Sequence record: PZ171035.1
DNA: 64,000 nt
Source: a phage
Direction: 5' to 3' (one strand)
Shown: positions 1-64,000 of the stretch, in pieces
Layout of the letters: the number at the start of each line of letters is the position of its first letter
How positions within the stretch are numbered: the stretch's first letter is position 1
Made by a program: the position numbers and the translations under genes
Notes under the pieces: generated by a model
What the model was told of the DNA's origin: nothing
The model's database searches: none
What the model saw: the letters and a program-made list of their open reading frames with translations, nothing else

Positions 1-11
1 AGGAAATTGAT

Positions 12-242
12 ATGCCAACTTTAAAAGTAGGTTTTAACAAAACCACTAATGTTGCAACTGTACTGGATGCCAGTGGCTCTATCCCAGGTGGTTCCGTAGA
101 AGTAGGAACCTTTGTACATCCAGATGCCACTTATCCAGATAGCTTAGTTATTTTTCATGGTGTTCGTGACCTGCTGTATAAACGTTCTGCTAAAGACCCA
201 AGTAAAGCAGGCTTCTGGCCTAACAACATCGTGGATATGTAG
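12..242 (+). CDS. hypothetical protein
   Basis: 76-aa ORF; ATG at 12 preceded by AGGAA; reading frame is open to the window edge so the true start could lie upstream. Confidence 0.35.
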   Translation: MPTLKVGFNKTTNVATVLDASGSIPGGSVEVGTFVHPDATYPDSLVIFHGVRDLLYKRSAKDPSKAGFWPNNIVDM

Positions 243-257
243 TCTATCTCTATTGAT

Positions 258-845
258 ATGAAAGCTACTCCACGACTGACTATTGCTACCAAACTGTCTC
301 GTGTAGTCTCTGCTATCGAAGGTGAAGACATTAACTGGCATGTTGATGTAGCAGGTGGTAAAGCACCATTTACTTATAAATGGCAATTCAAAGCTAATAC
401 TGCTGGTGCAGCATTCGCTGATATTAGCTCCAGTACTAACCCATCTGCTGCTACTGCAACATTGACCCTTAATAATGTAACAGCTGCTTCTGCTGGCACT
501 TATAAGGTGATTGTTACTGATGCTAATGGAACCACTGTAGAAGATACGTCTTTGCTGGCTGTAGGCTACTACGAAGCAAGTTCACTGGTAGCTACTCCTG
601 CTTCACTGGCTCTGTCTGTTGCTGCTGATACTACTGATGGCAAGAGCGTAACAATTGCTGCTATGCCTGTTGGTTCTTCTGCTGGTGCTTTATCTATCAA
701 GACTGCTCCAGATTCTGCTCGTGCTACGGCTACCATTGCTGGTAATGTACTTACAGTTAAGCCAGTAGCTGCTGGTAATGCTACTTCTGTAGTAGTTACC
801 AACGGTACGGTCGATGTAACCATCGCCATTACTGTTGCAGAATAA
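258..845 (+). CDS. Ig-like domain protein (I-set-like plus BIG2-like repeats), probable capsid decoration or virion surface protein
   Basis: 195 aa; motifs FTYKWQF and AGTYKVIVTD typical of Ig folds; Ala/Thr/Val-rich second half resembles bacterial Ig-like group 2; followed by a strong intrinsic terminator. Confidence 0.55.
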   Translation: MKATPRLTIATKLSRVVSAIEGEDINWHVDVAGGKAPFTYKWQFKANTAGAAFADISSSTNPSAATATLTLNNVTAASAGTYKVIVTDANGTTVEDTSLLAVGYYEASSLVATPASLALSVAADTTDGKSVTIAAMPVGSSAGALSIKTAPDSARATATIAGNVLTVKPVAAGNATSVVVTNGTVDVTIAITVAE

Positions 846-895
846 GAGTATCCTTTGTTTGGGGTTATAAACCCCAATATGAAACTCCCAAGTTT

Positions 896-926
896 GACCT
901 CCCCATCGAAGGGAGGTCTTTTTTTG
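896..926 (+). terminator. rho-independent terminator
   Basis: GACCTCCC-N7-GGGAGGTC stem followed by a T7 run. Confidence 0.7.
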
Positions 927-950
927 GTTTAAACATCCTGGAGCCAGAAA

Positions 951-1139
951 ATGTATAAAGAGATTGCATTTTTCTCATTCTTACTGGGTGGTTTAATAGG
1001 TGCAGGATTTGTAGCTATTTCCAATACCTACTTTGGTTCTACTCCAAACTCTGTAACACAAACTCTCAAGCATGAATGTGAATTAAATATCCCTCGTAAT
1101 CAAAACTGTGTAATGCAGTTCGTACCGGAGAAGAAATGA
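951..1139 (+). CDS. small membrane protein
   Basis: 62 aa with hydrophobic segment FFSFLLGGLIGAGFVAI. Confidence 0.4.
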   Translation: MYKEIAFFSFLLGGLIGAGFVAISNTYFGSTPNSVTQTLKHECELNIPRNQNCVMQFVPEKK

Positions 1140-1345
1140 AAGTAATAAATCGTTCTGAGAACAATGAGGTAACTTTCGGTGATGTACAACCTGCTAATGG
1201 TTTTATTTATAACCAGACAGTGTGCTTAAAGATTCACTTACCTGATGGTAAACCTGCTGCTGTTGCTGTAGAGACGGGAAAATCATTCTGTCTATCTGCA
1301 AGTACATTCGTAACACCAATAAACCTGGAAGGATATTACCTTTGA
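1136..1345 (+). CDS. hypothetical protein
   Basis: 69-aa ORF, ATGA overlap with upstream gene. Confidence 0.4.
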   Translation: MKVINRSENNEVTFGDVQPANGFIYNQTVCLKIHLPDGKPAAVAVETGKSFCLSASTFVTPINLEGYYL

Positions 1346-1527
1346 AATTAACCCAGTCCCAAGCAATCTTCCTTCGTATGGTTCAAGGTGGTTCTGCCAC
1401 CAGCAACCGTAATAACAAAACCGCACAGTCTCTTAAGAAACTGGGCTTAGTTCAGTTCAATACTGGTCTTGGGTGGTCATTAACCCCTATCGGTGTACTT
1501 CAACTCAATGAAATGAAAGGTAACTAA
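1342..1527 (+). CDS. hypothetical protein (TTG start)
   Basis: 61-aa ORF; TTGA overlap with upstream stop; GGAAGGA 8 nt upstream. Confidence 0.35.
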   Translation: MKLTQSQAIFLRMVQGGSATSNRNNKTAQSLKKLGLVQFNTGLGWSLTPIGVLQLNEMKGN

Positions 1528-1857
1528 ATGAAAACTTTACTTAAAGGTATTGCAGTAGCTGCACTGATAGCTTTGGTTTCAAATGCACAGGCAATTGAAC
1601 CTGAACCAATTCTGGAAGGTGCTCAGGCTTACCTGGATGACACCCGTGATGCGTTCGGGCAAGGATTCTTCATGGGCAGTATGATCTCTTATATCGAGAG
1701 TATAAATAATTGCGTTCCCGAAGGTGTTAAGTATTCAGTCATTCTGCCTAAGATTGCCAAAGTAGTTATTTATGATTCTGCAATCCTCAAGATGAAGAAT
1801 ACATCTCAAATTGTTGTGTACTCAGTACACAAGGCATATCCCTGCACTAAATCTTAA
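1528..1857 (+). CDS. secreted/periplasmic protein with N-terminal signal peptide
   Basis: MKTLLKGIAVAALIALVSNAQA signal-peptide-like N-terminus; RBS GAAAGG. Confidence 0.5.
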   Translation: MKTLLKGIAVAALIALVSNAQAIEPEPILEGAQAYLDDTRDAFGQGFFMGSMISYIESINNCVPEGVKYSVILPKIAKVVIYDSAILKMKNTSQIVVYSVHKAYPCTKS

Positions 1858-1891
1858 TCAGCAATCCCATTAGCTTTAGGAGAGTAAGTAA

Positions 1892-2205
1892 ATGGCAAGC
1901 ATCGACTCCTTGACTGTATGTAATTCACGTCAAGCTCGTAACTTTATTATCCGTGCCCTGAAAGCAGGTAACGTACCGTTCCTGACTTCATCACCTGGCA
2001 TGGGTAAATCTGCAATCATTCGTTCTATTGCAGAAGAATTTGGTATGAAGTTAATTGACCACCGTCTATCTACTTCTGCCCCGGAAGACCTGTCTGGCTT
2101 ACCTTTCCGTAATGGTGACCGTGCAGAGTTTATTCCATTCGCTGACTTATTCCCCATTGAGGGAGACGAAGTACCAGAAGGCTATAATGGCTGGCTCTTA
2201 TTCCT
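1892..2205 (+). CDS. AAA+ ATPase (MoxR/AAA_5-like), exon 1
   Basis: Walker A SPGMGKS; ORF ends in LLFL followed by stop; joining to 3088 restores Walker B LLFLDEFN. Confidence 0.6.
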
Positions 2206-3087
2206 TAACTAACGGGGCTTCATGAGAGCAATCTCATGTCGAAAGTTACCTAAACAGGGAACCTCTTCTAAACTGGTTGGCTCAAGTGTATACTTGAGTT
2301 TTAATCAATTGGAGACAATCCTGTGCTAAATAATGAAATTTGGAAAGATGTGCCCGGCTTACCGTATGAAGTTTCCAACTTTGGCGTAGTACGCCGAAAG
2401 GAAGGAAAGTATAAATACAAAAACAGGACACATATAAAACCGTATCTTAATAACAAAGGATACTACTGCGTGAACCTGTACATGAATAGTAAAGTGTACA
2501 AATACCAAGTTCACCGTCTGGTAGGATTAGCCTTTGTACCAAACCCTAATAACTATCCTGTTATTAATCATATAGATGGAAACCCTCTTAATAACCACGA
2601 GAGTAACCTGGAATGGTGTACCCAGTCTCATAACATGAAACATGCTTGGGATACTGGACTGCAAACAAACAGGCACGCTAATGCTAGTAATAAAAATCGT
2701 GGAGGCTCCTCCAAATATGTAGGCGTATCCTGGAGTGAGCAAAGACAAAGATGGTGTGCCCATATAAGGGTTAACAAGAAATCTATTGGTTTGGGACGTT
2801 ACAAAACAGAGGAAGAAGCTGCTAAAGCTTACGACTCCTACGTAACTAATAACAATCTTACACAGATTGGGTACAGTACCAATTTCATTTAAACGCCAAA
2901 CGACTATCGAAAACACACAGAAATGTGGAAGTGAGTAGAGTAGGGTGCAAGCCAATGGCACTCGAAACGGTAACAGCCCTAGCAATAGGGCTTTGATATA
3001 GTCTCCTCTGCATGGTGACATGCAGCAGTCAGTATTCACTGAGTGTACTGACGGCATTAGTAGTTGCGAACTAATGTGAAGATAATG
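2206..3087 (+). mobile_element. group I intron with embedded HNH homing endonuclease gene
   Basis: Interrupts the ATPase ORF inside Walker B; exon 1 ends in U (2205) able to G-U pair with GGGG at 2214-2217 (P1); intron ends in G (3087); P7-like pairing GACTAT(2902-2907)/ATAGTC(2998-3003); GATATAGTCTCC resembles the S element; several stem-loops incl. CTGCATG-GTGA-CATGCAG (GNRA loop). Confidence 0.6.
2323..2892 (+). CDS. HNH homing endonuclease with NUMOD4-like N-terminus and AP2-like DNA-binding domain
   Basis: GTG start with GGAGA RBS; EIWKDVPGLPYEVSNFGVVRR (NUMOD4-like); HIDGNPLNNHESNLEW (HNH); YVGVSW...RWCAHIRV...GRYKTEEEAAKAYD (AP2-like). Confidence 0.75.
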   Translation: MLNNEIWKDVPGLPYEVSNFGVVRRKEGKYKYKNRTHIKPYLNNKGYYCVNLYMNSKVYKYQVHRLVGLAFVPNPNNYPVINHIDGNPLNNHESNLEWCTQSHNMKHAWDTGLQTNRHANASNKNRGGSSKYVGVSWSEQRQRWCAHIRVNKKSIGLGRYKTEEEAAKAYDSYVTNNNLTQIGYSTNFI

Positions 3088-3826
3088 CGATGAGTTTAAC
3101 TCAGCTAAGAAAGAAGTAGTAGCTGCTGCATACAAACTAATTCTCGACCGTATGACTGGTCAGAAAAAACTCCATCCTAATGTGATGATTGTCTGTGCTG
3201 GTAACAAAGCTACCGACCGTGCCATTGTTAACCCACTGGGTACTGCAATGCAGTCTCGTGTGATTCACTTCGAGATGGAACTCAACTTCGACATCTTTGT
3301 TGAAGACGTAATGATTCCTCAGCAATGGGATGAACGTCTGGTTGCATTCTTACATGCTAACCCAGGTTATCTGCATGACTTCGACCCAGCCCATAAGAAC
3401 AAAACATTCTGTTGTCCACGTACTTGGGACTTTGTTAACAAAGACCTCAAGAATCAGCCGGAAGGTGCTCTGCCTGATGAAGATTCTATCTACTATGCAG
3501 GTCACGTTACTGCCGGTAAAGCTACAGAATTTGTTCAGTTTACTCAGGTATATAATCGTATCATTACGATTGAGAAGGTAGTCAAAGACCCACTGGGCTG
3601 TGCATTACCGGAAGATAACAACCTGTGCTGGGCTACCGTTAACCATCTGGCTAACAAAACTACTGAAGAGAATTTCGCTGAAGTTCTTCAGTACATTGAA
3701 CGCTTTAAAACGTTCACCCATAAGATTCTGTACTTCCGCACAGTAGGCAAAGCATTACCAGAAATTCAGGCTACACCTGAATGGCGTAAGGCTGCTGCTA
3801 ATGTCTCTCGTTACATTCACGGGTAA
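3088..3826 (+). CDS. AAA+ ATPase, exon 2
   Basis: Frame open from 3086; reads DEFNSAKKEVVAAAYKL...VMIVCAGN (sensor-1-like); the ORF-track start at 3152 is an internal Met. Confidence 0.6.
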
Positions 3827-5009
3827 TCACAAAATGAACCAATTTCCTCAGCACACACTTAGTGATGAACAACTCATGCGTGAGTATGACCGTATTCAGG
3901 CCCAAGCCTTCCTGGGCAAGTCTGCTGCGTTCTTTGGTTCATTACTGTGTAGCCTTAAATTCTCATGGAAACGTGAGGATTGTCCCACTGCATGTACCGA
4001 TGGGATAGAACTCCATTTCAACCCAGATTTCTTTATCTGGATGTGTCCAGATGCAAGAGAAACAGTGTTAATGCACGAATTATGGCATGTGGCATATCTA
4101 CATGACATCCGTCGTGGAAGCCGTGACCCAGAAGTCTGGAACCAGGCATGTGACCACTTCATTAACCTTCAGTTAGAAGAGGATGGTTATAAGTTCACTG
4201 GTATTGATGAAGGCATTTGCAAAGACCCCCAATATAAAGGATGGGTCGAAGAAGACATCTACGATGACCTGATGAAGAACCCTCAGAAAAGGCAGAAGCC
4301 GTCAGGGGGTGCTGGAGCAGGTCTTGCTGGCGACATGAAATCCCCCACTTCGGGGCAGTCCCAGGGTGCTGTTGTCAACAACGTAGTACGTGCAATGCAG
4401 AGCCAGAAGATGGCAGGTGGAACAATGCCCGGTAAAGGTGCTGGTCGTATGGAAGAGGTTATTACCCAATTCCTTAAACCAGTGGTTCCATGGCAGGAAG
4501 TCCTTATGAACTTCTTTACCGACATTGATGACACTCATTATACGTGGGCCAGACCTAACCGTCGTTACACTGACATCTATCTACCTTCTTTAGAAGATGA
4601 TGAAGGGCGTTTACGACACTTAGCCTACTTTGAGGATGTATCTGGTTCCATCAGTAGTGCTGACTCTCTGCGTTTTAACTCAGAGGTTGCCTACGTTAAG
4701 AGCCAGTTTAATCCTAAGAAGATGTCATTAATTACCTTCGACGATATTATCCAAGAAGAGATAGACATCACTGAAGAAGATACTTTTGAGGAGATTAAGA
4801 TTACTGGTCGTGGTGGTACAAACCTGGAACCAGTGCGTGATTGGATTATTAAGAATAAGCCAACCGCTGCAATCATATTCTCCGATATGTATGTTCGTCC
4901 AATGGAAGAATTGCCATTTGATATTCCTATCATCTGGTGTGTTCTGAATAATCCCAATGCTACCGTACCTTTTGGGGAGGTAGTTCATATCCCTAAAGGA
5001 ATGAAATAA
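3801..5009 (+). CDS. vWA-domain protein with metallopeptidase-like HExxH motif
   Basis: 402 aa; HELWH motif in N-terminal half; C-terminal half vWA-like; alternative in-frame start at 3834 just after ATPase stop. Confidence 0.55.
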   Translation: MSLVTFTGNHKMNQFPQHTLSDEQLMREYDRIQAQAFLGKSAAFFGSLLCSLKFSWKREDCPTACTDGIELHFNPDFFIWMCPDARETVLMHELWHVAYLHDIRRGSRDPEVWNQACDHFINLQLEEDGYKFTGIDEGICKDPQYKGWVEEDIYDDLMKNPQKRQKPSGGAGAGLAGDMKSPTSGQSQGAVVNNVVRAMQSQKMAGGTMPGKGAGRMEEVITQFLKPVVPWQEVLMNFFTDIDDTHYTWARPNRRYTDIYLPSLEDDEGRLRHLAYFEDVSGSISSADSLRFNSEVAYVKSQFNPKKMSLITFDDIIQEEIDITEEDTFEEIKITGRGGTNLEPVRDWIIKNKPTAAIIFSDMYVRPMEELPFDIPIIWCVLNNPNATVPFGEVVHIPKGMK

Positions 5010-5515
5010 TGGTTGTTAATGGTAATTCTCTATATCGCTCATCTCAGTTGCTGGATGTACCAGACCGTAAGGTATCCAAGCATGGTGTAAGCTATGGGTT
5101 GGGTGAAGCTGGTTATGATATTCGTATCAAACAGGATATTACCTTCTATCGCTTATTTGGGTTGATTCCAATGGTGAAGGTCGTTGATGGAAATCAAGTA
5201 TCACGCCATCTCGGTAAGTTCACATTGGCTTCGGCAATCGAGAAGTTCAACATGTCTCCTTCCTGTGTAGCAATCGTTCACGATAAATCTACATGGGCAA
5301 GACGTGCATTATCAGTGTTCAATACCGTAATAGAACCAGGATGGAAAGGGTATCTCACCCTTGAACTGGTCTACCATGGTCGTAAGAAATTGCATATCCC
5401 GGCTGGTTCTGGGATAGCTCAAGTATTATTTCATCTGGTTCAAGAACCTGCTAATTACAATGGCAAGTATCAGAACCAGGAAAACCAACCAGTAGCTGCT
5501 AGACCTTCAAAATAA
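5009..5515 (+). CDS. dcd: dCTP deaminase / dUTPase-fold protein
   Basis: 168 aa; GYDIR and PGWKGYLTLEL motifs resemble the dCTP deaminase family. Confidence 0.55.
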   Translation: MVVNGNSLYRSSQLLDVPDRKVSKHGVSYGLGEAGYDIRIKQDITFYRLFGLIPMVKVVDGNQVSRHLGKFTLASAIEKFNMSPSCVAIVHDKSTWARRALSVFNTVIEPGWKGYLTLELVYHGRKKLHIPAGSGIAQVLFHLVQEPANYNGKYQNQENQPVAARPSK

Positions 5516-5545
5516 AAGGCTATCCGGCTTAATTAAGGAAACAAC

Positions 5546-5755
5546 ATGTCAGTATTTCAAGTAACTCATGCAACCTCAGATGTACGCTTAACCATTAATG
5601 CTGTAAATGTAATTGCAGTAGAACAGATTCCACAGTCTGACCATGCACGCGTAATATTTGTAGATAAGAACTATATAGAAACCAAAGAAACCTATCGTTC
5701 TGTACGTAATTACCTGAAAAAAGCTCTTGCTCCTGCAAATAAAGATGCTGAGTAA
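5546..5755 (+). CDS. hypothetical protein
   Basis: 69-aa ORF followed by a 12-bp perfect hairpin. Confidence 0.4.
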   Translation: MSVFQVTHATSDVRLTINAVNVIAVEQIPQSDHARVIFVDKNYIETKETYRSVRNYLKKALAPANKDAE

Positions 5756-5766
5756 GTAGCTGCCTA

Positions 5767-5793
5767 AATAGCCCAACATAGTTGGGCTATTTG
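5767..5793 (+). terminator. hairpin, terminator-like
   Basis: AAATAGCCCAAC-ATA-GTTGGGCTATTT perfect 12-bp stem; weak T tract. Confidence 0.4.
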
Positions 5794-5828
5794 TGAAGAA
5801 ACTAACTCAACCTCACATAGGAACCATC

Positions 5829-6071
5829 ATGGAATCTTTAGCAGCAATCCTTGTTATGTTGTTTGTATTAGCGGTATACCTTATCCCTACTATCATTGCT
5901 TTTTCACGAGGCCATGCCTCTAAGTGGGGCATTGGTGTGCTCAATATCGTATTAGGCTGGTCACTAGTATTTTGGGTAGTAGCACTGATTTGGTCACTGT
6001 CCAACAAAGGTCAGAACCAGGTTACGAATGTAACTGTTGTTCAAACCAATGGTGGCAGTAAAGCAGAGTAA
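5829..6071 (+). CDS. superinfection-immunity-like small membrane protein (Imm-family-like)
   Basis: PTIIAFSRGHASKWGIGVLNIVLGWSLVFWVVALIWSL; ORF-track GTG start at 5793 lies inside the upstream hairpin, so ATG 5829 with AGGA RBS is preferred. Confidence 0.45.
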   Translation: MESLAAILVMLFVLAVYLIPTIIAFSRGHASKWGIGVLNIVLGWSLVFWVVALIWSLSNKGQNQVTNVTVVQTNGGSKAE

Positions 6072-6145
6072 CTAATCTAAGCATCATTACATAGTGGTGC
6101 TTGTGGAAGTTGCTTCCAGCTCATTGCTTATCCATCTCCTAACCC

Positions 6146-6172
6146 AAGCCCACCTAACCCGTGGGCTTTTTT
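6146..6172 (+). terminator. rho-independent terminator
   Basis: AGCCCAC-CTAACCC-GTGGGCT followed by T6. Confidence 0.7.
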
Positions 6173-6188
6173 AATTATAGGTACTCTT

Positions 6189-6569
6189 ATGACAAACAGA
6201 CAAAATGGTAAGTCTATCCTACAAGGACTGGACTTCGGTAAGCTGGAACAAACTGCAATGCTTGCTTTGGGTAAAGCTATACATGACCAAGTGGATAATG
6301 AAATTGAAGCAGATCTTTATGCAACAATGCAGGCTCTTATTCAGAAAAAATGGACTACTACCAGAGCTTTTCCTTCATACATTCCTTCAGAACCCCATCT
6401 GAAATCTAAGGTAGACAGAATCATAGATAAGTTCTGGCTTAGCCCCCATTATGACGAAATGCATCTTTACTTGGCTCAAATACAAAAGAATCCTTATACC
6501 AAGGATGTGTTCAAAGGAAAGAGCACTACCCACCACTACCCCTGGTATAGAAGAGGTAGTAAATACTAA
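6189..6569 (+). CDS. hypothetical protein
   Basis: 126-aa ORF. Confidence 0.45.
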   Translation: MTNRQNGKSILQGLDFGKLEQTAMLALGKAIHDQVDNEIEADLYATMQALIQKKWTTTRAFPSYIPSEPHLKSKVDRIIDKFWLSPHYDEMHLYLAQIQKNPYTKDVFKGKSTTHHYPWYRRGSKY

Positions 6570-7012
6570 TGCGTATCCCATTCCTAAGAAAAAGAGAGCA
6601 AAGGCGTGTTCTTTATAAGAAGGACATAGAGGATGAGTATGAACTCAACCGTAAAGCCCGTTCCTACACAGCAAAATTATTCATGGGGACTAGCAACCCT
6701 GATAGATTACTGGACTTTGTTTTCGAACAAGTCTTTATAATATACAGCTTAGCTATGTCTGCTGGTTCACAAGAAGTAAGTGATAAGGCAAGAGATGCTC
6801 TCTGTATGCTCCGTAAAGAGTATGAAGCCCTCATGTATGAAGACTTGTACTCCTTTAAAAAAGAAACCGCTGTAGCGTGTTCTGTGGCTCTTACTGAAGG
6901 TATAGCAGTATTACAGGAACTACCCCGTAGTGAGTTTAAGCTGGTATATGTTCAGGCCAAGAAGATTACAGAAAGCCGTAGTGGTATCACCAACTATCTA
7001 AGGTCATTCTAA
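6569..7012 (+). CDS. hypothetical protein
   Basis: 147-aa ORF; start/stop overlaps with both neighbours. Confidence 0.45.
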   Translation: MRIPFLRKREQRRVLYKKDIEDEYELNRKARSYTAKLFMGTSNPDRLLDFVFEQVFIIYSLAMSAGSQEVSDKARDALCMLRKEYEALMYEDLYSFKKETAVACSVALTEGIAVLQELPRSEFKLVYVQAKKITESRSGITNYLRSF

Positions 7013-7956
7013 TGATTAAGGCAACTGTCATTGCAGATTCCGTGCATCATGCAACAGGTACTCGTATTACTACCTTTGAATTGGTTTACCCCCGATTCAT
7101 TCACAGTGAATTTATGACCCACCGTGTATTCAACCGTAATGCTTCAAGTAGCCGTGCTATTCCCACTGCTAAGTTCATCGAACAGGTTCGTAATGAACCA
7201 GTGATGCCAAGTCACTGGGGCAAGAACCAGAAAGGTATGCAAGCAGAGGAAGAACTCACTCCTATGGAGATTGAGGATGCTAAGTTTATCTGGGATAACG
7301 CTGCTTCTGCTGCTGCTGTGTATGCTGAACAACTACGTCGTGGGCAAGTACATAAGCAGATTGTTAACCGTATCTTGGAACCATTCACACATATTCGTGT
7401 AGTGGTAACTTCAACTAGCTGGGCTAACTTCTATGGACTGCGTGACCACAAAGATGCACAACCAGAGATTCGTGAACTGGCTCAAGCAATGCGTAAGGCA
7501 CAGGAAGAAAGTACACCAAGAGCATTACCATATGGGCAATGGCATATGCCGTACATTACTCATATTGACCGTGTTGGGGCTTACAATTTCTGCAAACGCA
7601 ATCGAATTACACGCGATGAACCAAGTGATGCAGAAGTGCATGGATTACTTCTCAAGATAAGTGCTGCACGCTGTGCTCGTGCTTCCTATAACAACTTTGA
7701 AGGACGTCCATCTACTATCGAAGAAGACCTTGGCTTATTCGCTAAGTTAGTGGAAAACCAACCTATACATGCTTCGCCAACGGAACATCAGGCTACACCT
7801 ATGAACCTTGGTGAGAAGTATGTAAATAACATGAACCCAGTTACTTGGGAACAAGGTGTTACATCCATGGATAAAGAAGGGAATCTGTACTCAGGCAACC
7901 TACTTCACTTTATCCAATTACGTAAATTAATCCCTGGTGAGACTATTACTGAATGA
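7012..7956 (+). CDS. thyX: flavin-dependent thymidylate synthase (ThyX-like)
   Basis: 314 aa; THRVFNRNASSSR resembles the ThyX RHR-x7-S signature. Confidence 0.5.
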   Translation: MIKATVIADSVHHATGTRITTFELVYPRFIHSEFMTHRVFNRNASSSRAIPTAKFIEQVRNEPVMPSHWGKNQKGMQAEEELTPMEIEDAKFIWDNAASAAAVYAEQLRRGQVHKQIVNRILEPFTHIRVVVTSTSWANFYGLRDHKDAQPEIRELAQAMRKAQEESTPRALPYGQWHMPYITHIDRVGAYNFCKRNRITRDEPSDAEVHGLLLKISAARCARASYNNFEGRPSTIEEDLGLFAKLVENQPIHASPTEHQATPMNLGEKYVNNMNPVTWEQGVTSMDKEGNLYSGNLLHFIQLRKLIPGETITE

Positions 7957-8192
7957 AAAAACTAGCTCTATATGCAATGCTAACTAGTGGCTTACTCACA
8001 TTAATCTTCGCATACAAAGTCGCCTTTGTATTAGAAACAGATATGCAGTTCATTCGAGCCAGTATTCTGTTCTTCGTAAGTGAGATTGGTTTGTGGTGTC
8101 TTTATTATATTGCTCGCGACTATGAAGCAATTCGAGAACACGATGAAGCAAAGGAACGTATGAGACGCTTCATTGAAGAAAATAGTAAGTAA
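7953..8192 (+). CDS. small membrane protein
   Basis: 79 aa, two hydrophobic segments; followed by terminator. Confidence 0.45.
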   Translation: MKKLALYAMLTSGLLTLIFAYKVAFVLETDMQFIRASILFFVSEIGLWCLYYIARDYEAIREHDEAKERMRRFIEENSK

Positions 8193-8198
8193 ACCTAA

Positions 8199-8223
8199 GA
8201 CCTCCTCCGGGAGGTCTTTTTTT
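8199..8223 (+). terminator. rho-independent terminator
   Basis: GACCTCC-TCCG-GGAGGTC followed by T7. Confidence 0.7.
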
Positions 8224-8252
8224 GGTTTCAACTAACTCTTTTAGGAGGGTTT

Positions 8253-8465
8253 ATGCCTGCTAAATACCGTATCAAAGACACCCCAGTAATGTGTGAGGGT
8301 GAGAAGGGTGACATTGTATATGCCTGTGTTCAGGATGATTTCAATGCTGCCCAAATGCTAACCCAAATGACAAATACACTGCATGTATCAGTAACACTGG
8401 ACCCTACCGGTGACTATCCATGCTTCCCTATTCCTGCCCATAACCTGGAGCAAATTCATGATTAA
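8253..8465 (+). CDS. hypothetical protein
   Basis: 70-aa ORF with upstream GGAGGG. Confidence 0.4.
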   Translation: MPAKYRIKDTPVMCEGEKGDIVYACVQDDFNAAQMLTQMTNTLHVSVTLDPTGDYPCFPIPAHNLEQIHD

Positions 8466-8772
8466 CCCTGAAGTAATACATAGTAAAACCGGTAAGGCTG
8501 TCCCACTTAGTGAGATTGCAGTTACAGGTGATATTGCTACTTGTCCAGCAAACATTGCCTCCCTGTGTATGTGCATTGCTGCACTAGCAGAAGAACGTAA
8601 GTTATGGTTGGAGCCAAGTAAAGAAATGGTACTGGCTGGTATGGCTGAACTGAATGCACTATTGAAAGAAATGTATGACGAAAATGGTCAATTAGTTGAA
8701 CCAACTGATGAACAAATTTCAGACGCTGTAGTATTTGTACTACAAGCAATGGCGGAGAAACGAAATGGCTAA
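8458..8772 (+). CDS. hypothetical protein
   Basis: ATGA overlap with upstream stop; ORF-track start at 8410 judged too far upstream. Confidence 0.4.
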   Translation: MINPEVIHSKTGKAVPLSEIAVTGDIATCPANIASLCMCIAALAEERKLWLEPSKEMVLAGMAELNALLKEMYDENGQLVEPTDEQISDAVVFVLQAMAEKRNG

Positions 8773-8959
8773 TGCTACAGTAAAAAGCAAAAACCAATAC
8801 TCCATCTCTATTGATGGCCTATCTAAAGAAGATTTACTAATTCTAGCTAGTTTTATGCAAAACAGTCCTTTTGGTTACAGTCCCCATGAGGAACCAGAAA
8901 AAGAACGAGAATTGCGTAAAGAAATCTTTGAAGCCTGTAAATCAGCATTAGATTCTTAA
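8765..8959 (+). CDS. hypothetical protein
   Basis: ATGGCTAA overlap start; 64 aa. Confidence 0.3.
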   Translation: MANATVKSKNQYSISIDGLSKEDLLILASFMQNSPFGYSPHEEPEKERELRKEIFEACKSALDS

Positions 8960-9002
8960 TAGTCATAACCAAGAAGCAACATTTAATCTGGAGAGTAAAT
9001 AA

Positions 9003-11570
9003 ATGTTAGTTGCAGATACCAATGAAGTAGCTACCTCAGCGACACTGGGTGGCAAAGAAACAATTGCCTTTGGCATCTCTGATGACCCGGCATTCTTCCA
9101 TGTATTAAGTACTTCCCTGTATAACAATCCTACTCTGGCAGTAGTCCGTGAGACTATCTGTAATAGTTGGGATGCTCACATTGAAGCAGGTAAGACTGAT
9201 ACTTCTATTCGTATCACTATTGATACAGACAACTTTATTACCTTCCGTGACTACGGTAATGGAATCCCGGATGAACTCATTGGTTCCATTTATGGTGTCT
9301 ATGGTGCATCTACTAAAAAGTCTAACAGTAGTGTTACCGGTGGCTTTGGTCTGGGATGTAAATCCCCATTCGCTTATACAGATAGCTTCCAGGTTACTTC
9401 GTGGAACCAGGGAAAGATGTCAGTGTATAACGTAGCCAAAGCTGCGATTGAGAATGACGGTAAGCCGGGCATTGTTCCTATTGTTACTGGTATTCCTACT
9501 GAGGAATCTGGTCTGGAAGTTAAATTCCAGTTAGGCAAACATGATTTAAATACCTTTATTCATTACATCACATCAATCGTATTTAACGGTGAGATTAAAG
9601 CCGAGCTTAGTATCCCTAAACTCGTTAAAACGGAAGAAGGTAATAGTATTCAACAAGGTGACTACACCCTACTGAGTACACTAGGTATGTCATTTGAACC
9701 TGGTTCATATGATATGTCTGATAGCTGGTATAAAGGCTATATGGGCAACAGTAACATATTCGTTCGTTACGGTAACGTAATGTACCCAATTGTAACCAGC
9801 CCAGCTAGTGAAGAGGCTGTAGGTCTTATCCTCAATTTTATGAATATCATTGATGCTGACAATTTAGTAGTTCAGGCTGCACCGGATACTCTAGCTATTG
9901 CTCCTAGTCGTGAAACGCTGTCTAACCAGAAGTTAACAGACGACGGTATTACTACTCTATGCGTAGATTTAGTAGACCGTATGGAGAAAGAGATTAAGGC
10001 TAAGATTCCTGAAGCTATTAAGCAGGTTGAAGAATACGCCTCTAAATCCTCTACTTGCTTTTGGACCTATCCGTCTTTCTTGCTTGCTGTTACAGACCCA
10101 ATTGTTCAACGCTATATGTCCTCTAGTTTGTGGGCTAAGCAGCGTAAGCATCACATCAAGCATTGGCGTAATCTATCCAATAAAGCATTGTTAGCTCGTC
10201 CTGAATATGCAGGTCTTAAAAAACTGTATGGTAAGGCTATGCGTGCTCTTAAGGATACTCGTGAAGAAAGTACATACTCCCCATTCCATGAATTAGTATA
10301 TCGCCATCTGCACTTGCCTCAGCTTGCTGCTTTAAAAGCCTCTGGTGTTAAGTGGTCTGGTTACATAATGAACCAAGGTAATTCTGTAGACTTGGTGAAA
10401 GGTAAACTTACAGACTACTTTAAGATGTACCATACCTCACATCAGGGTATCGGCATATTCACTACCAAGAACGTTGTAGTTACTCGACGTTTATCTGATT
10501 GTGCAGACTCTTTCTCATACTTCCCTGAATACAACCGAGGTGACCTGGAGCGTACAGCTTTTGTTCACGTCGTTGGACCTAAAAAGGGGGCAGCAGAGGA
10601 AGCTGTAGCTAAGTTCACTGCCATGGGCTATCGGGTAATTGACCTTACTCAATATAATGAGTGGGACAAACCAACCAACTACCGTAGAGAACAAACTAAG
10701 ATAGCTGCCGAGAAACGTGCTAAGACAATAGCTGCCAATAAAACCAAAGCAGGAGGTAAAACTAATGCACTGGTTTCATTGAATGCAGTTATTGATACTA
10801 CCCGGGTACGGTATAAAAATGGTGATTGGGAACTCAAGCCATATATCCAGAAGGAATTTGCTGACCCAAGTCGCCATGAGAAGTACGGTTTCGTCGAAGT
10901 GGAGCAACCTAAGTACTACGTACTGGCTAATCAGATTAGTTCTGGTAGTCCTGTGACTGCTCGAATTGGAACCATGTGGAAATGGTATGAGTTATCTGAT
11001 GAGATGAAAGCAGAGACTGTTGTCTGCCGTAATCAAATAGAAGCTAACAAGGCCAAACGACGTGGTGCTATCCACATTGATGATGTTCGCTTTATGGAAC
11101 TGATGTCTGTTATTACCAGCAAAGGATTCAAGAAATATGTTACTGAACATCGCATCGGTATTCTGGAATATATAGAACTGGATGACAGAGAATACTGGGA
11201 AATTCTAGACATACTGGGTCTAACATTCAAACCATTACAGAATCTGATTTTTAAACCAGAGTATGAATGGGCATATGACTTTTTACGAAATCGACCACAT
11301 GACAACAAAGAAAAACTTGTTGAAATGGGTTGTATTAAGTCAGTGGATGACTTAGAGCCATATACAATGATGGTTAATCCCCGTAACCATAAGTACTTTA
11401 AAATACTTAATGATTACAAAGGATTATTCAGTTATAGCTGGGATAAGAATGACATTCTACAGACGCTGGACTTAGGTAGTTTGGTCAAACACCTTAAGAA
11501 GAATCCAGAGGATATTCCTGGGTTTAAGTCCCTCTACCGTAATCGTCTAAATAAACTGAAAGGTAACTAA
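9003..11570 (+). CDS. rIIA: rIIA-like protein with N-terminal GHKL (histidine-kinase-like) ATPase domain
   Basis: 855 aa; N-box ETICNSWDAH, G1 RDYGNGIP, G2 TGGFGLGCKS; size and position match the rIIA/rIIB pair of N4-like phages. Confidence 0.5.
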   Translation: MLVADTNEVATSATLGGKETIAFGISDDPAFFHVLSTSLYNNPTLAVVRETICNSWDAHIEAGKTDTSIRITIDTDNFITFRDYGNGIPDELIGSIYGVYGASTKKSNSSVTGGFGLGCKSPFAYTDSFQVTSWNQGKMSVYNVAKAAIENDGKPGIVPIVTGIPTEESGLEVKFQLGKHDLNTFIHYITSIVFNGEIKAELSIPKLVKTEEGNSIQQGDYTLLSTLGMSFEPGSYDMSDSWYKGYMGNSNIFVRYGNVMYPIVTSPASEEAVGLILNFMNIIDADNLVVQAAPDTLAIAPSRETLSNQKLTDDGITTLCVDLVDRMEKEIKAKIPEAIKQVEEYASKSSTCFWTYPSFLLAVTDPIVQRYMSSSLWAKQRKHHIKHWRNLSNKALLARPEYAGLKKLYGKAMRALKDTREESTYSPFHELVYRHLHLPQLAALKASGVKWSGYIMNQGNSVDLVKGKLTDYFKMYHTSHQGIGIFTTKNVVVTRRLSDCADSFSYFPEYNRGDLERTAFVHVVGPKKGAAEEAVAKFTAMGYRVIDLTQYNEWDKPTNYRREQTKIAAEKRAKTIAANKTKAGGKTNALVSLNAVIDTTRVRYKNGDWELKPYIQKEFADPSRHEKYGFVEVEQPKYYVLANQISSGSPVTARIGTMWKWYELSDEMKAETVVCRNQIEANKAKRRGAIHIDDVRFMELMSVITSKGFKKYVTEHRIGILEYIELDDREYWEILDILGLTFKPLQNLIFKPEYEWAYDFLRNRPHDNKEKLVEMGCIKSVDDLEPYTMMVNPRNHKYFKILNDYKGLFSYSWDKNDILQTLDLGSLVKHLKKNPEDIPGFKSLYRNRLNKLKGN

Positions 11571-11574
11571 TCTG

Positions 11575-13626
11575 ATGAAAATCGAACTGATTTCTATCAT
11601 CGCACTGGCAGTTGACAGTCGTAACCTTACACTGTGGAAGCCTGATGGCTCCACAATTGTATATCCACAGAGCGACCCACGGGTTGCTCGTATTGTATCT
11701 GAAGCACAAACCAAAGGTCTGGGAACTACCAAAGATCAAATAGAAGTAAACATTGCACCAGAAGTAAACCTGCGTACTGAATATCTGGAAGCAGAGAAGA
11801 ACACTAACGGATTCGTCCGTTTCTTCAAGGTAGCTAAAGCTAAACTTAAAGAGTTCTTCCAGGATGGCACGGGTACTCAACCTAACCGTATTATTTCTGA
11901 TATTAAGCTAGGCAACCCTACTAAAACATTAGTATCTAAAGCTATGGATACCTTCCTGGCTGTACAGGCTAATGAACCAGAAGTAACTGTAACAGATGGT
12001 TGTTATGACAGACGTGACAACCTGATGTGGGTTACTGGCTGGGACAAAGACCATAACCATCCTGCACTGGTTCGTTTTATCAATGACGTATTGCGTTGTG
12101 GTTATGACCATACCAACCGTACTCTTGCACAAGAATGGCCTATTGCAATTCGTGCGGTATCCGATGATGAAATGGGTGAGTTTGTTAAACAAGCTCAGCA
12201 CATCAAAGGGGTACACGTTGTATTTACCAGTCGTGATGTAACGCCATTTCCTTACATAGAAGTGGCTAAAACTACGAACCAGGATAAGCTGGCTGCTGCT
12301 TCTGAGAAGTTAGCTGCATTGGGTGCTATTAGTACTGATGATGCTAACTTCCACACTGAAGTGAAAGAAGATGAAGTGGTTGTTGCCGTTACCAACAATG
12401 GGGTTATCCCTGGAGTTGAGAACCTGCAGCGTCACCTGCGTCAGTCTGCCAAGCTGAAAGACTACAAGGGCTTTACCAAGTTCCTTGAGCGTCTGGCTCC
12501 AGTTATTAAAGACCGTCTGCACTCAGTGGAAGACCTGATGAAGTTCATGGAAACTGCTGAACTGCCTATCGCTGATGATGGCTCTATTCTATTCCTGAAA
12601 CGCCTTAAGTTCCATGGCACAGAAGATGGAAAACGTGTATTCGTTGACTGTCACTCAGGTAACATCCGTCAGTGGGTAGGCTGTAAAGTACAGGTACGAG
12701 AAGACCTGGTAGACCCTGACCGTCGTCAGGACTGCTCTAATGGTCTACACGTAGCATCCATGAGTTACATTCGTCACTTCGGTGGTAACGTAACTATCCT
12801 TGGTAAAGTAGCACCAGAAGATGTATTTGCTGTTCCTGAGTACAACACTAATAAGATGCGTGTAGCTGCGTATCACATTATTGCTGAACTACCAGAAGAG
12901 GAACGTTGCAACGTTAACAGTGGTATCTACCTGTCTAAGACAGAAGTAGGTAAAAAGTTACTTAATGATGCCATCGTTGGGAACCATAGTTCACCTACCA
13001 CACTTGTTATGGTTGGCGGTCACTATGGTACTAACCTCAAATACACTAATCTCTCATCTGGTTCTGTAGAACAATTCCGTACAGTTGCTAATAAAGAAGC
13101 ACTGAACATGGAAGAGTCACTGAATGAAGCTGTAGCTGCTGAACCAGTAAAAGCTACTGACCTTAAACCTGTTATTAAGAAGGCTCCTACTGTGAAAGAA
13201 CAAATCCAGGAACTGGTTAAAGAGTTCCTCAATGCAACAACACCAGAAGATAAGTTAGCTGCTGCTGATTTACTTGTGGAAATGCGAGGTAAGGCTCGTA
13301 AGCCATGGGCTGCTTTAGGTGTTGGATCCGATGTGGTGGCTAAGATTGCTGATGTACGTACAACTTACACAGCTAAACCTATCGGCAAACCAAAATCAGT
13401 GAAGCAGACTAAGGTTCACCGTTCGGCTACTGCCACTAAGGTAGCACCGTCTGGTAAACACGCTGATAATCTGCGTAGCATCCTGAATGATACGACGTAC
13501 TCCGACTATCAGAAAGGCCATGCTCTGCAAGACTATAAGCGTTATGCTAAGAAGTCATTCACTGCAATGGGTCTGACTGAGGAAGAAGCTAAGTTAGCTA
13601 CCAAGCTGGTCAAGGCTGCTAAGTAA
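11575..13626 (+). CDS. rIIB: rIIB-like protein
   Basis: 683-aa ORF immediately downstream of the rIIA-like gene; assigned by synteny only. Confidence 0.35.
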   Translation: MKIELISIIALAVDSRNLTLWKPDGSTIVYPQSDPRVARIVSEAQTKGLGTTKDQIEVNIAPEVNLRTEYLEAEKNTNGFVRFFKVAKAKLKEFFQDGTGTQPNRIISDIKLGNPTKTLVSKAMDTFLAVQANEPEVTVTDGCYDRRDNLMWVTGWDKDHNHPALVRFINDVLRCGYDHTNRTLAQEWPIAIRAVSDDEMGEFVKQAQHIKGVHVVFTSRDVTPFPYIEVAKTTNQDKLAAASEKLAALGAISTDDANFHTEVKEDEVVVAVTNNGVIPGVENLQRHLRQSAKLKDYKGFTKFLERLAPVIKDRLHSVEDLMKFMETAELPIADDGSILFLKRLKFHGTEDGKRVFVDCHSGNIRQWVGCKVQVREDLVDPDRRQDCSNGLHVASMSYIRHFGGNVTILGKVAPEDVFAVPEYNTNKMRVAAYHIIAELPEEERCNVNSGIYLSKTEVGKKLLNDAIVGNHSSPTTLVMVGGHYGTNLKYTNLSSGSVEQFRTVANKEALNMEESLNEAVAAEPVKATDLKPVIKKAPTVKEQIQELVKEFLNATTPEDKLAAADLLVEMRGKARKPWAALGVGSDVVAKIADVRTTYTAKPIGKPKSVKQTKVHRSATATKVAPSGKHADNLRSILNDTTYSDYQKGHALQDYKRYAKKSFTAMGLTEEEAKLATKLVKAAK

Positions 13627-13641
13627 TAGCCTGTTCAAATG

Positions 13642-13672
13642 CCCTCACTTGTAATAAAGTGAGGGTAAATTT
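13642..13672 (+). terminator. hairpin, weak terminator
   Basis: CCCTCACTT-GTAATA-AAGTGAGGG 9-bp stem followed by TAAATTT. Confidence 0.4.
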
Positions 13673-13688
13673 GAAGAGGAAATGTACT

Positions 13689-14084
13689 ATGAGTAAAGTT
13701 TACAGAGTTAATCGCAAAGCAACTGATGAAGACATCATTCGTATGAATGCTGTTGGTTTGTCCCTCGCAACTATCGCTAAGACGCTGGGGGTTCACCCCA
13801 CTACGGTTACTTTGCGATTGCGTTCTTTAAACATTGAACCAGCCGACACACGTCGGACGTTCATGGAGAGTGTACTCCGTCCATTACCAACCCATGTGGC
13901 AGATTGGCTATCAGAGCAAGTTGGTCCTGCTTATGAGATTCGTTCATATGTAAGGGACTTGATTCTGGAGGCATATAATAATCGCCACCTTAACCAAGAG
14001 AGTGAACATGACAAGTTCATCCGTTTGTACGCTGGCAAATACGGAAGCCTGGTTCCGGAAAGCAGTACCAAATCCAACGAGTAA
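13689..14084 (+). CDS. putative DNA-binding protein (HTH)
   Basis: ATG 13689 with GAGGAA RBS; HTH-like LSLATIAKTLGVHPTTVTLRL. Confidence 0.4.
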   Translation: MSKVYRVNRKATDEDIIRMNAVGLSLATIAKTLGVHPTTVTLRLRSLNIEPADTRRTFMESVLRPLPTHVADWLSEQVGPAYEIRSYVRDLILEAYNNRHLNQESEHDKFIRLYAGKYGSLVPESSTKSNE

Positions 14085-14463
14085 GAACATTAGTACCCAG
14101 ATGGGTTGCCATCTGGAAGAAGTAGAAGAAATGCTTCAAACCATTTACCCAAATGGTAACTACGATGCAGAATTGCTACAACGTGCACAAGATGCTCTTA
14201 CAAATCTGGCTAACCATATGAAACGTAATGACGATGCCTATCGCATTGACGTTAGTACCAACTTGTTGGATTCACTGGCAGACCAGATTGTTACAGCAAC
14301 TGGCGTCGGTACTTTCCTTGGGATGAATGTCCCTGGAGCATTGGCTGAAGTCAATCGCTCAAACTATTCTAAGTTTGAAGATGGTGAACCCGTCTTCAAT
14401 GAGAATATGAAAGTTATGAAAGGGAAAGACTATACTCCCCCAGATTTAACCCCATACATCTAA
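14002..14463 (+). CDS. MazG-like nucleotide pyrophosphohydrolase (putative)
   Basis: EEVEEM...LLDSLADQIV resembles the MazG EExxE/helical pattern; overlaps upstream ORF by 83 nt so the start is uncertain. Confidence 0.35.
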   Translation: MNMTSSSVCTLANTEAWFRKAVPNPTSKNISTQMGCHLEEVEEMLQTIYPNGNYDAELLQRAQDALTNLANHMKRNDDAYRIDVSTNLLDSLADQIVTATGVGTFLGMNVPGALAEVNRSNYSKFEDGEPVFNENMKVMKGKDYTPPDLTPYI

Positions 14464-14485
14464 CCCTCTACGGAGGGGTTTTTTA
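14464..14485 (+). terminator. rho-independent terminator
   Basis: CCCTC-TACG-GAGGG followed by GTTTTTT. Confidence 0.6.
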
Positions 14486-14497
14486 CTGGAGATTTTA

Positions 14498-15808
14498 ATG
14501 TTTTCCAAACCTACCAAAGCCCCACTGAACAAGGGGCAAGAAGCGGTTGCGAAGGAGTTCTTCGACTTCCTGCTCAACCCTAATGCTACCGAATTCAATA
14601 TTAGTGGCCCAGGGGGAACTGGCAAGACATTCCTGATGTCGCACCTCATTGATGACACAATGCCTGCATATATGGAAACTTGCTCCCTTATGGGAACCAA
14701 GCCCCTGTATAACGAAGTTGTTATGACTGCGACCACGAACAAAGCTGCTGAAGTTCTGGCTCAAGCCACAGGTCGTCCAACATCTACCTATCATTCCTTC
14801 CAGGGATTGATTGTTAAGAATGACTTTAAGACAGGTGAGGCTAACGTCGTACCATCTAAATCATTCAATATTAAGAAGAATAAAATCATCTTCGTAGATG
14901 AAGCATCCATGATTGACCGTCAGTTACTTAAGTATGCTCGTGAAGGTACTCACCAGTGCAAACTGGTATTCGTAGGGGATGCTTCTCAGCTTCTGCCTGT
15001 TAAAGAGAATAAATCTCCGGTATATGCAGGTAATATCCCAACACACTATCTGACTGAACAGATGCGTACCGATGCACCGGAACTCAAAGCATTGCACCAG
15101 CAATTGCGTGATACGGTAGAAGGTAAGACGGGCTTCCTGCCTATTAAGTGTATTCCAGGCATCATTGACTGGGTACAAGAGGAGGAGATGGAGAAACTGG
15201 TTCTCAGTCACTTCACTCAACCTACCAACAGCCGTATTGTTGCTTACACAAATGACCGGGTTATTAATTACAATAACTACATTCGTGAAGCTAATGGCTA
15301 TGTAGGTGAATACTCTATTGGTGAACAGCTAGTCTCTAACTCTGCCGTTCGCTTGGGTGTGGATAATCGTCTGTCTATCGAGCAGGACGTAAAGCTCATC
15401 GACCAGGATAACAGTACTCGCATGATTAAGGTTACAGGTGACCTGGAACTGGAAGTTCGTGATAGTACTCTGGACCTTGGTTATGGTGGTATTGTAAGTG
15501 AAGTTCCAGTACCTACTGACCCAGACTACTTCAACCGTTTGGTTAAGTGGCTTGGTAAAGAAAAGAACTGGGAACCTTACTTCCGTCTTAAAGAAACCAT
15601 TCCAGACCTGCGTGCTACTCATGCATGTACTGTCCATAAATCACAAGGCTCTACTTACGACACAATCTTCATTGATGCAAATGACCTCTCAAGCTGTCGC
15701 CAACCTGATATGGTTGCCCGTCTGCTTTACGTCGCTGTGTCTCGTGCCCGTAAGCGAGTAGTGTTCTATGGCAATCTTGCCAGTAAGTATGGTGGTCTAA
15801 CTTTCTAA
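14498..15808 (+). CDS. SF1 DNA helicase (Dda/RecD-like)
   Basis: Walker A GPGGTGKT, Walker B FVDEASMI, C-terminal TVHKSQGSTYD motif. Confidence 0.7.
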   Translation: MFSKPTKAPLNKGQEAVAKEFFDFLLNPNATEFNISGPGGTGKTFLMSHLIDDTMPAYMETCSLMGTKPLYNEVVMTATTNKAAEVLAQATGRPTSTYHSFQGLIVKNDFKTGEANVVPSKSFNIKKNKIIFVDEASMIDRQLLKYAREGTHQCKLVFVGDASQLLPVKENKSPVYAGNIPTHYLTEQMRTDAPELKALHQQLRDTVEGKTGFLPIKCIPGIIDWVQEEEMEKLVLSHFTQPTNSRIVAYTNDRVINYNNYIREANGYVGEYSIGEQLVSNSAVRLGVDNRLSIEQDVKLIDQDNSTRMIKVTGDLELEVRDSTLDLGYGGIVSEVPVPTDPDYFNRLVKWLGKEKNWEPYFRLKETIPDLRATHACTVHKSQGSTYDTIFIDANDLSSCRQPDMVARLLYVAVSRARKRVVFYGNLASKYGGLTF

Positions 15809-15818
15809 GGGAGGATAT

Positions 15819-16349
15819 ATGCCTCAGATTGGTTCAGCGACTATTGGTCAAGTTGCCAATAGCAGTGAGATAGTCAAGCATCTGTTCTTAGCAGAACTGG
15901 TTCGTCTTGATAGTGTGTTAAACGGTATCATTGATAAGAACGACCGTATCAATGGTATTGATGTATCGGCTGGATTCCTTTATCAGGGTGAGTTCTATCA
16001 GCGTTCTAATGCTGCCAGACCTCCAACCTACGGTGAACGATTAACACTTAATCCAGAACTTTGGCCTGCAATGGACAAGTATCTGAAAGCCTCCAGTCGT
16101 TTGATTATGGAAGTACACCTAGTGAACCAGACTGTATATCGCCTGGTTCGTGGTTGTATGTCCTATCAGGATGTACGTGATGCTTTGCCTGAGTGCCTGG
16201 TAGCCCAAGACCAGACTGGTAAGTATAAGGAACTGCCACGTACTCGTGAAGCAGCCTGGACACTTGCTGGTGATCCCATGGCAATAAAACAGTATGAGAA
16301 GATTCTTCCCTCTATTGAGTATTATGCAGCTTCCCATCTGATTTTCTAA
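15819..16349 (+). CDS. hypothetical protein
   Basis: 176-aa ORF with GGGAGG RBS. Confidence 0.45.
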   Translation: MPQIGSATIGQVANSSEIVKHLFLAELVRLDSVLNGIIDKNDRINGIDVSAGFLYQGEFYQRSNAARPPTYGERLTLNPELWPAMDKYLKASSRLIMEVHLVNQTVYRLVRGCMSYQDVRDALPECLVAQDQTGKYKELPRTREAAWTLAGDPMAIKQYEKILPSIEYYAASHLIF

Positions 16350-16358
16350 GGTAAAGCT

Positions 16359-18938
16359 ATGCGTTACATCACCTCTCAAAATACGGGTAAGTATCCTATT
16401 GCTATCCTCGGTCATCAAATCCGAAGGGAGGAGATGATTAAAACCTACCTGCTGCCTAATGACCTAAGCATGGAAGATTTTATCTTCATTGAACTTCATT
16501 CTGCCCCGGGCAAGAAGAAGACTCCTGCAAGGGAGATTAAAGAGTTCATACAGCAGGAACTGCAACAGGTACTGGATGATGCAGAGACTCAGTACATCAT
16601 TTGTACCGATTCTGACTACTTCAAGATACTGACTAAAGAAGCTAAAGCAGAGGCTAACCTCGGCTATGTTTGCGACTCAGTATGGGGTAAGCAGAAGGTT
16701 ATCTATGCACCTAGCTACAGACAGGTCTTTTATGACCCACCTGTAGTGAAATCCAAGATTGCTCAGGGTATGGATGCATTACTTAACCACATACGTGGGC
16801 AGTATGCTGAACCAGGTCATGGAATCATTGAGTTTGAAGCCTACCCAGATACTCCAGAAAAGATTAAAGCCTGGCTAGACCAGTTGCTTGAGATGAATAA
16901 GCCCCTGGCTATAGACATTGAAGCATTCGGTTTAAAGCACTATAACGCCGGTATAGGGACAATTACATTCTGTTGGAGTAAGACACAGGGCATAGCCTTT
17001 AATGTGGACTACGAGCCGATTCCTGGAGCTACTGAAGCACCTTACGGGCGTATCAACAGAAATGATATTGTTCGAAATCTTCTGCGTGAGTTCTTCATTA
17101 AGTACACTCAACGGCAGATGTATCACAACATTAGCTATGACGTGTATGTGCTTATCTATCAGTTATTCATGGATAACCTGATTGATACAAAAGGCTTACT
17201 GCACGGCATGGAAATCATGCTGCGTAATTGGGATTGCACTAAGTTAATCACCTACTTAGCTACTAACAGTTGTGCTGGCAATCACCTTAGTCTGAAAGAC
17301 CAGGCCCAGGAGTATGCTGGTAACTATGCCCAGGATGATATTAAAGACATTCGTCTTATTCCTAATGAGCAACTGTTACGCTACAACCTCATTGATGGTT
17401 TGTGTACGTGGTACACCTACGAGAAGCACTGGGATACTCTCATTGCTGACGACCAACTGGATGTTTACAACAATATCTTTAAACCAGCTTGTGAAGATAT
17501 TATCCAGATGCAGTTAACCGGTATGCCCATGAATATGGATACCGTTAACCAAGTAGCTAAGGAGATGGAAACTGACAGGAACCAGGCTCTGAAAACTATT
17601 CGTGAGTCTAAGCTCATGAAGAACTTCACCCTGATGCTTCGTCAGGAATGGGTAGATGATAAGAATGCTAAGCTCAAGAAGAAGCAAGTAACACTTGCTG
17701 ATTGTGACATAGAGTTTAATCCTAACTCTGGTCCACAACTACAGAAGCTGTTATTTGACTATATTGGCTTACCGGTTCTTGGTCTTACTAAGAGCAAGCA
17801 ACCTGCTACTGACGGTGACACTATTAAAGCACTGCGTACACATACGCAGAGTGAAGATGTTAAGGAACTGCTCAATGCACTTATCGACTATAAGCTCGTG
17901 GATAAGATTATCACTAGCTTTATACCAGCTTTCAGGAATGCCCAACCGGGACCGGATGGCTGGCACTACCTGTTCGGCAACCTCAATCTGGGAGGCACAG
18001 TCTCCGGTAGGCTATCGGCTTCAGAGCCAAATCTACAAACAATTCCATCCGGCTCTAAATATGCCAAGAAGATTAAGAAGTGCTTCGAAGCCCCTCCAGG
18101 CTGGGTATTTTGCGGCTTGGATTTCGCCTCGCTGGAAGACAGAATATCTGCACTGACTACTAAAGACCCTCAGAAGCTTAAGGTATATACCGATGGTTAT
18201 GATGGTCACAGTCTCCGTGCATATGCTTATTTTGGTGAGCAGATGCCAGACATAGAAGACACAGTAGAATCCATTAACTCCATTCAGCATAAGTACAAAT
18301 CATTGCGTAGTGACTCAAAGGCTCCAACCTTCTTGCTTACCTATGGTGGTACGTATATGGGCTTAATGAAAAACTGTGGCTTCTCTGAAGAGAAGGCTAA
18401 AACTACAGAGAAACGTTATCACGACCTCTACGTAGTTAGTGACAGATGGGTTCAGGCTAAGCTGGACGAAGCTGCCAAAACTGGCTATGTTACTGCCGCA
18501 TTCGGATTGAGAGTGCGTACTCCTTTACTGGCTCAGGTATTACGTGGGACATGTAAGACTCCGTATGAAGCAGAAGCAGAAGGCAGAACTGCTGGTAATG
18601 CTTTAGGGCAAAGCTGGTGTCTACTGAATAACCGTGCTGGTTCAGAGTTTATGCGTAAAGTCAGAGCCAGTGAGTTCAGGTTAGATATTCGTCCTAGTAT
18701 TCACATTCATGATGCTCAGTACTTCATGATTCGTGACAACATGGATACCTTACAGTTTACGAACAAGCACTTGGTTGAAGCCGTTAACTGGCAAGATCAT
18801 CCTGATATTGCCCATCCAGAAGTTGGTTTGGGTGGGGAACTATCCTTGTTCTACCCAACGTGGGCTAACGAGATTGAAATTCCAAATCACGCTACCCCAG
18901 AAGAAGTTCATCAAATAATTCAAAAGGCATTCGCATGA
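16359..18938 (+). CDS. family A DNA polymerase with 3'-5' exonuclease domain
   Basis: 859 aa; exo I DIEAFGL; motif B-like RSDSKAPTFLLTYGG; motif C-like IHIHDAQY. Confidence 0.8.
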   Translation: MRYITSQNTGKYPIAILGHQIRREEMIKTYLLPNDLSMEDFIFIELHSAPGKKKTPAREIKEFIQQELQQVLDDAETQYIICTDSDYFKILTKEAKAEANLGYVCDSVWGKQKVIYAPSYRQVFYDPPVVKSKIAQGMDALLNHIRGQYAEPGHGIIEFEAYPDTPEKIKAWLDQLLEMNKPLAIDIEAFGLKHYNAGIGTITFCWSKTQGIAFNVDYEPIPGATEAPYGRINRNDIVRNLLREFFIKYTQRQMYHNISYDVYVLIYQLFMDNLIDTKGLLHGMEIMLRNWDCTKLITYLATNSCAGNHLSLKDQAQEYAGNYAQDDIKDIRLIPNEQLLRYNLIDGLCTWYTYEKHWDTLIADDQLDVYNNIFKPACEDIIQMQLTGMPMNMDTVNQVAKEMETDRNQALKTIRESKLMKNFTLMLRQEWVDDKNAKLKKKQVTLADCDIEFNPNSGPQLQKLLFDYIGLPVLGLTKSKQPATDGDTIKALRTHTQSEDVKELLNALIDYKLVDKIITSFIPAFRNAQPGPDGWHYLFGNLNLGGTVSGRLSASEPNLQTIPSGSKYAKKIKKCFEAPPGWVFCGLDFASLEDRISALTTKDPQKLKVYTDGYDGHSLRAYAYFGEQMPDIEDTVESINSIQHKYKSLRSDSKAPTFLLTYGGTYMGLMKNCGFSEEKAKTTEKRYHDLYVVSDRWVQAKLDEAAKTGYVTAAFGLRVRTPLLAQVLRGTCKTPYEAEAEGRTAGNALGQSWCLLNNRAGSEFMRKVRASEFRLDIRPSIHIHDAQYFMIRDNMDTLQFTNKHLVEAVNWQDHPDIAHPEVGLGGELSLFYPTWANEIEIPNHATPEEVHQIIQKAFA

Positions 18939-19240
18939 CCAAAAGTACTAAAGAAACTGTAGTCAGAAAATATCATTGGATGGTAGCAGCACAGGTAGTA
19001 TTCCAACTTCCTAAAGTGGATGATGGTTCCCTGCTTACCATGAACACAATGCTGCTCACTGATGAACCTTATGTGACCTATAAAGATTTGGCTCGTGCCA
19101 ATCACTCCCTGAAGATTAGTCTGGACCAACGTTTCGATACCTCGGTTGACCTGAAAGACATTGTTTACCTATCTATTAACAACCTGGGTCTAATGTCTGA
19201 ACCAGAGTTCCAGGCAAACATGATTCCCAAGGGGGAATAA
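18935..19240 (+). CDS. hypothetical protein
   Basis: 101-aa ORF, ATGA overlap with polymerase stop. Confidence 0.4.
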   Translation: MTKSTKETVVRKYHWMVAAQVVFQLPKVDDGSLLTMNTMLLTDEPYVTYKDLARANHSLKISLDQRFDTSVDLKDIVYLSINNLGLMSEPEFQANMIPKGE

Positions 19241-19524
19241 TGACTAAGCTCTCCGGTGGCCTTAATAACTACTATGTAGTTTCAATTAAGAATCCCCAAC
19301 GGAAAGAGCAAGAGCCATATCAAGCAGAGTGTGAGGATATTATCCAAGCACTGGGCATGACCTTCGATGAAGGTTGTGCCTTTAAAGCCCTATGGCGAAA
19401 TGCTGCTGCCCGTATGGGTAATGGTAAACCTGGAAACTCTTCAGTGTACGATGCAGAGAAGATTGTGCACTACGCCAATCGCATATTGAAAAAGGCTTAT
19501 AATGAAGATAACCAACAATCATGA
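19240..19524 (+). CDS. hypothetical protein
   Basis: 94-aa ORF. Confidence 0.4.
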   Translation: MTKLSGGLNNYYVVSIKNPQRKEQEPYQAECEDIIQALGMTFDEGCAFKALWRNAAARMGNGKPGNSSVYDAEKIVHYANRILKKAYNEDNQQS

Positions 19525-20482
19525 TGTCTCACTGGCTCTGGCTGTATGGCTACTACATGACGAGTATGATTACGTAGACAATTCTAAGTACCTGTCTGTT
19601 ACTACATTGCTTAAGCCAATTAAGCAAATCGTCATGAAACATCGTGTAGATCTTAGTGACCAGTCAATTGATGTTATGGATTTTGTCTCCACATCAATGG
19701 GCACTGGTTTACATGATTCTATCGAGAAAGCCTGGAAGCTAGGTCATAAGACTGCATTGAAGAAGCTAGGTTATCCTCAGCGTGTAATTGATGCAGTAGT
19801 CATTAACCCAACCAAAGCAGACTTTGATGCTAACCCTGACCTTATCCCAATCTACATTGAACAGCGTGGAACCAGGGTAGTTAAGGGTTGGACTATCGGT
19901 GGTAAGTTCGACATCGTAATAGAAGGTCTGTTACAAGACTTCAAGTCTACCTCAACCTATTCTTGGGTTGCTGGTTCCCGTGATGATGAACACAAGATGC
20001 AAGGTAGCTTGTACCGTTGGATTCACAACGACATCATTACCGAGGATGTAATCCGTATTAACTACATCTTCACTGACTTCATGAAGCACATGGCTAATAG
20101 CAATCCCAACTATCCTTCTAATCGTATTATGCATAAGGATATTCCACTGCTATCCGTCGAGAAGACTGAGCGTTGGGTAGAAGAGAAGATTCACCACATT
20201 GAGAAGTACTGGAATGCACCAGAAGAGGAAATTCCTGAATGTACTGACGAGGAGTTGTGGCGAACAGAACCACAGTTCAAATACTTCTCTGATGCTTCTA
20301 AGGTAGATGTACCTGGAGCCAGAAGTACTAAAAACTTTGACGATATGGCATCTGCTCGTATCTTCATGGCTGAAAAAGGTGGCAAGGGTGCTATCAAGGT
20401 CGTGGAGGGGCAGGTTAAGCGTTGTCTGTACTGCCCTGTCGCATCCATTTGCAAACAAAGAGAGAGATATTTTCCATCATGA
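19502..20482 (+). CDS. PD-(D/E)xK family exonuclease (Cas4/RecB-like) with C-terminal Cys cluster
   Basis: GKFDIVIEG...DFK motif; C-terminal CLYCPVASIC. Confidence 0.45.
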   Translation: MKITNNHDVSLALAVWLLHDEYDYVDNSKYLSVTTLLKPIKQIVMKHRVDLSDQSIDVMDFVSTSMGTGLHDSIEKAWKLGHKTALKKLGYPQRVIDAVVINPTKADFDANPDLIPIYIEQRGTRVVKGWTIGGKFDIVIEGLLQDFKSTSTYSWVAGSRDDEHKMQGSLYRWIHNDIITEDVIRINYIFTDFMKHMANSNPNYPSNRIMHKDIPLLSVEKTERWVEEKIHHIEKYWNAPEEEIPECTDEELWRTEPQFKYFSDASKVDVPGARSTKNFDDMASARIFMAEKGGKGAIKVVEGQVKRCLYCPVASICKQRERYFPS

Positions 20483-22632
20483 GTATTGACCTGACCGGAG
20501 TCACTCACCACCCTGCAATTGAAGAAATTGTAGACGTGCTGTGTAACAAGACACAAAACAACGACAGAGGATTCTTCCGTGTCGAAGTAGCCTACTTCCT
20601 GGCTAAAATGGCATCCTGCATGGGTGCAACCATTGTCACTAAAGACCGTGGTGACTTACCAGTCAACATTTACGCTATGGCATTAGCAACGTCTGGCTTC
20701 GGTAAAGGTCACTCGGTAAATATTATTGAAGATGGGTTCATGACTGGCTTCCGTAAACGTTTTATGGAAGACACCATGCCCGTCATTGCAAATGACCGTT
20801 TATGGAAGATTGCTAACGAACGTGCTGCTCGTCAGGGTACAGACCAGAATGATGAGTTTGATAAAGTCGAAGCAGAGTATAAACGTGCCGGGGCATATCC
20901 GTTTACGTTTGACTCTGGTACTCCACCAGCAGTTAAACAGCTACGTCATAAGCTGTTAATGGCTGGGTGTGGTTCAATCAACCTTCAGATTGATGAGATT
21001 GGTTCAAACCTGTTGGCTAACACAGATGTATTAACTCTGTTCCTGGAGCTGTATGACCAGGGTAAGGTTAAGCAGAAGCTAACCAAGAACACTGCTGAAA
21101 GTGTTCGTGGTGAAGAACTGGATGGTAAGACTCCAGCTAACCTGTTGCTGTTTGGTACACCAAGTAAGCTACTGGATGGTGGTCAGACCGAAGACCAGTT
21201 CTATGACTTCCTCGATACAGGGTATGCACGTCGCTGTCTGTTTGCCATTGGTCACTTGGACAAACGAGCACATGCAACAATGTCTCCGGAAGAAATCTAC
21301 CGTAACCTGATTAAGCAGGATAACGTACAGTCTCTGGGTAAGTGGGCTAATCATTTCCATAGTCTGGCTGACCCAAACCTGTTTGGCTTTAAGATGGTTG
21401 TGGAAGATGCAGTGGGTATTGCTTTGATTACTTACAAGATTGATTGTGAGAAACAAGCAGAAGCTATGGCTGACCACGAAGAGATTCGTAAGGCTGAAAT
21501 TTCCCACCGTTATTTCAAAGCACTTAAACTGGCTGGAGCACTGGCATTTGTTGACCAGAGTTCATTCATTGAGATGTCTCACCTCAAACAAGCAATCCTG
21601 CTTGTAGAGGAATCTGGGGCAGCATTCCAGGGTATTCTCAATCGTGAGAAAGCCTATGTGAAGCTGGCTAAGTATATCGCTTCTGTAGGTAAAGAAGTGA
21701 CTCATGCTGACTTATTGGAATCATTGCCGTTCTATAAGAGTGGTAATGCAGCTCGTAATGAGATGATGACCCTGGCTACAGCATGGGGCTACAAACAGCA
21801 CATCATCATTAAGAAAACCTTCAACGAAGGCATTGAGTTCTTCCGTGGGGAAACTCTGAAAGAAACTGACATCAATGAGATGATAGTGGCATATAGTGAT
21901 AGCTTTGCTTATGACTACATTGGTGAACGTGTACCGTTCGACCAGTTGCATGTATTAACCCAAGCTCCCGGTATGCACTGGGTAAACCATCACATGAAGA
22001 ATGGACATCGTTCTGAAGAGAACGTTATTCCAGGATTTAACATGATTGTTATCGACTGTGATGGTGGAGTACCACTGCATACGTGCCATGAACTGATGAA
22101 GGAATATAAGTTCATGACTTATACCACTAAGCGTCATTCTGATGAACAGAATCGCTTCCGTCTGATTATTCCAATGAACTATGAGTTACACCTCGATACT
22201 GAGGAATACAAAGAGTTCATGAATAACGTTATGTCCTGGCTACCATTCGAAACGGATGAATCTGCTAACCAACGAGCCAAGAAGTGGATGTCCTGCGAGA
22301 CTGGTTCCTATCATTACAATCTTGAAGCAAATCTGTTGGACGTGCGTGACTTTATTCCTCGTACTAGTAAGAACGAGCAGTTCCAGAACCAGATGAAGGA
22401 AGTACAGTCGTTGGATAATCTGGAGCGTTGGTTCGCTAGTCGTATTGCTACCGGTAATCGTAATAATCAAATGATTAAGTACGCACTGGCATTGGTTGAT
22501 AGTGGTTGGGATTTTGCCCAAATACAGCAAGCCGTCCACTCATTCAATAAGAAACTGGCTAACCCATTGCCAGATGATGAGTTGAATGCAACCGTAATGG
22601 TCACCGTGGCTAAACGCTTCGCTGGCAAGTAA
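20479..22632 (+). CDS. DNA primase (N4-type, with primase C-terminal domain)
   Basis: ATGA overlap start at 20479; MIVIDCDGG acidic motif; C-terminal PriCT-like NKKLANPLPDDELNATV. Confidence 0.45.
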   Translation: MSIDLTGVTHHPAIEEIVDVLCNKTQNNDRGFFRVEVAYFLAKMASCMGATIVTKDRGDLPVNIYAMALATSGFGKGHSVNIIEDGFMTGFRKRFMEDTMPVIANDRLWKIANERAARQGTDQNDEFDKVEAEYKRAGAYPFTFDSGTPPAVKQLRHKLLMAGCGSINLQIDEIGSNLLANTDVLTLFLELYDQGKVKQKLTKNTAESVRGEELDGKTPANLLLFGTPSKLLDGGQTEDQFYDFLDTGYARRCLFAIGHLDKRAHATMSPEEIYRNLIKQDNVQSLGKWANHFHSLADPNLFGFKMVVEDAVGIALITYKIDCEKQAEAMADHEEIRKAEISHRYFKALKLAGALAFVDQSSFIEMSHLKQAILLVEESGAAFQGILNREKAYVKLAKYIASVGKEVTHADLLESLPFYKSGNAARNEMMTLATAWGYKQHIIIKKTFNEGIEFFRGETLKETDINEMIVAYSDSFAYDYIGERVPFDQLHVLTQAPGMHWVNHHMKNGHRSEENVIPGFNMIVIDCDGGVPLHTCHELMKEYKFMTYTTKRHSDEQNRFRLIIPMNYELHLDTEEYKEFMNNVMSWLPFETDESANQRAKKWMSCETGSYHYNLEANLLDVRDFIPRTSKNEQFQNQMKEVQSLDNLERWFASRIATGNRNNQMIKYALALVDSGWDFAQIQQAVHSFNKKLANPLPDDELNATVMVTVAKRFAGK

Positions 22633-22688
22633 GCAAACAGGAGTCTTTCTTTGGTTTGAAGGACTCCTAAATTAAATGAGGAAAAATA

Positions 22689-23441
22689 ATGTCCGAAGTA
22701 ATTCCCAATGATATGAACACTCAGCTGATCCTGATTGCAGGATTCTCAGCGAGTGGTAAATCAGCATCACTGCGTAACATCCGGAACCAGGAACGCTGGC
22801 TCTATCTGAATACTGAAGCAGGTAAACGTCTGCCTTTCCGTAACAAGTTCAATACCTACAACATTGAAGACCCATACCAGATTTGGGAAGCATTTGATGT
22901 TGCATCTCCTGGTGGAGAAATGGCAGATGATGTTGATGGTATCATCATTGACTCAGCAACCTTTATGATGGATATGCTGGAATCCCAGTACGTATTGCCT
23001 TCTGCAAATACGCAAAAGGCATGGGGTGACTTTGCACAGTTCTTTAAGATACTGCTGCAACAAAAAGTCGTTAAGTTTGGTAAGCCAGTAATCATTACTG
23101 CACATGCTAAAGACGAACTTGATGAAGCTGCTGGTGTGATGAAAACATTCATCCCAGTGAAAGGCTCTCTTAAGAATAACGGGCTTGAAGCCTACTTCTC
23201 TACAGTTGTTTACGCAGAACGTGTAGACATTAAAGAACTGGAGAAGTATGGGAACAAGATGTTAGAAATTACGGAGGAAGAACGTGATTTAGGCTATAAA
23301 CACGTATTCCAGACCCGTCCAACCAAGAAGTCAGTTGGTAAACGACTTCGTTCCCCAATGGGTATGTTCGATAAGTCCGAGACTTACATTGATAACGATG
23401 CCCAGAAACTCTTAGACCATCTGGCTGAATACTACGCTTAA
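22689..23441 (+). CDS. P-loop NTPase, RecA-like (Sak4/AAA_24-like)
   Basis: Walker A GFSASGKS, Walker B IIIDS; 250 aa. Confidence 0.4.
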   Translation: MSEVIPNDMNTQLILIAGFSASGKSASLRNIRNQERWLYLNTEAGKRLPFRNKFNTYNIEDPYQIWEAFDVASPGGEMADDVDGIIIDSATFMMDMLESQYVLPSANTQKAWGDFAQFFKILLQQKVVKFGKPVIITAHAKDELDEAAGVMKTFIPVKGSLKNNGLEAYFSTVVYAERVDIKELEKYGNKMLEITEEERDLGYKHVFQTRPTKKSVGKRLRSPMGMFDKSETYIDNDAQKLLDHLAEYYA

Positions 23442-23480
23442 GCGTTTGCCTGGTTGTTAATCACTTGTTAGGAAAATCAT

Positions 23481-24284
23481 ATGTCATTGTTCAGTAATCT
23501 GAAAGAAAAAACCAAAAACGTTGAAGCTGTTAAAGACTCCCTTGGTGGCGGTGGCTTCGGTGCAAAAGAGTCCGATATCTACACTGGTACTGTAAAAGTA
23601 GCCTATGTAGGTAAAGCTGACTCTGGTGCAGACTGGATGCAGTTAATCATTGAAGACCTGAAGAATTCTGATGGAGTACCTGCTGGTGAGTTCCGTGCTC
23701 AGGTGTACTTCACTTCTGGTAATGCTAAAGGCAATAAGCCGACTTACGAGAAGAACGGTAAAGAATACTTCCTGCCTGGCTACACTGTCATTAATGACAT
23801 GATGCTGATGGCTACCGGTACGGAACTGCCTGAAGCTGACTTCGAAGAGAAGATCGTTAAAGTCTATGACTTCGATACTAAAGCAGAAGTTAATAAATCT
23901 GTCATGGTTCCAGTTGACCTGGTAGGCCAGACTGTTACCTTCGCTCTGGAAAAAGTTCTGGAAAACAAGCAGGTTAAAGGTGACAACGGTTACGTTGACT
24001 CCGGCGAAACTCGTGAAGTAAACGAGATTCAGAAAGTGTTTCATCCGGAACTGCTGGTCACAGTTGTCGAGGCTCAGGAAGCAGAGAAGGCTGAGAAAGA
24101 ACTGACTCCGGAACTAGCTGTATTCTATGCAGCATGGTTGGAAAAGAACAAAGGTAAAACCCGTGATAAGACCAAGGGTTCTGCTGGTGGTAATGGTAAA
24201 GGTGGCTTGCCTCCTAAACCAGGTGCAGGTGCTGGCACAGGTACTACTCCAGCCGGTGGTAAATCTCTGTTCGGTAAACGTTAA
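23481..24284 (+). CDS. ssb: single-stranded DNA-binding protein (N4-type SSB)
   Basis: 267 aa, close to the 265 aa recalled for N4 SSB; Gly-rich C-terminal tail; position between primase region and resolvase. Confidence 0.5.
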   Translation: MSLFSNLKEKTKNVEAVKDSLGGGGFGAKESDIYTGTVKVAYVGKADSGADWMQLIIEDLKNSDGVPAGEFRAQVYFTSGNAKGNKPTYEKNGKEYFLPGYTVINDMMLMATGTELPEADFEEKIVKVYDFDTKAEVNKSVMVPVDLVGQTVTFALEKVLENKQVKGDNGYVDSGETREVNEIQKVFHPELLVTVVEAQEAEKAEKELTPELAVFYAAWLEKNKGKTRDKTKGSAGGNGKGGLPPKPGAGAGTGTTPAGGKSLFGKR

Positions 24285-24838
24285 TGAAAATCCCAATTGT
24301 TGGTGCAGACATTAGCCTCCGCAATTGGGGATTAGCTCGTGGGATGCTGGACATTGAGTCCGGCGTCTTCGAGCAGGTCGAACTTAAACTGGTTCAAACT
24401 GAAGTTGACCACAACAAACAAGTTCGAACCAACTCCAAAGATATACAAGCTGCCCATGATTTGTTTCTTGGTTGTGAGGAATGGTTACGGCCTGCTAAAG
24501 CAGTATTCGTAGAAGTACCAGTAGGCTCTCAGTCTGCTAATGGTATGAAATCCTATGGAGTATGCGTAGGATTAATAGGTGCATTTCGTGCATTGGGTTG
24601 TCCAATCTTTGAAGTATCCCCAATTGAAAACAAACTTGCACTGGTCGGTGATAAAACTGCATCTAAAGACACGATGATTCGTGCTGCTCATGCCATCTAT
24701 CCCGAAGCCAACTGGCTCACGGATAAGAAAGGCAAACTTCTGAATAAGAATGAGCACTTAGCAGATGCAATCGGTGCAATCCATGCTGGTGTAAATCTCC
24801 CAGCTTTCCAGAACCTCATTAAGTTATTAAAGGCGTAA
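24284..24838 (+). CDS. RuvC-like Holliday junction resolvase
   Basis: N-terminal IVGADIS, FVEVP, C-terminal EHLADAIGAIHA matching the RuvC D/E/D/D layout. Confidence 0.5.
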   Translation: MKIPIVGADISLRNWGLARGMLDIESGVFEQVELKLVQTEVDHNKQVRTNSKDIQAAHDLFLGCEEWLRPAKAVFVEVPVGSQSANGMKSYGVCVGLIGAFRALGCPIFEVSPIENKLALVGDKTASKDTMIRAAHAIYPEANWLTDKKGKLLNKNEHLADAIGAIHAGVNLPAFQNLIKLLKA

Positions 24839-24839
24839 T

Positions 24840-25292
24840 ATGCAAATCATTTTGAACCAGTCCGAAGTAGAAGCTGCTGTACAGGCTTATGTTGATGATC
24901 AAATCAATCTTGCTGGTGACATTAATATTGTCATCAATGCAGATGGTACTGCCTCCGTTGGTATCAACGAAGAGGTGAGTCATGAAGATGACACTCCACC
25001 CTTGGTAGAGAAGAAAACTCGTCGTTCCCGTAAAAACCCTCAAGAAGCTAAGCATCGTCCGGTAGAACCGGAGCCAGAAGAAGTAGTTGAAGAGGCAAAG
25101 GTAGAAGAAACCCAGACCTCTACTGGTGGTCCGAACGGGAATTCTACGCCGGAACCTGAAGAAGCAGTAGCTGAACCAGAAGCACAAGAAGAAGTTGTGC
25201 AGGAAGAGGATATGAAAGAAGACCGTGAGCTTCCTCCGGAAGAACGACCGGTAACGAAGCCTTCACTGTTCGCTGGCCTTAAACGTAGTTAA
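24840..25292 (+). CDS. acidic hypothetical protein
   Basis: 150 aa, Glu-rich C-terminal half. Confidence 0.45.
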   Translation: MQIILNQSEVEAAVQAYVDDQINLAGDINIVINADGTASVGINEEVSHEDDTPPLVEKKTRRSRKNPQEAKHRPVEPEPEEVVEEAKVEETQTSTGGPNGNSTPEPEEAVAEPEAQEEVVQEEDMKEDRELPPEERPVTKPSLFAGLKRS

Positions 25293-25300
25293 TCTGGTAG

Positions 25301-25462
25301 GTGGCTCAGAAGCTGCTGCTATTTGTGGTAGTGTTCGTAATTCTGATGCTATTGCTTATCAGGATTCTGGACGTGTCGGCTCCATACATAGCATTTATCA
25401 TCACTGTGCTTATACTTTGGAAACTCAGTGATAAAAACGGTGGTGACAAGCCGCCAGAGTAA
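25301..25462 (+). CDS. candidate small hydrophobic membrane peptide (below ORF-track length cut-off)
   Basis: GTG 25301 (or ATG 25346) to TAA 25460-25462; predicted ...LLLFVVVFVILMLLLIRILDVSAPYIAFIITVLILWKLSDKNGGDKPPE; followed 12 nt later by a 14-bp perfect hairpin. Confidence 0.3.
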   Translation: MAQKLLLFVVVFVILMLLLIRILDVSAPYIAFIITVLILWKLSDKNGGDKPPE

Positions 25463-25473
25463 CAACAACAACC

Positions 25474-25513
25474 GAACCAGTGGACTTTATTACTCCCCGA
25501 AGTCCACTGGTTC
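25474..25513 (+). repeat. 14-bp perfect inverted repeat (hairpin), 12-nt loop
   Basis: GAACCAGTGGACTT-TATTACTCCCCG-AAGTCCACTGGTTC. Confidence 0.8.
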
Positions 25514-26557
25514 AATCTAAACTAAGCGGAAAAGTTAGCTTTTTCTTGGGTGTAGAACCTGTTGAAGGAAACAAAGAATTTCACATTGAATAGTTAATAT
25601 CGTGAAGGGTTCTGTTAGAATCCTTTGAGATAGGAACTCCTATCATAACTATTCTTAACTTAATCATTGCCGTATGGCACTGACGCTAGGGGTGGCCCCC
25701 CCATCCGTCAGGTAGACTATTTTAAGAATGGATTATCACAGCAAATGTAAAGCAACATTCGGGTTAATCAATGGCCTCTCCCTATAGGGGCCATTTCTGA
25801 ATCTTAGGCTATATCCCAAAGGTTAGTATCTTTGGGATAAGGCTTCAGATCCCTTATCAACTAACGCTCGTGTTGAGCATTTTAATCACATAAGCCCCTA
25901 TATGGGCTGGGTTAAATGTCGGATAGCAAAGCTACCTACAGCATCGAATTGTTAGGTCTTACATGTAATATAGGGTATAAAGGGAGGACTCGTCCCCTCC
26001 CTCCTATTATGACATCCTATCAATGAGTACATTAAGCTAACGTGCGGAGGTTTACACTGTAGCCGGTGTAGGTGGAGAAGACGGCAGGGTAGCTACCTGT
26101 GCTTAGTGTACTCTTTGATAGTTTTCGTAAGCGATTATGCGGTTTTTTAGAAACGAACCAATAACATAAATGCAAACGATGATGTTGTTCTGATGGCGGC
26201 GTAATAGCCTGTAAGTCAGCAAGGTCTTCCGACTCCTTGTAAGCAAATTCGGCGCAGTGGCCCGCTGTGATTAATAATGGGCACACAACAGGTAAGAGCA
26301 TTTAGGCTACTGAGAAATCATCCGAGGCAATCAGACCTATCTTCTGTTAAGTGCTCTTTCCGTTGTGGTGAATGCGCAGGCTGATGCGCAGTGGGACGTG
26401 GCTGACTCACGAGGATGGCTCAAGCGAATAAGCAAGCTCGACGCCGCCGAATAAGCGCCTTATGCCGGAGATCAGCACCGGCCACCACAACAAGTCCAGA
26501 CGATATCTGAGTGACTATAAAAACAGATGGAGCCAGGTGGAATCCCTGGCAACTAAT

Positions 26558-26623
26558 TCCGGTGTAGGTACTAGTGTCGTGCACGGCATGAGCATTCTGG
26601 TTCGAGTCCAGACGCCGGAACCA
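26558..26623 (+). ncRNA. tRNA-like element (T-arm plus acceptor minihelix with encoded CCA)
   Basis: Acceptor TCCGGTG/CGCCGGA, T-arm TCTGG-TTCGAGT-CCAGA, discriminator A, CCA; only 63 nt before CCA and no canonical D/anticodon arms found. Confidence 0.3.
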
Positions 26624-26625
26624 AT

Positions 26626-26749
26626 TACCAGTTGCACGAGATGGCTTGACATGTTCAAGTTTGGACTAAGTGTGACACCGCTAGATTGGAGGGCTGCTGC
26701 GGTAAGCTATAGACTCCAACCGGAGGTTCGAATCCTTCACTGGTAACCA
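26626..26749 (+). ncRNA. tRNA-like element with ~48-nt extra internal sequence
   Basis: Perfect 7-bp acceptor TACCAGT/ACTGGTA, T-arm GGAGG-TTCGAAT-CCTTC, discriminator A, CCA; 121 nt between acceptor strands. Confidence 0.3.
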
Positions 26750-27332
26750 ATTCAAAGTAGCACTCGTTTATACTTCCCGGTATTCAAAGACACATTCTTG
26801 TGTGAGTGTTACTCTGAATTGTAAGAATTATGGGGGTAAGTCGTAAATACGACAGCGTAAGTACCAGATGAAACCTCTGGACGCCCCTACCATATTTGAG
26901 ATGTAACAGTTAAATCCGTACCCGGAAGTGCTATTCTAGATACGCTGCCAATGTGGAGACGGTAAGGCTGTACAGGACTCGGACTCCCACCTCAAACCAA
27001 AGTCGCCAGATACTTATGGCAAACGGGTAGTAACGAACTAGTCATTCGTCAAACGCCCACCCTATTATGAGTCAGCAAGAACGCCTTCACTTAAACTTAA
27101 ACAAAAAAGCTTAACGCAATAATTATGTAGGGGTATGTAAGGATTGCGAAGAAGGAGCCAGTTAAAGTCTGGCATGACTCACCTAATTGAGGCTGTACTT
27201 ATGTTCTACAGTAGGTGCACAACACTGGGCTGCTACACCCAGAGGTACAGCCTCACCCTATTATGGGTAGCCTATACTAGTTATAGGGCAGATAATCTGT
27301 GGCAGTGTAAGGCTGCACTACCCTTTCATTAA

Positions 27333-27408
27333 TACCCGGTAGGCTTAGTGGTAAAGCCCCACTAGTAAACCAACTAGGACGCAGGTTCGAATCCTGTCCG
27401 GGTAGCCA
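27333..27408 (+). tRNA. tRNA (anticodon not resolved)
   Basis: Acceptor TACCCGG/CCGGGTA, D-arm GGCT-TAGTGGTAA-AGCC, T-arm GCAGG-TTCGAAT-CCTGT, discriminator G plus CCA; anticodon arm pairs only with a shifted, non-canonical register. Confidence 0.55.
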
Positions 27409-27413
27409 TTTAT

Positions 27414-27498
27414 GCCCACTTAGCTCAGTGGTAGAGCGCAGGAAAGCTTCGAGAGAACAAGGTGTCTGTGGTCACTGGTTCAAATCCAGTAGTGGGTA
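27414..27498 (+). tRNA. tRNA, 85 nt, probably long-variable-arm type (anticodon not resolved)
   Basis: Acceptor GCCCACT/AGTGGGT, D-arm GCTC-AGTGGTA-GAGC, T-arm ACTGG-TTCAAAT-CCAGT; no CCA encoded; no canonical anticodon stem found by eye. Confidence 0.5.
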
Positions 27499-27813
27499 CT
27501 TATTTGCTGCAATATTCCCATAGGGAATGGTGTCGTATACGCCACCTAGTTTCTGGTGAAACTCCAGATGCAGCAATCCATTCAGCAGTAACATAGTCCT
27601 GATTGCATTGCACTCTAAAGACAACACTGGTAAGACAGTCCAGTGGCTGCTATTGTATTGATATTCCCCTCGACGGGAATTTCGCTAGTGAAGGTAACAC
27701 TTAAAAATCCAAACCCACGTCTTACTGCTATCGGGCTATCAACCCACAGTCGCTTAACACACTAGTGGTAGTAGTTTGACGACCTAGCCTCGTTAGCTGC
27801 GTTAAAGCTACTA

Positions 27814-27850
27814 AGTCCCCTAGAGCCGCCCCTCTAGGGGACTTTTTTAT
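27814..27850 (+). terminator. rho-independent terminator (12-bp perfect stem)
   Basis: AGTCCCCTAGAG-CCGCCC-CTCTAGGGGACT followed by T6. Confidence 0.75.
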
Positions 27851-27877
27851 TTGAGTATTAATAACCGGATAATCAAT

Positions 27878-28036
27878 ATGATTGACCTAATCTCAACCCC
27901 GTATGCCTATGAGGTAACGGACAACCGAGGGCATAAGTACTTGGTATTTGTAGGTAGCGTAGCCTATAACAACGCAGTCATGTTTAAGTACAAACTCAAA
28001 CCACTCTATGAGGCTAATAATGGCAACAGTAAGTAA
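27878..28036 (+). CDS. hypothetical small protein
   Basis: ATG 27878; ORF-track start at 27851 is TTG inside the terminator tail. Confidence 0.35.
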   Translation: MIDLISTPYAYEVTDNRGHKYLVFVGSVAYNNAVMFKYKLKPLYEANNGNSK

Positions 28037-28400
28037 AGAAGCAATCGAAGCTAAGATTAAGAGCGTCTACTATTTCAATGGATCGGATGCAGTGAAGTCT
28101 GCATTCGTTGACCCATCTGCACTTCCAGCAGATGATTTGGCTAACCTGGGTCTGACAACCCATTGTGTAATCATTCTGGAAAACAACTTTAAAGTTGAAG
28201 GTGTATCTGCTTGCGTAGACCCAACTATCTATGATGAACAGAAGGGTCGTCAATATGCATATGAAAATGCATTCAATAAGATTTGGGAATTAGAGGGTTA
28301 CCTACTACGTCAGGCACTGCACGAGAAAGAAGAGACCGCTAAAGCTCTGGCTTCCTTTGCAGAAAACAATACCTGTGATGGTGGTGGTTGTACAATCTGA
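28020..28400 (+). CDS. hypothetical protein
   Basis: ATG 28020 with GAGG RBS (ORF-track 28008 also possible); 126 aa. Confidence 0.45.
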   Translation: MATVSKEAIEAKIKSVYYFNGSDAVKSAFVDPSALPADDLANLGLTTHCVIILENNFKVEGVSACVDPTIYDEQKGRQYAYENAFNKIWELEGYLLRQALHEKEETAKALASFAENNTCDGGGCTI

Positions 28401-28482
28401 TCCAAAGGTGTAAGGTAGTTTTTACCGAAAGGTACTGAACTACCCGACAAAGTAGTAAGGCTCTAGAAGCCGAAACAAAACA

Positions 28483-28510
28483 AGCCCTCCTAGCGAGGGC
28501 TTTATCATTT
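28483..28510 (+). terminator. rho-independent terminator
   Basis: AGCCCTC-CTAGC-GAGGGCT followed by TTATCATTT. Confidence 0.55.
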
Positions 28511-28519
28511 GAGGTAGTT

Positions 28520-29008
28520 ATGTCAGAAGAAATTAAAGTCCATTTCACCAACTACATTGGAACCAAGTGTGTAAATGGTTTCCGAATGAACAAAGAAACA
28601 TACTGCAAACTTCGTGGCTGGGATGTACCAGCAAATGAAGACCCGCTAGAAGTAGGTTACTTAGTCGAGTACCCAGACTCTAAGTCCAACCAACCTCAAT
28701 TCCGTGGCTATATTAGCTGGTCACCTAAAGCTGCATTTGAAGCTGCATATCGTGACGTAGAAAAGGGTTGTACCTTTGGTCATGCAGTAGAACTTATGAA
28801 AACAGGCTTCAGAATGACCCGTAAAGGTTGGAACGGAAAAGGAATGTATATCACCTTAGTATCCGGTGAAAATTGGGCCATGGATAAACATGAAAATACC
28901 GTTTGTGAGAAACGGGATTGGCTAGGCATTAAAACCGTTGATAACCAGTTTATGCCTTGGGTTCCATCCCAATCGGATGTATTAGCCGAAGACTGGGTAA
29001 TTCTATAG
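28520..29008 (+). CDS. DUF2829-like protein, possible Tad2-type anti-Thoeris sponge with N-terminal extension
   Basis: C-terminal half carries RKGWNGKGMYITLV and PWVPSQSDVLAEDWVI, which match my recollection of DUF2829/Tad2 hallmarks; not verified by search. Confidence 0.35.
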   Translation: MSEEIKVHFTNYIGTKCVNGFRMNKETYCKLRGWDVPANEDPLEVGYLVEYPDSKSNQPQFRGYISWSPKAAFEAAYRDVEKGCTFGHAVELMKTGFRMTRKGWNGKGMYITLVSGENWAMDKHENTVCEKRDWLGIKTVDNQFMPWVPSQSDVLAEDWVIL

Positions 29009-29016
29009 GAAACTAT

Positions 29017-29310
29017 ATGGAACTCTTTAAGAAGGGTCAGCTTATATCAAAGCGTATTGGTGGTTTATATGTTCATCGTAAAGCCAGACACCGTTTAACC
29101 TTTGGTTGTGATGTACAAATTGATGGTAACAATTGGATTGCTGTGCCAGATACTGGAAATTCAATGGTTCATTGTAAGAAGTTAGGTATTCGCAGAAACA
29201 ACGGTACTTACCAAAAGGTACATGCTGATTTTGTAGATATTTACTTTAATGCCAACAAGATTGATTATGTAATCAAAACTGACCGAAAAGCTCTTGTAGT
29301 TAAGAAATAA
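29017..29310 (+). CDS. hypothetical protein
   Basis: ATG 29017 with AGGAAA RBS preferred over ORF-track 28957; last + strand gene before the convergent late operon. Confidence 0.4.
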   Translation: MELFKKGQLISKRIGGLYVHRKARHRLTFGCDVQIDGNNWIAVPDTGNSMVHCKKLGIRRNNGTYQKVHADFVDIYFNANKIDYVIKTDRKALVVKK

Positions 29311-29315
29311 AATAG

Positions 29316-29345
29316 AAGCCCCTCATTAGAGGGGCTTTTTCATTT
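29316..29345. terminator. bidirectional rho-independent terminator between convergent operons
   Basis: AAGCCCCTC-ATTA-GAGGGGCTT with T-rich tracts on both strands; sits between + strand stop (29310) and vRNAP stop (29344). Confidence 0.7.
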
Positions 29346-32300
29346 AGTTAGTAAGATTGAGCCACGGGTTCAGGGTATGAGCACGTAAGCCTTGACCGAA
29401 ACCGAAGGAGTAACCAAGATTGCCCTGTGCAGCAATACTAAAGATGTTGTCCTGAATAGGCAGGCCAACGTTACCAAACATGGTAGGGGTTGGGGCCAAC
29501 ATAGCCATAGCAGCATGAACTGGGTTATTACGAATCATGGACACTGCAACTTTTGCAGAACGAATCTTAAAGTTGTAGAACCACATCAGACCAACGCTTT
29601 CCATATACCCACGGAAACGACCAGGCAGACGGTCATAGTTAATGAACTCTTCCGTTACACGTCCCAGTGCTTCTTCGCGAGTCTTACCTTTACGCTGAGT
29701 TAGTTCATCATAGATGATTGCTTTAGCAATAAAGTCAGAGTACTCAACCGTCTTCTGGATACTCTGGAACAAAGCAGTATCCTTAGTGATAAGTGCATAA
29801 CGACCTGCGTTACGTACAGACTTAGGCAGCTTATCGGCTAGCTTATCCATATATTCGTGAAGTTTACCTTCAGTAATCAGAATGTCATCACGCCCAATAC
29901 CAGCATCTGCAATTGAAGAGAACTCACCAGCTTCCAATAGAGGCCAGATACTCAAACGCTTATGGCTATCCGTAATGGACTGAATCTCAGCCTTAAGTTT
30001 ACGAATCTGGTTCGGGTTAGTAGCTGCACGTAATTCTGCTTCTGCATCTACCTGACGCAGGCGAGATTTCAGGTACTGGTTAATCTCAGCAGTCTTCTGT
30101 GGAATGCTCTTAGCAATGTTCTTAACCGGTACACCACGAGCAACCATCTGGTAAAGGTTAGCCAGGAAGTTAACAGCAGGTACAACTACTGACTTAACCA
30201 CAATCAGAGTCTTAGCTTCTTTAACTAAGTTTTGAACCAGGTTCTCTCCACCCATTACATATTTATAAGCACGGTTACCGAAGACACCCAACATAGCTTT
30301 CTTGAAGGTATCCAGTGTTTCTGGGGACCAACGAGAATTACCAGACCAGGCATCACCAACGGAAGCTGCACGATAACCTAAGGCATCATTAAGCATGTCA
30401 CGACGTACCCACAACTCACCTGGACCAAACAGACTTTCTGCTTTCTGACGAGTTTCACTATTCATCAGCTTAAGTGCATCGGCAGTTACTGGGTCCAGTT
30501 TAGAACCAAGAAGGTTAACGTACTGGGACTTATTAGAAGCAGACATCTTAATGTCGTTCTCATACATGCTATGCAGGTTCTCAATTAGCATATCGTTGAA
30601 ACGCTGAGCCTTAGCCTCTTCTACCTGACGACCACGCCATACACCGATTGCACGAGCAAGATGGTTCTCACCTTCAATGTGCTTCAGCATGTTAGGGTCA
30701 ATAGATTGCTCGTAAGCAACTACATTACCATTAGCATCATATACAGGCAGCAGAGGTTCATTACCACGTTCACCACGAGCAAGTGCTTTAGTGATACGGT
30801 CTACAGAAGGCTTGTCAGTGATACGACCCGCTACCATGGTTCCCATCGTAAAGCCTGTACCAAGGTCTACACCACCAGCAGTATTTCGAACGTTCTGTAA
30901 GATACCCTGTGAGAATGGGGCCTGTGCCTGTACTGGTGCGAAGTAGTAGCTACGTGCTGGACCACGGTTAGCAGAGCTACCTTGATAAGTACCCAGACGT
31001 ACATAGGACTTCTCAATCAAATCACCAAACTGGCTATCTTCAGCAACAATCAGATTAACACCCTGTTTAGTCTCACTAGGGATATGCCCTTTGTACTGGT
31101 TCAGGGTTGCACGCATATCAGATTTGGCTTTAGCCATTTCATCTTTACGCTGACCAACCAGGTAAGAGGTGGCAAAGTCCATCCCATCAACTTCTGTCTG
31201 AGCCAGTGAAGATAACATCTCACGGTCGGACTTGTTCATTGCTTCCAGTGCATACAGGGTAATCAGTTTATCCAGTTGAGCTACATCTACAGTAGAGCGT
31301 GCAGCCTGACGTTCACCCAGCATACGGGAGATTGCAGTAGCATTACGCAGCAGGTTTTTACCGACAGTACCATTAATCATGTACTGAGCCAGTTGCTTAG
31401 ATTTACGGTTAATCAGAGGCCAGTTACGACCAGCTTGTTTCTGCAAATCTGCTTCCAGCTTATTCACTTCACGGTCAACAATCTTCTGGTCAGTCAGTAA
31501 GTCACGGATTTCAGCCAGTGACATAGTGTCACGCAGGACAGCTAAATCTGTTTTACCCATACCAGTATGCATTACTTTCCACTCATCATTAGTCAGCTTA
31601 CGGCTGAACTTAGATGCGATAGTAGTAGGCAGATGTTCACGGAACTGCTGACGGTCTGCCTGCACCTGTGCACGTACTGCTTTAATCAAATCGTATACAG
31701 AAGCATTGCTCTTAGTACGACCGGTTAAGTCATTAACCAGGTCATGGAAAGGTTGCCATACCTTACCCTGGTTCATTGCAGCCATAACACCTTCAGCTAC
31801 GATTGCACCATTCTTCTCTGTAGCAATAGCAGCTACCAGTTGTGCAGCATGAGCAGCACCTTTAACCAATGGATTATTGGTATTGGCTGCAACTTCACGA
31901 GCACCTTCCAAAGCACGGGTAGATAGTACATCAATAGAATCCACCAGATACTGGTTAGCACGGTCAATAGCATTACCAGTAGGAGTAGCAACGGAATCAT
32001 AGAAGGATTCTGCATTAAGACTGGTCTGCATAATCGTCTGAGCCAGTGCATCCATACCTTCCTGTACGTTAGTAGCTTTAGTATCACCTGCTACACGAGC
32101 ATTCAGACTAGCCATTGCAGCAGTACCAATGTTAGTCAGCATTGCATCAACGGTATTACCTGATTTCTTATCTGCTTTCATGACAGGAATGTCAGCCAGT
32201 ACTTTACGTACTTCTTCACTTACCATTGCCAGACCAACAAAGGTAGGCAGTAAAGAAGATCGACCTTGTGCATCAAACTCAATGTTGTTAGCACCCATGA

Positions 32301-35300
32301 TGGTATCGAACTTCTGCTGTGCATAATAACGATCAGCAGGGTTAGTACTATCTGGGTCAGCCATAAATGCTTCGACGGTCAGATTCTTAGTAACATGCGT
32401 GTAGTATTCCTGTGCACGAGCCATAGCAGCAGGGTTAACAGCAGCCTCGGTAGCCAGTGCAGCAACAATATTGGTAAAGAGACGCTGTTCCTGCATATTC
32501 ATGGTGAAGCCATGAGCCTGAACATCACGAGTTACTTTAGTTGCATTTACTACTGCATCAGAGAACTTACCTTTGCGAATTACTTGCTGTACTGGTTCTG
32601 AACCAATGTAGTTAGTAATTAGCTTATCAAAGGTTTTCCCTAGCTCTTCCAGACGAGTATTTTCACCATACGCTTTGTTATGGAACAGAGTAGTATCTTT
32701 GGCTACAGCAGCAGTAGGAGCTTGCCCACGCATTACTACAGCAGAGTTAAACAGTAAGCCAGAGAACATATCTTCTGCATTAGCAGGAGCTTTCTTACGT
32801 CCAAATACCAGACGTTTGATTGCTTCATATACAGCCTGAACCATAGTTTTAAGTGCAGTGGTTTTCTTCTGCTTACTAATCAGTTCTCGGTTGGTTAAAC
32901 CCCAAGCCATGTACTCGTTCAGTGCAGCAGCTTTAGCCATTGCTGGTTCAATAAAGCCATTGGATAGGTGACCATTAATGGTATTCAGTGCATCAGCATA
33001 TGCTTCTCGTACTGCCGGAGATTCATCCCTAACATCCAGAGCACGGAACTGATTCATCAGGTCTTCGATGTTCTGGACTGCTTCATTAGGAGTGCCTTCA
33101 TAGTGAGCCAGTACAGATTCAAAAGTAGAAGCATGTACCAATTCATGAACCAGAGTCTCTAAGGAAGGGGTAACTAAGTAGATGGTTTTATCTTCAAAGT
33201 TAGTCCAGCCGTATGCATTACCAGCTTCAGCAGCTTCAATATCTTCCGGTGCTGGGCGAGTAATGTTCTTCTCAATAGCATAGGCATCCAATTGAGCAGG
33301 TGTACCGTAAACAACTTTATAGTCTTTAGCAGCAAGGGATTTCTGTATTTCTTTCAATACTTCTTGCTGTTCAGGAGACATCTCTTTAGCCAGTTTAGTA
33401 ATGGCAGTGTTAGACAGCAGACGTACACCAGACTTCAGTACACGACCAACCTGTTCCATCGCCGGTACTTCTTCCACTGGTTCTGCTTTAGTAGCACGTA
33501 CTGCTTCACGACGCTTATTTAATTCAGCATCAAACAGTTCGTTCAGCTTAGCTACTTGCTGGTCTACAGTAAGACCTTCCAGAGAGATTTTACCGTTGTT
33601 CACATAAGGAGCACCTACGGCAGCCATCTGGTCAACAGTGACTTGTACCTGGTCCATTACCTTGTGACGAATATCTACACCCAGAGCAATGTTACGCAGG
33701 TTACGTTCAATCTGCTCAGCACCGACACGTAACAGGTCATCAGTAGCACCCTCACGTTGGTCATACTCCAGAGCAGACTTAGCGATAGCCTGTTTGGTTT
33801 CATCAGACAGTTTACTGAAGTCTACGTTCTTCATGAACTTAGCGTAGGAGTCATAAACATTCTTGATAGGGTTACCCTGCCAGGAAGTATATACAGCCTC
33901 ATTAGCTTTGCGACTTGCATCAGTGATGTCATTGATACCAATGTTCATACCATCAAAGATTTTCAGGGTATTCTTCGGAGCACCTTTCATAGTAGAAAGT
34001 GTCTGCATCATCATGCCATCACCAGTACCGATGGTCATAAATGGAATACCTGCAACACCTGCCTGTGAAGGAGCATAAATGCTCATTGGCACACGCATAC
34101 GGTCATCTAAGTTAGTAGCCAGTACTTGGTTAGCAACATCAGTATTCTCACTACCAGCAATGTAGAAAGTCTGTGAACCAGTCTCAATCATTGGAGCCAG
34201 TGAAGATAATGATTCCTGGATTTCATTCAGTTCTTTCTGCGTTAAGAAATCACCTTTCTTCCAGGTTGGGTCTTTTTCTTTTTCTGCCAGCTTAGCCTGT
34301 ACTGCTTGCTGGAACATATCCTGCAATACCAGAGATTGAATCTGGGTAGCCTTCTGCAAGTTCTCGGTAGAGTGCATCAGACCTTCACCAACAGTATTAC
34401 GGATACCAGTACGCATTGGTTCAACGAACAGGTGGAGCATGTTCTCTTGTAAGTTCTTCAGGGCATTACCGGATACGGTAAATTTCTGGGGGTCTAACTT
34501 ACCAGTCAGAGCACCATCTACTTGCTGAATAGACAACTCACCTTTACGCATAACTGGAACATTACCAGTCAGTGCTTCCATAGAAGTAAGGAAAGTATCC
34601 AACATAGCCTGAGCATCAGCTTCAGACGCAGCCTCCTTACCAAACATTGCCATAGCTGGGGAAATGCTAGGGTCAGCAGCTCGTGCTTGCAGAACGTCAC
34701 TGAAGCGTTCGTAGATGGTATCAGTAATTGCACTGACCATCTTGCCAGCAATACCACGAGCACCAGAACCATAGATGGTAATGGTCAGTGGGTTTTTAGC
34801 AATACCACGTTTCAGGTCCAGAGTACCGTCTTCATTCAGGTTAAAGTCTTTAATGAACAAGTCCATTAACTTCTGGAGATGATTCATCTGGCTCATAACT
34901 GGAACGTTGTTACGGTAAGTAGTACGTAACTCATTCAGTGCTTGTTGAAGACCATTGGTAGATGCTTCATACAAGTCAACATTATCGTCGATAGAACAAT
35001 GTTCGTTCATCGTTTTACCAGCACGACCAAAGAACAAACCACCTTTGGCAGTGTTCTTAATCCAGTCTGGAGTGAACTTACCACCAGTCATTAATACCAT
35101 TGCGTTGATTGGGCCGTTGGTTACACCATCAGCTTCAACGTACAGTGGAGTAGTAAAATTAGCACGGTCATCACTGTTCAGGTAACGGGCATATTCCATC
35201 AGAGCCATGAGAGCTACGAAGGATTTATCACTACCCAGAGAGGTCTTCAGGATGTCTACTGCATCTGTCGGTAAGTGACCAGACTTATCAAACTCAACCA

Positions 35301-38300
35301 TCATATCAACAGCAGGTTTCAGTTTACCTTCCAGAGCTTTAGTTAACTCTTCAGACATAACTTCACGGGACATTTTATGTACCTTGATGCCTAATGCCTG
35401 AGCCAGACCTAACTGGAAGTCAGAGAACGCTTGGCTGTTTTCATTACTCAAGTCGATAGTAGAGAAGGTTGGTAGGATTGCTTCACGAACCAGCTTACTG
35501 GATTGTGGGTTGTTCTTACCAAGCATCTGCATACGACCTACACGGGTCATGTTATAACCGTAGTGGATAGGTGTATCCAGACCATTCTCTTGTTCTCGTA
35601 TCTGATTAATTACACCGAACAGAGAATCATATGCCATAGACACGGACAGGTTTTTACCTTCCAAAGATTTAGCAGTGTTCGCGTTCAGTAATTCTGGATT
35701 AAGAGTACCAGCACCCATCAGTTCCAGAATGTTGTCACGCCCCAATGCTTCATAGAAGTTAACCATTGGCATATGTACACGGAACTCGGTAGCCTGTTCA
35801 GCTTTCAGTGCAGCTTTCTGTTCAGGGGTATTCTTAACAGCAGGGTTACGCAACTGAGTCTGAGCCACAGAAGGAATGTCATCACCAAAGTACATTTTCT
35901 CTTCTGGTTCTAAGAGGACAGCTTCCTCAATAGCAGTAGGGAATTTATTAATGGCATCATTGTCATCCAACTTCTCAATGGTATACAGACCAACAGTCTT
36001 ATTGGAGTCTGGGTCAATCTCAGACACATCCAACATAGACTCTTTAACTTCACCCATCTCAATGAGAGAAGACAGAATCTCTGTAGCCATTGCCATTGGG
36101 ATACCTTTGGTATAACCCAGCGGTGCATTAGGATTACGATTCAAACCCCAGTAGGATTCAATCTTCTGAGCCAGTGAGTTAGTAGCTTCAACCAGGGTCT
36201 GGGCATTCTCGAACTCAGCCAGAATACCTTCTGGTAACAGAGATGCTTCTACGCCTGTAATAGCAGCTACGTCTTTCATATCTTTAATGGCAGCATTCTG
36301 TGTAGTAGTCAGTCGCCATTGCAAACCAGCAAGCACAGCAGTCTCTAACAACTGGTCGTTGAACTTAAAGGTATCCCCATCTTGTTCAACTATATTCAGC
36401 AGTTTGCCACCTACCCAACGGTTAGCTTCAGTACCTTCTGCAAAACGTTTACCAACGTTCTTATTAGCAAGGAACTTAGCCAGACGTTCAGACAAAGTAG
36501 TCTTCAGAGTTTCACCAAAGTCCATTAAGTCCTGATAACGCTTAATCACATCACTAGTGAGAGCGTTATTTTCTTTTTGAGTGAATGCCTCAAAGCGAGC
36601 AGCAGAAGACAGTGCTTGCTTAATATCAGTCAAAGGAGATTCTGAACCAATGGTACGGGACTTAGGTTCTTCCGGTAAGGTAAATGCTTTCAGGAACTGG
36701 TTCGGTGTCTTTTCATTGTTATAGACAGGGAACACTGTTTCCATTTCTGTTTTGGTTTCAGCTACTTCCTGGATGGTATCCTCATTCTTGAGAATAGCAT
36801 CTACTGTTTCAGGCTTAGTAGTAGAGACTTCTTCTGTTTTTGGACTAGTCTCCTTAGTAGGAGCAGTCTTATTTTCTACCACAGGTTTAGCTTTAGGCTG
36901 TACAGTAGTAGTGTCCTCTTGCACTGGTGCAGGAGATTCATCAACCTGATTCACTGGTTCATTAGTCTGTTGAGACTGAGTGGCATCAAGACCACCTTGA
37001 CGGAACTCTTTAACTACCTGGGCAGCAGGCTTGTTCAGACGTGAATCCAACGAGGTAACTTTCACATGAGAAACATTAAGCTCCGGGTAAGCCGTAGCAA
37101 GTGCATTAGCAATATCAGCTACGGTTTTGGCTTCCAGTCCTACTTGCTGGGCAAACTTAACAGACTTGGTATCGTAAGGATTGACACCGAGGCCAGTACG
37201 ACTACGTACCCATTCACGGGAAGGCGAGAGAGCCTGATAATGAACAGACTTATTCTTATCCGCATTCCCCGAAATCAGATGCTCATTCAACGCTCCGACC
37301 TTATTCTGCATGTGCTGGGCGAACTTCATAAAGTCGCTCAGATAAGCGGAGGCCAAATCGAAGTTACCAGAGTTATACGCAGAACGAATGCGTTTCGCAT
37401 GTTGCAACGCAGAGTACTGTCCTTCATTAGAACGAGACTCGTCGGTTTTAATCTGTTTACTAACAATGTCTTGAGGACGTAAGCCTAGTTCTTCTGCTTT
37501 AGCGTCGAACTCACGTGCACCCTGTAACAAGGCAGCAGCAGATTGCAGGGCAGCACGTTGACGATTACCCAATGTAATCTTACCTTCACTTGCATGTTTC
37601 AGAACCATGTTCACTGAATCCGCATCCAGTACTTCTGGAGATACATCAGCAGCCATAGCAATATTGTTTGCTTGGGCTTGGTTAGCTTCTTCAGTAGCTT
37701 TCAGCTTACCTGCTTCAGCCTGTTCCTGAATCATGGAATGGATAGCACGGAATGCACGAAGTACTTTCGGGGTATTCTGTACGTTAGCCATCAGGCCGGA
37801 GAATTGGTCTACGATTGCAGCAGCAGGAGAACCCTGTTCAAGATTAGCCAGAGCACCTGGGTCACGGTTAATGAAGCTATCCATAGACATGATGTTGTCA
37901 TACATCTGGATTGCAGCTTCCATTTGAACGTTAGGGTCTTCGGCAGTATTAACCAGGTCAGCCATCTTCTGAATAGCTTCAACACGGTTAGTGGAACCAG
38001 AAACAGCTTCACGGATTGCCGGGTTAGCTTGTTCCAATTCTACCGGGTCAAACTTCATTGCCTGAGTTAAGTCAGCAGCATACTGGGTAGCAGCAGCTTT
38101 CTCTTCTGGAGTGATGTCCATTGCATCCACTGCTTCTTGTACAGTTGCCTGTGCTTGTTCTGCCTGAGCAGCAGCTTCCTGTGCAGCAGCATTAACCGTA
38201 GCATCAGCTACAGGGGATGCTTGTTCATTACGCTTAGCAACTTCTTCACCACGTTGAATCAGGATGTTAGTAAGAGGGGATGCAGCTTTTGCTAATGTTT

Positions 38301-39714
38301 TGCCAACCAGAGAAGCACCAGCCATGGTAGTACGAAGAGCAGGGCCAGCAGAAGCACCAACTGCTTTAACAGTTGTACCAGGAGCTTGAGCAACCCCAGC
38401 ACTACCGAATCCATAAAGTGCACCCAGACCTGCTTGCTCACCAACCCCTTTGAGGGTGTCACGGGATGCATCAACGTTTTCTTTGATTGCAGTATTCTGT
38501 GCGAACTGACCAAAGCCGGATTGAATACCTTCTTCGACTGTTTCACGTAGCATATTAGAACCAGCACCTGCCAGTGAACCTACCTTAAGTGGGTTAAGTT
38601 CAAAGCGAGATACCAGTGGACCGGTAGCAGCAGCAACTGGAGCAGTTAAGCCAGCAGCAATGATACCTGTTTCAGATGCAGTCTGACGACGTGCTTCATC
38701 AGGAGATAAACCATCAGCAATATGTTGTTGGTAAACAGGAGACTTACTTGCCAATTCTTGATGGGACATCTTCATGATTTCAGAAGCAGTCTGTTGGTAT
38801 GCACCACCAGCTTCCATACCACCGATTGCAATAGCAGGTGCAGCAACACGACCGGCAGACAATGCAACCTGTGCAGGACGTGAACCTAACCCAGCAGCTA
38901 AGGTAATACCCTTAACAGCTTTATCACCACCTACCATTACTTTACCAAGTGCAGATACACCACGAATAAGAGGACCACCAGTAAAGAGAGAACCAACACC
39001 TTCACTCAGTCCGTCAGAGGCAGCCATACCATTATCAAGTGTGTTAGCAACAGAATCGAAAGCGTCACGACCAATACGAGACAGGGAGGCAACCAAATCG
39101 CTGTCCCCATTTTTGATATCTTGTTCATAAAGTTTCTGGTTCTTTTGAGCAGAAATCTGGTTCTGATTCTGAACAACTTTACGGGTAGCATTCAGTGCAT
39201 CAGACTGTAGATTGTGTACACCTTCATTCAACCAATCCATCCCGGAAGCAATGGATGCCCCGGCATTATCATTGACCAGACCTGTGCCAAGAGCAGCAAT
39301 GCCCCCAAGGGTATTAGCAACACCAAGACCAACACCAGAAAGAGTATCGCCAAATGCTTCTGCGTTAGTACGCTGTTTAGATAAGTCCTGACGTACAACA
39401 TCAGCAGCATTAGCTCGGCTATTAATAATCTGTAGACCTTGTTCATTACCGTACTTATTAATGATTTCTAAAGGGGAGGCTTGAGTGAAATCTGCCTGAA
39501 GTGAACCTGGTTCGAATGCACCGATTCCAAGATTACCTACTCGTCCGGTCTGGAGATTGTAAGCATTCTCTGGGGTTAATTGGAAAGGGCTTTGCCCTTG
39601 TGCAGCTTGCTTCTGAGAGGTTGCAGTAGAGACATCGACTTGCTTAGCATTAGTGATGCTGTCTGCGAAACCTGCCAGACGGTCAAATGTTGACATAGCA
39701 TGTTTCCTGTTCAA
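29344..39714 (-). CDS. virion-encapsidated giant RNA polymerase (N4 vRNAP-like)
   Basis: Single 3456-aa ORF at the distal end of the late operon; size and position are the hallmark of N4-like phages (N4 vRNAP is ~3500 aa). Confidence 0.8.
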   Translation of the reverse strand: MNRKHAMSTFDRLAGFADSITNAKQVDVSTATSQKQAAQGQSPFQLTPENAYNLQTGRVGNLGIGAFEPGSLQADFTQASPLEIINKYGNEQGLQIINSRANAADVVRQDLSKQRTNAEAFGDTLSGVGLGVANTLGGIAALGTGLVNDNAGASIASGMDWLNEGVHNLQSDALNATRKVVQNQNQISAQKNQKLYEQDIKNGDSDLVASLSRIGRDAFDSVANTLDNGMAASDGLSEGVGSLFTGGPLIRGVSALGKVMVGGDKAVKGITLAAGLGSRPAQVALSAGRVAAPAIAIGGMEAGGAYQQTASEIMKMSHQELASKSPVYQQHIADGLSPDEARRQTASETGIIAAGLTAPVAAATGPLVSRFELNPLKVGSLAGAGSNMLRETVEEGIQSGFGQFAQNTAIKENVDASRDTLKGVGEQAGLGALYGFGSAGVAQAPGTTVKAVGASAGPALRTTMAGASLVGKTLAKAASPLTNILIQRGEEVAKRNEQASPVADATVNAAAQEAAAQAEQAQATVQEAVDAMDITPEEKAAATQYAADLTQAMKFDPVELEQANPAIREAVSGSTNRVEAIQKMADLVNTAEDPNVQMEAAIQMYDNIMSMDSFINRDPGALANLEQGSPAAAIVDQFSGLMANVQNTPKVLRAFRAIHSMIQEQAEAGKLKATEEANQAQANNIAMAADVSPEVLDADSVNMVLKHASEGKITLGNRQRAALQSAAALLQGAREFDAKAEELGLRPQDIVSKQIKTDESRSNEGQYSALQHAKRIRSAYNSGNFDLASAYLSDFMKFAQHMQNKVGALNEHLISGNADKNKSVHYQALSPSREWVRSRTGLGVNPYDTKSVKFAQQVGLEAKTVADIANALATAYPELNVSHVKVTSLDSRLNKPAAQVVKEFRQGGLDATQSQQTNEPVNQVDESPAPVQEDTTTVQPKAKPVVENKTAPTKETSPKTEEVSTTKPETVDAILKNEDTIQEVAETKTEMETVFPVYNNEKTPNQFLKAFTLPEEPKSRTIGSESPLTDIKQALSSAARFEAFTQKENNALTSDVIKRYQDLMDFGETLKTTLSERLAKFLANKNVGKRFAEGTEANRWVGGKLLNIVEQDGDTFKFNDQLLETAVLAGLQWRLTTTQNAAIKDMKDVAAITGVEASLLPEGILAEFENAQTLVEATNSLAQKIESYWGLNRNPNAPLGYTKGIPMAMATEILSSLIEMGEVKESMLDVSEIDPDSNKTVGLYTIEKLDDNDAINKFPTAIEEAVLLEPEEKMYFGDDIPSVAQTQLRNPAVKNTPEQKAALKAEQATEFRVHMPMVNFYEALGRDNILELMGAGTLNPELLNANTAKSLEGKNLSVSMAYDSLFGVINQIREQENGLDTPIHYGYNMTRVGRMQMLGKNNPQSSKLVREAILPTFSTIDLSNENSQAFSDFQLGLAQALGIKVHKMSREVMSEELTKALEGKLKPAVDMMVEFDKSGHLPTDAVDILKTSLGSDKSFVALMALMEYARYLNSDDRANFTTPLYVEADGVTNGPINAMVLMTGGKFTPDWIKNTAKGGLFFGRAGKTMNEHCSIDDNVDLYEASTNGLQQALNELRTTYRNNVPVMSQMNHLQKLMDLFIKDFNLNEDGTLDLKRGIAKNPLTITIYGSGARGIAGKMVSAITDTIYERFSDVLQARAADPSISPAMAMFGKEAASEADAQAMLDTFLTSMEALTGNVPVMRKGELSIQQVDGALTGKLDPQKFTVSGNALKNLQENMLHLFVEPMRTGIRNTVGEGLMHSTENLQKATQIQSLVLQDMFQQAVQAKLAEKEKDPTWKKGDFLTQKELNEIQESLSSLAPMIETGSQTFYIAGSENTDVANQVLATNLDDRMRVPMSIYAPSQAGVAGIPFMTIGTGDGMMMQTLSTMKGAPKNTLKIFDGMNIGINDITDASRKANEAVYTSWQGNPIKNVYDSYAKFMKNVDFSKLSDETKQAIAKSALEYDQREGATDDLLRVGAEQIERNLRNIALGVDIRHKVMDQVQVTVDQMAAVGAPYVNNGKISLEGLTVDQQVAKLNELFDAELNKRREAVRATKAEPVEEVPAMEQVGRVLKSGVRLLSNTAITKLAKEMSPEQQEVLKEIQKSLAAKDYKVVYGTPAQLDAYAIEKNITRPAPEDIEAAEAGNAYGWTNFEDKTIYLVTPSLETLVHELVHASTFESVLAHYEGTPNEAVQNIEDLMNQFRALDVRDESPAVREAYADALNTINGHLSNGFIEPAMAKAAALNEYMAWGLTNRELISKQKKTTALKTMVQAVYEAIKRLVFGRKKAPANAEDMFSGLLFNSAVVMRGQAPTAAVAKDTTLFHNKAYGENTRLEELGKTFDKLITNYIGSEPVQQVIRKGKFSDAVVNATKVTRDVQAHGFTMNMQEQRLFTNIVAALATEAAVNPAAMARAQEYYTHVTKNLTVEAFMADPDSTNPADRYYAQQKFDTIMGANNIEFDAQGRSSLLPTFVGLAMVSEEVRKVLADIPVMKADKKSGNTVDAMLTNIGTAAMASLNARVAGDTKATNVQEGMDALAQTIMQTSLNAESFYDSVATPTGNAIDRANQYLVDSIDVLSTRALEGAREVAANTNNPLVKGAAHAAQLVAAIATEKNGAIVAEGVMAAMNQGKVWQPFHDLVNDLTGRTKSNASVYDLIKAVRAQVQADRQQFREHLPTTIASKFSRKLTNDEWKVMHTGMGKTDLAVLRDTMSLAEIRDLLTDQKIVDREVNKLEADLQKQAGRNWPLINRKSKQLAQYMINGTVGKNLLRNATAISRMLGERQAARSTVDVAQLDKLITLYALEAMNKSDREMLSSLAQTEVDGMDFATSYLVGQRKDEMAKAKSDMRATLNQYKGHIPSETKQGVNLIVAEDSQFGDLIEKSYVRLGTYQGSSANRGPARSYYFAPVQAQAPFSQGILQNVRNTAGGVDLGTGFTMGTMVAGRITDKPSVDRITKALARGERGNEPLLPVYDANGNVVAYEQSIDPNMLKHIEGENHLARAIGVWRGRQVEEAKAQRFNDMLIENLHSMYENDIKMSASNKSQYVNLLGSKLDPVTADALKLMNSETRQKAESLFGPGELWVRRDMLNDALGYRAASVGDAWSGNSRWSPETLDTFKKAMLGVFGNRAYKYVMGGENLVQNLVKEAKTLIVVKSVVVPAVNFLANLYQMVARGVPVKNIAKSIPQKTAEINQYLKSRLRQVDAEAELRAATNPNQIRKLKAEIQSITDSHKRLSIWPLLEAGEFSSIADAGIGRDDILITEGKLHEYMDKLADKLPKSVRNAGRYALITKDTALFQSIQKTVEYSDFIAKAIIYDELTQRKGKTREEALGRVTEEFINYDRLPGRFRGYMESVGLMWFYNFKIRSAKVAVSMIRNNPVHAAMAMLAPTPTMFGNVGLPIQDNIFSIAAQGNLGYSFGFGQGLRAHTLNPWLNLTN

Positions 39715-39790
39715 ACTTATATCGTATATAGGTAACTTACTCTACAGTAAGCCAGTTAAAGAAAAAAGCCCCGTAGGGCTTTTATTAGTA

Positions 39791-41755
39791 TTACCGATTT
39801 TGTCTTGGTTGCATATACTCAGGCAGTCCTTGTGCCTGACGTAAGTACCGTGCAGCACGTTCTTCATCTTCCTTGGCTCGTGCCCTGTCCACACTAGCCT
39901 GTGACTGAAAACCTCTTGGAGCCAGGTTAGCTGGGTCAGCTTGTACTTGTGCCTGTGCAGCTTGGAGCATTGCAGCAGCTTTAGTAACAGCCTCCTGTCG
40001 TGCAGGTAACAGTGCAGTAAGACCACTTTGTCCGGTGTTAATCTTATTCTGGGTATTTGCCAGTGCAGCTACAGCAGCATCATATGCAGTCTGTGCTGCC
40101 TGAATGTTCTGCATAGCCTGAGCACGACCTAGGTTACGAACACTACCTTCTAATGGTTCACCTCGTTTTACACCCTCAATTAACTGTTCTACCTGACGGT
40201 CATTAAGACGCATACCATTACCGGCTTCATTGGTAATGAATGGGTTAACTGCATCAATAGCACGACTAATATAACCTTCCGGTACACCAGTCTGTGCACG
40301 TTGCATAACAGCAGCAGCCATAGCTGGTGACATATTCCCACGTTGGGAAATATCATTCAGTCGGTTCAGTACCCAGTTACGGTCAGCACCTTTAAAGTCA
40401 CCCTCCAACAGACGGTTAGCAATCTCACCTACTGGGGTATTATCGGTGACAGTACCAAGGAAGTCAGTGTTAAGACTACCGGTGTTATCCTGCATAGAGC
40501 GAGTACCAATCATACCTTGAGCCAGAGTAGATACTGCCTGATTGCCCTGATTATTCTGAACCATAGCGAGAGGGTCAGCCCCCACTTCTGCTTGAGCAAT
40601 AACAGGTTTAATCTGTTCCCAAGTCATATCCTTATAAGCACCTGGAGCAGAGTTAGGGAGTGCAGCCCAAGTATCTTTAAGGTTACCGTTCTTACGGGCC
40701 TCGAAGATAGCCTTACCAATCTTATCCTGGTTCTCAGGAGAAAGAGGCTGGCTTTGCCAATCTGAACCAAGAACTTTAGGAGCGAAGTCTTTCAGAGTAG
40801 CTTGGTTAATCTGGAATGCACCAACAGGTGAAGCACCTTGGTTCTTCTTCATACCATCCTGGTGTTTAATTACATCACCAATACTCATTTGAGTAATAGG
40901 AGTAGATGTACTGGCAAACTGGTAAGTAACATCATAAGGAGAACCCTGACGAGTACCAGCAGTACCTGGAGCAGATGTAGCACCAACATTATTACCGTAA
41001 ACACCCGGGTATGCTCGTGCAAGCATTTCCTGCAAACGTGCCTGTGCAACCGGGGACAGGTTCTTACTATATGCTTCTGCCAACAGACGGGCATCATTAG
41101 GGTTCTCAGCACCACGAGTAATCTGTGACATTACACCCATAGCTGCCTGACTATCAGCATCATTACGTTGGGCAACACCTAAATCAAAACGGTTCTGTGC
41201 CTGATTAATAGCCTGACCACCCTGACCTTGAAGACGACCCAACATGTCCAATTGTTGGTCAGCAGGGAGTGCAGACAGTGCATCACGGGTCTGACTTAAT
41301 GCAGCATTAATACGGTTCTGGTCGCCGGACTGATAAGCCTCAGACAGCAAACGAATAGCTGGGGAAGCATTATCTAATGCAGTGTTAGTATCCTGTAAAC
41401 GACCAAAGCGATATGCATTGTAGTCATTGGTTCCCTGCTGACCTTGTTGGGTCAGTAATGTACCTGCTCGCTCATCCAGATTCTGGAGAGTACGTTGGTT
41501 TACCAATGAGGGGTCAACCCCCTGAAACAGTGCACCGGATGCTAAAGCATTACGGTACTCATTCGGGTCTTGATACTGCATAGCATTCATCATGACGGCA
41601 TTGCCAGCCTCCTGCTTGGCAGCGTTCTGGAAATTACCCAGTGCATCACTTAAGCCGGAGGTGGCGTTACCAATCATGCTGCCAAATGTGCGAATGCTGT
41701 CACCAACTCCAGAGAAGTTAGGTGCATCAACATTTCTCCACGTTATCTGAGCCAT
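39791..41755 (-). CDS. virion structural / internal protein
   Basis: 654-aa ORF adjacent to vRNAP in the late operon. Confidence 0.45.
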   Translation of the reverse strand: MAQITWRNVDAPNFSGVGDSIRTFGSMIGNATSGLSDALGNFQNAAKQEAGNAVMMNAMQYQDPNEYRNALASGALFQGVDPSLVNQRTLQNLDERAGTLLTQQGQQGTNDYNAYRFGRLQDTNTALDNASPAIRLLSEAYQSGDQNRINAALSQTRDALSALPADQQLDMLGRLQGQGGQAINQAQNRFDLGVAQRNDADSQAAMGVMSQITRGAENPNDARLLAEAYSKNLSPVAQARLQEMLARAYPGVYGNNVGATSAPGTAGTRQGSPYDVTYQFASTSTPITQMSIGDVIKHQDGMKKNQGASPVGAFQINQATLKDFAPKVLGSDWQSQPLSPENQDKIGKAIFEARKNGNLKDTWAALPNSAPGAYKDMTWEQIKPVIAQAEVGADPLAMVQNNQGNQAVSTLAQGMIGTRSMQDNTGSLNTDFLGTVTDNTPVGEIANRLLEGDFKGADRNWVLNRLNDISQRGNMSPAMAAAVMQRAQTGVPEGYISRAIDAVNPFITNEAGNGMRLNDRQVEQLIEGVKRGEPLEGSVRNLGRAQAMQNIQAAQTAYDAAVAALANTQNKINTGQSGLTALLPARQEAVTKAAAMLQAAQAQVQADPANLAPRGFQSQASVDRARAKEDEERAARYLRQAQGLPEYMQPRQNR

Positions 41756-41767
41756 GATGGTTTCCTA

Positions 41768-42232
41768 TTAACGAGTTAGTTTATTAGCAGCAATGTAAGC
41801 ATCAGCCGAAGACTGGTCACGGTTCTCTGCTGTAGCACGGCTACGAGCACGGTCTTCCAGTGCAGTGTTATAAGACTTAATCTGGTTATTCAGGTTAGTG
41901 TTAGTAACACTCTTAGTAAAGTTCAACTGGTCTTTGGCTAACTTGTTAGCCTGGAAACCACTATAGATACCAGCTAAGGAACCAAGTGCACCAAGTCCTA
42001 GTTGAAAGGTGGGTACGTTCATACCCAACTGATTAGCTGAACCAGATAAGAAGGAAGTTGGGGAAGCCACTCCTGTACCTGCATTCATACCAATAGCTGC
42101 ACCAGGGGTATAGTTCATAGCTGGGGTATTAAAGTTCTGATTGTTATTAGACATCCAAGACATAGCAGCTGGCTGTGGGGTTTGGTTGCCTGTTAAGAAT
42201 GACAAATCCATGAGGATTCTCCTGTTAAACAA
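41768..42232 (-). CDS. virion structural protein
   Basis: 154-aa ORF in the late operon. Confidence 0.4.
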   Translation of the reverse strand: MFNRRILMDLSFLTGNQTPQPAAMSWMSNNNQNFNTPAMNYTPGAAIGMNAGTGVASPTSFLSGSANQLGMNVPTFQLGLGALGSLAGIYSGFQANKLAKDQLNFTKSVTNTNLNNQIKSYNTALEDRARSRATAENRDQSSADAYIAANKLTR

Positions 42233-44879
42233 GGTCTGTATTAAGAGTCATATCAGAGTAGCTTCCAATCATGTTTAAAGACATGTCAGCTATATCTGAA
42301 CCAGTCATGAGAGTACGTGAGAGGAAAGAATCCATCGACTCCATTGACACAAATTGCATAGGGTCAATTACACCCTGCCCAGCAGTACCAAACATTTCTT
42401 CATACTGCTTATTGATTGCCATCATATCAGTATTGTACTGCTGCATTACATTCTCTGCTTTCTGAATAGTAGCAGCCGTAGATGCATTAATATACTGACT
42501 AATACCATTACCCACTGAACTGGTAAGTTGCATTATGTTCTGAGCATTCATCATTTCACTGGCTAAGGTAGATAAAGATGTACCAGTAGATAAAGCAGTA
42601 CCAACATTCATAGCTACCATTGAAGCAACAGCAGCAATGATAAAACCTAGCTTATCACCAAACAGTGAAGTAGATACTTTAGTGACAATAGATATCATAA
42701 TCATTGCAGCAATGGCGTTTGCTACAGCACCCACTATTACAGCAGCTAATCCAACAAAACCAAGTGATGCGCCAACTGCACTGTAAGCCCCAAGAATACC
42801 TGCACCACCAGCACCCATAGTGAATACAGATACAACGACAGCAACTACAACGACCACTATCTTAAAGACAGAAGTTTGATACCACTTCTTCTTAACCTTC
42901 TTATACGAGTTCATTACTAAGTAGGAACAGGCAGTAGACAGTTGAGTACTACGAGTCAGTGACATTGAACGGTAGATGTTAGTGTGTAGTGGAATAATGA
43001 ATCCACTCTCTTCTGCATCACCCATTGCTTCAGCAACATCAATGTTCACTGATTTATTTTTATATACTCTATTGTTGTGGTTTAGGCCCAATACCCTAAG
43101 TTTACGATAAGTGTTATTACCATCCTGCCAAAGCAACTCATACTCCTGCATGGAATAAAACGTAGTGGTAACTTCCAGTTTCTTAGTAGAACCAGAGTTA
43201 CTGGCAGTACGTATGTTCTTACGGGTAAGAGTTATATCCCCTGCATATCTGGCTCGAAGTTGTCCTTGTTTAGCACCAGTCCATGCTTCACCTGAATGGG
43301 TAGTTTCAGACACATAGTTCCAACCAATAGTCATGTCATACTTATATTGCTTATTACTATGTACCCTAAACTCTCGCTTAGGTATGACAGGGTATTCTGG
43401 CAAGGGTGGAGGTGTTCCAACAGTTTGTCCTTCATACCTGTTCCACCATTCCACATATGCATCAACTGCATCATTTGCTGCCTGATAACCTGCAATCACT
43501 GCTTCCAGTGTAGGGTAGGTTGGATCAGGTGGGAATGCTTCAGTAGCCATCTGAAAGAAACGGTAGATGTATTCCTTAGCAGTATCTTCTGGAGTATTAA
43601 GAGATACACCGAATGTGCCATAGATGTATTGAATATCACCTATGTCGTCATTCTTCTTAAGCTCAGTCACTACTTTATCAAGCTTACCACCAGTAGCTTT
43701 ATAGAGTGCCTTCTTACAGTGAGGGTAGATTGGGTCATTCTCTACCCATTGTTTATCATTCCTGATTGGAATGAATGGATAGAATCGGTTATCGGTAGCT
43801 TCAGTCTCAAACAGTGAATCAAGTACAACGTTACCTGAGTTATGCTTATAGATAAGCATCTTAGGTGTACCAACAGCAGTCATCTCAGTATCAGTGCGAG
43901 TAGTCTGGGATGAGTACTTACGAACCAGTGTCTCTGTAGTTGTAGTGATTGTATCTGTGCGAGTAACACCACCACCTAAATCAACAACATTGGTAGTTAC
44001 AGTAGTACTGGATTGAACCTCACCAAACTTTGTATGAGTCATTACCCTATCAGATACAACCACAGTTACATCATCAGGTTTCTCAGTAAATCCTCTACGG
44101 TAAACCTTAACGTAAGAGTTCCAGTTATCCACACTTGGTTCAGTAACAGTACTGTCTTCATCCGGCCTACCATCAGAGTAAACAGAATGAGTCTGTATAG
44201 TCTTAGTAAGATTGGTTGTATTAGCTGTCGTATCACTTGAGATGGTAGTCCATAGCAGGGTAGATGGTAAGTCATCCTCGTCATCGTAGACAGTAGTCGG
44301 CCCTACTACAGGTGGATTAGTAGTAGGGGACTTATAGAATGTGTAATCAGCATAGAGATACAAAGCACCTGGTTCAAAGTTAGTAGGTGTGAATGTAATA
44401 GTAGAACCTCCATCCAGGGAGGTCATAGTAATTTCATTGGTATCTTCATCAATGTCTACGTCGAATCGTTCCATGATTCGACTTGGGGCATTCTCATAAA
44501 GATACTGGTCACACCATTGCTCAAAATCAGCAAAGCCAATCTCTGCTGCCTGAACATAGACTGATTCTCCAGCAGGTGGGATAATTTGACCCTCTATAAC
44601 AGTAGGGTCAATCTTAGCCAGTACACCTAATGAAGAACCTGCCATACCAACTTCTGAATCATAGTGATTCTTACTCCAGCTAGAGAACAGTCGCATACGA
44701 ATACCCGGTCCGTTCAGATAACTATCAGAGATAGTGTCTGCCATAGTGAAGCCTGTATCAGCAACAATCTTACCGATGACTACAGTCTTCATATAGTTTG
44801 GACGTTTGTGTATATCCCCTGCCATGTTATAGACAGAAGATGCTACGTATACTTTGGTCTTCCCACTGAATAAGCCCAT
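42225..44879 (-). CDS. large virion protein with C-terminal multi-pass hydrophobic region
   Basis: 884 aa; segment VVVVVAVVVSVFTMGAGGAGILGAYSAVGASLGFVGLAAVIVGAVANAIAAMIMISIV. Confidence 0.45.
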   Translation of the reverse strand: MGLFSGKTKVYVASSVYNMAGDIHKRPNYMKTVVIGKIVADTGFTMADTISDSYLNGPGIRMRLFSSWSKNHYDSEVGMAGSSLGVLAKIDPTVIEGQIIPPAGESVYVQAAEIGFADFEQWCDQYLYENAPSRIMERFDVDIDEDTNEITMTSLDGGSTITFTPTNFEPGALYLYADYTFYKSPTTNPPVVGPTTVYDDEDDLPSTLLWTTISSDTTANTTNLTKTIQTHSVYSDGRPDEDSTVTEPSVDNWNSYVKVYRRGFTEKPDDVTVVVSDRVMTHTKFGEVQSSTTVTTNVVDLGGGVTRTDTITTTTETLVRKYSSQTTRTDTEMTAVGTPKMLIYKHNSGNVVLDSLFETEATDNRFYPFIPIRNDKQWVENDPIYPHCKKALYKATGGKLDKVVTELKKNDDIGDIQYIYGTFGVSLNTPEDTAKEYIYRFFQMATEAFPPDPTYPTLEAVIAGYQAANDAVDAYVEWWNRYEGQTVGTPPPLPEYPVIPKREFRVHSNKQYKYDMTIGWNYVSETTHSGEAWTGAKQGQLRARYAGDITLTRKNIRTASNSGSTKKLEVTTTFYSMQEYELLWQDGNNTYRKLRVLGLNHNNRVYKNKSVNIDVAEAMGDAEESGFIIPLHTNIYRSMSLTRSTQLSTACSYLVMNSYKKVKKKWYQTSVFKIVVVVVAVVVSVFTMGAGGAGILGAYSAVGASLGFVGLAAVIVGAVANAIAAMIMISIVTKVSTSLFGDKLGFIIAAVASMVAMNVGTALSTGTSLSTLASEMMNAQNIMQLTSSVGNGISQYINASTAATIQKAENVMQQYNTDMMAINKQYEEMFGTAGQGVIDPMQFVSMESMDSFLSRTLMTGSDIADMSLNMIGSYSDMTLNTDLV

Positions 44880-44880
44880 A

Positions 44881-45723
44881 TTAGTTCAGCCCGTTGTTAG
44901 TCTTCAGCTTGGTCAGAATGGTATCAATACTTGCATTAGTAAAACCATTAGGTGGGTTCAAGCCTTCATCAATAGTTTTCTGTGTAATCCATGCATCAGT
45001 GAACAGCTTAGCTGCTTTAACCTCTGCATCACGCTGGTAAGAAGTAATCTGTTGGGAATACAATTCTTTCTGCTTACCAATAGATCCAAGAATAGGTAAT
45101 GCATCAGAACGGGTTTCTTGGGTCTGTGCACGTTGTACTTCATATTGTTCCTGTATCAAACGTTCTTGTGCAGGAAGAATTTTTTCTGAAGTATATAGTG
45201 CAGCACAGTATGTTTCAGACTCAGTAGCAATCTTCATCTTAGTGAGAGCATATTCACTCTTAGCAGCCAGTGCCTGAATCTTAGCCAGTACAAACTGTGC
45301 CTTAGAGGTTGCCAGTTGAACACGTGCAGTAACTGCCTGAATCTGTGCCATAGCAGCAGCCCAGTATGCTTGGTCACGACCAAGTAAGAACTGAACAGCA
45401 TTACTCATGCACGATTCCATCATAGCAATGTATGCTTTGGTGTATTCACCACCGGTAATACGGTTAGCTTTAAACTCAGCTTTAAGGTGATTGTGTGCAG
45501 ATTCCATTAATGCATCAAACGTACCACTACCACCTACTTCACGCGTAGTAAGTGATTCATTTGTTACTTTAGTAATAGCATCAAAGATTAGGGAATTATC
45601 ACCACCAGGGATATCCCATTCAGGGCCAGACATATCAATGTCAGGAAGGGTAAAGTCATCACCCTTAGTTAACTCTTCTAGGAGTCGGTTAGCTTCTACC
45701 TCAGCAGAACAAGACATAATCAT
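44881..45723 (-). CDS. virion structural protein
   Basis: 280-aa ORF in the late operon. Confidence 0.4.
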
Positions 45724-45793
45724 TCCTCTTGGTTCAAAAAGAAACGGCCCACGGAGTTACCCCAGTGAGCCGTGTTGAACTGTAGCTTATACG

Positions 45794-46432
45794 TTAATCG
45801 TTAAGGCTACCAGCAGCAATCTGTGCTTGAGCCAGTTGAGCCAATTCAGCTTCCGTCAACGGAGGCAGTACTTCAATGGAGAACTCACGTGCTTCTGTTG
45901 CACGGATGTCTGGTAAGCCATTCTTACCTTTACGAGTCGTAATGTTGATGAACTTACGCTCTTTAAGAAACTCATAGATACAATACGGAATATGATAACC
46001 ATTGTCGGTTACTTCACCGAACGGAACAAACTTACGTACAGTACCCATATATTCGTTAGCTACGGTGATAATCTCACCCGGCAGGTCTTTCTTCTTAGGG
46101 TCAAGGTTCTGGATACGTACACGAATCAGTCGAGTCTGTTCTGCACGAATCTTCTGACCCAGGGTCATCTTCTTAACACCAGCTTCTTGTTTTTCACCAA
46201 GCGGGTTAACAGTAGCTTCTACTACTGGTTCATCTTTTACTTGTGCAGCTTCAATCTTCTCACGAAGCTTCTCAACGGAAATGTTGTTAGAGAACTTGAT
46301 ATTCATCAACGTTGCACGTTGCTTAAGAACTTCAAGTTCGCTAGGCATTGCAATATCGTTAACGGTATCTTCGTTGCCCTGTACGTTCACTTCTACGTCA
46401 GTGGTCGGTTTATCGTTAATGCTCATGTTCAT
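45794..46432 (-). CDS. structural protein
   Basis: 212-aa ORF immediately downstream of the capsid gene. Confidence 0.4.
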   Translation of the reverse strand: MNMSINDKPTTDVEVNVQGNEDTVNDIAMPSELEVLKQRATLMNIKFSNNISVEKLREKIEAAQVKDEPVVEATVNPLGEKQEAGVKKMTLGQKIRAEQTRLIRVRIQNLDPKKKDLPGEIITVANEYMGTVRKFVPFGEVTDNGYHIPYCIYEFLKERKFINITTRKGKNGLPDIRATEAREFSIEVLPPLTEAELAQLAQAQIAAGSLND

Positions 46433-46462
46433 ATTTCCTGTGGTTCATTTAGTTTTATTAAG

Positions 46463-46490
46463 AGGGGGACATAAGTCCCCCTTGTTTTAT
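46463..46490 (+). terminator. hairpin with T-run on the + strand, inside the – strand operon
   Basis: AGGGGGAC-ATAA-GTCCCCCT followed by TGTTTTATTT on +; A-rich on the – strand side. Confidence 0.4.
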
Positions 46491-46499
46491 TTCGGACTA

Positions 46500-47702
46500 T
46501 TACAGAGGAGCAACAGTCTTAATCAGAGCCAGACGTTCTGGGCGTTTAACCAGGATACCATAGTACCACTTGATAGAACTGAATCCAGTTTCACCATACG
46601 GGTCATTACGGTCAGCAGTTTCTTTACCAGGCATCTTAGTCATGATGGTGAACTTAACAGACTTACCATCAGTCTGGAAGCCAATGGTAGAGAAGGAATC
46701 ATCACCAACTACCAGCATCGGGAATACGTCGTAGTGCTCCTGACCAGATACCATAGAGGTACGATAACCTGGGTTAGTACCAACCTGAGCACCAGCACCT
46801 GCCCAATGCAGCATCTCAGGAACCTGGATAATACGGAACTTATCAATACAACCGATTTCACCATTCATCAGTGTACCAGCATCAGCATAGTGCTGAACTT
46901 CGATGAATGCTTTGTTACCAAACAGGTCCTTCATCGCTTTCAGTTCTGGAACCAGTTCAGAACCAACGTACATTACACGAGTACCACCGAGCACTTTGGT
47001 ATCAGTAAGTTTAGAACCAGTGATGATAGTAGTCTGAGTCGGAGTACGGTTCTCAGTAAGAATCTGGTCAAGACGCATCAGGTTCTTATAAGAAACTACA
47101 GACGGGGTAGCACCTTCACCAGTGATGGTAGCATCGGAGGTAGCAGCACCTGCATACAGTACAGTACCAGCAGCAGCCAACAGGTCTTTCTGGAGAACAG
47201 CTTCAGTCAACTGTACAGCACCGTTCATCAGTTCACGAGACAGGTGTTCTTTCAGTTGATCATCAGAATCAAAGTCCAGAGACTCTTGAGTAAATTCATA
47301 GAAGAAACCGAACTTATGGATGGAACCTTCACGAGACAGACGGGTAAAGCCTACACGGTTAACACGACCACCGTTCTCTGTCAGCAGAGGCAGTTTAGAG
47401 GTGATATTACCAACGTCTCTGGAAGAACCATACAGGTTACCGTTAACGATGGTAGCACCATTAGCATCAATACCCTGGTCGTTGATGTTCTTATAGTCAA
47501 GCAGCGGAACGTACTCATACACCTTAACAGTCTTACCGTAGTTCTTCGGCATGTTAATGGTGTTGGCCAGTGGCATGAAGTACTGGTCTTTACGGGACTG
47601 AATAATAGCTTTCTTCAGCCAGTAATAGGTATTCATCTGGTCGGAACCAGCACCATCAATGCTAGATTTCTGGCCGTCAATTGGGGCGTTATAGTTTAAC
47701 AT
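46500..47702 (-). CDS. major capsid protein
   Basis: 400 aa (N4 major capsid protein is ~401 aa); position between portal and vRNAP block. Confidence 0.6.
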
Positions 47703-47718
47703 ATCATCTTATTCCTGT

Positions 47719-48939
47719 TTAAAGACTACCCGGTACTGGGAGTTTAGCGAAATCTTCATCACTCATAGCGAGTGGGTTTACAATAGGCGTTGCTTTACGT
47801 GTAGCAGCCCGATTAAGGGAAGCTGCTTTAGCTTGCTCACTATTAGCCAGAGTCTGCTTAGGTTGTGCTACACGCACTACCGGCTGAACTACTGGTTTAA
47901 CTGCTTGTACCGGTTCTGGCTTAGCCACTCGGTTAAATGCCCCTTGTTGTGCAAGGAGGTTACCGACGTGGTTATATGCCTGAATGAACGGAGTACCTAC
48001 CGGAATCTGGCCTAACATCTGAAGACGGTTCACTTCGTTTGCAATGGTGTCATAAATACCATTCTCACGTTGTTCGTGAATAGTCTGGAGTAGGCCACGA
48101 TTCTGGTAAAGAGCATCTTTACTGGCAGCATCCCATGTCGAGCCGATAACACCTAATGTAGCTTGTCCTTCTTGAGTAGACTTTAAGTCGTCAATTTCGG
48201 TTGCAAAATCTGCTTCGGTGTCGGTAACACGGTGATTGCCACCCTGGTAGTTAATTTCCTCATCTGGGTTAAAGTCCAGAGGATCTGTACCAGAGTCTTT
48301 GAGCAACTTCTTAATGGCTTCAGGATTCTTTTTATCCAGGTCAATCAGGAAAGAAAGTTTGTCCTCATCCATTAAACCGTTGTTCTGTAACATCAGCATT
48401 ACCTTACGGTAAGGCTTTAGTTCTTGCATCTTACGAGTATAGTTAGCACCCATCTGCATCAGGCTAATGGCCTCCTCCGGTGAACGGGGAGTAATCACTT
48501 TGCCGTTAGCTTTAAAAGGAGCCATCAACTTTTCGTAACTTTCCTTATAGTTGAAGTCAGCAGGCAGACCTTCAGACTGTTTGCCTTCTTCTTCCTGTTC
48601 CTGGCCTGGTTCAGTAGTAGAAGGTTCAGCTTTAGTAATCGGCTCGCCGTTACTATCAACTTCTGTGTCAACAACTTTATCATCAACTTTATCAGAAGTT
48701 AAAGGATTTGCTGAATCTTCTTCGTCAGGTTCGGCTTCTGGGGAGGTTTCTTCGGTTGGTAGGTCTTCAACAGCAGGGGTGTTAACTTCTTCATCAGGAG
48801 TCTGTACGCCGTTGGTTTCTGGGTTGTTCTGAGTGGAAGTATCTTCCTCAGCAATAATAGCTGGGGCTTCCATATTCAGAATCTCATCATCCGACATTGC
48901 GAGAATGTCGGAAGCTGTGGTTGCAGCTTCCGTAGTCAT
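47719..48939 (-). CDS. assembly/scaffold-like protein with acidic N-terminal region
   Basis: 406 aa; highly acidic, Glu/Pro/Thr-rich N-terminal third. Confidence 0.4.
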   Translation of the reverse strand: MTTEAATTASDILAMSDDEILNMEAPAIIAEEDTSTQNNPETNGVQTPDEEVNTPAVEDLPTEETSPEAEPDEEDSANPLTSDKVDDKVVDTEVDSNGEPITKAEPSTTEPGQEQEEEGKQSEGLPADFNYKESYEKLMAPFKANGKVITPRSPEEAISLMQMGANYTRKMQELKPYRKVMLMLQNNGLMDEDKLSFLIDLDKKNPEAIKKLLKDSGTDPLDFNPDEEINYQGGNHRVTDTEADFATEIDDLKSTQEGQATLGVIGSTWDAASKDALYQNRGLLQTIHEQRENGIYDTIANEVNRLQMLGQIPVGTPFIQAYNHVGNLLAQQGAFNRVAKPEPVQAVKPVVQPVVRVAQPKQTLANSEQAKAASLNRAATRKATPIVNPLAMSDEDFAKLPVPGSL

Positions 48940-48958
48940 AGGAAATATCTCCGGTTAA

Positions 48959-49303
48959 TTATTCGTCTTCAGGTTCAGCACGAACTGCGTCGAGTTCTTC
49001 TTCCACCTGTAGAATAACGTCAGCTTCGTTTTCGCCCATACGAATAGCGAGATCGAGCCAACGACGTAAGTGACCAGCAGCTTGAGCCATGTTCAATGCA
49101 TCTGCACGGTTATTGGCTTCAAGCAGTGGGTCACCAGACTCCTGCACGTAACGTGCACAATCTTCCGTACAGAACTGGCGAAGGATTACTTTACGGAACA
49201 GTGGATTCTCCAGAAGTTTACGTACATCTTCTGCGTGTGCAACTGCACCTTTAGCAGCTTCCAGTCGATGTTCCAGTCCAGCGATTGTTGATTCTTTACT
49301 CAT
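48959..49303 (-). CDS. hypothetical structural-module protein
   Basis: 114-aa ORF between scaffold-like and portal genes. Confidence 0.4.
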   Translation of the reverse strand: MSKESTIAGLEHRLEAAKGAVAHAEDVRKLLENPLFRKVILRQFCTEDCARYVQESGDPLLEANNRADALNMAQAAGHLRRWLDLAIRMGENEADVILQVEEELDAVRAEPEDE

Positions 49304-49316
49304 GTGAAGGTCTGCC

Positions 49317-51587
49317 TTACAGGTTCATGCCAAGAGCCGATGCTGGGTCTTGGCTAGGGTCATAGTATTGAGAACTGAGTGAATAAGCCGGGTCTTGCTG
49401 AGCAGCTAAATCACGTTCTGGTATAGAGTTCCCGTTAGTCAAAGTATTATATCCAACAGCTGCAGATATGTTGGGGGTAGTTTCCCCTTCTTTAATAGGT
49501 GTTGTCAATGCCTTAGTTATCTGAAGGTTCTGGTTTCCTTGAGATTGTGCTTTTTGTTTTTCCATATCACGAGCATGTTTAGTACCAGATTCCTGTTCCA
49601 GATAATCCAGGTCTTTAAGGTCACCAGCAGAAGCAGCCTCTTTAGCCTTAGCCATATTGAGTGTAATCTTGCTTTGTAACTCTTCATTCTCAAGCTGTGC
49701 TTTCTGAATCGCCAATTGTTTAAGCTGTTCTTCCATAGGGTCCGGTTGTGGTTGCCAAGTACGTAACTCATGAGCCAGGTCAGGCATACGTTTAAGTTCT
49801 GCAATTTTAGCTACGAGAGATAACGTAATAGTCTGGTCAACCGTATTACCAAGTGTTTGAACCATGAAGCTCAAGTCCTGAGACTTCTGGTTATCAATTT
49901 CAGCAGTGTTAATATCAACCTCAATATCGAAGTTACCTTTAAGGTCTTCTCGGTTAATTTCTACATACTGCTCGTTAGTAATACGTACTACTTCCTTCTC
50001 AGATAAGAACACAGCATTCATTGCACAAATCTTAGTACCAATGTCTGCCATGCCTTTAGCTAATCGACGAAGGATTGCCATCTCACGTTTGGATGCTGCA
50101 TCAAGTGCACCACGAATACCAGCAGCCACATCTCCATAAGCTGAACCAGTTACACCACCTGAGAATGCTTTAACACCAGTTAGTGATTCTGCTTCCTGGT
50201 TTTGCATCTGGGTCATTACTATTGCCGACTGAGGTAATTCAGGGAACTTATGTTCCATAATGGCCTGACTAGGATTGCCCTGCATTGGGTTGTATTCATA
50301 GTCCTGCCCATCATCGTATCGACGACGGTTCAGTGTATCCAGCATTCCTTTAGGATAACCACGTTGACCATTTGCACTTCGACCCAACAGGTCAATCATC
50401 CCACGCATAGTTGCACCAAGAATTGCTTGGTTATCCCCTAACAGTTCAGCATCAGCTTCACCAAAGAGTTCACGTTTACGTGGCATGTAAGGAACAACTA
50501 CCAAAGGCAACTTACCATCCGGGAATGGGTTCTTCTCCATACGAATAAGGGTAGAACCAATCCAGGTAGCAACAATTGGTTCCAGAGAACCATCATCATT
50601 GATGTCGTAAAATCCCCAGTATTCATAGGCAACAACTTTCTTACGAAGTGCATCCTTAAACTGGAAGTCACTTGGAGTTTTACTTTCATGGTCTGGGTCA
50701 GTCATAGGACTGGAACTTTCCCAGTCAATCTTATCTAAATTGTGATAACGGTCCTTGTTCTTCATGAGGTCTGCTTTACATGTCTCAAAGGAGATAACTG
50801 CATACAGAGCCTTATCCAAATCACCATTACAACTTGGGTCAATGACTACGTTATTAGGGTTAAGCATTTCAACAGTAGGTCTGTTAACCAGTGCTTTCTC
50901 TACTTCTACTTCTGTAACTCCAGTCTGGATTGCATAGGTAGCTTCTCCAGTTTCATTGAAGTAGTTAACAGCTTCCTTAATATCTTCCGGCATTGTTTCA
51001 TCGTACTCACGAGGATTCTCTGCCTGAAGCTGTAAAGCTTGTTGGAGAACATCTGCCTGTTCCTGGTTCTCAATTGGATACAACTGGAAGACTGGTGTTT
51101 CTGTTTTAATCTTAACAGTCTTACGTTCCCAACCAATACGAGCGATACCAGTACCGTCATCTACGACACTGTGTACGTAATCATCTATCAGTTTCACTTT
51201 ATTAAGCTGGGTACGGAATTGGTAGTTAAGAACTAATTCATTCTGACGTGCAGCTAACTCATCTTCATAAGTAACAGGAGTTACTTTAAAGAGCTTATTA
51301 GACGATAGGAATGGTTCAGACAATGGAGCATATCGCCACTCTGCCTGACGGCGAACCAGTCTGGGTTGGACTTGTGAACGTCCCTTAACCTTTGGGGGTT
51401 TAGCCTTACCTTTGACTTCCATCAGGTCATTCCACTCACGAATCTGAGCCATGATTGCATCATGAGCAGGTTTAGCTGATTCCAAATCACCTTTCAGTAA
51501 TTGGATACTTGGTTCCTTCTTCCAGTCCGTTAATTTCTCTGATTGAGCCGGGTCTGGTAAAGGCTTAAAAGTGTCTTGGTGTTCCAT
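49317..51587 (-). CDS. portal protein
   Basis: 756 aa (N4 portal ~763 aa); synteny. Confidence 0.6.
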
Positions 51588-51589
51588 AG

Positions 51590-52096
51590 TTATTCCTGTT
51601 CAAAAAGTTTACGGTCAGCCTGAATCTGTTTACCCAACTCAATTAGTTGGCTGTCACGGAGTCTAACAGTTGCCCGGAGTTCTTCAACCAAACGTCTGCC
51701 TTCTTCAAGACTGTTGTCGAGTCTGGCTGCATGGCTTGCAAGACTTCTGCACTCAAAGGTTCCGGCTTCGGCTTGACGTTTATATACCGATGCTCGTCTT
51801 TCAGACTGTTGCATCCGGCTGTCGTAATCACTGCTAACGCGAGCAAGCTCGCTTGCGTAATTACTCTCAGCCGTCTGCAACCGGGAAGTGAGTAACCCGA
51901 CTTCATAACTATGGTTTCTTTGGAGAGCATTGTATTTGTCCTGTAATTTTTGTGTTGCCTTTTGGTCTTCAATCTTTTGGTCATCCCATTTCTTTTGAAC
52001 AGTAGACTGTCCATTGGAGTTACCCCAAAAGTAAATGGTGGCCCCGAGGACCACCACCAGAAGATAAGGCCAACCCTTAGAGATTAGCATCTTCAT
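51590..52096 (-). CDS. i-spanin (Rz-like)
   Basis: N-terminal [18 protein letters not shown] followed by a long coiled-coil-like region; overlaps endolysin 3' end. Confidence 0.5.
51643..51906 (-). CDS. o-spanin (Rz1-like lipoprotein) embedded in the i-spanin gene in another frame
   Basis: [32 protein letters not shown] lipoprotein signal; short Pro-rich mature region CNSLK...PKPEP. Confidence 0.45.
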   Translation of the reverse strand: MKSGYSLPGCRRLRVITQASLLALAVITTAGCNSLKDEHRYINVKPKPEPLSAEVLQAMQPDSTTVLKKADVWLKNSGQLLDSVTAN

Positions 52097-52697
52097 TACA
52101 TGCCTCCAGTGGCACATTGCCTATTCGGTTAGCTACCCAACCATACGTAAAGTCTGGCATGTTTAATGAGGTGTAGTGGTTCAGTTGTTTGGCATCAAGT
52201 AGCTTAATCATTACCTGACATGCTGCAACTTTGCCTCGTTTTTTCTGTAATGCTTTATATGCATTAACAGTACTTACACCGACTTTACCATCAACCTGTA
52301 TTTTAGGGTAGTCTTTGCCATTGCGAGACATCTGCAACCACTTAGCCGGGCGAGTTACACCAGTGTTAACACCAGCGTCAACCAGCTTATGTGTTACAGC
52401 AGGAGATATATCAGCGAAGGCTACGAAGTTAGGCTTAAGAACGTAGTCATCAATGTATATCTCAGCAGCCATCTCTTTGGATAAACCTTTCATAGAACCA
52501 TCCCAACCATACTCAGTAGCCAAAACTTCTTTATGAGATTTAGCTACCGATTGGGTAATACCATGATTGGTTTCGCCACCTGGGTCACGGGGATTGTTTA
52601 CATAACCCCCTTCCATATAGAACACTGCCCCCAGGATAGCAGCGATAACCCCTCCCACTGCACCACCTTTCGCAGCAAGTTTCTGTTTAGCTTTCAT
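52077..52697 (-). CDS. N-acetylmuramidase endolysin (GH108 plus peptidoglycan-binding domain), SAR-type N-terminus
   Basis: MEGGYVNNPRDPGGETNHGIT (GH108 signature); N-terminal Gly/Ala-rich weakly hydrophobic segment; 206 aa. Confidence 0.7.
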   Translation of the reverse strand: MKAKQKLAAKGGAVGGVIAAILGAVFYMEGGYVNNPRDPGGETNHGITQSVAKSHKEVLATEYGWDGSMKGLSKEMAAEIYIDDYVLKPNFVAFADISPAVTHKLVDAGVNTGVTRPAKWLQMSRNGKDYPKIQVDGKVGVSTVNAYKALQKKRGKVAACQVMIKLLDAKQLNHYTSLNMPDFTYGWVANRIGNVPLEACNEDANL

Positions 52698-52947
52698 GTG
52701 AATCTTCCTTTGGTCGGAATCGTACCAATCTGCCTACGATGTTTAAGGCAAACAGTGCAATTGCAATATTGGAACCATGGGGAATATCTTCCAGGATGTG
52801 ACGGGGTAATCCTGTCAGCATTGGTTGGATAATATCTATAGCAGAAAACAAAATTAAACCTAATGTACTAATCTGAACGGATGCCCACTTCCAGCATCTT
52901 TTCCAGTTAGGTACTAACTCTACTTTTCTTTTTAGCCTGCGAACCAT
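52687..52947 (-). CDS. holin-like membrane protein
   Basis: Two hydrophobic segments (ISTLGLILFSAIDII, IAIALFALNIVGRLV); start uncertain (ORF track extends to 53013). Confidence 0.4.
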   Translation of the reverse strand: MVRRLKRKVELVPNWKRCWKWASVQISTLGLILFSAIDIIQPMLTGLPRHILEDIPHGSNIAIALFALNIVGRLVRFRPKEDSHES

Positions 52948-53261
52948 GCGAATATCTCCCGTCTTGCAGCAGCTAATACACCAATAATTGCACCTGTCCC
53001 AGCCCACACCCACTTACCGAAAATTCCAGCACCAACAACTTTATGCTTAATGGTGATGAACTCTTCAATAGTAGGTTCATTCTTAGCTAAGCTATCCTCC
53101 ACATTTTTTAGTCTATTACCTATGTCATTGATTGAATCCCGTAGTTCTGACAGAGTCTCCTCCAGTTTCTCACGGTCTTGTCTGTCTCTTGTCTGGTTCT
53201 CAAACAGAGTCTTCAATCGTTCCTCCAGTCTGACTAGGAGCAGTTCACCCGATTCATTCAT
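52932..53261 (-). CDS. lysis-cassette membrane protein (coiled coil plus C-terminal TM)
   Basis: 109 aa; C-terminal GAGIFGKWVWAGTGAIIGVLAA. Confidence 0.35.
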   Translation of the reverse strand: MNESGELLLVRLEERLKTLFENQTRDRQDREKLEETLSELRDSINDIGNRLKNVEDSLAKNEPTIEEFITIKHKVVGAGIFGKWVWAGTGAIIGVLAAARREIFAWFAG

Positions 53262-53469
53262 AATATTACCGTAGTTGTGTAGTTAGAATCCCCAATAGGG
53301 TCATATCATAAGATGACTCTTAGATAATACTTAGTAAGATGAGGTACATCCAGACATAGTGTCTGATATCAGCTCATGGTGGGTGGTATTCAGTTGGGTA
53401 TGTTTAATATATCCGAGTAAGTAATTACCCTAACAGCAGTATCAATTAGGGTAATGCAAACAGTAAACT

Positions 53470-53497
53470 CTATATAAGAAAAGGCCCGTTCGGGCCT
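53470..53497 (-). terminator. rho-independent terminator after tailspike 1
   Basis: AGGCCCG/CGGGCCT hairpin followed on the – strand by TTTTCTTATATA. Confidence 0.55.
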
Positions 53498-53502
53498 TTG
53501 TT

Positions 53503-55413
53503 TTAGTTAGAAATCTGATACGGAATGGTAACCCGCACACCAAACGTTGCTGCCTGGCTCCATGTGTTCGTCAAATGGACTCGCAGTTTATTGCTTGATA
53601 TTTGTTCTAATTGTATCTGGCATTGAGCTGTAGCAGCACTTCTTGTTGTAACAAAGGCCAGTGCTTCTGATATTTTTACAGGGTCAGTATACGTTATATC
53701 TTGGTAGGTATTCACACCAGCTACTACCGATGAAAACGTCAATGTATCGTTTTTAACGTTATTAAACGCCACAGACCGCTTACCCGGAACCACCATAAAC
53801 CCGGATGCCACGGTAGACGTTATTTCAGTGTTATTTGGAGTCAGAAAAGGGCAGCTCAATACACCGGAACCAGCAGTAGTATTATAATGAGTATCTATGA
53901 TCGAAATCGTAGTTATACGAAGAACAGATAATGGAACTTGATGTGATAACCAGTCAGACTCCATCAGCTTCGCTTTGAACTCAAGGTGATTAACAGCCCA
54001 CGCATCAATGGCGATGACGACGTTTTCTAAACCTTTCAGGTATATAGTACATGACGAATCGAAAAGTAAAGACCAGGCTGTTCCGGATACGATACGAGCG
54101 TAAGCGTACTTATTGTAATACGGATCACTTGGGGTTGCAGCATTTCCGCGTGGAGTTAAACCGTCGTATATTGACTGCGTATCAAAGTTCTCAAAGTAAC
54201 ACCCGTGGAACCCAAAGTTCTGATACCGCATATATGCAGCAGTATCTGAACCTACAATATAGTTCGTGAAGTTCTCGAAAGCGCAACCAAAGAAATTAAT
54301 TGGCCCATTACCAGCAGAGCCAGTCATCGGGAAAAATCTATTAAACGCTGCGGCACGACAACCAAAGAAGGAGGCGTTATAAGCTTGGTCAATTCCAACA
54401 CAATCTTTACATGCCAGCCATTCCGTCTGATGGAATTTACTATAAAAACCTCCTGCGACAGAAAATGGTAGGGCCAACCCCATAAATGTTACAAACGACG
54501 TCTGGATTGAACCGCCTGCACTGTATAACCCTTTTTGGGTTCCTATAACCCCCATAGAATAGGCTGGGATGCCTTTTACCAGTACATCCTTAAGGACAAT
54601 ATCCGCCTGTGTGCAAGAGATAGCATAATCATCGGCAACGTTACAGTATAATTGACTATGCGTGCTGGTGGGCACTTTGTTTGTCATGATTCCGGAATAA
54701 CCACGTATCTCTAACCGACGCCCTGTGAATGTGACTTGATTGTCAAGGCGCACAATACTTCCTGGTGGTATGGTTATGATAACGTGGGTAGCATCCGAGT
54801 TTAGTATTTGCTGGATGGCGGCGGAATCGTCTGCCACCCCGTCGCAAACTGCCCCGTACATTTGCGGGGTAACGGTAAAAATTCCATCCTGAACCGTTCC
54901 GCCCTGCGAAATACTAACCATAGACGCACCGGTGGAGGAAGCCAATTCATCTCTCAAATTGGGGTCGGTCTGTGGCTTCCAGTCCACATTACCAACAGGG
55001 TTGATTCCTGAGGTAATTGTTACAGGTAAAGAACCTAAGTAGGTGTAACCTATGCCATTATGGAACAATAACTCATTTCGTGTATTCACTACCAAACCAG
55101 TAGCAAACGAGTCGGATAGGCTCACGAACTCTCTACGTGTAGCAGCCAGTTCACCCAAATCAATTGTGCCTGCTGAATGATCCAGGACTGCATGTTCATT
55201 GAGGCTTACAGCAGTAGTTCCTGCCGGAAGTACAGGTAATGAGTAAGCACGCTGGGTAGATTTATCATAGATTACTTTGTAACCACCTAAGTCTACACCT
55301 ACAGAAAAGTAGACCACCTCATTCTGCTTAACACCAAACTTACGGGCAATTGCTTGCTTGTTGGTAAGAATACCAGTAGAGCCTTTACCACCTTGTGAGA
55401 ATAACTCGTTCAT
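53503..55413 (-). CDS. tailspike / depolymerase 1 (pectate-lyase-like beta-helix)
   Basis: 636 aa; MYGAVCDGVADDSAAIQQIL (pectate-lyase-type start); N-terminal attachment motif shared with the 1046-aa protein. Confidence 0.55.
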   Translation of the reverse strand: MNELFSQGGKGSTGILTNKQAIARKFGVKQNEVVYFSVGVDLGGYKVIYDKSTQRAYSLPVLPAGTTAVSLNEHAVLDHSAGTIDLGELAATRREFVSLSDSFATGLVVNTRNELLFHNGIGYTYLGSLPVTITSGINPVGNVDWKPQTDPNLRDELASSTGASMVSISQGGTVQDGIFTVTPQMYGAVCDGVADDSAAIQQILNSDATHVIITIPPGSIVRLDNQVTFTGRRLEIRGYSGIMTNKVPTSTHSQLYCNVADDYAISCTQADIVLKDVLVKGIPAYSMGVIGTQKGLYSAGGSIQTSFVTFMGLALPFSVAGGFYSKFHQTEWLACKDCVGIDQAYNASFFGCRAAAFNRFFPMTGSAGNGPINFFGCAFENFTNYIVGSDTAAYMRYQNFGFHGCYFENFDTQSIYDGLTPRGNAATPSDPYYNKYAYARIVSGTAWSLLFDSSCTIYLKGLENVVIAIDAWAVNHLEFKAKLMESDWLSHQVPLSVLRITTISIIDTHYNTTAGSGVLSCPFLTPNNTEITSTVASGFMVVPGKRSVAFNNVKNDTLTFSSVVAGVNTYQDITYTDPVKISEALAFVTTRSAATAQCQIQLEQISSNKLRVHLTNTWSQAATFGVRVTIPYQISN

Positions 55414-55433
55414 AAATACCTCTTTGTTTTTCT

Positions 55434-55457
55434 AGTAAAAACCCCTCCGGAGAGGGG
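55434..55457 (-). terminator. rho-independent terminator between the two tailspike genes
   Basis: CCCCTC-CGGA-GAGGGG followed on the – strand by TTTTACTAG. Confidence 0.5.
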
Positions 55458-55466
55458 AATATTTAA

Positions 55467-58400
55467 TTAGCTTGCAATATACACGCCTGCATTAGTATAT
55501 CCACTCAGTACTCTTGTTTTGAAAGTTGTATCAACAGTACTCGATGCAGGAGTAGTTCCAAGAACACAGGATTGAATTCGACCGACAACCTGAACACCGG
55601 AACCAAAGTCAGTACCCATAGTAGTATCAGGGGAAGCGATAGGTTTATCAGAATGCGAGTCCCAACGAAAAACACATCCAACAAAGTCAAACAAACCAGA
55701 TCGGTATGTAGCCCCTGATCCTCCCACACCAAATAACTCACAAGATGTGAATGTTATTTTATTGTACGAGGTGTTACCTGTACGTGTAACAGCATTATCA
55801 AAAAAACCCTTGTTCATACGTTGGTTACTAACAGCAATAGTCATATCAGTCCAAGCAGAAGTACATGGAATTACATGAGCACTGCGTTCAATATGAATTT
55901 CCTGTTTAGTACCATACGAAGTAAACTTGAATCCATCCACACGAGCAGCATTCAACGAATCCTGGTTAATACGTCCAAGACGTTCCAGCTCAATATTACT
56001 GACCTTCACAATATACCGGGAACCTGAACGGTTAATTGCGTTCATTTGAGCAGAAGTAATGCTGGTATAGTTGCGTTCGTTGTAGACAACACGATAATTA
56101 GTATTACCTAAATAGCGATTACTACCACCACCAAAAGTGACACCATCTACGGTATGGAACTGAGGAAGAACCTGATACTGCTCAAAATTACTTCCCCCAG
56201 ACACACCAAGGTTAATGGTGCGAATGTCCATGTTGGGATTGGTATTCGCAATATCGTACTCTACATTGTTTATAAAGATGTCCGGGCAATATCCCAGCAT
56301 TGCATGGTCTGCCTTAGGCTCCATGGCAGTAACAACACTGTGACCAGTACAACCAGAGTGTAGAGTTACCTTAAGGTTTTTAACAATAACCTTACCATCC
56401 CAGGAGTTATTATAATCATACTTAGTAGACCAGAAATCTTCCGATGCCTTATCTAAACTAAGGTTATGATGACAATCCAGGGCAGTCCATGTTCCCCAGC
56501 CCATACCATTACAATGGTTGGTTATAGTGCATCCTTGGATAAATACATCAGATACACCGCAGTGACCACCAACACTACGCAGTTTACTATCGCGTACGGT
56601 AAGCCCACGATAATAATTACCATCTATACCGGACCAACCAGACAGTGAGTTTATGCGTTCAGCTGTTACACTAGAGGCTTGGGTAAGCATTACGGTATAG
56701 CCTCCCCCATACGTTTCAGGGAAGTTTGCATCCAAACTATAATCAGTAATATAAGACCGAGCACAACGGTTAAATTCAATAAAGCTCATAGCAAAGCCAT
56801 TATTCTTAGAAGCAACATTATTACCAAGAATATTAACGTTATTGCGTTCGCAGAATATAACCCAACCAATACCAGCACCATCCAGGATAATGTTTGGAGC
56901 TTTAAATGTAAGTTCTTTAACAAATGGTTTGTAACTTACAGTTGGTGCAGAAGTAAAAGAATGGTAATGATTATAGCTTAATGCCCCTTTCTGGTCAGTC
57001 TCGTTAACCTCAATTTTGTATTGAGGTGAACCTGCTGCTGACGCATTTGCCTTACGCTGCAACCAAACATCTGTGGATTCAAAAGAAAGCCACCCGGATA
57101 GCCCAGTTACATCTATAGATTTTTTACCACGAGAAAAAGTTTCAGATGCAAACTGTGCGGTTACATCCCGAGATTCCTGAGGAATACGGAAAAGAATACT
57201 GGTATTGTTCCAGTTCTCACTATTGCCATCATTGGTAGTACAGATAATGGTTGCTGCACTAAAGTCAGCAGGTACTTCTATATCAATAGGGTCAGTAGGA
57301 TGAGCATCCAGTACATAAGTACCAGAGGCGCTAACGGAAAGTCCTTTGGCCTTAGCCTCTGCAAGCATAGCCTTAAAAACTGCTGTGTGGTTGGTTTCTG
57401 TACCATTACTAAACATTTCAGGGGTAAGAATAACACCCTTATTATTTAATAATTCATCGACTGAACCAGGTAACGGAACCAGGTCTACGGTGATGCTACC
57501 CGGATTGTAAGTAAGTTTCCCATTGGATACCGAACCAATGTAAATGTTGGTTGGTAATGGTGGCAAACCATAAGCCTTCTGGGCAGCTACGTCATAAATA
57601 ATCTTCTTGTCATTAAGGTACTGGGTAGTGTTAGTACTCAGAATGACGTCAGTATCTTTGACATTAGACGAGCGTGCCACTTCCTGAATGGTTCGGTCTG
57701 ACATAATTAATGTCTCAGACTCGCCACCAATAGTAATAATAAGACGATCATTGGTTGCCAATGGCTCGGTCAACATAATACGTTGGTTATCAGCATCAAC
57801 GGTATAAGAGTTTTCTGACAGACCAGCATAGTAACGAGCACCATTCTTATAAATAGCAGGTATAGACTGGAAGGTATAAGGAATCTGAATTACCTGTTCG
57901 CCCCCGGAAGCATAACCACCATTGTATAACCAGTTAATCTGAACCCAGTCATTAACATTAGGATTATCAGGTACAGCAGGAGTTCCAGTTAAAAGGATTA
58001 TTACTTCATCACCTTCCTCAAGAGGTTGAGCCAGGGTTACTGACAGACTATCCACGTTAAACTCAAAACCACGCCCTACATACTGCATATTGCCGTTAAT
58101 GACGATAAAAGGTACACCTACTGTTCCATCCGGTACGTTAATGGAAGTTTCACCACCAGTAGCAGAACCGTTTGCGTATACCCAAGGAATATAAGCACCC
58201 CCACCAGAGGAAGTATCACCACTATTGGAACCAGATGTAGCAACAGTGATCCATGAACCAGTTGCAGTAGTATCGTTAGGTATAATGCCGGTACGGTCAT
58301 CTTCTACATAAAGATAGTCAGTTACCTGACGGTCACTCGCACGGGAGAACCCGTAGATACGAGCATACTTAGCATTAGTAGTGAGGGCTTTAAGTTCTGT

Positions 58401-58607
58401 CTCAGACTGTACACCAATAACCATTCCATACTGATTCAGAAGATCATACAGAAGTTTAAGGTTACCCAAGTTACAGTAAACAGTACGAACCACATGGTAA
58501 GCATTACCAAGCAGTGCATCTACCATTGGATCATTAGAACTGTTCTGACAGTAAGGATTGGACCAATCCTGACTTGCATCAAAGGGGGTATGTGCGTTCA
58601 TCGCCAT
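55467..58607 (-). CDS. tailspike / receptor-binding protein 2 (virion-anchored, beta-helix)
   Basis: 1046 aa; internal KIIYDVAAQKAYGLPPLP motif shared with tailspike 1; repeated Asn/Gly-rich beta-strand pattern. Confidence 0.55.
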   Translation of the reverse strand: MAMNAHTPFDASQDWSNPYCQNSSNDPMVDALLGNAYHVVRTVYCNLGNLKLLYDLLNQYGMVIGVQSETELKALTTNAKYARIYGFSRASDRQVTDYLYVEDDRTGIIPNDTTATGSWITVATSGSNSGDTSSGGGAYIPWVYANGSATGGETSINVPDGTVGVPFIVINGNMQYVGRGFEFNVDSLSVTLAQPLEEGDEVIILLTGTPAVPDNPNVNDWVQINWLYNGGYASGGEQVIQIPYTFQSIPAIYKNGARYYAGLSENSYTVDADNQRIMLTEPLATNDRLIITIGGESETLIMSDRTIQEVARSSNVKDTDVILSTNTTQYLNDKKIIYDVAAQKAYGLPPLPTNIYIGSVSNGKLTYNPGSITVDLVPLPGSVDELLNNKGVILTPEMFSNGTETNHTAVFKAMLAEAKAKGLSVSASGTYVLDAHPTDPIDIEVPADFSAATIICTTNDGNSENWNNTSILFRIPQESRDVTAQFASETFSRGKKSIDVTGLSGWLSFESTDVWLQRKANASAAGSPQYKIEVNETDQKGALSYNHYHSFTSAPTVSYKPFVKELTFKAPNIILDGAGIGWVIFCERNNVNILGNNVASKNNGFAMSFIEFNRCARSYITDYSLDANFPETYGGGYTVMLTQASSVTAERINSLSGWSGIDGNYYRGLTVRDSKLRSVGGHCGVSDVFIQGCTITNHCNGMGWGTWTALDCHHNLSLDKASEDFWSTKYDYNNSWDGKVIVKNLKVTLHSGCTGHSVVTAMEPKADHAMLGYCPDIFINNVEYDIANTNPNMDIRTINLGVSGGSNFEQYQVLPQFHTVDGVTFGGGSNRYLGNTNYRVVYNERNYTSITSAQMNAINRSGSRYIVKVSNIELERLGRINQDSLNAARVDGFKFTSYGTKQEIHIERSAHVIPCTSAWTDMTIAVSNQRMNKGFFDNAVTRTGNTSYNKITFTSCELFGVGGSGATYRSGLFDFVGCVFRWDSHSDKPIASPDTTMGTDFGSGVQVVGRIQSCVLGTTPASSTVDTTFKTRVLSGYTNAGVYIAS

Positions 58608-59308
58608 CCTCGTTGTTCAAATTTAGTTTCGGTAATTGAAATACTTCCATTAGCCAGGTCGTAATCAACAACCTCACCACAGATGCTTTCATATGTTTGC
58701 AGATACTCTGCTGCTTTAGCGTTAGCTTCGGGAGTATTCAAACCAGTGTGGTAACGGTAACCCACCCAGTTATGAAGTGCCGTCATTAGCGTATCAGCTA
58801 AATCAACTTCCTGTTCTTCATCACCCGTAAGAACTGGGTGCTTAGCTTGATACGTTACGTTAAGTGCCTCAAAGTGTCGAGGTCGCATACACTGAATAGT
58901 ATCAGGCCGTGGAGTGAAAATAGCACGAGGGTCTGAGTCGTCGTTCAGTCTACGTCGATTCCCAGAGTTATCAAACACATTTAGGATTTTAATAACATCA
59001 TCCTGGAAAGGCTTCATGAACCCATCCATGATGTACGGATATTGAACCTCAAGGGTAGGCTTAGTAAATCTGGAGTAAGCATATTTGGATTGAAGAGGAT
59101 AATCAGTACGACCTTCCTTCATCTCCACAATGCAGCTATTTGTCTTAAGAGGGAAACGACTATACAGTCGTACCAGTCCTTCATTAATAGCTGCCAGTAT
59201 CTCCGGCTTACTATCTGGTTCAATATCCAGTCTGTCATCCGTGACTGAACCAGTACCTTTTAAGGTACTTAGTGCCAAGCCACGGTATACTTCCGATAAT
59301 TTCTGCAT
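58598..59308 (-). CDS. tail/structural protein
   Basis: 236-aa ORF between terminase and tailspike genes. Confidence 0.4.
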   Translation of the reverse strand: MQKLSEVYRGLALSTLKGTGSVTDDRLDIEPDSKPEILAAINEGLVRLYSRFPLKTNSCIVEMKEGRTDYPLQSKYAYSRFTKPTLEVQYPYIMDGFMKPFQDDVIKILNVFDNSGNRRRLNDDSDPRAIFTPRPDTIQCMRPRHFEALNVTYQAKHPVLTGDEEQEVDLADTLMTALHNWVGYRYHTGLNTPEANAKAAEYLQTYESICGEVVDYDLANGSISITETKFEQRGWR

Positions 59309-59314
59309 GGTTCC

Positions 59315-60925
59315 TCACACAATGTATGAACGTAGTGGATTAACACTATCTTCTTCTTCCTCATCCCACATTGGGTCACCCTTGTTATCCACCAAAGTCA
59401 TACCTGCTTGTGGTTTCCAAGGATTGAGATAACCCAGCATGGAGATAGTATCAATACAGTCATCCTTACCTTTAATCCCATTAATGGTAGCTAGTTTAAT
59501 CTGGCCCATGAACAGACCCATAATAGTCGTATCTCTCAACTCTTCTGGGAAGTACATCTTACCAGCTTTGAACCATGGAACTACCAGGTTAAAGCGTGAC
59601 AGTTTAGAGGTTACAGGACGGATGCCTGGCTTACCACCCTCAGAGGATGCAAAGTTAAAGAAGACATTACGGTTAATCATTTCTTTCTGAAGGAGTGAGA
59701 TAAATCCATTTTGTTGTCCTGTAATTTCGACACCAACGTTTTGTGGTTGGTATTCCTGAACCAGACGGAAGAGGTCGTCAAAGTTCTTATCCATAAGCTG
59801 ACGATTAGCCACACCATCAACCCAGAACCAATCTCCATTAGAACTATAAGCCCAAACTGATATGACACTGTAGTCACTGGTCTGTTTCTCCGAAGTAGCA
59901 AAGTCAGTTGTAATATAATAGTTGTAGCAGGACTTCATCCTTAACAGTTGCTGTCTGCTGTACCATTTAATCTCACTATCCTGAACAAGGCGTTCATCTT
60001 CAGAACTAATACGAAGCATAAGTTCCTGGTAGAAGCCAGCCAGCTTACCAGTCTTAACTGCCATGTCATATTGGGCTTTGATGTAGTCGTAGGAGAAACG
60101 GTCATCCCATGCACCCTGAAATTCTTCTCTACTACAGGGGAACTTCTCACATACAGGCCATACGTTTACATCCCATGCACCAGACTCTACTGCTTCAATG
60201 ATAATGTCTTCCTTATTAAAGGGAGTACCATTGAAGATTACTTTACGACGAGTAGGGTCAAGAGCATGGTTCACACCTTTATAAACAGTATCTTTAATAG
60301 CTTCCATGCTAGTCTTAGAGTTAGCATCACCATCACTAATCAAGTCATCCAGTACACAGAGTGTTGGACGTTTACCATATATCTTCGTACCACGAAGACC
60401 TGTCTTAGCACCAAACAACTTAACACCAAGTCGATGTCCTTCTACATTACGGAACTCCAGTAGGTTATCCGTAAAGGTAGCTTCAGGTATCCATTGCTGA
60501 AGGAACTCACTATTCTTGTAACGAAATTCAATGTTCTTACGTGCAGACTTAGCACCGTTATCCATTGAGTCAGATACGTAAATCATTCCTTCTACTTTAC
60601 CCAGGCTAGGTAAGTGACCAAACACTGCCAGAAACAAAGTAAAGTATTCCATGAATACAGCAGTCTTACCTGCACCACGGAAGCACAGGTTAACTACATA
60701 CTGGTTCGGACTAATCATCTTATCCAGCATCTTCAGGTGAACTGGAGGTGTTTTGTTGGATTCACCTTCTTTGCCATTAACCAACTTAATAAAGTTGGCA
60801 AAGGTAAGAGCAAACTGACTAGGAACATAGTTAGATGAATTAAGGTGGGAGTAATCCACCTGGTCCAGCCATTCATCTAGTTCCTGTTTAATTAACTCAG
60901 ACATCTGTAATGTCCTCATCTGCAC
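59315..60925 (-). CDS. terminase large subunit
   Basis: 536 aa; Walker A CFRGAGKT, Walker B LCVLDDL; first large gene of the late operon. Confidence 0.65.
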   Translation of the reverse strand: MQMRTLQMSELIKQELDEWLDQVDYSHLNSSNYVPSQFALTFANFIKLVNGKEGESNKTPPVHLKMLDKMISPNQYVVNLCFRGAGKTAVFMEYFTLFLAVFGHLPSLGKVEGMIYVSDSMDNGAKSARKNIEFRYKNSEFLQQWIPEATFTDNLLEFRNVEGHRLGVKLFGAKTGLRGTKIYGKRPTLCVLDDLISDGDANSKTSMEAIKDTVYKGVNHALDPTRRKVIFNGTPFNKEDIIIEAVESGAWDVNVWPVCEKFPCSREEFQGAWDDRFSYDYIKAQYDMAVKTGKLAGFYQELMLRISSEDERLVQDSEIKWYSRQQLLRMKSCYNYYITTDFATSEKQTSDYSVISVWAYSSNGDWFWVDGVANRQLMDKNFDDLFRLVQEYQPQNVGVEITGQQNGFISLLQKEMINRNVFFNFASSEGGKPGIRPVTSKLSRFNLVVPWFKAGKMYFPEELRDTTIMGLFMGQIKLATINGIKGKDDCIDTISMLGYLNPWKPQAGMTLVDNKGDPMWDEEEEDSVNPLRSYIV

Positions 60926-61586
60926 GAACTAGTTTAGAACCAGCAACCTCTTTGGTAGGTACACCACTATTGATTGCATTGATTTGCTGCTCAGCTAATG
61001 CAGCAAGTGTTGCCTTGAGGTCAGTTAATCCAGAGTTCTCTCTCAAGTCCAGATTGATATTTGTTACCTGGTCTTTCGGTTTAGCTAAGTGAGTAAGGAT
61101 AGAGTTAGCTGCATCACATCTTACTTTCTCACTCGCTGCTGTAGTCATTAGTTCAACCTGAACGTTGATAGCCTTCTGATAATTATCTTGGTTCACAATC
61201 CACACTGGAACCAAACTTTGTTCCATGATGAGGTTAACTAGCTTACCCCTGTGGTAAGCAGATACATAAGCACTAATATCTTTCTCACTGGTTCCTCGTG
61301 CTACGAGTTCTGCTTGTCGGTTGGGGAATGTCTTGAAGTAGGCTTCCTTATTTGAGTAGCCCATGTGCTTGTAAGTCACATACTGAACTGCATTCATGTA
61401 GTCCTGTGTCTTAAACTTACCTTCCTTCATTACACCAGAGTAGGAGATAAAGTTTTCACGGAAGGACTCAGCAACCAGTTGGTCTTGGGTTATGTTGTTA
61501 ATCGTGTCTACCAACTCCTGGGTCACACTGTTTTTGAAGTTAGCAGGTAGTGCATTAATAATCTGCTGCTTAGTTAGTTCACTCAT
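60897..61586 (-). CDS. putative terminase small subunit (by position)
   Basis: 229-aa ORF immediately upstream of, and overlapping, the large terminase gene. Confidence 0.3.
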   Translation of the reverse strand: MSELTKQQIINALPANFKNSVTQELVDTINNITQDQLVAESFRENFISYSGVMKEGKFKTQDYMNAVQYVTYKHMGYSNKEAYFKTFPNRQAELVARGTSEKDISAYVSAYHRGKLVNLIMEQSLVPVWIVNQDNYQKAINVQVELMTTAASEKVRCDAANSILTHLAKPKDQVTNINLDLRENSGLTDLKATLAALAEQQINAINSGVPTKEVAGSKLVRADEDITDV

Positions 61587-61633
61587 ACTTATCTCGCTAC
61601 AAAGTTATGTCTATTAAAGAAGATTCTTTTCTT

Positions 61634-61648
61634 GGGGTGAGTTACCCC
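61634..61648 (+). promoter_or_regulatory. short GC hairpin in divergent intergenic region (candidate hairpin promoter or regulatory element)
   Basis: GGGGT-GAGTT-ACCCC; no U-tract on either strand, so unlikely to be a terminator. Confidence 0.3.
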
Positions 61649-61757
61649 TTGAAGAAACGATACCATACAGTTACACTTTAGTCATGATATAGAAAAAGTT
61701 CATGATACTAAATAGTATGTAATGTTCCGATGACCCTATTCCCAAAAGGAGTAACAT

Positions 61758-62048
61758 TTGAGAATCTATATGAGAGTCCATGACTCTAAAGATGAATACG
61801 CAGAGGTAGACCACACCGAAGCTGGTATTCTTTCAGATGATATTATCATCACACATGATGAAGATACCTATCATGAATTAGCTGGGATGATGCTTTTAGA
61901 GAATCGTCCGGGCATTAACATCCTGGAACCAAGAGAAACTTACTCTTTAGAAAAACGTTTTTCAGCTCTCGTGTTCTTCACAAAATTACCTCATAGTGTC
62001 TCCGTCAGGCGAAGCAAAGACAGTGTTCGGATGACGGTGACGATGTGA
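61758..62048 (+). CDS. small protein, paralog family member A
   Basis: TTG start with AAGGAG RBS; YHELAGMMLLEN...INILEP core motif. Confidence 0.45.
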   Translation: MRIYMRVHDSKDEYAEVDHTEAGILSDDIIITHDEDTYHELAGMMLLENRPGINILEPRETYSLEKRFSALVFFTKLPHSVSVRRSKDSVRMTVTM

Positions 62049-62187
62049 TTAGTCATGCCGCCTAGTAGACAGTGGCGGTACTCGTAAAGAGTTAATAACT
62101 TCTACAGTCAGGGTTGCCCGGCTCCTTTCCTACCTAGTAGGCTAACGATACACATGTATCTAGGGTGATGAACTGGCCCGTGATAGA

Positions 62188-62230
62188 AAACGGTAAGGGG
62201 TAGAGTCGAGAGGCTCTACCCCATTTCTTT
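62188..62230 (+). terminator. rho-independent terminator
   Basis: GGGGTAGAG-TCGAGAGG-CTCTACCCC followed by ATTTCTTTTTT. Confidence 0.55.
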
Positions 62231-62248
62231 TTTAGGAGGTATGCAAAT

Positions 62249-62644
62249 ATGAGCATCTACGCTTTTGATATTGATATTACCGGTGTACTTCGTAAGCAGG
62301 AACCCTACTACCTAGGGGAACCAGAGATGGTAAGTAAGTTCTTATCTAAACATGCAGTCTTCCTACCAGACTGTGAAGAATCCCATGAGATAGTTGGTTC
62401 ATTCTTCTTAAGTAACCTGCAAATCAATACACGTATACTTACTGAACCAGTTGTGTATGACCTTACTGAGTATGCAGACTTCGAAACATTCTTCCCAGGA
62501 GTTAGGTTCTATAAAGTACCTGGCTGGGAAATGATTGTTGAACATAACCTCTTTAATAAAACACTTTCCATTTACTTCAGACCTATCCCTAAAGGAAGGA
62601 AAATCCATCATGAAATTCATACTGACCGCCCCCAGTTTTATTAA
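62249..62644 (+). CDS. small protein, paralog family member B
   Basis: AGGAGG RBS; AVFLPDCEESHEIVGSFFLSN...RILTEP. Confidence 0.5.
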   Translation: MSIYAFDIDITGVLRKQEPYYLGEPEMVSKFLSKHAVFLPDCEESHEIVGSFFLSNLQINTRILTEPVVYDLTEYADFETFFPGVRFYKVPGWEMIVEHNLFNKTLSIYFRPIPKGRKIHHEIHTDRPQFY

Positions 62645-62924
62645 AGGGGAATCCTTATACACAACAGACTTTACTTTAGAAGAAGTCATAGACAGCAACC
62701 CTCAGCATGTAATTCTGGTTCCTACCCTAGAGGACTACCATGAAGTAAGGGGTCAACTCTTCTTAGCAGGTAATGATCGTAAGGTTGTGTGTATCATTCC
62801 TCCTTCTGTCTATACCAATAGTGGTGCGTATGATGCTCTACCTTTTATGTTGGTATCCGAGGACTACCAATGGGATAGTCGCTACGAGAATGAGGAATAC
62901 CGCTACTACTATGTAAGGAAGTAA
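62610..62924 (+). CDS. small protein, paralog family member C
   Basis: ATG 62610 with GGAAGGA RBS; VILVPTLEDYHEVRGQLFLAGN...VVCIIPP. Confidence 0.5.
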   Translation: MKFILTAPSFIKGESLYTTDFTLEEVIDSNPQHVILVPTLEDYHEVRGQLFLAGNDRKVVCIIPPSVYTNSGAYDALPFMLVSEDYQWDSRYENEEYRYYYVRK

Positions 62925-62927
62925 GAT

Positions 62928-63245
62928 ATGCACTTCTATGGTTTGAGCTATCGTAGTACCAACCCCCTTAATCTGGGGGTAGGTAAATCCCATTGGATGA
63001 GAATAAGCACGCCTATGACCATGTACTACGAACAATGTGAAAAAGCGGATGAGTTCATCGGAACCTGTCTATTATTAGGCGTACCTATTACCTTTATTAA
63101 AATAGATACTTCCATTGAAGTTCCAGAGAATGTAGTTGTATACATCTACTCTTCCTGTGAACCTCTGATAGAAACTACCCTTACGGGTAGACTTATTACC
63201 CTCTACCCTTCTACCTCATATTTATCTAGCGACGAGAGTCTCTAA
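62928..63245 (+). CDS. small protein, divergent paralog D
   Basis: AAGGAAG RBS; EFIGTCLLLGVP weakly matches the family core. Confidence 0.4.
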   Translation: MHFYGLSYRSTNPLNLGVGKSHWMRISTPMTMYYEQCEKADEFIGTCLLLGVPITFIKIDTSIEVPENVVVYIYSSCEPLIETTLTGRLITLYPSTSYLSSDESL

Positions 63246-63529
63246 TGGTTATCAGTAAAATTTATCCAGAGCCTAATGAGGAAAATTACATCCTCCATAA
63301 AGAAATAGCTGACCTGAATGCTGATGTACTTATCCTGGTTCCAGATGAACAGTCTCTACATGTGATACAAGGATTACTCTTCCTATACAATAAGAATTCG
63401 GTAGTACATCTACTTGAACCAGAAACACCTATGTCCTGGCAGGGTAGCTTTAGTCCTTGGCATCTTAATACAGACAAGTACATCCTTTCATTCGAGGGTA
63501 ACACTCCCATCTATAAGGAAAGGAACTAA
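63245..63529 (+). CDS. small protein, paralog family member E
   Basis: LILVPDEQSLHVIQGLLFLYN...VVHLLEP. Confidence 0.5.
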   Translation: MVISKIYPEPNEENYILHKEIADLNADVLILVPDEQSLHVIQGLLFLYNKNSVVHLLEPETPMSWQGSFSPWHLNTDKYILSFEGNTPIYKERN

Positions 63530-63532
63530 AAC

Positions 63533-63871
63533 ATGAACGTTAAGCTCTTGGGAATGAGTGGTACTGACTTACTGCATTATTCCTCTGTACCAGAAAAAGC
63601 AATCATCCATATTATGACCTATGGGAGTTCTACACTAATAATGGAACCAGGAGAGTTAGCAGACTTTGCACAGGGGCATAAACTTATTACTAACAGTAAT
63701 GCAGAGATAGTTATCCTGCAAAACGGTGAGTCAGTCTCCATACCATTGGGAGATTATGCTCATGTGTTTATCAAAGATGCTACCGTAAGGAATAGTAGTG
63801 GTAACCCTAACCATCCTGACTATTACTCTGGCATAGCACGTATCATCACCAGAACCTCCCCTCCTATTTAA
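63533..63871 (+). CDS. small protein, possible distant paralog F
   Basis: AAGGAA RBS; 112 aa. Confidence 0.4.
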   Translation: MNVKLLGMSGTDLLHYSSVPEKAIIHIMTYGSSTLIMEPGELADFAQGHKLITNSNAEIVILQNGESVSIPLGDYAHVFIKDATVRNSSGNPNHPDYYSGIARIITRTSPPI

Positions 63872-63885
63872 CTGCTTATAAGTGA

Positions 63886-63928
63886 GATAGCTATGATATT
63901 TTTGCATGTCAAAATGTTGATAGCTATG
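63886..63928 (+). promoter_or_regulatory. paired palindromic operator-like sites flanking a promoter-like AT-rich segment
   Basis: GATAGCTATG at 63886-63895 and 63919-63928 (core ATAGCTAT is a perfect palindrome), 33 bp start-to-start; TTGCAT-N17-TATGTA between them. Confidence 0.35.
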
Positions 63929-63940
63929 TATGGCTACAGT

Positions 63941-63960
63941 GGTGTGGCTGGGGCTACACC
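63941..63960 (+). promoter_or_regulatory. 8-bp stem hairpin near window end
   Basis: GGTGTGGC-TGGG-GCTACACC (one G-U pair). Confidence 0.3.
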
Positions 63961-64000
63961 CTTACACTCAACCATCCCCCCCGGTATGTTGACGGTGTAG

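Follow-up and report, generated by a model that had tools for sequence, protein, structure and literature searches.

A tmRNA-like tag template with a leader complementary to host tmRNA in the stable-RNA cluster of an N4-like coliphage

The N4-like coliphage studied here (record PZ171035.1; the window is the whole stretch of DNA analysed, 64,000 nucleotides) has a gene-free stretch of about 2.4 kb. The small ORFs on either side both match phage families (25301–25462, phrog_19025; 27851–28036, phrog_34266), so the true non-coding gap is set at 25463–27850; ORF 28008–28400 belongs to the N4 gp49 family. The original prediction saw no credible ORF in this stretch, and the three that it named (26032–26301 on the − strand, 26462–26746 and 27144–27332 on the + strand) have no match in PHROG or Pfam. 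The gap is a + strand cluster of stable-RNA genes with one terminator at its end. Apart from the core RNA, which is itemised further below, its features are:

25474–25513, + strand: long hairpin, ccagtggactt...aagtccactgg, just 3′ of the stop of the upstream gene 25301–25462
25588–26033, + strand: N4-specific block, non-coding, a series of local hairpins with MFE z down to −4.5
26019–26121, + strand: long 5′ hairpin, CTATCAATGAGTACATT...AGTGTACTCTTTGATAG, with a variable tip (MFE −39.4 kcal/mol, z −3.69)
26558–26623, + strand: TL1, a mini tRNA-like gene with acceptor stem TCCGGTG/CGCCGGA, T arm TCTGG-TTCGAGT-CCAGA and encoded ACCA
26626–26749, + strand: TL2, a long tRNA-like gene with acceptor stem TACCAGT/ACTGGTA, T arm GGAGG-TTCGAAT-CCTTC and encoded ACCA
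26750–27332, + strand: N4-specific block, non-coding, with two copies of the motif CCTATTATG and the hairpin 27191–27252
27333–27408, + strand: tRNA-like gene, a perfect cloverleaf with a 6-nt anticodon loop, U1-A72 as first pair and encoded GCCA
27414–27498, + strand: presumed tRNA(Thr)-like gene, its anticodon arm swapped for the long arm CAGGAAAGCTTCGAGAGAACAAGGTGTCTG, with no encoded CCA
27499–27812, + strand: tail block, non-coding, of which 27575–27810 is conserved in N4-like relatives (8–12 loci)
27813–27850, + strand: intrinsic terminator closing the RNA cluster, a 13-bp stem followed by TTTTTATTT

The hairpin at 25474–25513 marks the left boundary of the cluster, and both it and the terminator lie where the original prediction had put the limits; the terminator stem (27813–27844) has seven G-C pairs among its 13 bp and a T run downstream. 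The long-range pairing proposed between GGCTGTAC at 27191 and GTACAGCC is also present, with the latter at 27245–27252 and not at 27247. The region had further been read as RNA for which tRNAs account only in small part. This holds: the + strand carries tRNA-like elements together with structured non-coding RNA that tRNA scanners leave unexplained, and related phages conserve the region. ARAGORN calls a single tRNA (27333–27408) and Rfam two (27333–27405 and 27414–27498). The 7-nt anticodon loop and assignable anticodon of a canonical tRNA were found in none of 27333–27408, 27414–27498, TL1 and TL2. For the first of these, ARAGORN reports tRNA-??? (anticodon undetermined) and Rfam a tRNA of 39.3 bits, and the acceptor stem covaries in the related locus L018 (TACCCAG/CTGGGTA). 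The second scores 53.9 bits in Rfam with a 24-nt insertion, receives no ARAGORN call, and has a long arm homologous to an arm within module B (below) of the lambdoid phage HK633; we take it to be tRNA(Thr)-like by comparison with E. coli tRNA-Thr and from the annotation of phage ST4, which places a tRNA-Thr at the matching position. TL1 (fold z −1.98) is without an anticodon arm, as is TL2, which has an internal domain of about 85 nt; compensatory changes are seen in the acceptor stems of both, at pair 4:69 of TL1 in L102 (TCCAGG/CCTGGA) and in TL2 of L020 (TATCAGT/ACTGATA).

The N4-specific blocks have a narrower range. Block 25588–26033 is 87–94% identical in nine N4-like relatives and was not found in other phage groups, and its RNAalifold structure, with 2 compensatory and 19 broken of 122 pairs, offers covariation too scant for a structure test. 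Block 26750–27332 is common to 6–9 N4-like loci, with 27175–27330 poorly conserved (2–4 loci). None of 200 shuffles folds as well as the 5′ hairpin at 26019–26121, whose clamp encloses different inserts in L030 and L088. Because its 3′ strand covers the first 5 nt of the antisense leader described below, this hairpin may be a processing stem.

At the centre of the cluster lies what we call the core RNA, 26117–26490, which comprises a tmRNA-type tag frame, a stop hairpin, a pseudoknot and a less certain second one, a further hairpin and a tRNA-like 3′ domain:

26117–26160, + strand: antisense leader, complementary to E. coli tmRNA nucleotides 55–107
26161–26171, + strand: single-stranded linker with UAAAU at its 3′ end, before the resume codon
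26172–26204, + strand: tag reading frame, GCA AAC GAT GAT GTT GTT CTG ATG GCG GCG TAA, encoding ANDDVVLMAA and a stop
26190–26219, + strand: stop-codon hairpin with the stop in its loop, compare tmRNA helix 5; outer stem CTGA/TCAG
26220–26252, + strand: H-type pseudoknot (PK2-like), CAAGG...CCGA...CCTTG...TCGG, with compensatory changes in both stems
26260–26288, + strand: second pseudoknot-like element (PK3-like), GCCC...TGTG...GGGC...CACA
26284–26367, + strand: module A, a clamp CACAAC-AGGTAAGAGCATT...AGTGCTCTTTCC-GTTGTG around a hypervariable hairpin tip (MFE z −3.31)
26364–26490, + strand: module B, a tRNA-like 3′ domain with a 7-bp acceptor-like stem TGTGGTG/CACCACA

The tag frame has the composition of the mRNA-like domain of a tmRNA, with a resume codon, a short Ala-ended ORF and an in-frame stop. 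Across 123 copies it is invariably ten codons plus stop and takes the form AN[DE]x..L..A in 16 peptide variants; all four Ala codons are in use at the last position, and Leu is either CTG or TTG. The linker U at −5 and A at −4 of the resume codon are the counterparts of E. coli tmRNA U85 and A86, and UAAAU stands before GCA in copies from all lineages examined, with AAGU in Mauresque. In host tmRNA both U85 and A86 have assigned roles, A86 being the critical frame determinant, and an 11-nt linker leads from PK1 to the coding sequence (PMC2481249).

Downstream of the tag, the stop hairpin and one pseudoknot are backed by covariation. The outer stem of the hairpin is 100% paired, with A-T in 45 sequences and G-C in 44. 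In the PK2-like element, stem S1 alternates between C-G (49) and T-A (38), and at another pair among A-T (37), G-C (40) and C-G (9); S2 alternates between C-G (80) and G-C (9), and at another pair between G-C (68) and A-T (12). Stem 1 of the PK3-like element is replaced in relatives by other complementary stems (GTCCCTGA/TCAGGGA, TCCCCGT/ACGGGGA), and its stem 2 is poorly supported, at 56–91% paired. No PK1 is present. The upkeep of the tag frame over 16 variants and the covariation of these helices together show purifying selection. In Rfam, 26101–26253 aligns with the part of tmRNA_permuted and beta_tmRNA that contains the tag, and the scores stay below the curated gathering values: 31.2 bits (E 6.5e-4) for RF04321 (47), 18.5 for RF01850 (84) and 11 for RF00023 (47).

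The 3′ side of the core is more variable. Module A has a conserved clamp that holds unrelated inserts in dozens of relatives, and none of 200 shuffles folds as well. Module B runs from its acceptor strand through AA, a D-like hairpin and internal arms to a T-like hairpin (GCCGG-9nt-CCGGC) beside the 3′ strand, and its MFE fold is multibranched and cloverleaf-like. Its closing stem covaries, from GTTGTGGTG/CACCACAAC to GTTGTGCTG/CAGCACAAC; its interior is not conserved. The ‘CCA’ at 26485–26487 lies inside the stem strand CACCACAAC, and only about 9 of 51 copies encode an NCCA; in relative L118 the T arm is canonical and ACCA is present. A tRNA-like domain or a tRNA is invariably found downstream of the pseudoknots in relatives, and FelixO1-like phages have ordinary tRNA-Leu or tRNA-Arg genes at this position. 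Since TL2 adjoins the pseudoknots directly in L119, we regard TL2 as the native N4-type 3′ domain.

The core RNA family is found in phages of Enterobacterales. Homologues occur in 438 of 50,697 phage records, among T1-, Vi1-, FelixO1- and N4-like phages, Chaseviridae and lambdoid phages, and as prophage copies in 571 of 5,426 E. coli genomes; none of these 438 records and 571 genomes annotates an RNA there. As a mosaic element it passes from one phage family to another: the copy in this phage is 92–98% identical to those of T1-like phages, whereas a different variant is found in its N4-like relatives. In T1-like and FelixO1-like phages the copy has a sigma-70 promoter close to consensus, and a transcript started there would have the antisense block at its very 5′ end. 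Lambdoid copies lie in the late leader, between pR′-tR′ and the holin gene, on the transcribed strand.

The target of the leader within tmRNA 55–107 takes in PK1, the resume codon and tag codons 3–6. Against E. coli tmRNA there are three collinear blocks of 10, 7 and 12 bp: TAGTTTTCGT complements nucleotides 97–106 (tag codons 3–6), GCGATTA complements 85–91, including U85, A86 and the resume codon, and TGCGGTTTTTTA complements 68–79 (the PK1 3′ strand and the linker); AACC complements 57–60. With E. coli K-12 tmRNA, RNAduplex gives −41.5 kcal/mol as against −25.4 ± 3.1 for shuffles, of which 0 of 500 were as good, and the alignment-type score of 40.5 is reached by 4 of 9136 genome windows and 1 of 1000 shuffles. 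The raw RNAduplex energy is no outlier (−38.8 kcal/mol, where other 50-nt genome windows average −29.7, sd 4.9, and reach −48.5), so the statistical case rests on composition-matched shuffles, alignment-type scores and conservation. For other leaders the corresponding score is reached by 0 of 2000 shuffles (HC6, KZag1, HK633 and L009), by 5 of 2000 (Mauresque) and by 12 of 2000 (SPARTY); the Moogle leader is marginal (55 of 2000). By itself, the leader is unstructured (−6.8 kcal/mol, z −0.13).

All 53 unique leaders are predicted to bind the same tmRNA site; as they are homologous to each other, these are not 53 independent cases. Each of the host positions 57–62, 65–66, 68–80, 86–91 and 97–106 finds a partner in at least 70% of leaders (90% or more for most positions), the common substitutions still allow wobble pairing, and the sole hypervariable stretch faces the host bulge. 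Leaders of FelixO1-like phages and Chaseviridae (SPARTY and Mauresque above) have another sequence, yet they are complementary to tmRNA 80–108, and complementarity to host tmRNA is present in every lineage examined. The target site is near-invariant in 120 species, mostly Enterobacterales, together with other Gammaproteobacteria such as Pasteurellaceae, and host tmRNA is too conserved for phage–host covariation to be tested. Phage tag codons 3–6 are never host-like, and so the leader does not anneal to its own template. From the predicted end of the duplex to the phage resume codon there are 9–12 nt; the host linker has 11. Changes in PK1 and in the tag sequence leave tmRNA functional, whereas it is inactivated by a helix around the resume codon (PMC2481249). 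Judged from sequence, this is the extended and conserved complementarity expected of a trans-acting antisense RNA, apparently with an accessible part in both the RNA and its target.

As the core RNA joins a leader complementary to host tmRNA with a tag template of its own, the phage may block or rewrite the host rescue tag. We propose, at a little short of even chances, a model where the core RNA docks on host tmRNA and puts its own tag forward in place of a masked host tag. The central gene, from 26117 to about 26367 or 26490, would be a phage ‘surrogate coding piece’ for host tmRNA. Its unstructured 5′ leader is predicted to anneal in vivo to tmRNA 55–107, which would open PK1 and cover the host linker, A86 with its frame-setting role, the resume codon and tag codons 3–6. 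The phage strand would exit the duplex at the PK1-side end and continue with 9–12 single-stranded nucleotides ending in UAAAU, the phage resume codon GCA, the 10-codon tag ANDDVVLMAA and then the tmRNA-like scaffold of stop-codon hairpin and pseudoknots. When the host Ala-tmRNA-SmpB complex rescues a ribosome, translation would, on this prediction, resume on the phage template, and stalled proteins would receive AANDDVVLMAA, not AANDENYALAA; the minimum effect would be that host tagging is blocked. The ever-present downstream tRNA or tRNA-like structure may be an RNase P site that defines and stabilises the 3′ end. Two weak points of the template model may be set down here: the bulky hybrid might fail to load into the ribosome, and module A and the conserved tRNA-like 3′ domain have no necessary role in it.

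Comparison with known tmRNAs places the core RNA apart from each of them. Like one-piece tmRNA (SsrA, RF00023), it has a GCA resume codon with U at −5 and A at −4, a 10-codon AN[DE]...A tag, a stop in a helix-5-like hairpin loop, downstream of it one H-type pseudoknot backed by covariation and a less certain second one, and tag surroundings that align to tmRNA models. Unlike SsrA, it has no end-formed tRNA-like domain, no G3:U70 and no PK1, its 5′ region is antisense and not homologous to tmRNA, and it scores below Rfam gathering with no ARAGORN call. Identity as a standard tmRNA was rejected on the ends, the missing G3:U70 and the sub-threshold Rfam scores: no complement of the 5′ end was found near any 3′ end, T1-like and FelixO1-like transcripts begin, judging from their promoters, at the antisense leader, ARAGORN finds no tmRNA in the window, and G3:U70 is absent from the stems TGTGGTG/CACCACA, TCCGGTG/CGCCGGA, TACCAGT/ACTGGTA and TACCCGG/CCGGGTA and from GGTTGGT/ACCGACC of Mauresque. 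The two-piece tmRNAs (RF01849–51, RF04321) of Alpha- and Betaproteobacteria and cyanobacteria give the best sub-threshold Rfam matches and share the concept of a separate ‘coding piece’ base-paired to an ‘acceptor piece’. There, one permuted gene yields both pieces and the coding piece starts with the 5′ acceptor strand, whereas the partner proposed here is a complete host tmRNA, paired through its PK1, linker and tag region, and no acceptor piece lies upstream of the tag. A two-piece permuted tmRNA was rejected, as neither a T arm nor a CCA precedes the tag in the window and 26019–26121 is a plain hairpin; the permuted call that ARAGORN makes in Moogle extends over 750 nt, and its ‘pieces’ are separated by three tRNA genes and a promoter.

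Complete phage tmRNAs are known from the mycobacteriophage Bxz1 group, Bacillus phage G and the marine phage Melnitz, and ARAGORN reports them in 402 phages (PMC4131195, PMC9004378). They too are phage-borne, touch trans-translation and often lie near tRNA genes. They are recognisable as standard or permuted forms, whereas the core RNA family goes unrecognised by those tools, is without a canonical tRNA-like domain and has an anti-host-tmRNA leader. Trans-encoded base-pairing sRNAs use 5′-terminal seeds, an unstructured 5′ end acting against a single-stranded region of a host RNA. The core RNA resembles them in its unstructured complementary 5′ end and in the location of prophage copies in a late-gene leader; it differs in having about 40 bp of complementarity in several blocks, fused to a translatable tag template, and to our knowledge tmRNA is not a known sRNA target. 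tRNA-like structures serve as RNase P processing signals in MALAT1-mascRNA and for stable RNAs of the T4 tRNA cluster. The core RNA has a comparable tRNA or tRNA-like fold immediately 3′ of it, within a tRNA cluster, and here the processing is a prediction.

The complementarity to tmRNA would be equally at home in a pure inhibitor of trans-translation, in which the leader silences host tmRNA, the 3′ domain perhaps titrates SmpB and the tag-like frame stays untranslated. The inactivation of tmRNA by a helix at its resume codon (PMC2481249) is in line with this reading. Strong inhibition of tmRNA, perhaps through SmpB titration, has been reported for an RNA with a tRNA-like domain only, of the kind found in mycobacteriophage DS6A (PMC4131195). 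The DS6A RNA and the core RNA are both phage RNAs that represent only part of a tmRNA, and the former has been suggested to interfere with host tmRNA-SmpB; it keeps the tRNA-like domain and is without a tag template, whereas the core RNA family has the tag template and no canonical tRNA-like domain. An inhibitor has no need, however, for an intact 10-codon frame with its stop in a hairpin loop, for synonymous turnover of Ala and Leu codons, for a frame-setting U-A dinucleotide or for covarying tmRNA-like pseudoknots, and these tag and scaffold features persist across very divergent phage families. We think this reading unlikely.

Quite unlikely, in our judgement, is an autonomous, rearranged phage tmRNA, whose 3′ tRNA-like domain, be it module B, TL2 or a mini domain, would be trimmed to an NCCA end, be charged and enter stalled ribosomes with host SmpB. 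The tag template would then lie 5′ of the entire tRNA-like domain, an order unlike standard and permuted forms. The tRNA-like domain or tRNA always present 3′ of the pseudoknots, the covarying acceptor-like stem and the canonical T arms with encoded ACCA or GCCA in L118, HK633 and L026 speak for it, as does the ARAGORN call in Moogle. So does the Chaseviridae phage Mauresque, where a 66-nt mini domain has the motif GGACGCG before its T arm, which we take to resemble the 3′ sequence (tRNA-like domain) of E. coli tmRNA. Against this, G3:U70, the alanine-charging determinant, occurs in no member examined, the acceptor stems reading U1-A72, G2-C71, U3-A70; NCCA is encoded in few copies, the interior of module B is unconserved, and FelixO1-like phages have plain tRNA genes in its place. 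An RNase P cut at the 5′ side of the domain would detach the tag template, and an acceptor end extended 5′ is unlikely to fit EF-Tu or the peptidyl-transferase centre. The antisense leader is left unexplained, Rfam tmRNA models stay sub-threshold, and ARAGORN is blank on the window, HC6, KZag1 and the lambdoid loci.

The mosaic element, with its transfer between families and its T1-like copy in an N4-like phage, might also be an inert relic, a fragment of a bacterial tmRNA gene that recombination (at ssrA attachment sites, for instance) brought into phages and that then travelled passively beside tRNA genes. Many integrative elements do target ssrA, and prophages can carry ssrA fragments (PMC11915505, PMC9004378). 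It is nevertheless highly improbable that the core RNA is one: the 3′ tRNA-like part that attachment sites bear is missing, the sequence differs from E. coli ssrA, strictly virulent phages carry the element, in some with its own promoter, and the purifying selection on helices and tag frame argues against inertness.

The original prediction raised the possibility of one or more large structured RNAs in a stretch more GC-rich than its flanks and dense in hairpins. The GC claim stands for the centre only (G+C 0.50–0.52 at 26200–26800; flanks 0.41–0.49). Hairpin density did not hold up: over windows of 150 nt, MFE z-scores average −1.33 within the region and −1.01 in the coding flanks, no significant excess (Mann-Whitney p=0.12), and strong local structure is confined to 25400–25925, 26675–26900, two long hairpins (26019–26121, z −3.7; 26284–26367, z −3.3) and the terminator. 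Rfam covariance models for large phage-associated RNAs match nowhere in the window at gathering thresholds, and at E<=10 GOLLD, ROOL and other such RNAs have no hit in 25300–28000. A single GOLLD/ROOL-like RNA over most of the 2.3 kb is thus barely credible, even with an ORF-free region that adjoins tRNAs and has some very stable hairpins, since no large RNA family matches, folding overall is no better than in coding flanks, the N4-specific blocks have no usable covariation signal, and the region is a mosaic of modules that recombine independently and differ in phylogenetic range.

Returning to the model of docking on host tmRNA, we consider it possible, if doubtful, that the phage ‘coding piece’ acts in trans to swap the tag template of a complete host tmRNA, giving a chimeric two-piece tmRNA, and in the same measure that phage-chosen C-terminal tags such as AANDDVVLMAA or AANDEQFLAVA result. 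We know of no RNA that provides a complete one-piece tmRNA with a template in trans. The phage might gain, for instance, from a change in how tagged proteins are degraded or from escaping abortive-infection stress.

Bacteria rely on trans-translation as their main pathway for ribosome rescue and protein quality control; it is a drug target, and some phages need it to grow. The core RNA family reaches about 1% of sequenced phages and about 10% of complete E. coli genomes, and is at present unannotated. The family is new and merits an Rfam entry even under the rival readings of an unusual autonomous tmRNA or an inhibitor of tmRNA. If host tmRNA is indeed silenced or re-templated, this would be a new layer of host takeover, and the long stretches without annotation in tRNA clusters and lambdoid late leaders would be accounted for. 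A further consequence would be a new set of C-terminal tags, with ClpXP, SspB and Lon as candidate fates, and the family would offer a natural design for delivering tmRNA templates in trans. With re-templating, a virus would be seen for the first time to reprogram what ribosome rescue produces, and tmRNA would have its first natural trans-template.

The non-coding gap at 25463-27850 holds something more specific than the generic large structured RNA of the original prediction, whose observations are partly confirmed and whose interpretation is partly supported. The region shares ~84-90% identity with Gamaleyavirus (G7C/St11Ph5-type N4-like podophages of E. coli). Its 3456-aa minus-strand neighbour ORF is presumably the virion RNA polymerase, judging only from size and N4-like context, and ORF 28008-28400 encodes a member of the N4 gp49 family. 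The lack of a credible ORF holds, as between 25301-25462 (phrog_19025) and 27851-28036 (phrog_34266) no ORF has a PHROG or Pfam match. A strong intrinsic terminator does mark the right boundary, and the pairing cited from 27191 is real, though its 3' arm begins at 27245. The raised G+C was found in the centre of the region and not elsewhere, and hairpin density is unexceptional (mean MFE z-score -1.33 inside versus -1.01 in the flanks, p=0.12), despite individual elements that fold very stably. The predicted tRNAs were recovered by ARAGORN as one tRNA-like gene without an assignable anticodon and by Rfam as two tRNAs. A known large phage-associated RNA did not emerge, since Rfam, at gathering thresholds and at E<=10, gave no match to GOLLD, ROOL or similar families and nothing beyond the two tRNAs and sub-threshold tmRNA matches. 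Promoter-like sites in the region are not in excess (5 versus 4.3 expected from shuffled sequence).

Features of the RNA cluster (window coordinates, + strand)
25588-26033, block of local hairpins found in N4-like phages only
26117-26490, core element: antisense leader, 10-codon tag frame, stop hairpin, pseudoknots, modules A and B
26284-26367, module A, clamp hairpin
26364-26490, module B, tRNA-like 3' domain
26558-26623, TL1, mini tRNA-like gene with ACCA end; acceptor stem covaries
26626-26749, TL2, tRNA-like gene, directly after the pseudoknots in relative L119; acceptor stem covaries
26750-27332, block of local hairpins found in N4-like phages only
27333-27408, non-canonical tRNA-like gene with a 6-nt anticodon loop
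27414-27498, non-canonical tRNA(Thr)-like gene with an expanded arm
27499-27812, block of local hairpins found in N4-like phages only
27813-27844, intrinsic terminator

The sub-threshold matches from the permissive Rfam scan, to permuted and betaproteobacterial tmRNA models, lie at 26101-26253, the tag template being the part that aligns. The sequence at 26172-26204 is GCA AAC GAT GAT GTT GTT CTG ATG GCG GCG TAA, encoding ANDDVVLMAA and a stop; the E. coli tmRNA tag is ANDENYALAA. With 120 loci fetched from IMG/VR by a conserved-motif scan, a frame of 10 codons plus stop is present in 123/123 copies and occurs in 16 variants, among them ANDDVVLMAA, ANEEMYLAVA, ANDEQFLAVA, ANDDLMLMAA and ANDNTFLAVA. 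A looser tag regular expression matched unrelated strings such as ANDFTG* in some loci, and these were left out of the results. Synonymous codons turn over within the tag (GCG, GCT, GCC or GCA for the last Ala, CTG or TTG for Leu), and selection acts on it as a peptide. Directly 5' of the resume codon is UAAAU, whose U at -5 and A at -4 are the counterparts of tmRNA U85 and A86; A86 is the critical frame determinant in tmRNA (PMC2481249).

The leader upstream of the tag (26117-26160), when folded against E. coli K-12 tmRNA, pairs with it in collinear blocks.

Pairing of the phage leader with E. coli tmRNA
UAGUUUUCGU, tmRNA 97-106, tag codons 3-6
GCGAUUA, tmRNA 85-91, U85, A86 and the resume codon
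UGCGGUUUUUUA, tmRNA 68-79, 3' strand of PK1 and linker
further pairs, tmRNA 57-66, 5' side of PK1

This duplex reaches -41.5 kcal/mol versus -25.4 +/- 3.1 for shuffles, none of 500 being as good. The leader alone is unstructured and has no complementarity in the phage's own tag. All 53 of 53 distinct leaders form their best duplex at the same tmRNA site. Each of the tmRNA positions 57-62, 65-66, 68-80, 86-91 and 97-106 is paired by at least 70% of leaders, and for most of them the figure is 90% or higher. Common substitutions (C to U facing G87, A to G facing U88) can be accommodated by wobble pairing, and the sole part of the leader that varies in length lies opposite the host bulge at 92-96. 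FelixO1-like and Chaseviridae leaders have a different middle sequence, with contiguous complementarity to tmRNA 80-108.

By raw RNAduplex energy, a 50-nt leader window does not stand out from the other 50-nt windows in the 64-kb sequence, and composition-matched shuffles and alignment-type scores were therefore used instead. By a collinear score counting Watson-Crick and G-U matches, the leader ranks among the best 4 of 9136 windows; its score was reached by 1 of 1000 shuffles. For four other lineages no shuffle of 2000 reached the observed score, and of 2000 shuffles each the score was reached by 12 for the Hafnia phage SPARTY, 5 for the phage Mauresque and 55 for the Citrobacter phage Moogle. 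Across 120 species, mostly Enterobacterales, plus other Gammaproteobacteria such as Pasteurellaceae, tmRNA hardly varies in the target region. This fits the host range of the family and makes a test for phage-host covariation uninformative. Some Yersinia and Serratia tmRNAs (L178, L207, L208, L213) have a different tag start, UAAUU|GCAAACGACUCGCAAUAC, and phages of those hosts would be the natural place to look for co-varying leaders.

Beyond the tag, the RNA is built on a structured scaffold. The stop codon sits in a hairpin loop, the outer pair of that hairpin being A-T in 45 sequences and G-C in 44, and the H-type pseudoknot that follows has compensatory changes in both stems. In a second pseudoknot-like element, stem 1 has been swapped for other complementary sequences and stem 2 is weak. 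Downstream, module A is a conserved clamp, CACAAC-AGGTAAGAGCATT...AGTGCTCTTTCC-GTTGTG, with a hypervariable tip. Module B has a cloverleaf-like fold, and its closing stem GTTGTGGTG/CACCACAAC covaries to GTTGTGCTG/CAGCACAAC. Its interior is unconserved and differs between subfamilies; some relatives have a canonical T arm with an encoded ACCA or GCCA, and NCCA is encoded in ~9 of 51 copies.

Module A behaves like a cassette holder. Between phages, the clamp GGTAAGAGCATT...AGTGCTCTTTCC with its outer CACAAC/GTTGTG stays invariant around wholly different inserts (L029, L009, L040 and many other loci), some of which hold T-arm-like hairpins, and it is also found in tandem and 5' of the tag. Two CACAAC copies are available as partners for GTTGTG, which may point to a structural switch or to a scar of recombination.

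The simplest reading that covers every conserved feature (antisense leader, frame-setting UA, translated-looking tag, stop hairpin and pseudoknots) is a trans-acting surrogate template, which we favour tentatively. Annealing of the leader would open PK1 and leave A86, the resume codon and the early tag of the host RNA buried in the duplex. tmRNA loses activity when its resume codon is enclosed in a helix, PK1 and the tag sequence themselves being replaceable (PMC2481249). The phage strand would leave the duplex at the PK1 end, with 9-12 unpaired nt before its own resume codon, a spacing close to the 11-nt linker from PK1 to the coding sequence in host tmRNA. Host Ala-tmRNA-SmpB would then rescue the ribosome, and translation would resume on the phage tag. 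The tRNA or tRNA-like fold that is always present on the 3' side would supply an RNase P site that sets the 3' end.

The same duplex could belong to a pure anti-tmRNA inhibitor, which we consider unlikely for an RNA that also carries a tag frame, stop hairpin and pseudoknots. Less probable again is an autonomous, rearranged tmRNA, which the tag template and the encoded NCCA of some copies bring to mind; the core element is not a tmRNA. An inert relic is very improbable for an element whose tag is under selection.

Several candidates for the missing parts of a tmRNA were considered. The sequence GGCCACCA at 26480-26487 was ruled out as a tmRNA 3' end, being inside the covarying module B stem, of which the apparent CCA at 26485 is part. 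GCCGGTG at 26064 with CACCGGC was ruled out as an acceptor stem, as HC6 and the Klebsiella phage KZag1 lack the 5' strand. A systematic, noisy scan for T arm, acceptor stem and NCCA around every copy gave no G3:U70 among candidate acceptor stems. Module B was rejected as a conserved tRNA-like domain, given its subfamily-variable interior and the substitution of ordinary tRNAs in FelixO1-like phages, where its position is taken by the next tRNA gene (Leu or Arg). T1-like and FelixO1-like copies have a near-consensus sigma-70 promoter (TTGACA, 17 nt, TAGATT/TATAGT/TAATCT) that starts the RNA just ~55 nt 5' of the tag, and they therefore have no 5' acceptor strand. Inspection by eye gave no convincing pairing between the module B interior and the leader that could keep the halves of a cleaved two-piece RNA joined, and the candidate segment is deleted in KZag1.

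Rfam and ARAGORN left the element unrecognised in the window and in most relatives. In Moogle (L130, 922-1670), ARAGORN reports a 'permuted tmRNA' with the tag ANDNVFLAVA. As one RNA this is not credible, since it spans three tRNA genes and a promoter, and we judge it largely spurious; the tRNA features in the record are annotated on the strand opposite to ARAGORN's. Published counts of phage 'two-piece tmRNAs' may conceal such calls. In SPARTY (L131, 1247-1423), a 177-nt tRNA-like RNA lies just 5' of the element's promoter. Its 5' end GGGTGATTCTG is similar to the tmRNA 5' end GGGGCUGAUUCUG, and it has a T arm, GCCA and a G2:U71 pair, not G3:U70. This may be an independent RNA similar to the tRNA-like domain of tmRNA.

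The core in the window has a T1-type body, 92-98% identical to siphophage copies, with an N4-like variant of the leader, and the native N4-type 3' domains, TL1 and TL2, persist downstream. The 9-nt sequence GTCCAGACG occurs twice, at 26492-26500 right after module B and at 26606-26614, the T-stem/acceptor junction of TL1, and 26530-26557 resembles a degenerate T arm (GCCAGG-TGGAATC-CCTGGC) followed by AACTAATT. Both features are probably left over from the recombination event that brought the T1-type body into the N4-type cluster.

The gene at 27414-27498 we take to be tRNA(Thr)-like from its likeness to E. coli tRNA-Thr and a tRNA-Thr annotation at the matching position of ST4. Its 24-nt anticodon-arm expansion (CAGGAAAGCTTCGAGAGAACAAGGTGTCTG) is homologous to a lambdoid module B arm (CAGGAGAGCTTCGGAAGAACAAGGTGCCTG; HK633, L124 2808-2837), and the shared arm contains AAGGUG, a Shine-Dalgarno-like stretch. 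Nearly all the tRNA-like elements start with U1-A72 (TCCGGTG at 26558, TACCAGT at 26626, TACCCGG at 27333, TGTGGTG at 26364), an unusual first pair that may reflect a shared processing or identity rule. The three N4-specific blocks vary too little for a structure to be deduced; for the one at 25588-26033, the relatives are too similar for consensus structure or covariation to be inferred. The sequence CCTATTATG occurs three times in the 64-kb window, always on the + strand of this region (26003-26011, 27061-27069, 27257-27265) and 3' of a C-rich run or hairpin, with an extended form CCNCCCTATTATGR; at least three matches arose in 7 of 100 shuffles. A role as phage promoter or RNA processing site is possible.

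In HC6 (L001, 1991-2064) and several N4-like relatives the tRNA found alongside the element is annotated as tRNA-Ile with anticodon AAT, an unusual one for bacteria; in L013 the homologue carries CAT. In KZag1 (L002), a Vi1-like virulent phage, Rfam matches the Salmonella sRNA family STnc100 at 2921-3135 (52.9 bits, gathering 47), ~1.1 kb downstream of the element.

In a broader context, the segment 26117-26490 also occurs outside the N4-like phages, with homologues of 70-99% identity located in intergenic DNA that carries no annotation, in T1-like siphophages, Klebsiella Webervirus, Vi1-like Ackermannviridae, FelixO1-like Ounavirinae, Chaseviridae, other N4-like phages and lambdoid phages. 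Lambdoid copies lie on the strand of the late transcript, with Q/pR'-tR' on one side and the holin gene on the other, and FelixO1-like copies lie within the tRNA array. Complete phage tmRNAs have been surveyed in mycobacteriophages, Bacillus phage G and marine phages, and DS6A encodes an RNA that is a tRNA-like domain alone (PMC4131195, PMC11915505, PMC9004378). Open-access papers and bioRxiv, searched also for the tag peptides, gave no account of the core RNA family and no antisense RNA against tmRNA. The core turns up in 438 of 50,697 phage records and in prophages from 571 of 5,426 complete E. coli genomes, where the matches are distinct from the host ssrA gene. This unannotated phage RNA is widespread and under selection, and it joins a tmRNA tag template to an anti-tmRNA leader.

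Follow-up and report, generated by a model that had tools for sequence, protein, structure and literature searches.

Phage tRNA clusters are usually read as patches for codon usage or as replacements for tRNAs cut in defence. The tRNA cluster of phage T4 also holds two genes for 'small, stable RNA', rnaC (species 1, 139 nt) and rnaD (species 2, 119 nt), which are larger than tRNA, lie head to tail with tRNA genes a few nucleotides apart, and have tRNA-like termini without being adaptors. The end of rnaC is formed by a canonical T arm (CCGGG-TTCGAAT-CCCGG) and then an acceptor-like strand; the last bases of rnaD are CACCA. To our knowledge, the function of neither RNA has ever been established. 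In E. coli, engineered tRNA scaffolds keep the acceptor and T arms for processing and protection, and an insert replaces the anticodon arm; we know of no natural phage equivalent that has been described. A further tRNA-like molecule, mascRNA (about 61 nt), is released from MALAT1 by RNase P, in a cleavage that makes both ends at once.

Other molecules with tRNA parts provide additional comparisons. [quoted passage not shown] The tRNA-like domain of tmRNA (PMC4131195; PMC11915505) packs an acceptor stem, a T arm and CCA into about 65 nt; it lacks a D stem and has a short helix instead of an anticodon arm. Mycobacteriophage DS6A carries a gene that is little more than this domain (PMC4131195). 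In the part of PMC4131195 that cites Mao et al. 2009, a molecule consisting of this domain only is said to inhibit tmRNA strongly, whether charged or not, perhaps via titration of SmpB.

Here, we analysed two adjacent tRNA-like elements, E1 and E2, in a 64,000-nt window of record PZ171035.1, which belongs to an E. coli phage of the genus Gamaleyavirus (G7C/N4-like Schitoviridae). Both lie inside an ORF-free RNA cluster of about 2.3 kb. The best reading by analogy is that E1 and E2 resemble T4 rnaC and rnaD, that is, that they would be stable RNAs matured by RNase P and 3' exonucleases: they share with them the place in a phage tRNA cluster, the close head-to-tail spacing and the tRNA-like termini. 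In contrast to the T4 genes, both close a clean acceptor stem of 7 bp and encode their ACCA, and neither the E2 core nor the E1 loop has a T4 counterpart. We found no sequence similarity between the two pairs; in 50,697 phage records, blastn matched E1 and E2 only to N4-like phages and to phage 05F01, and to no T4-like phage.

E1 is built like the tRNA-like domain of tmRNA and, as in DS6A, occurs in a phage, here adjoining tmRNA-related sequence; it differs in its C3-G70 pair, which takes the place of G3:U70, and in having no Rfam tmRNA match. It also shares the plan of the D-arm-less mitochondrial tRNAs. It is set apart from them by its origin in a bacterial virus, by a T loop that is canonical throughout and by its invariant palindromic loop, which in the window has 6 nt and departs from the canonical bases at positions 32 and 37. 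E2 recalls mascRNA in its position, since in relatives it begins 2-4 nt after the CCA-ended hairpin of a tmRNA-like RNA, much as mascRNA follows the end of a longer structured RNA. By contrast, mascRNA is eukaryotic and nuclear and acquires its CCA post-transcriptionally, whereas the CCA of E2 is encoded and its core is strongly constrained. The layout of E2, and of a third family that we call E3, is that of the engineered tRNA scaffold, which is artificial.

Anatomy and conservation of E1 and E2

[quoted passage not shown] The sequence-only reading had described tandem tRNA-like elements of 63 and 121 nt with CCA ends, perfect acceptor stems, canonical T arms and a 2-nt separation, and all of this holds, the lengths being those before CCA and the E1 stem including one U.G pair. 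The roughly 48 nt by which E2 was said to exceed a tRNA likewise agree with its length. The canonical features shared by both are the 7-bp acceptor stem, the arm with a T54-Psi55-C56-R57-A58 loop, the discriminator and CCA. Neither E1 nor E2 has a canonical anticodon arm, and the combination of a canonical D arm with a 5-bp anticodon stem and a 7-nt loop (U33, purine 37) is found in neither.

Table 1. Features of the RNA cluster in the 64,000-nt window
Feature	Position	Strand	Description
tmRNA-like RNA, mRNA-like domain	26025-26260	+	Rfam tmRNA_permuted 31.2 bits, below cutoff 47
Tag RNA, long helix	26025-26037 with 26101-26113	+	Followed by pseudoknot-like segment
Tag frame	26172-26201	+	ANDDVVLMAA; stops 26202-26207; H-type pseudoknot downstream
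E1 leader	26488-26557	+	Hairpin GCCAGG-TGGAATC-CCTGGC just 5' of E1
E1, D-arm-less tRNA-like RNA gene	26558-26623	+	66 nt with CCA (63 nt + CCA)
E1 acceptor stem	26558-26564 with 26613-26619	+	TCCGGTG with CGCCGGA; 7 bp, one U.G
E1 connector	26565-26573	+	TAGGTACTA
E1 hairpin	26574-26589	+	5 bp; invariant GTGCAC loop 26579-26584
E1 second connector	26590-26595	+	
E1 T arm	26596-26612	+	TCTGG-TTCGAGT-CCAGA, canonical
E1 A73 and CCA	26620; 26621-26623	+	Encoded
Spacer	26624-26625	+	AT; from E1 CCA to first base of E2
E2, oversize tRNA-like RNA gene	26626-26749	+	124 nt with CCA (121 nt + CCA)
E2 acceptor stem	26626-26632 with 26739-26745	+	TACCAGT with ACTGGTA; 7 Watson-Crick bp
E2 proposed D stem	26635-26638 with 26671-26674	+	U8, A14, G18-G19 in register
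E2 D-loop hairpin insert	26645-26659	+	Covarying pair, RNAalifold
E2 linker	26675-26685	+	11 nt
E2 long pseudo-anticodon arm	26686-26719	+	6 + 4 bp, 5-nt bulge, 9-nt loop
E2 T arm	26722-26738	+	GGAGG-TTCGAAT-CCTTC, canonical
E2 A73 and CCA	26746; 26747-26749	+	Encoded
tRNA-like gene	27333-27408	+	6-nt anticodon loop AAACCA, G73, CCA; ARAGORN 'tRNA-???'
Intrinsic terminator, strong	27813-27844	+	13-bp stem, then T run; closes + strand RNA cluster

E1 had been called minihelix-like. This is right in that it lacks a D arm, which is replaced by the connector in all members (an alternative GGUA/UGUC pairing is lost in cp20), but the element is not bare: a conserved, covarying 5-bp hairpin occupies the site of the would-be anticodon arm, and its loop, GUGCAC(A), is an invariant palindrome. 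Across 11 distinct E1 sequences, 98.9% of cells are paired and both sides have changed in 6 pairs, compared with 22-47% paired in a control in which the partners were slid; U6.G67 becomes C.A in cp20 and 05F01. None of these sequences varies in the connector GGTAC, the GTGCAC core of the loop, acceptor pairs 1-5 or A73. The loop measures 6 nt in six of the 11, including the window, N4 and most Gamaleyaviruses, and 7 nt (GUGCACA) in the other five (KP8, VLCpiP4a, IME11, cp20 and 05F01), where U falls at position 33 and GCA at 34-36. A covariance model of the family, R1, scores its members at 88-99 bits and everything else at 34 bits or less, with no intermediates.

The leader travels with E1, except in cp20 and 05F01, where it is absent and E1 lies 6 nt after tRNA-Tyr. 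Leader and E1 together (26493-26626) are 94.8% identical to N4, compared with 68-70% for ssb, gp46 and gp47, and 87.9-92.9% identical (26488-26626) to KP8 and VLCpiP4a; over all these comparisons, the flanking genes are at 68-72%.

In E2, the most invariant part is its non-tRNA core of about 60 nt. Among nine distinct sequences, positions 41-96 contain a single variable site (G67/A67) at which the pair with U83 is kept, 99.7% of cells are paired, and both sides have changed in 5 pairs (three in the acceptor stem, one in the insert hairpin and one in the T stem). RNAalifold supports the insert hairpin, the long arm and the T arm, and favours a slightly different pairing at positions 6-12. A pseudoknot between ACCGC of the linker and GCGGU of the loop is possible, with every base invariant; like the proposed D stem, it shows no variation and hence lies outside the reach of covariation. 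E2 is 88.8% identical to KP8 (coding DNA, 70-72%), and its covariance model, R2, separates members (153-160 bits) from all else (37 bits or less), again with no intermediates. The alignments indicate that the stems of both elements are maintained by compensatory substitutions, next to an invariant proposed D stem and putative pseudoknot in E2. Since the G.U pairs are valid on the + strand only, the product is a + strand RNA. Single-sequence folding energies are unremarkable (z = -1.7 for E1 and -0.5 for E2), and antisense matches to either element within the window all stay below 14 nt.

A composite motif (a 7-bp acceptor stem, directly adjoining it a 5-bp T stem whose loop reads TTCRANT, and NCCA at the end) occurs three times in the 64-kb window, in E1, E2 and the gene at 27333-27408, and not once in 100 shuffles. 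The third gene, which is the sole ARAGORN call in the window, is kept in relatives with an identical call of a 2-nt 'anticodon'. This cluster retains at least three conserved RNAs in which all that is left of a tRNA are the parts read by processing enzymes, by enzymes and toxins that act on CCA ends, by EF-Tu and by some synthetases.

Distribution, independent inheritance and the neighbouring tag RNA

The RNA cluster is mosaic, its genes being often gained and lost. In this phage, ARAGORN and the Rfam tRNA model find no standard decoding tRNA in it, and relatives carry genes for Asn, Ser, Thr, Pro, Gln, Asp and Tyr tRNAs at the same site. E1 and E2 come and go separately. E1 is present in N4, KP8, cp20 (Schitoviridae of another genus) and 05F01 (an unrelated 147-kb myovirus) and stands without E2 in N4 and 05F01; several Gamaleyaviruses lack E1, F22 has E2 without it, and in Klebsiella phage KP8 the order is swapped, E2 preceding E1. 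In cp20 and 05F01, E1 is one member of an ordinary tRNA array, with about 6 nt between the genes. Its architecture is the same in Enquatrovirus, Gamaleyavirus, Kaypoctavirus, Efbeekayvirus and one Stephanstirmvirinae myovirus. E2 matches 43 phage records and, at every locus read, starts 2-4 nt after another NCCA-ended element. The E3 family has the same layout; it fills the slot of E1, behind the same leader, in VTCCBPA_322, is also found in Pectobacterium and Erwinia phages, and has no clear equivalent of the E2 linker-loop pseudoknot. These comparisons indicate that E1 and E2 are real RNA families, inherited separately, and their accessory distribution means that neither is essential. Recent horizontal transfer, and not constraint, could account for part of the high identity.

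An origin in, or mimicry of, a host RNA was considered and rejected: blastn against 5,426 complete E. coli genomes gave no match to either element, and bacterial hits to the E1 pattern are scattered over unrelated taxa, and none of them scores like E1 with R1. Nor did a scan for GTGCAC...GGTTCGAGTCC reveal a wider E1 family; it returned ordinary tRNAs and a few short tRNA-like elements at 34 bits or less. A literature search covering N4-like tRNA-like RNAs, tRNA-like decoys of phages and phage tmRNA turned up no account of these loci and no data on their expression, processing or charging.

About 350 nt upstream of E1 and E2 lies a conserved frame for a tmRNA-like tag. ARAGORN at a relaxed threshold finds both the resume and the tag sequence. 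In the variants ANDDVILMAA, ANEEAYLMVA and ANNETYLMVA, both the reading frame and its length of 10 codons are preserved, and the final Ala codons show synonymous differences only. This tag RNA matches 214 phage records; in those inspected it has no RNA annotation, the stretch being bare or overlaid by unrelated protein annotations. Rfam and ARAGORN find no tmRNA-type tRNA-like domain in cis. E1 and E2 are its commonest immediate neighbours, and the element preceding E2 in F22, KP8 and several metagenome loci is the 7-bp ACCA hairpin that ends the tmRNA-like RNA. E2 also occurs without the tag in VTCCBPA_322, and in N4, which has E1, we did not find it.

Interpretation and alternatives

We propose, at a probability of about one half, that E1 and E2 are separate, conserved genes whose products are small tRNA-like RNAs that do not decode. 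With no usable anticodon, these RNAs probably mimic tRNAs instead of serving as adaptors. Both would be co-transcribed with the rest of the cluster, and RNase P would cut the 5' end of each. Given the 2-nt gap, the cut at the 5' end of E2 would leave E1 with a 2-nt trailer, which 3' exonucleases could trim to CCA. The top half would then act as a scaffold for maturation and stability, and the conserved bottom half, which is not an anticodon arm, as the working surface. We infer that this surface may bind a tRNA-handling protein, either a host factor or an anti-phage factor, and would therefore serve mimicry and not translation, with the RNAs acting as ligand, decoy or sponge. The earlier suggestion of tRNA-like decoys fits the conserved non-decoding anatomy; the decoy function itself is an inference.

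A possible though doubtful alternative is that the elements serve as processing punctuation, drawing RNase P and 3' exonucleases and so defining the ends of their neighbours, the tmRNA-like RNA among them, with the released pieces as by-products in the way of mascRNA and MALAT1. RNase P needs a minihelix of acceptor and T arm followed by RCCA, and the constant placement of E2 close behind an NCCA end agrees with such a role. A handle of this kind needs the top half only, yet the non-tRNA core is what E2 preserves best, and in E1 neither the GUGCAC loop nor the connector varies among three virus groups. In cp20 and 05F01, moreover, E1 is placed between normal tRNAs, which need no extra handle.

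It appears improbable that E1 and E2, together with E3, are acceptor halves that work in trans for the tag RNA, forming a split, non-alanine trans-translation system in which CCA-ended RNAs are charged without an anticodon and without the alanine G3:U70 rule. The conserved tag frame upstream, the lack of a recognisable tmRNA-type domain in cis, the direct contact of E2 with the end of the tag RNA in many phages, and the resemblance of E1 to the tmRNA tRNA-like domain, with the near-domain-only gene of DS6A as a known case (PMC4131195), all speak for this arrangement. Against it, G3:U70 is absent from every acceptor-type closure in 25450-27900: the pair is C3-G70 in E1 and C3-G70 in E2 (U3-A70 in PBM-3). 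By eye, E1 does not show the conserved tmRNA D-loop sequence, and Rfam tmRNA models give no match to 26540-26765 at E-values up to 10. Co-occurrence is loose (214 records for the tag, 43 for E2), and each element occurs apart from the tag, E2 in VTCCBPA_322 and E1 in N4, in which we found no tag. Pairing between the RNAs is also no better than in shuffled sequences: duplex energies of E1 and E2 with the tmRNA-like RNA fall within the shuffled range (fractions 0.46 and 0.26), and that of E1 with E2 is borderline (0.05). An 11-nt repeat, CCGGTGTAGGT, at 26063 at first seemed to tie E1 to the apex of the long helix in the tag RNA; it was dismissed, as six 11-mer repeats were found, about the number estimated by chance. 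We also rejected an ARAGORN 'tmRNA' at ps80 that joins E1 and E2; it is one of four overlapping calls, none of them made at default, and its 'tag', AGTNYQLHEMA, reads through the CCA end of E1 and the acceptor strand of E2. If split tagging were true, it would enable the phage to divert host ribosome rescue and proteolytic tagging, or to forestall them.

Very unlikely, in our judgement, is decay, in which the elements would be tRNA pseudogenes, drifting leftovers of a functional array. The mosaic cluster, with its frequent gain and loss, and the lack of a standard decoding tRNA here beside the seven kinds in relatives would suit this account. The sequence-only reading had likewise listed degenerate tRNAs, and the conservation argues against them: every stem is kept paired by compensatory changes, the E2 core is near-invariant, identity is well above that of adjacent protein-coding DNA, the same odd E1 architecture recurs from Enquatrovirus through a Stephanstirmvirinae myovirus, and the gap in R1 and R2 scores is sharp.

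We give equally little credence to unusual decoding tRNAs, with E1 reading Cys codons through the GCA of GUGCACA and the inserts of E2 removed or tolerated. The 7-nt loop with U33 and GCA at 34-36 in five phages, the position of E1 in line with real tRNAs in cp20 and 05F01, and the ARAGORN mitochondrial mode, which calls E1 a D-arm-less 'mtRNA-???' with a 2-nt 'anticodon', are in its favour. The 6-nt loop of the window, N4 and most Gamaleyaviruses, G at position 32 and C at 37 argue against it, as do the discriminator, which is A73 where E. coli CysRS requires U73, the normal tRNA-Cys(GCA) that 05F01 already has, and the 9-nt loop of E2. The inserts of E2 measure 15-22 nt, which is below the size of self-splicing introns, and we know of no bacterial system that splices inserts of this length. 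Rfam finds no group I intron on E1 or E2. The idea of intron-containing tRNAs finds no support either: the ARAGORN intron option calls nothing at default, and at ps90 only a chimeric 'tRNA-Pro' (26569-26749) whose 82-nt 'intron' spans both elements, which we reject because E1 and E2 are inherited separately and reordered in KP8. A split tRNA appears unlikely, as either element pairs its acceptor strands within itself and is passed on alone.

An ordinary tRNA in a missed register, which the sequence-only reading had left as a possible refutation, did not emerge either. Neither element is called alone as a tRNA by ARAGORN at default, with the intron option or at relaxed thresholds (ps90 and ps80), and neither matches Rfam RF00005 at its curated cutoff of 29 bits; a permissive search yields a fragment of the E2 T arm at 12.1 bits and nothing for E1.

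The idea that the stretch is not RNA, being a DNA-level element or a 94-codon ORF (26462-26746) that has an ATG start, covers both elements and appears as 'hypothetical protein' in some GenBank records, is scarcely credible, since the N-terminal part is out of frame or stop-broken in KKP 3715, L017 and L024, N4 and KP8 (elements separated or reordered) have no counterpart, substitutions are paired across stems and not at synonymous sites, and on the other strand the G.U pairs would become C.A mismatches; we regard the ORF as spurious.

Meaning for N4-like phages

For annotators, genes of this kind have been missed, labelled 'tRNA-Undet' or 'tRNA-OTHER' (as E1 has been by others), or covered by spurious ORFs. 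The tag RNA is perhaps a more important lead than E1 and E2 themselves. In their layout, E2 and E3 look like the engineered tRNA scaffold in natural form. If E1 and E2 are mimics, they would offer tractable relatives for the unexplained rnaC and rnaD of T4, and they would suggest that a well-studied phage family uses RNA to manipulate host tRNA biology or tRNA-targeting defences.

Two CCA-ended elements in a phage tRNA cluster

Across 25400-27900, the sequence is 85–91% identical, in a mosaic pattern, to Gamaleyavirus genomes (G7C-like, N4-like Schitoviridae of E. coli). In annotated relatives, the cluster is flanked by ssb, RuvC-like and gp47 genes on one side and by gp48/gp49-like genes on the other, and no conserved ORF lies between ~25520 and ~27850 in the window. 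E1 and E2, the adjacent tRNA-like elements under study, belong to an N4-like phage's tRNA cluster, because relatives have tRNA genes in the same slot (tRNA-Asn, Ser, Thr and Pro in N4 relatives; Asn, Asp, Pro, Ser, Gln and Tyr in KP8-like, VLCpiP4a and cp20 phages).

The sequence-only reading had placed tandem tRNA-like elements at 26558-26749, measuring 63 and 121 nt without CCA and separated by 2 nt. Upon re-reading, all of this proved correct to the base, with AT as the gap. The acceptor stems that it called perfect are closed over 7 bp in both elements, with one U·G pair in that of E1. Taken alone, 7-bp closures with NCCA after them are no rarity (eight in 2.4 kb). The full motif, in which a canonical T arm is directly adjacent, occurs three times in the window, as E1, E2 and 27333-27408, and in none of 100 shuffled controls. 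The finding is real, neither an artefact nor a mis-registered tRNA.

Features of the RNA cluster, its surroundings and the E3 comparison copies (window coordinates unless a locus is named)
Feature	Position	Strand	Details
tmRNA-like RNA, mRNA-like domain	26025-26260		~350 nt upstream of E1; tag 26172-26207
E1	26558-26623	+	acceptor TCCGGTG/CGCCGGA; T arm TCTGG-TTCGAGT-CCAGA; A73; CCA
E2	26626-26749	+	acceptor TACCAGT/ACTGGTA; T arm GGAGG-TTCGAAT-CCTTC; A73; CCA
tRNA with 6-nt anticodon loop AAACCA	27333-27408		otherwise canonical (D arm, T arm, G73, CCA); 'tRNA-???', 2-nt anticodon
tRNA-like gene	27414-27498		85 nt; D arm and anticodon region unlike relatives
Fourth CCA-ended cloverleaf-shaped element	27504-27580		77 nt; TTGCTGC...GCAGCAA T CCA
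Strong terminator	27813-27844	+	3′ end of the ORF-free stretch
Virion RNA polymerase ORF	29344-39714	minus	3,456 codons; assigned by correspondence to relatives
E3 copy	L010 1937-2064
E3 copy	L205 401-529
E3 copy	L206 537-663
E3 copy	L207 515-651

The odd loop of the tRNA at 27333-27408 is also kept in nithesis, PBM-3 and KKP 3715; its diverged KP8 homologue directly precedes the KP8 tmRNA-like RNA and has the acceptor sequence of that RNA's terminal hairpin. At the position of the adjacent 27414-27498 gene, relatives carry a 74–79-nt 'tRNA-Ile(AAU)'. In the window, ~24 nt replace the anticodon stem-loop and CCA is missing, so the cluster of this phage seems to lack any standard decoding tRNA. 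In the fourth element the loops are very small and the T-like one is non-canonical (TGAAACT), and the stretch overlapping it is 85–89% conserved in N4, KP8 and VLCpiP4a. Downstream of E2, the non-coding block 26897-26989 is 91.5% identical to N4 (L004 2876-2969), far above the coding background, and is probably a further structured RNA of the cluster. Three copies of CCTATTATG occur in the 64-kb window (26003, 27061 and 27257), all on the + strand and within the cluster, each preceded by a C-rich run and one just 5′ of the tmRNA-like RNA; KP8 carries a similar CCTTATTATG. The copies might serve the cluster as promoters or as signals for processing.

Distribution and structure of the two families

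E1 and E2 were shown to be independently inherited families. E1 is present, unannotated, in N4, and also in Gamaleyavirus and Kaypoctavirus, in cp20 (Efbeekayvirus) and in the 147-kb myovirus 05F01 (Stephanstirmvirinae); in the last two it sits within a normal tRNA array, 6 nt 3′ of tRNA-Tyr and 6 nt 5′ of the next tRNA. The 43 phage records with E2 either belong to Gamaleyavirus or are KP8-like, and their copies are 91.6–100% identical. In KP8, E2 precedes E1 at a distance of 142 nt, F22 and several metagenome contigs carry E2 without E1, and in VTCCBPA_322 a 128-nt member of E3, a third and oversize tRNA-like family, occupies E1's slot. Covariance models set members apart from all else, scoring 88–99 versus at most 34 bits for E1 and 153–160 versus at most 37 bits for E2.

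A three-helix model of E1 is 98.9% paired across 11 distinct sequences, compared with 22–47% when partners are slid by 1–3 columns, and six pairs changed on both sides (four of the five in the central hairpin and two in the T stem). The earlier description of E1 as lacking recognizable D and anticodon arms holds for the D stem but overlooked this covarying hairpin. The sole conceivable D pairing, GGUA/UGUC, needs a strand of the same hairpin and fails in cp20. Acceptor pairs 1–5, A73, the connector UAGGUAC, the T loop and the loop GUGCAC are invariant. Pair 6:67 is U·G in nine sequences and C·A in cp20 and 05F01; because a C·A pair with protonated A can take U·G geometry, this suggests that wobble shape matters at this position. 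The length of the hairpin loop differs between phages: it is 6 nt for the window, N4 and most of the Gamaleyaviruses, and 7 nt (GUGCACA) for KP8, VLCpiP4a, IME11, cp20 and 05F01. Since GUGCAC is self-complementary, a loop-loop dimer is conceivable.

Unrelated viral contigs (L095, L108, L094, 55 nt, and L130 19-80, 62 nt) hold other very short tRNA-like elements, composed of an acceptor stem, one small GUGCAC-containing hairpin and a T arm, with no D arm. Phage tRNA arrays may commonly include miniature genes of this tRNA-like type.

The E2 model is 99.7% paired in nine distinct sequences, with five pairs changed on both sides (three in the acceptor stem, one each in the inserted hairpin and the T stem) and G67·U83 alternating with A67-U83; RNAalifold independently recovered the inserted hairpin, long arm and T arm. 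A tRNA numbering can be applied to the 5′ portion of E2, which gives U8, a proposed D stem (C10-G13/U46-G49), A14 and G18-G19. The D loop accommodates an additional hairpin of 15 nt, a linker of 11 nt takes the place of nucleotide 26, and a pseudo-anticodon arm of 6 + 4 bp follows, which carries a 5-nt bulge and ends in a 9-nt loop. Covariation is silent on the D stem so proposed, on the 6 bp at the base of the arm and on a possible pseudoknot between linker and loop (ACCGC/GCGGU), as none of these ever varies. Positions 41–96 contain one variable site across all sequences seen, and as this conservation exceeds what pairing alone requires, it points to sequence-specific recognition. E3 (127–137 nt) follows the same plan: acceptor stem, short D stem with a variable 42–59-nt insert, ~11-nt linker, T arm and ACCA, its arm being a 6-bp stem with an 8-nt loop (conserved GUCAGG-GUUCAYGG-CCUGAY). 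VTCCBPA_322, Jgk1, Pectobacterium phage Possum and Erwinia phage Gungnir39 carry it, so that the family spans phages of E. coli, Pectobacterium (Cbunavirus) and Erwinia; the oversize layout thus recurs in phages of enterobacteria.

A proposed tRNA mimic and its alternatives

The product of E1 and E2 is a + strand RNA, because their G·U pairs (E1 6:67, 17:33 and 20:30; E2 13:46, 67:83 and 98:112) would be C·A mismatches on the other strand. Each element was shown to combine a complete, selected tRNA top half and encoded ACCA with a conserved bottom half other than an anticodon arm, and each lies in line with tRNA genes. An acceptor/T minihelix with RCCA is a substrate of bacterial RNase P. Cleavage at the 5′ end of E2 would leave a 2-nt trailer on E1, which RNase T or RNase PH could trim back to CCA, and the processed products would be stable RNAs of 66 and 124 nt. 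That the elements act as processing punctuation only is the strongest of the alternatives, though unlikely.

Having no anticodons, E1 and E2 cannot decode. The surface still offered could be read by the CCA-adding enzyme, TrmA, TruB, RelA, anticodon-independent synthetases and, if charged, EF-Tu, as well as by toxins, either modifiers of the CCA end or readers of the acceptor stem, such as toxSAS/FaRel2 (PMC11559606) and MenT (PMC10435456). We infer the function of both elements, and our best reading, with a probability of about 0.5, is that of a tRNA mimic in which the top half is a scaffold for maturation and stability and the conserved bottom half engages a putative protein partner.

The neighboring tmRNA-like RNA raises another idea, that E1 and E2 are acceptor halves supplied to it in trans as a split tmRNA. 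Its long helix (26025-26037/26101-26113), whose apex varies between phages, is followed by a pseudoknot-like segment and then by ...CAUAAAU and the frame GCA AAC GAU GAU GUU GUU CUG AUG GCG GCG UAA UAG (ANDDVVLMAA); an H-type pseudoknot 3′ of the stops can be drawn by eye with different sequences in the window and KP8. Rfam tmRNA_permuted scores 31.2 bits (cutoff 47) in an alignment that omits the tRNA-like part entirely, and ARAGORN recognizes the resume and tag sequence at a relaxed threshold only. Tag variants (ANDDVVLMAA, ANDDVILMAA, ANEEAYLMVA and ANNETYLMVA) always have ten codons and a stop, Asp changes to Glu through third-position substitutions, and GCG, GCA, GCC or GCU is used for the final Ala residues, a pattern that fits a reading frame under selection. 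Matches to the segment were found in 214 phage records, most of them from N4-like phages of enterobacteria; the genera infected are Escherichia, Klebsiella, Salmonella, Shigella, Cronobacter, Enterobacter, Aeromonas and Vibrio. Most of the 60 matches listed carry no annotated feature there and a few carry unrelated or hypothetical protein annotations; none of the matches inspected has an RNA annotation, and our literature search found no paper with the tag sequence or a tmRNA in N4-like phages. The tag RNA of KP8, F22 and others ends in a 7-bp hairpin and ACCA, with E2 beginning 2–4 nt later. The tag RNA has no recognizable tRNA-like domain, and no acceptor stem of the cluster has G3:U70. Taken together, the tag RNA evidence keeps the split tmRNA in consideration at a low probability.

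A T arm also caps a long closed helix in N4 (L004 2590-2690, TTAGG-TTCGAAT-CCTAA) and in Salmonella phage FSL SP-058 (L049 ~1410-1500, TTAGG-TTCAACT-CCTAA), where it forms the apex of the tmRNA-like RNA's long helix; N4 has this element, but the tag frame was not found there.

Decaying pseudogenes are more improbable still: E1 and its leader are 94.8% identical to N4 against a 68–70% background in ssb/gp46/gp47, and E2 is 88.8% identical to KP8 against 70–72% for coding DNA. Odd decoding tRNAs rank equally low. Across the whole window, ARAGORN called solely 27333-27408 and Rfam at curated cutoffs solely 27333-27405 and 27414-27498, leaving E1 and E2 uncalled, and a permissive Rfam search restricted to 26540-26765 returned the E2 T arm alone (12.1 bits). 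The proposal of an intron-containing tRNA found no support, as ARAGORN with introns allowed made no call. At 90% stringency it joined the inside of E1 to the end of E2 as a 'tRNA-Pro' with an 82-nt intron, a chimera ruled out because the elements are separable. Its mitochondrial mode called E1 a D-arm-less tRNA with a 2-nt 'anticodon', and other annotators label E1 'tRNA-Undet' (phages SPSP, AL25 and Jura) or 'tRNA-OTHER' (KP8). Least probable is an ORF or DNA-level element: the 94-codon ORF over both elements (26462-26746, +) is a spurious accident of a stop-free stretch, its upstream part being frameshifted or stop-broken in three close relatives and the ORF absent where the elements are reordered. 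GenBank records of nithesis, UE-M3, UE-S5a and Bas96 annotate a 'hypothetical protein' over this RNA region.

As families of phage tRNA-like RNAs, E1 and E2 are new and well defined. The kind to which they belong is known, though unexplained, and its closest analogues are rnaC and rnaD, small stable RNAs of the bacteriophage T4 tRNA cluster.

What the first reader, a model, noticed from the sequence alone, without database searches (positions are those of the whole stretch)
27333..27498. Two tRNAs with intact acceptor, D and T arms but non-canonical anticodon arms
For 27333-27405 the only good anticodon-region helix gives a 6-nt (or 8-nt) loop in a shifted register. For 27414-27498 (85 nt, long-variable-arm length) I could not find a canonical anticodon stem at all. 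Unusual anticodon loops can indicate suppressor or frameshifting tRNAs, or non-decoding tRNA-like RNAs.
Basis: seen in the sequence. Interest (0 to 1): 0.5.

Follow-up and report, generated by a model that had tools for sequence, protein, structure and literature searches.

The report
Phage tRNA-like RNAs without anticodons
Two adjacent genes in an N4-like coliphage keep the body of a tRNA but have no usable anticodon; one carries a conserved 30-base hairpin that other phage families mount on a different tRNA-like frame, so they look like carriers for functional RNA modules rather than translation adaptors.

Summary
The window is an N4-like coliphage (Gamaleyavirus).

**Standard tools:** ARAGORN calls 27333-27408 "tRNA-???" with a 2-base anticodon and misses 27414-27498. 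Rfam's tRNA model hits both but leaves the anticodon arm unaligned.

**tRNA-like #1:** It has a 5-bp helix shifted 2 nt towards the 3' end, with a 6-nt loop. Homologues in other phage groups keep the shifted helix through compensatory changes but carry a 9-nt loop.

**tRNA-like #2:** It has a fully canonical core. Its anticodon stem-loop is replaced by a near-invariant 30-nt arm capped by C(GNRA)G. The same arm occurs in tRNA-like genes of Ackermannviridae and a T5-like phage. It also sits inside a second cloverleaf scaffold (HK620 type), which carries more than 100 different inserts in viral contigs.

**Close relatives:** At the same site they have a normal tRNA-Ile(AAU) with nearly the same acceptor and T arms.

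**Reading:** These are non-decoding tRNA-like RNAs. The tRNA body probably provides processing and stability, and the arm is an exchangeable functional module, most likely binding a host factor (inferred, target unknown). Suppressor, frameshift, intron and class II readings fail. Neither Rfam nor the searched literature describes them.

The parts
27333..27408 (+). tRNA-like RNA #1 with encoded G73-CCA. Acceptor 27333-27339/27398-27404; D arm 27342-27358; 3-nt linker 27359-27361; shifted helix 27362-27366/27373-27377 with 6-nt loop AAACCA 27367-27372; 3-nt variable 27378-27380; T arm 27381-27397; G73 27405; CCA 27406-27408.
   Evidence: ARAGORN tRNA-???; Rfam tRNA 39.3 bits; fold z -2.6; segment and pairing table across 8 homologues
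27414..27498 (+). tRNA-like RNA #2. Acceptor 27414-27420/27491-27497 (G1.U72); U8 A9; D arm 27423-27437; G26 27438; cargo arm 27439-27468; variable UGGUC 27469-27473; T arm 27474-27490; A73 27498. No CCA is encoded.
   Evidence: Rfam tRNA 53.9 bits; not called by ARAGORN; 100% of cells paired and 5 of 7 acceptor pairs changed on both sides across 8 distinct homologues
27439..27468 (+). 30-nt cargo arm CAGGAAAGCUUC-GAGA-GAACAAGGUGUCUG. It has a basal 4-bp helix (27439-27442/27465-27468), a proposed apical UUC/GAA helix capped by a GNRA tetraloop (27451-27454), and a purine-rich asymmetric internal region.
   Evidence: Near-invariant in two scaffold types. A scan that left the tetraloop free found only GNRA in 52 loci. 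Pair 4:27 switches G.U/G-C. It folds less stably than shuffles, z +1.38.
26362..26491 (+). Context: HK620-type cloverleaf scaffold. P1 GUUGUGGUG/CACCACAAC, 5' module AA-UGCGCAGGCUGAUGCGC, 3' module GCCGGAGAUCAGCACCGGC, here carrying a different insert of about 74 nt.
   Evidence: Exact 23-mer match in the window; sequence; fold; family survey
26558..26623 (+). Context: short tRNA-like module UCCGGUG...UCUGG-UUCGAGU-CCAGA-CGCCGGA-ACCA. tRNAscan-SE calls it 'tRNA-Cys-ACA' in relatives; ARAGORN does not call it.
26626..26749 (+). Context: 124-nt tRNA-like module UACCAGU...GGAGG-UUCGAAU-CCUUC-ACUGGUA-ACCA with enlarged internal arms.
   Evidence: conserved in KKP3715 and Bas96
27813..27844 (+). 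Strong intrinsic-terminator-like hairpin (13-bp stem, then a T run) that closes the ORF-poor RNA island on the + strand.
   Evidence: ORF list

Best explanation
Both genes encode stable, non-decoding tRNA-like RNAs. They belong to a + strand 'RNA island' (about 25500-27850) of an N4-like phage. That island contains four acceptor/T-arm modules plus one further cloverleaf scaffold, and no canonical tRNA.

Shown:
- The acceptor, D and T arms are intact, and in #2 so is every core tertiary nucleotide: U8, A14, G15-C48, G18G19, G26, G46, G53, U54U55C56, A58, C61.
- The anticodon stem-loop cannot decode.
- In #2 it is replaced by a near-invariant 30-nt GNRA-capped arm. That arm also occurs in tRNA-like genes of Ackermannviridae and a T5-like phage, and inside an unrelated, widespread cloverleaf scaffold (HK620 type) that carries hypervariable inserts.
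- In #1 a 5-bp helix shifted 2 nt towards the 3' end is conserved by compensatory change, while the loop is 6 or 9 nt.

Inferred mechanism:
- The tRNA body acts as a scaffold. It lets the host tRNA machinery (RNase P, 3' trimming, CCA addition) excise the RNA from the polycistronic transcript, and it makes the RNA stable.
- The replaced arm is the working part: an exchangeable module presented at the tip of the L shape. It binds or sequesters a factor common to Enterobacteriaceae hosts, as host takeover or anti-defence. It does not pair with a codon.
- Charging is unlikely. There is no anticodon, G3.U70 or long variable arm, and N73 varies in family #1.

The target is unknown. One untested lead is that the arm carries two GGA-type motifs (CAGGARAG and ACAAGGUG) resembling CsrA-binding sites.

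The confidence of 0.6 is a blend: about 0.85 that these are conserved, functional, non-decoding tRNA-like RNAs, and about 0.4 that the arm acts in trans on a host factor.
For: Identity of the window: an N4-like Gamaleyavirus.

Non-decoding:
- ARAGORN and Rfam behaviour.
- No deletion restores a U33 loop.
- Loop is 6 nt versus 9 nt within family #1.
- Annotated isotypes are inconsistent.

Functional conservation:
- Family #1 occurs in 23 phage records across Gamaleyavirus, Enterobacter phages and a Stephanstirmvirinae Klebsiella phage. Three different fully paired helix sequences are seen, with a 4:69 compensatory change.
- Family #2 occurs in 169 phage records. The acceptor stem is 100% paired, with 5 of 7 pairs changed on both sides.

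Cargo modularity:
- The same arm sits in two scaffold types.
- The HK620 scaffold has about 125 distinct inserts of 30-190 nt. It has 49 distinct P1 variants, 39 of them fully paired.
- It lies beside tRNA genes on the same strand, and in HK620 between pR'/qut and tQ.
- Relatives ST4, PBM-3, KKP3715 and CU10EC have a canonical tRNA-Ile(AAU) with nearly the same acceptor and T arms. Bas96 keeps the tRNA-Ile flanks but has the cargo core.

Sequence-specific constraint on the arm:
- Only GNRA tetraloops appear when the loop is left free. Chance genome matches to the same pattern have AAAG, TCTG and TTGA.
- The arm is less stable than shuffles.

Embedding in tRNA arrays: directly after tRNA-Ser in CBA120 and SKML-39 and after tRNA-Gly in EP_H11.

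Transcription unit: same strand as the upstream genes, closed by a strong terminator.
Against: - There are no expression, processing or charging data for any of these RNAs.
- The arm's internal secondary structure is hardly supported by covariation, because it is almost invariant. Only 4:27 varies, on one side. RNAfold prefers another weak fold.
- No binding partner is identified, and no similarity to any host RNA was found.
- Near-identity of the arm across phage families could partly reflect recent horizontal transfer rather than constraint.
- For #1 no shared module was found on another scaffold, so the 'cargo' idea rests on #2.
- The tRNA-like shape could serve only as a processing or stability signal for the transcript.
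Confidence: 0.6

Rival explanations
1. They are unusual decoding tRNAs: a frameshift (6-, 8- or 9-nt loop) or nonsense suppressor for #1, and an intron-containing or long-arm tRNA for #2. On this view they are used for programmed recoding of a few phage genes.
For: - Intact acceptor, D and T arms, and an encoded CCA in #1.
- If the closing U-A pair opens, the loop is 8 nt. The polymorphic triplet CCA/CUA (window versus ST4 and KKP3715) corresponds to Trp/amber anticodons.
- The type-b loop contains CUUAAGA, a possible UAA (Leu) loop, or UUA (ochre) in another register.
- Some pipelines assign isotypes.
Against: - No reading has U33 in position.
- Loop length differs within one family, while the non-canonical 3-nt linker and 2-3-nt variable register is conserved.
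- #2 ends in a GNRA tetraloop, and no 13-nt excision gives a canonical loop.
- Bacterial tRNA introns are group I introns of hundreds of nt (own knowledge).
- Long ORFs are uninterrupted in the standard code.
- The same arm sits in a scaffold with no canonical T loop or CCA.
Confidence: 0.07
2. They are decaying tRNA pseudogenes, relics of tRNA-Ile-like genes with no function.
For: - Relatives have a normal tRNA-Ile at the #2 site.
- The phage evidently survives without any canonical tRNA.
- tRNA content is variable among Gamaleyaviruses.
Against: - Decay would hit the stems and tertiary nucleotides. Instead every helix is 100% paired with compensatory changes.
- The replaced region is the most conserved part, across five phage groups and two scaffolds.
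Confidence: 0.05
3. The tRNA-like folds act only in cis. They would be RNase P/RNase E processing sites, transcript stabilisers or insulators, or recombination hot spots for cassette exchange in the island, and the inserted arms would have no trans function.
For: - Tandem array of tRNA-like modules within one transcription unit.
- Slots in the island are occupied by different modules in different relatives.
- The conserved scaffold flanks would favour homologous recombination.
Against: - A pure punctuation role does not explain why a 30-nt arm is held almost invariant, with only GNRA loop variants, on two unrelated scaffolds in distant phage families.
- It also does not explain why the shifted helix of #1 is kept by compensation.
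Confidence: 0.2
4. They are decoys for tRNA-targeting host defences or tRNA-binding enzymes, recognised through the tRNA body. The altered anticodon arm would simply make them uncleavable or inert.
For: - Phage tRNAs are known to counter anticodon nucleases (PMC10264068 and PMC11455837, listed).
- The elbow and acceptor are intact.
- The elements are found in virulent phages with tRNA clusters.
Against: - Known cases are functional tRNAs with point changes in the loop. They rescue translation, which these RNAs cannot do.
- A decoy for an anticodon nuclease would need to resemble the target anticodon loop, and neither arm does.
- This does not explain the arm's presence on the HK620-type scaffold.
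Confidence: 0.12

Closest known systems
Phage T4 species 1 and species 2 stable RNAs (rnaC, rnaD) in the T4 tRNA cluster (own knowledge)
   Same: Small stable RNAs encoded within a phage tRNA gene cluster. They are co-transcribed and processed with the tRNAs, have tRNA-like termini, have no decoding role, and their function is still unknown.
   Different: No sequence relationship was tested or is expected. The RNAs here keep a complete tRNA core (#2). One of them carries an arm shared with a second scaffold family.
Engineered 'tRNA scaffold' for recombinant RNA expression (anticodon stem-loop replaced by an RNA of interest; Ponchon and Dardel approach, own knowledge; aptamer-tagged tRNAs in PMC7590224)
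   Same: The architecture of #2 is identical. It has an intact acceptor, D arm, T arm and variable region, and a foreign structured RNA is grafted onto the first base pairs of the anticodon stem.
   Different: Those scaffolds are artificial. Here the arrangement is natural, conserved and spread across phage families.
tmRNA tRNA-like domain
   Same: Acceptor and T arm without an anticodon, with a long helix leaving where the anticodon stem would be. A tmRNA-like tag-coding stretch lies 1.2 kb upstream in the same island.
   Different: The G3.U70 alanine identity pair is absent: pair 3:70 is C-G in all members. A normal D stem is present. No mRNA-like domain is attached. Rfam tmRNA models do not hit either element.
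Bacterial Y RNA-like YrlA (RF02553), and other tRNA mimics such as plant-virus tRNA-like structures and mascRNA
   Same: tRNA-like elbow used outside decoding. Some members are processed by RNase P.
   Different: YrlA closes the acceptor with a loop and uses the opposite end as the Ro-binding stem. The only Rfam hit is 18.7 bits against a threshold of 69, and it spans the junction of the two genes. No Ro (Rsr) gene was looked for.
Frameshift-suppressor tRNAs with enlarged anticodon loops (sufD/sufJ type, own knowledge; quadruplet-decoding tRNAs in PMC9094753)
   Same: Non-7-nt loop on an otherwise normal tRNA.
   Different: Those keep the canonical stem register and U33, and they have 8-nt loops. 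#1 has a shifted helix, a 6- or 9-nt loop and no U33.

Membership tests
Canonical elongator tRNA (Rfam RF00005 / cloverleaf) | Acceptor stem, D arm and T arm with a T-loop of UUCRANY type | tested here: met
   Rfam scores of 39.3 and 53.9 bits against a gathering score of 29; all helices are paired
Canonical elongator tRNA (Rfam RF00005 / cloverleaf) | 5-bp anticodon stem at positions 27-31/39-43 with a 7-nt loop, U33 and a purine at 37 | tested here: not met
   #1 has a 3-nt linker, a shifted helix and a 6-nt loop. #2 has a 30-nt arm with a GNRA cap. Rfam leaves the region unaligned in both.
Class II tRNA (Leu/Ser/Tyr, long variable arm) | Extra stem-loop between the anticodon arm and the T arm (positions 44-48 expanded) | tested here: not met
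   The variable region of #2 is UGGUC, 5 nt. The extra 13 nt lie inside CAGG...UCUG.
Intron-containing tRNA | Removal of one contiguous insert restores a canonical anticodon stem-loop | tested here: not met
   Enumeration of all 13-nt deletions gives no loop with U33, and the stem has at most 4 of 5 pairs
Nonsense or frameshift suppressor tRNA | Anticodon complementary to a stop or quadruplet codon, in a loop with U33 in canonical register, conserved among homologues | tested here: not met
   Loops are AAACCA/AAACUA versus RACUUAAGA. There is no U33, and the register and length are not canonical.
Nonsense or frameshift suppressor tRNA | Aminoacylation and ribosomal decoding | not testable with these tools
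   Needs charged-tRNA sequencing and proteomics
tmRNA tRNA-like domain | G3.U70 pair for AlaRS, a D-loop analogue without a stem, and an attached mRNA-like domain | tested here: not met
   Pair 3:70 is C-G in 8 of 8 members. A normal 4-bp D stem is present. ARAGORN finds no tmRNA.
YrlA / Y RNA-like | Match to RF02553 at its gathering score, with a Ro-binding stem formed by the 5' and 3' ends | tested here: not met
   18.7 bits against 69, E = 2.1, and the match spans two genes
Cargo-arm tRNA-like family (defined here: tRNA core plus CAGGARAGYUUC-GNRA-GAACAAGGUGYCUG) | The 30-nt arm sits in place of the anticodon stem-loop, with a canonical D arm, variable region and T arm | tested here: met
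   The window copy is identical to phage HK2 and 96% identical to EP_H11. Its core is 93% identical to Kuttervirus copies.
HK620-type cloverleaf scaffold (defined here) | P1 - AAUGCGCAGGCUGAUGCGC - insert - GCCGGAGAUCAGCACCGGC - P1' | tested here: not met
   Neither #1 nor #2 has these modules. A separate copy lies at 26362-26491. Only the arm of #2 is shared with this family.

The most novel reading that the evidence does not exclude
Phages of enterobacteria run a natural 'tRNA scaffold' system. At least two tRNA-shaped frames are involved: a true tRNA core, and the widespread HK620-type cloverleaf with more than 100 different inserts. These frames are used to express, process and stabilise exchangeable RNA modules. 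The 30-nt GNRA-capped arm of tRNA-like #2 would be one such mobile module, an aptamer- or decoy-like element against a conserved host factor or defence. It has moved between frames and between five phage groups. The N4-like RNA island would then be a battery of such RNAs (four tRNA-like modules, one cloverleaf scaffold and a tmRNA-tag-like element) rather than a tRNA cluster.
Probability: 0.4. Interest if true: 0.85.

Novelty: new variant of a known kind. Interest (0 to 1): 0.68.

Why it matters
Phage 'tRNA' counts are routinely read as codon-usage or anti-nuclease adaptations. Here the genes that annotation pipelines label tRNA-Undet, OTHER, Val, Leu or Cys cannot decode at all. The phage in the window carries no canonical tRNA.

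If the scaffold-plus-cargo reading holds, it would define a class of RNA-based phage effectors that current annotation hides. It would also give a natural precedent for the engineered tRNA scaffold, and supply ready-made, evolution-tested RNA modules whose targets can be fished out directly.

The near-invariant 30-nt arm is small enough for immediate pull-down and structural work.

Tried and rejected
- **Class II tRNA reading of #2.** Rejected: the variable region is 5 nt.
- **Intron reading of #2.** Rejected: no 13-nt excision restores a canonical loop.
- **Mimicry of a host RNA at sequence level.** blastn of the arm against 5,426 complete E. coli genomes finds only 107 prophage copies and nothing in core genes. 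A scan of one genome per species found only 3 chance matches, all with non-GNRA loops.
- **Known RNA families.** Rfam at gathering and E-value thresholds gives nothing for the arm or the HK620-type scaffold.
- **By-eye motif comparisons (not computed).** I compared the arm with the sarcin-ricin loop, SRP domain IV, the K-turn, loop E, the FMN and ATP aptamers and tmRNA helix 2. Each shares a few bases but lacks the defining ones (for example the AGCA of SRP, or the G.A/A.G of a K-turn). The tetraloop varies among GAGA, GGAA, GAAA and GGGA, which rules out a strict GAGA sarcin-ricin mimic.
- **A shared module for the odd stem-loop of #1 on other scaffolds.** None was found in 2.26 Mb of fetched loci. 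A pattern scan for more #1 homologues gave only one new member, L244.
- **Literature.** Nine full-text searches found only unexplained 'tRNA-Undet-NNN' annotations and a general catalogue of candidate viral structured RNAs. That catalogue's supplement is not held.
- **tRNA-like domain for the upstream tmRNA-like tag region.** The window-specific 5' strand GCCGGUG (26063) is not conserved in relatives, so I dropped the idea.

Full report
**What the window is.** A 1.4-kb stretch around the finding matches N4-like coliphages of the genus Gamaleyavirus (Schitoviridae) at 86-92% identity (taxonomy). The 3456-aa ORF at 29344-39714 (-) corresponds to the virion RNA polymerase annotated in Bas96. The finding lies in an ORF-poor stretch of about 2.3 kb (roughly 25500-27850). 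It is on the same strand as the upstream genes, and a 13-bp terminator-like hairpin at 27813-27844 closes it.

**Checking the observation.**
- ARAGORN finds one gene in 64 kb, 27333-27408, and calls it 'tRNA-???' with a 2-base anticodon. It does not call 27414-27498.
- Rfam's tRNA model hits both (39.3 and 53.9 bits, threshold 29). It aligns only the acceptor, D and T arms and skips 18 and 24 nt in the anticodon region.
One correction is needed. The 85-nt length of the second gene is not due to a long variable arm. Its variable region is UGGUC, and all 13 extra bases sit inside the anticodon arm.

**tRNA-like #1 (27333-27408).**
- Layout: acceptor UACCCGG/CCGGGUA, a 5-bp D stem, a 3-nt linker, helix CUAGU/ACUAG with loop AAACCA, a 3-nt variable region, a normal T arm, then G73-CCA.
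- Twenty-three phage records hold a homologue. Twenty are Gamaleyaviruses with the same layout and a C/U polymorphism in the loop.
- Enterobacter phages SABI and SonariX, Klebsiella phage 05F01 (Stephanstirmvirinae) and one viral contig (L244) are 77-79% identical.
- In those, the odd helix is CCCAG/CUGGG or CCCAA/UUGGG, and acceptor pair 4:69 changes from C-G to U-A. Every helix stays fully paired.
- The 3-nt linker and a short (2-3 nt) variable region are kept, but the loop is 9 nt (RACUUAAGA) instead of 6.
- ARAGORN misses these copies too, although they sit directly after tRNA-Gln in ordinary tRNA arrays.
- A family that conserves a non-canonical register by compensation, while letting loop length run from 6 to 9 nt and N73 vary among G, A and C, is under selection, but not for codon reading.

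**tRNA-like #2 (27414-27498).**
- The core is textbook: U8, A14, G15/C48, G18G19, G26, G46, G53, U54-U55-C56, A58 and C61 are all present.
- The anticodon stem-loop is replaced by CAGGAAAGCUUC-GAGA-GAACAAGGUGUCUG.
- Close relatives (ST4, PBM-3, KKP3715, CU10EC) have, at exactly this place, a canonical tRNA-Ile(AAU) with nearly the same acceptor and T arms. Bas96 keeps the tRNA-Ile flanks but has the new D arm and 30-nt arm. A cassette has therefore been swapped inside a tRNA gene.
- The same gene core (positions 8-77, 93% identity) is present in 137 records, mostly Kuttervirus and Agtrevirus phages of Salmonella and E. coli (CBA120, Det7, SKML-39). There it has a completely different acceptor stem (UGCUUCA/UGAAGCA-A-CCA) and directly follows tRNA-Ser. 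It is also in a T5-like phage (EP_H11), directly after tRNA-Gly.
- Across 8 distinct sequences every proposed pair forms. Five of the 7 acceptor pairs change on both sides, while the D, T and arm helices never vary, apart from G.U/G-C at the fourth arm pair.
- Annotators have called these genes tRNA-OTHER, Val, Leu or Pro.

**The arm is a module shared with another scaffold.**
- A scan of viral contigs for the arm's core found, besides chance hits in coding DNA, a second large family. In it the identical arm sits in a different cloverleaf: a 7-9-bp closing stem P1, AA, hairpin UGCGCA-GGCUGA-UGCGC, the arm, a short linker, hairpin GCCGG-AGAUCAGCA-CCGGC, then P1'.
- This is phage HK620 16087-16193, between pR'/qut and the late terminator tQ. 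It is also in T1-like Klebsiella and E. coli phages and in prophages of 107 of 5,426 complete E. coli genomes.
- When the tetraloop was left free in the search pattern, all 52 matching loci had GNRA (GAGA, GGAA, GAAA, GGGA). Only three other positions vary. Three chance matches in bacterial genomes had AAAG, TCTG and TTGA.
- As an isolated hairpin the arm is less stable than its shuffles (z +1.38). What is conserved is therefore sequence, not helix strength.
- No copy or near-copy exists in core E. coli DNA.

**The HK620-type scaffold is a carrier.**
These hold about 125 different inserts of 30-190 nt between invariant 5' and 3' modules.
- There are 49 different P1 stems, of which 39 are perfectly paired and 8 have one mismatch.
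- It often lies next to tRNA genes on the same strand.
- Some inserts contain T-arm-like GGUUCGA hairpins, and one contains a hammerhead-like CUGAUGAG...CGAAAC core (L115; seen by eye only).
- The window has its own copy at 26362-26491 with a 74-nt insert that recurs with other P1 stems (L123, L192).
- Rfam has no family for it.

**The island as a whole.**
- A mechanical scan for 'T arm immediately followed by a strand complementary to a 7-mer upstream' finds exactly four modules in the window. All are on the + strand: 26558-26619, 26626-26745, and the two genes of the finding. Shuffles give 0.23 on average.
- None of the four is a canonical tRNA (62, 120, 72 and 84 nt). Three are followed by N-CCA.
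- In relatives, the slots of the island are filled by different modules.

**Interpretation.**
- Shown: both genes are real, conserved, tRNA-shaped and unable to decode, and the arm of #2 is a discrete unit found on two frames.
- Inferred: the tRNA body serves as a processing and stability scaffold. tRNA-array context, encoded CCA and an intact elbow are exactly what RNase P and the 3' maturation enzymes need (established tRNA biology, not tested here).
- Also inferred: the arm is the effector, most plausibly a binding site for a host component common to E. coli, Salmonella and Klebsiella. The arm's two GGA-type motifs resemble CsrA sites (own knowledge of the SELEX consensus). That is a lead, not a result.
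- For #1 the same logic applies more weakly, because no second frame carrying its stem-loop was found.

**Rivals.**
- Decoding oddities (suppressor, frameshifter, intron, class II) fail the defining features tested.
- Pseudogene decay is contradicted by perfect, compensated helices and by the replaced part being the best conserved.
- A purely cis role (processing punctuation or recombination sites) remains possible for the scaffolds. It does not explain the invariant arm.
- A decoy for tRNA-targeting defences is possible but has no specific support.

**Novelty.**
- Non-decoding tRNA-like RNAs are known: T4 species 1 and 2 RNAs, the tmRNA tRNA-like domain, YrlA and viral tRNA-like structures.
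- Replacing the anticodon stem-loop of a tRNA by a cargo RNA is a standard engineering trick.
- I found no description of these two families, of the shared arm, or of the HK620-type carrier in Rfam 15 or in the searchable literature. Papers on related phages list them only as tRNA-Undet or OTHER.
- I therefore rate this as a new variant of a known kind, with a substantial chance that it marks a broader, unrecognised class of scaffolded phage RNAs.

Noticed in passing
window 26101-26204 (+); tag frame 26172-26204: A tmRNA-like tag-coding stretch: ...CAUAAAU GCA AAC GAU GAU GUU GUU CUG AUG GCG GCG UAA = ANDDVVLMAA* (E. coli SsrA tag: ANDENYALAA). Rfam tmRNA_permuted gives 31.2 bits, below its threshold of 47. 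Relatives keep the frame with ANEEAYLMVA* (ST4, KKP3715, Bas96). No attached tRNA-like domain was found and ARAGORN calls no tmRNA. A 7-codon ORF in another frame (MQTMMLF / MQTKKRI) is also open.
   Followed up: partly
window 26362-26491 (+); HK620 16087-16193 (L105 3001-3107): A widespread phage cloverleaf scaffold with invariant 5' and 3' hairpin modules, a covarying closing stem (49 variants) and hypervariable inserts of 30-190 nt (about 125 kinds in more than 120 viral contigs). It has no Rfam family. In HK620 it lies in the late leader between pR'/qut and tQ. It is present in 107 of 5,426 complete E. coli genomes.
   Followed up: partly
window 26558-26623 and 26626-26749 (+): Two more tRNA-like modules with acceptor stem, T arm and encoded ACCA but abnormal interiors (62 and 120 nt before N73). 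The first is what tRNAscan-SE calls 'tRNA-Cys-ACA' in relatives.
   Followed up: partly
whole window; relatives L001-L003, L110: The phage in the window encodes no canonical tRNA, whereas close relatives carry tRNA-Ile with the unusual anticodon AAU at the site of tRNA-like #2. The decoding tRNA is therefore dispensable, or has been traded for the cargo version.
   Followed up: partly
L115, insert of the HK620-type scaffold (minus strand of the locus, about 840 nt into the reverse complement): One scaffold insert contains CUGAUGAGGCCAUAAGGCCGAAAC...GUC, which looks like a hammerhead ribozyme core. Rfam at gathering threshold did not report a hammerhead in L115.
   Followed up: no
window 26063-26073 and 26559-26569: The 11-nt motif CCGGUGUAGGU occurs twice, once as the 5' acceptor strand of the short tRNA-like module and once upstream of the tmRNA-like tag. 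The upstream copy is not conserved in relatives.
   Followed up: partly
KKP3715 (L003) and Bas96 (L004), region aligned to window 26355-26495: In these relatives the slot holding the HK620-type scaffold is occupied by a different tRNA-like module (AUGACCA...GAGGGUUCGAAUCCCC...UGGUCAU). This shows slot-wise replacement of RNA modules within the island.
   Followed up: no
window 25500-26050, 26750-27330 and 27500-27810: The rest of the ORF-poor island is full of strong local hairpins (for example 25786-25795, 25990-26010, 27222-27256, 27516-27530). They were not analysed and could be further structured RNAs.
   Followed up: no
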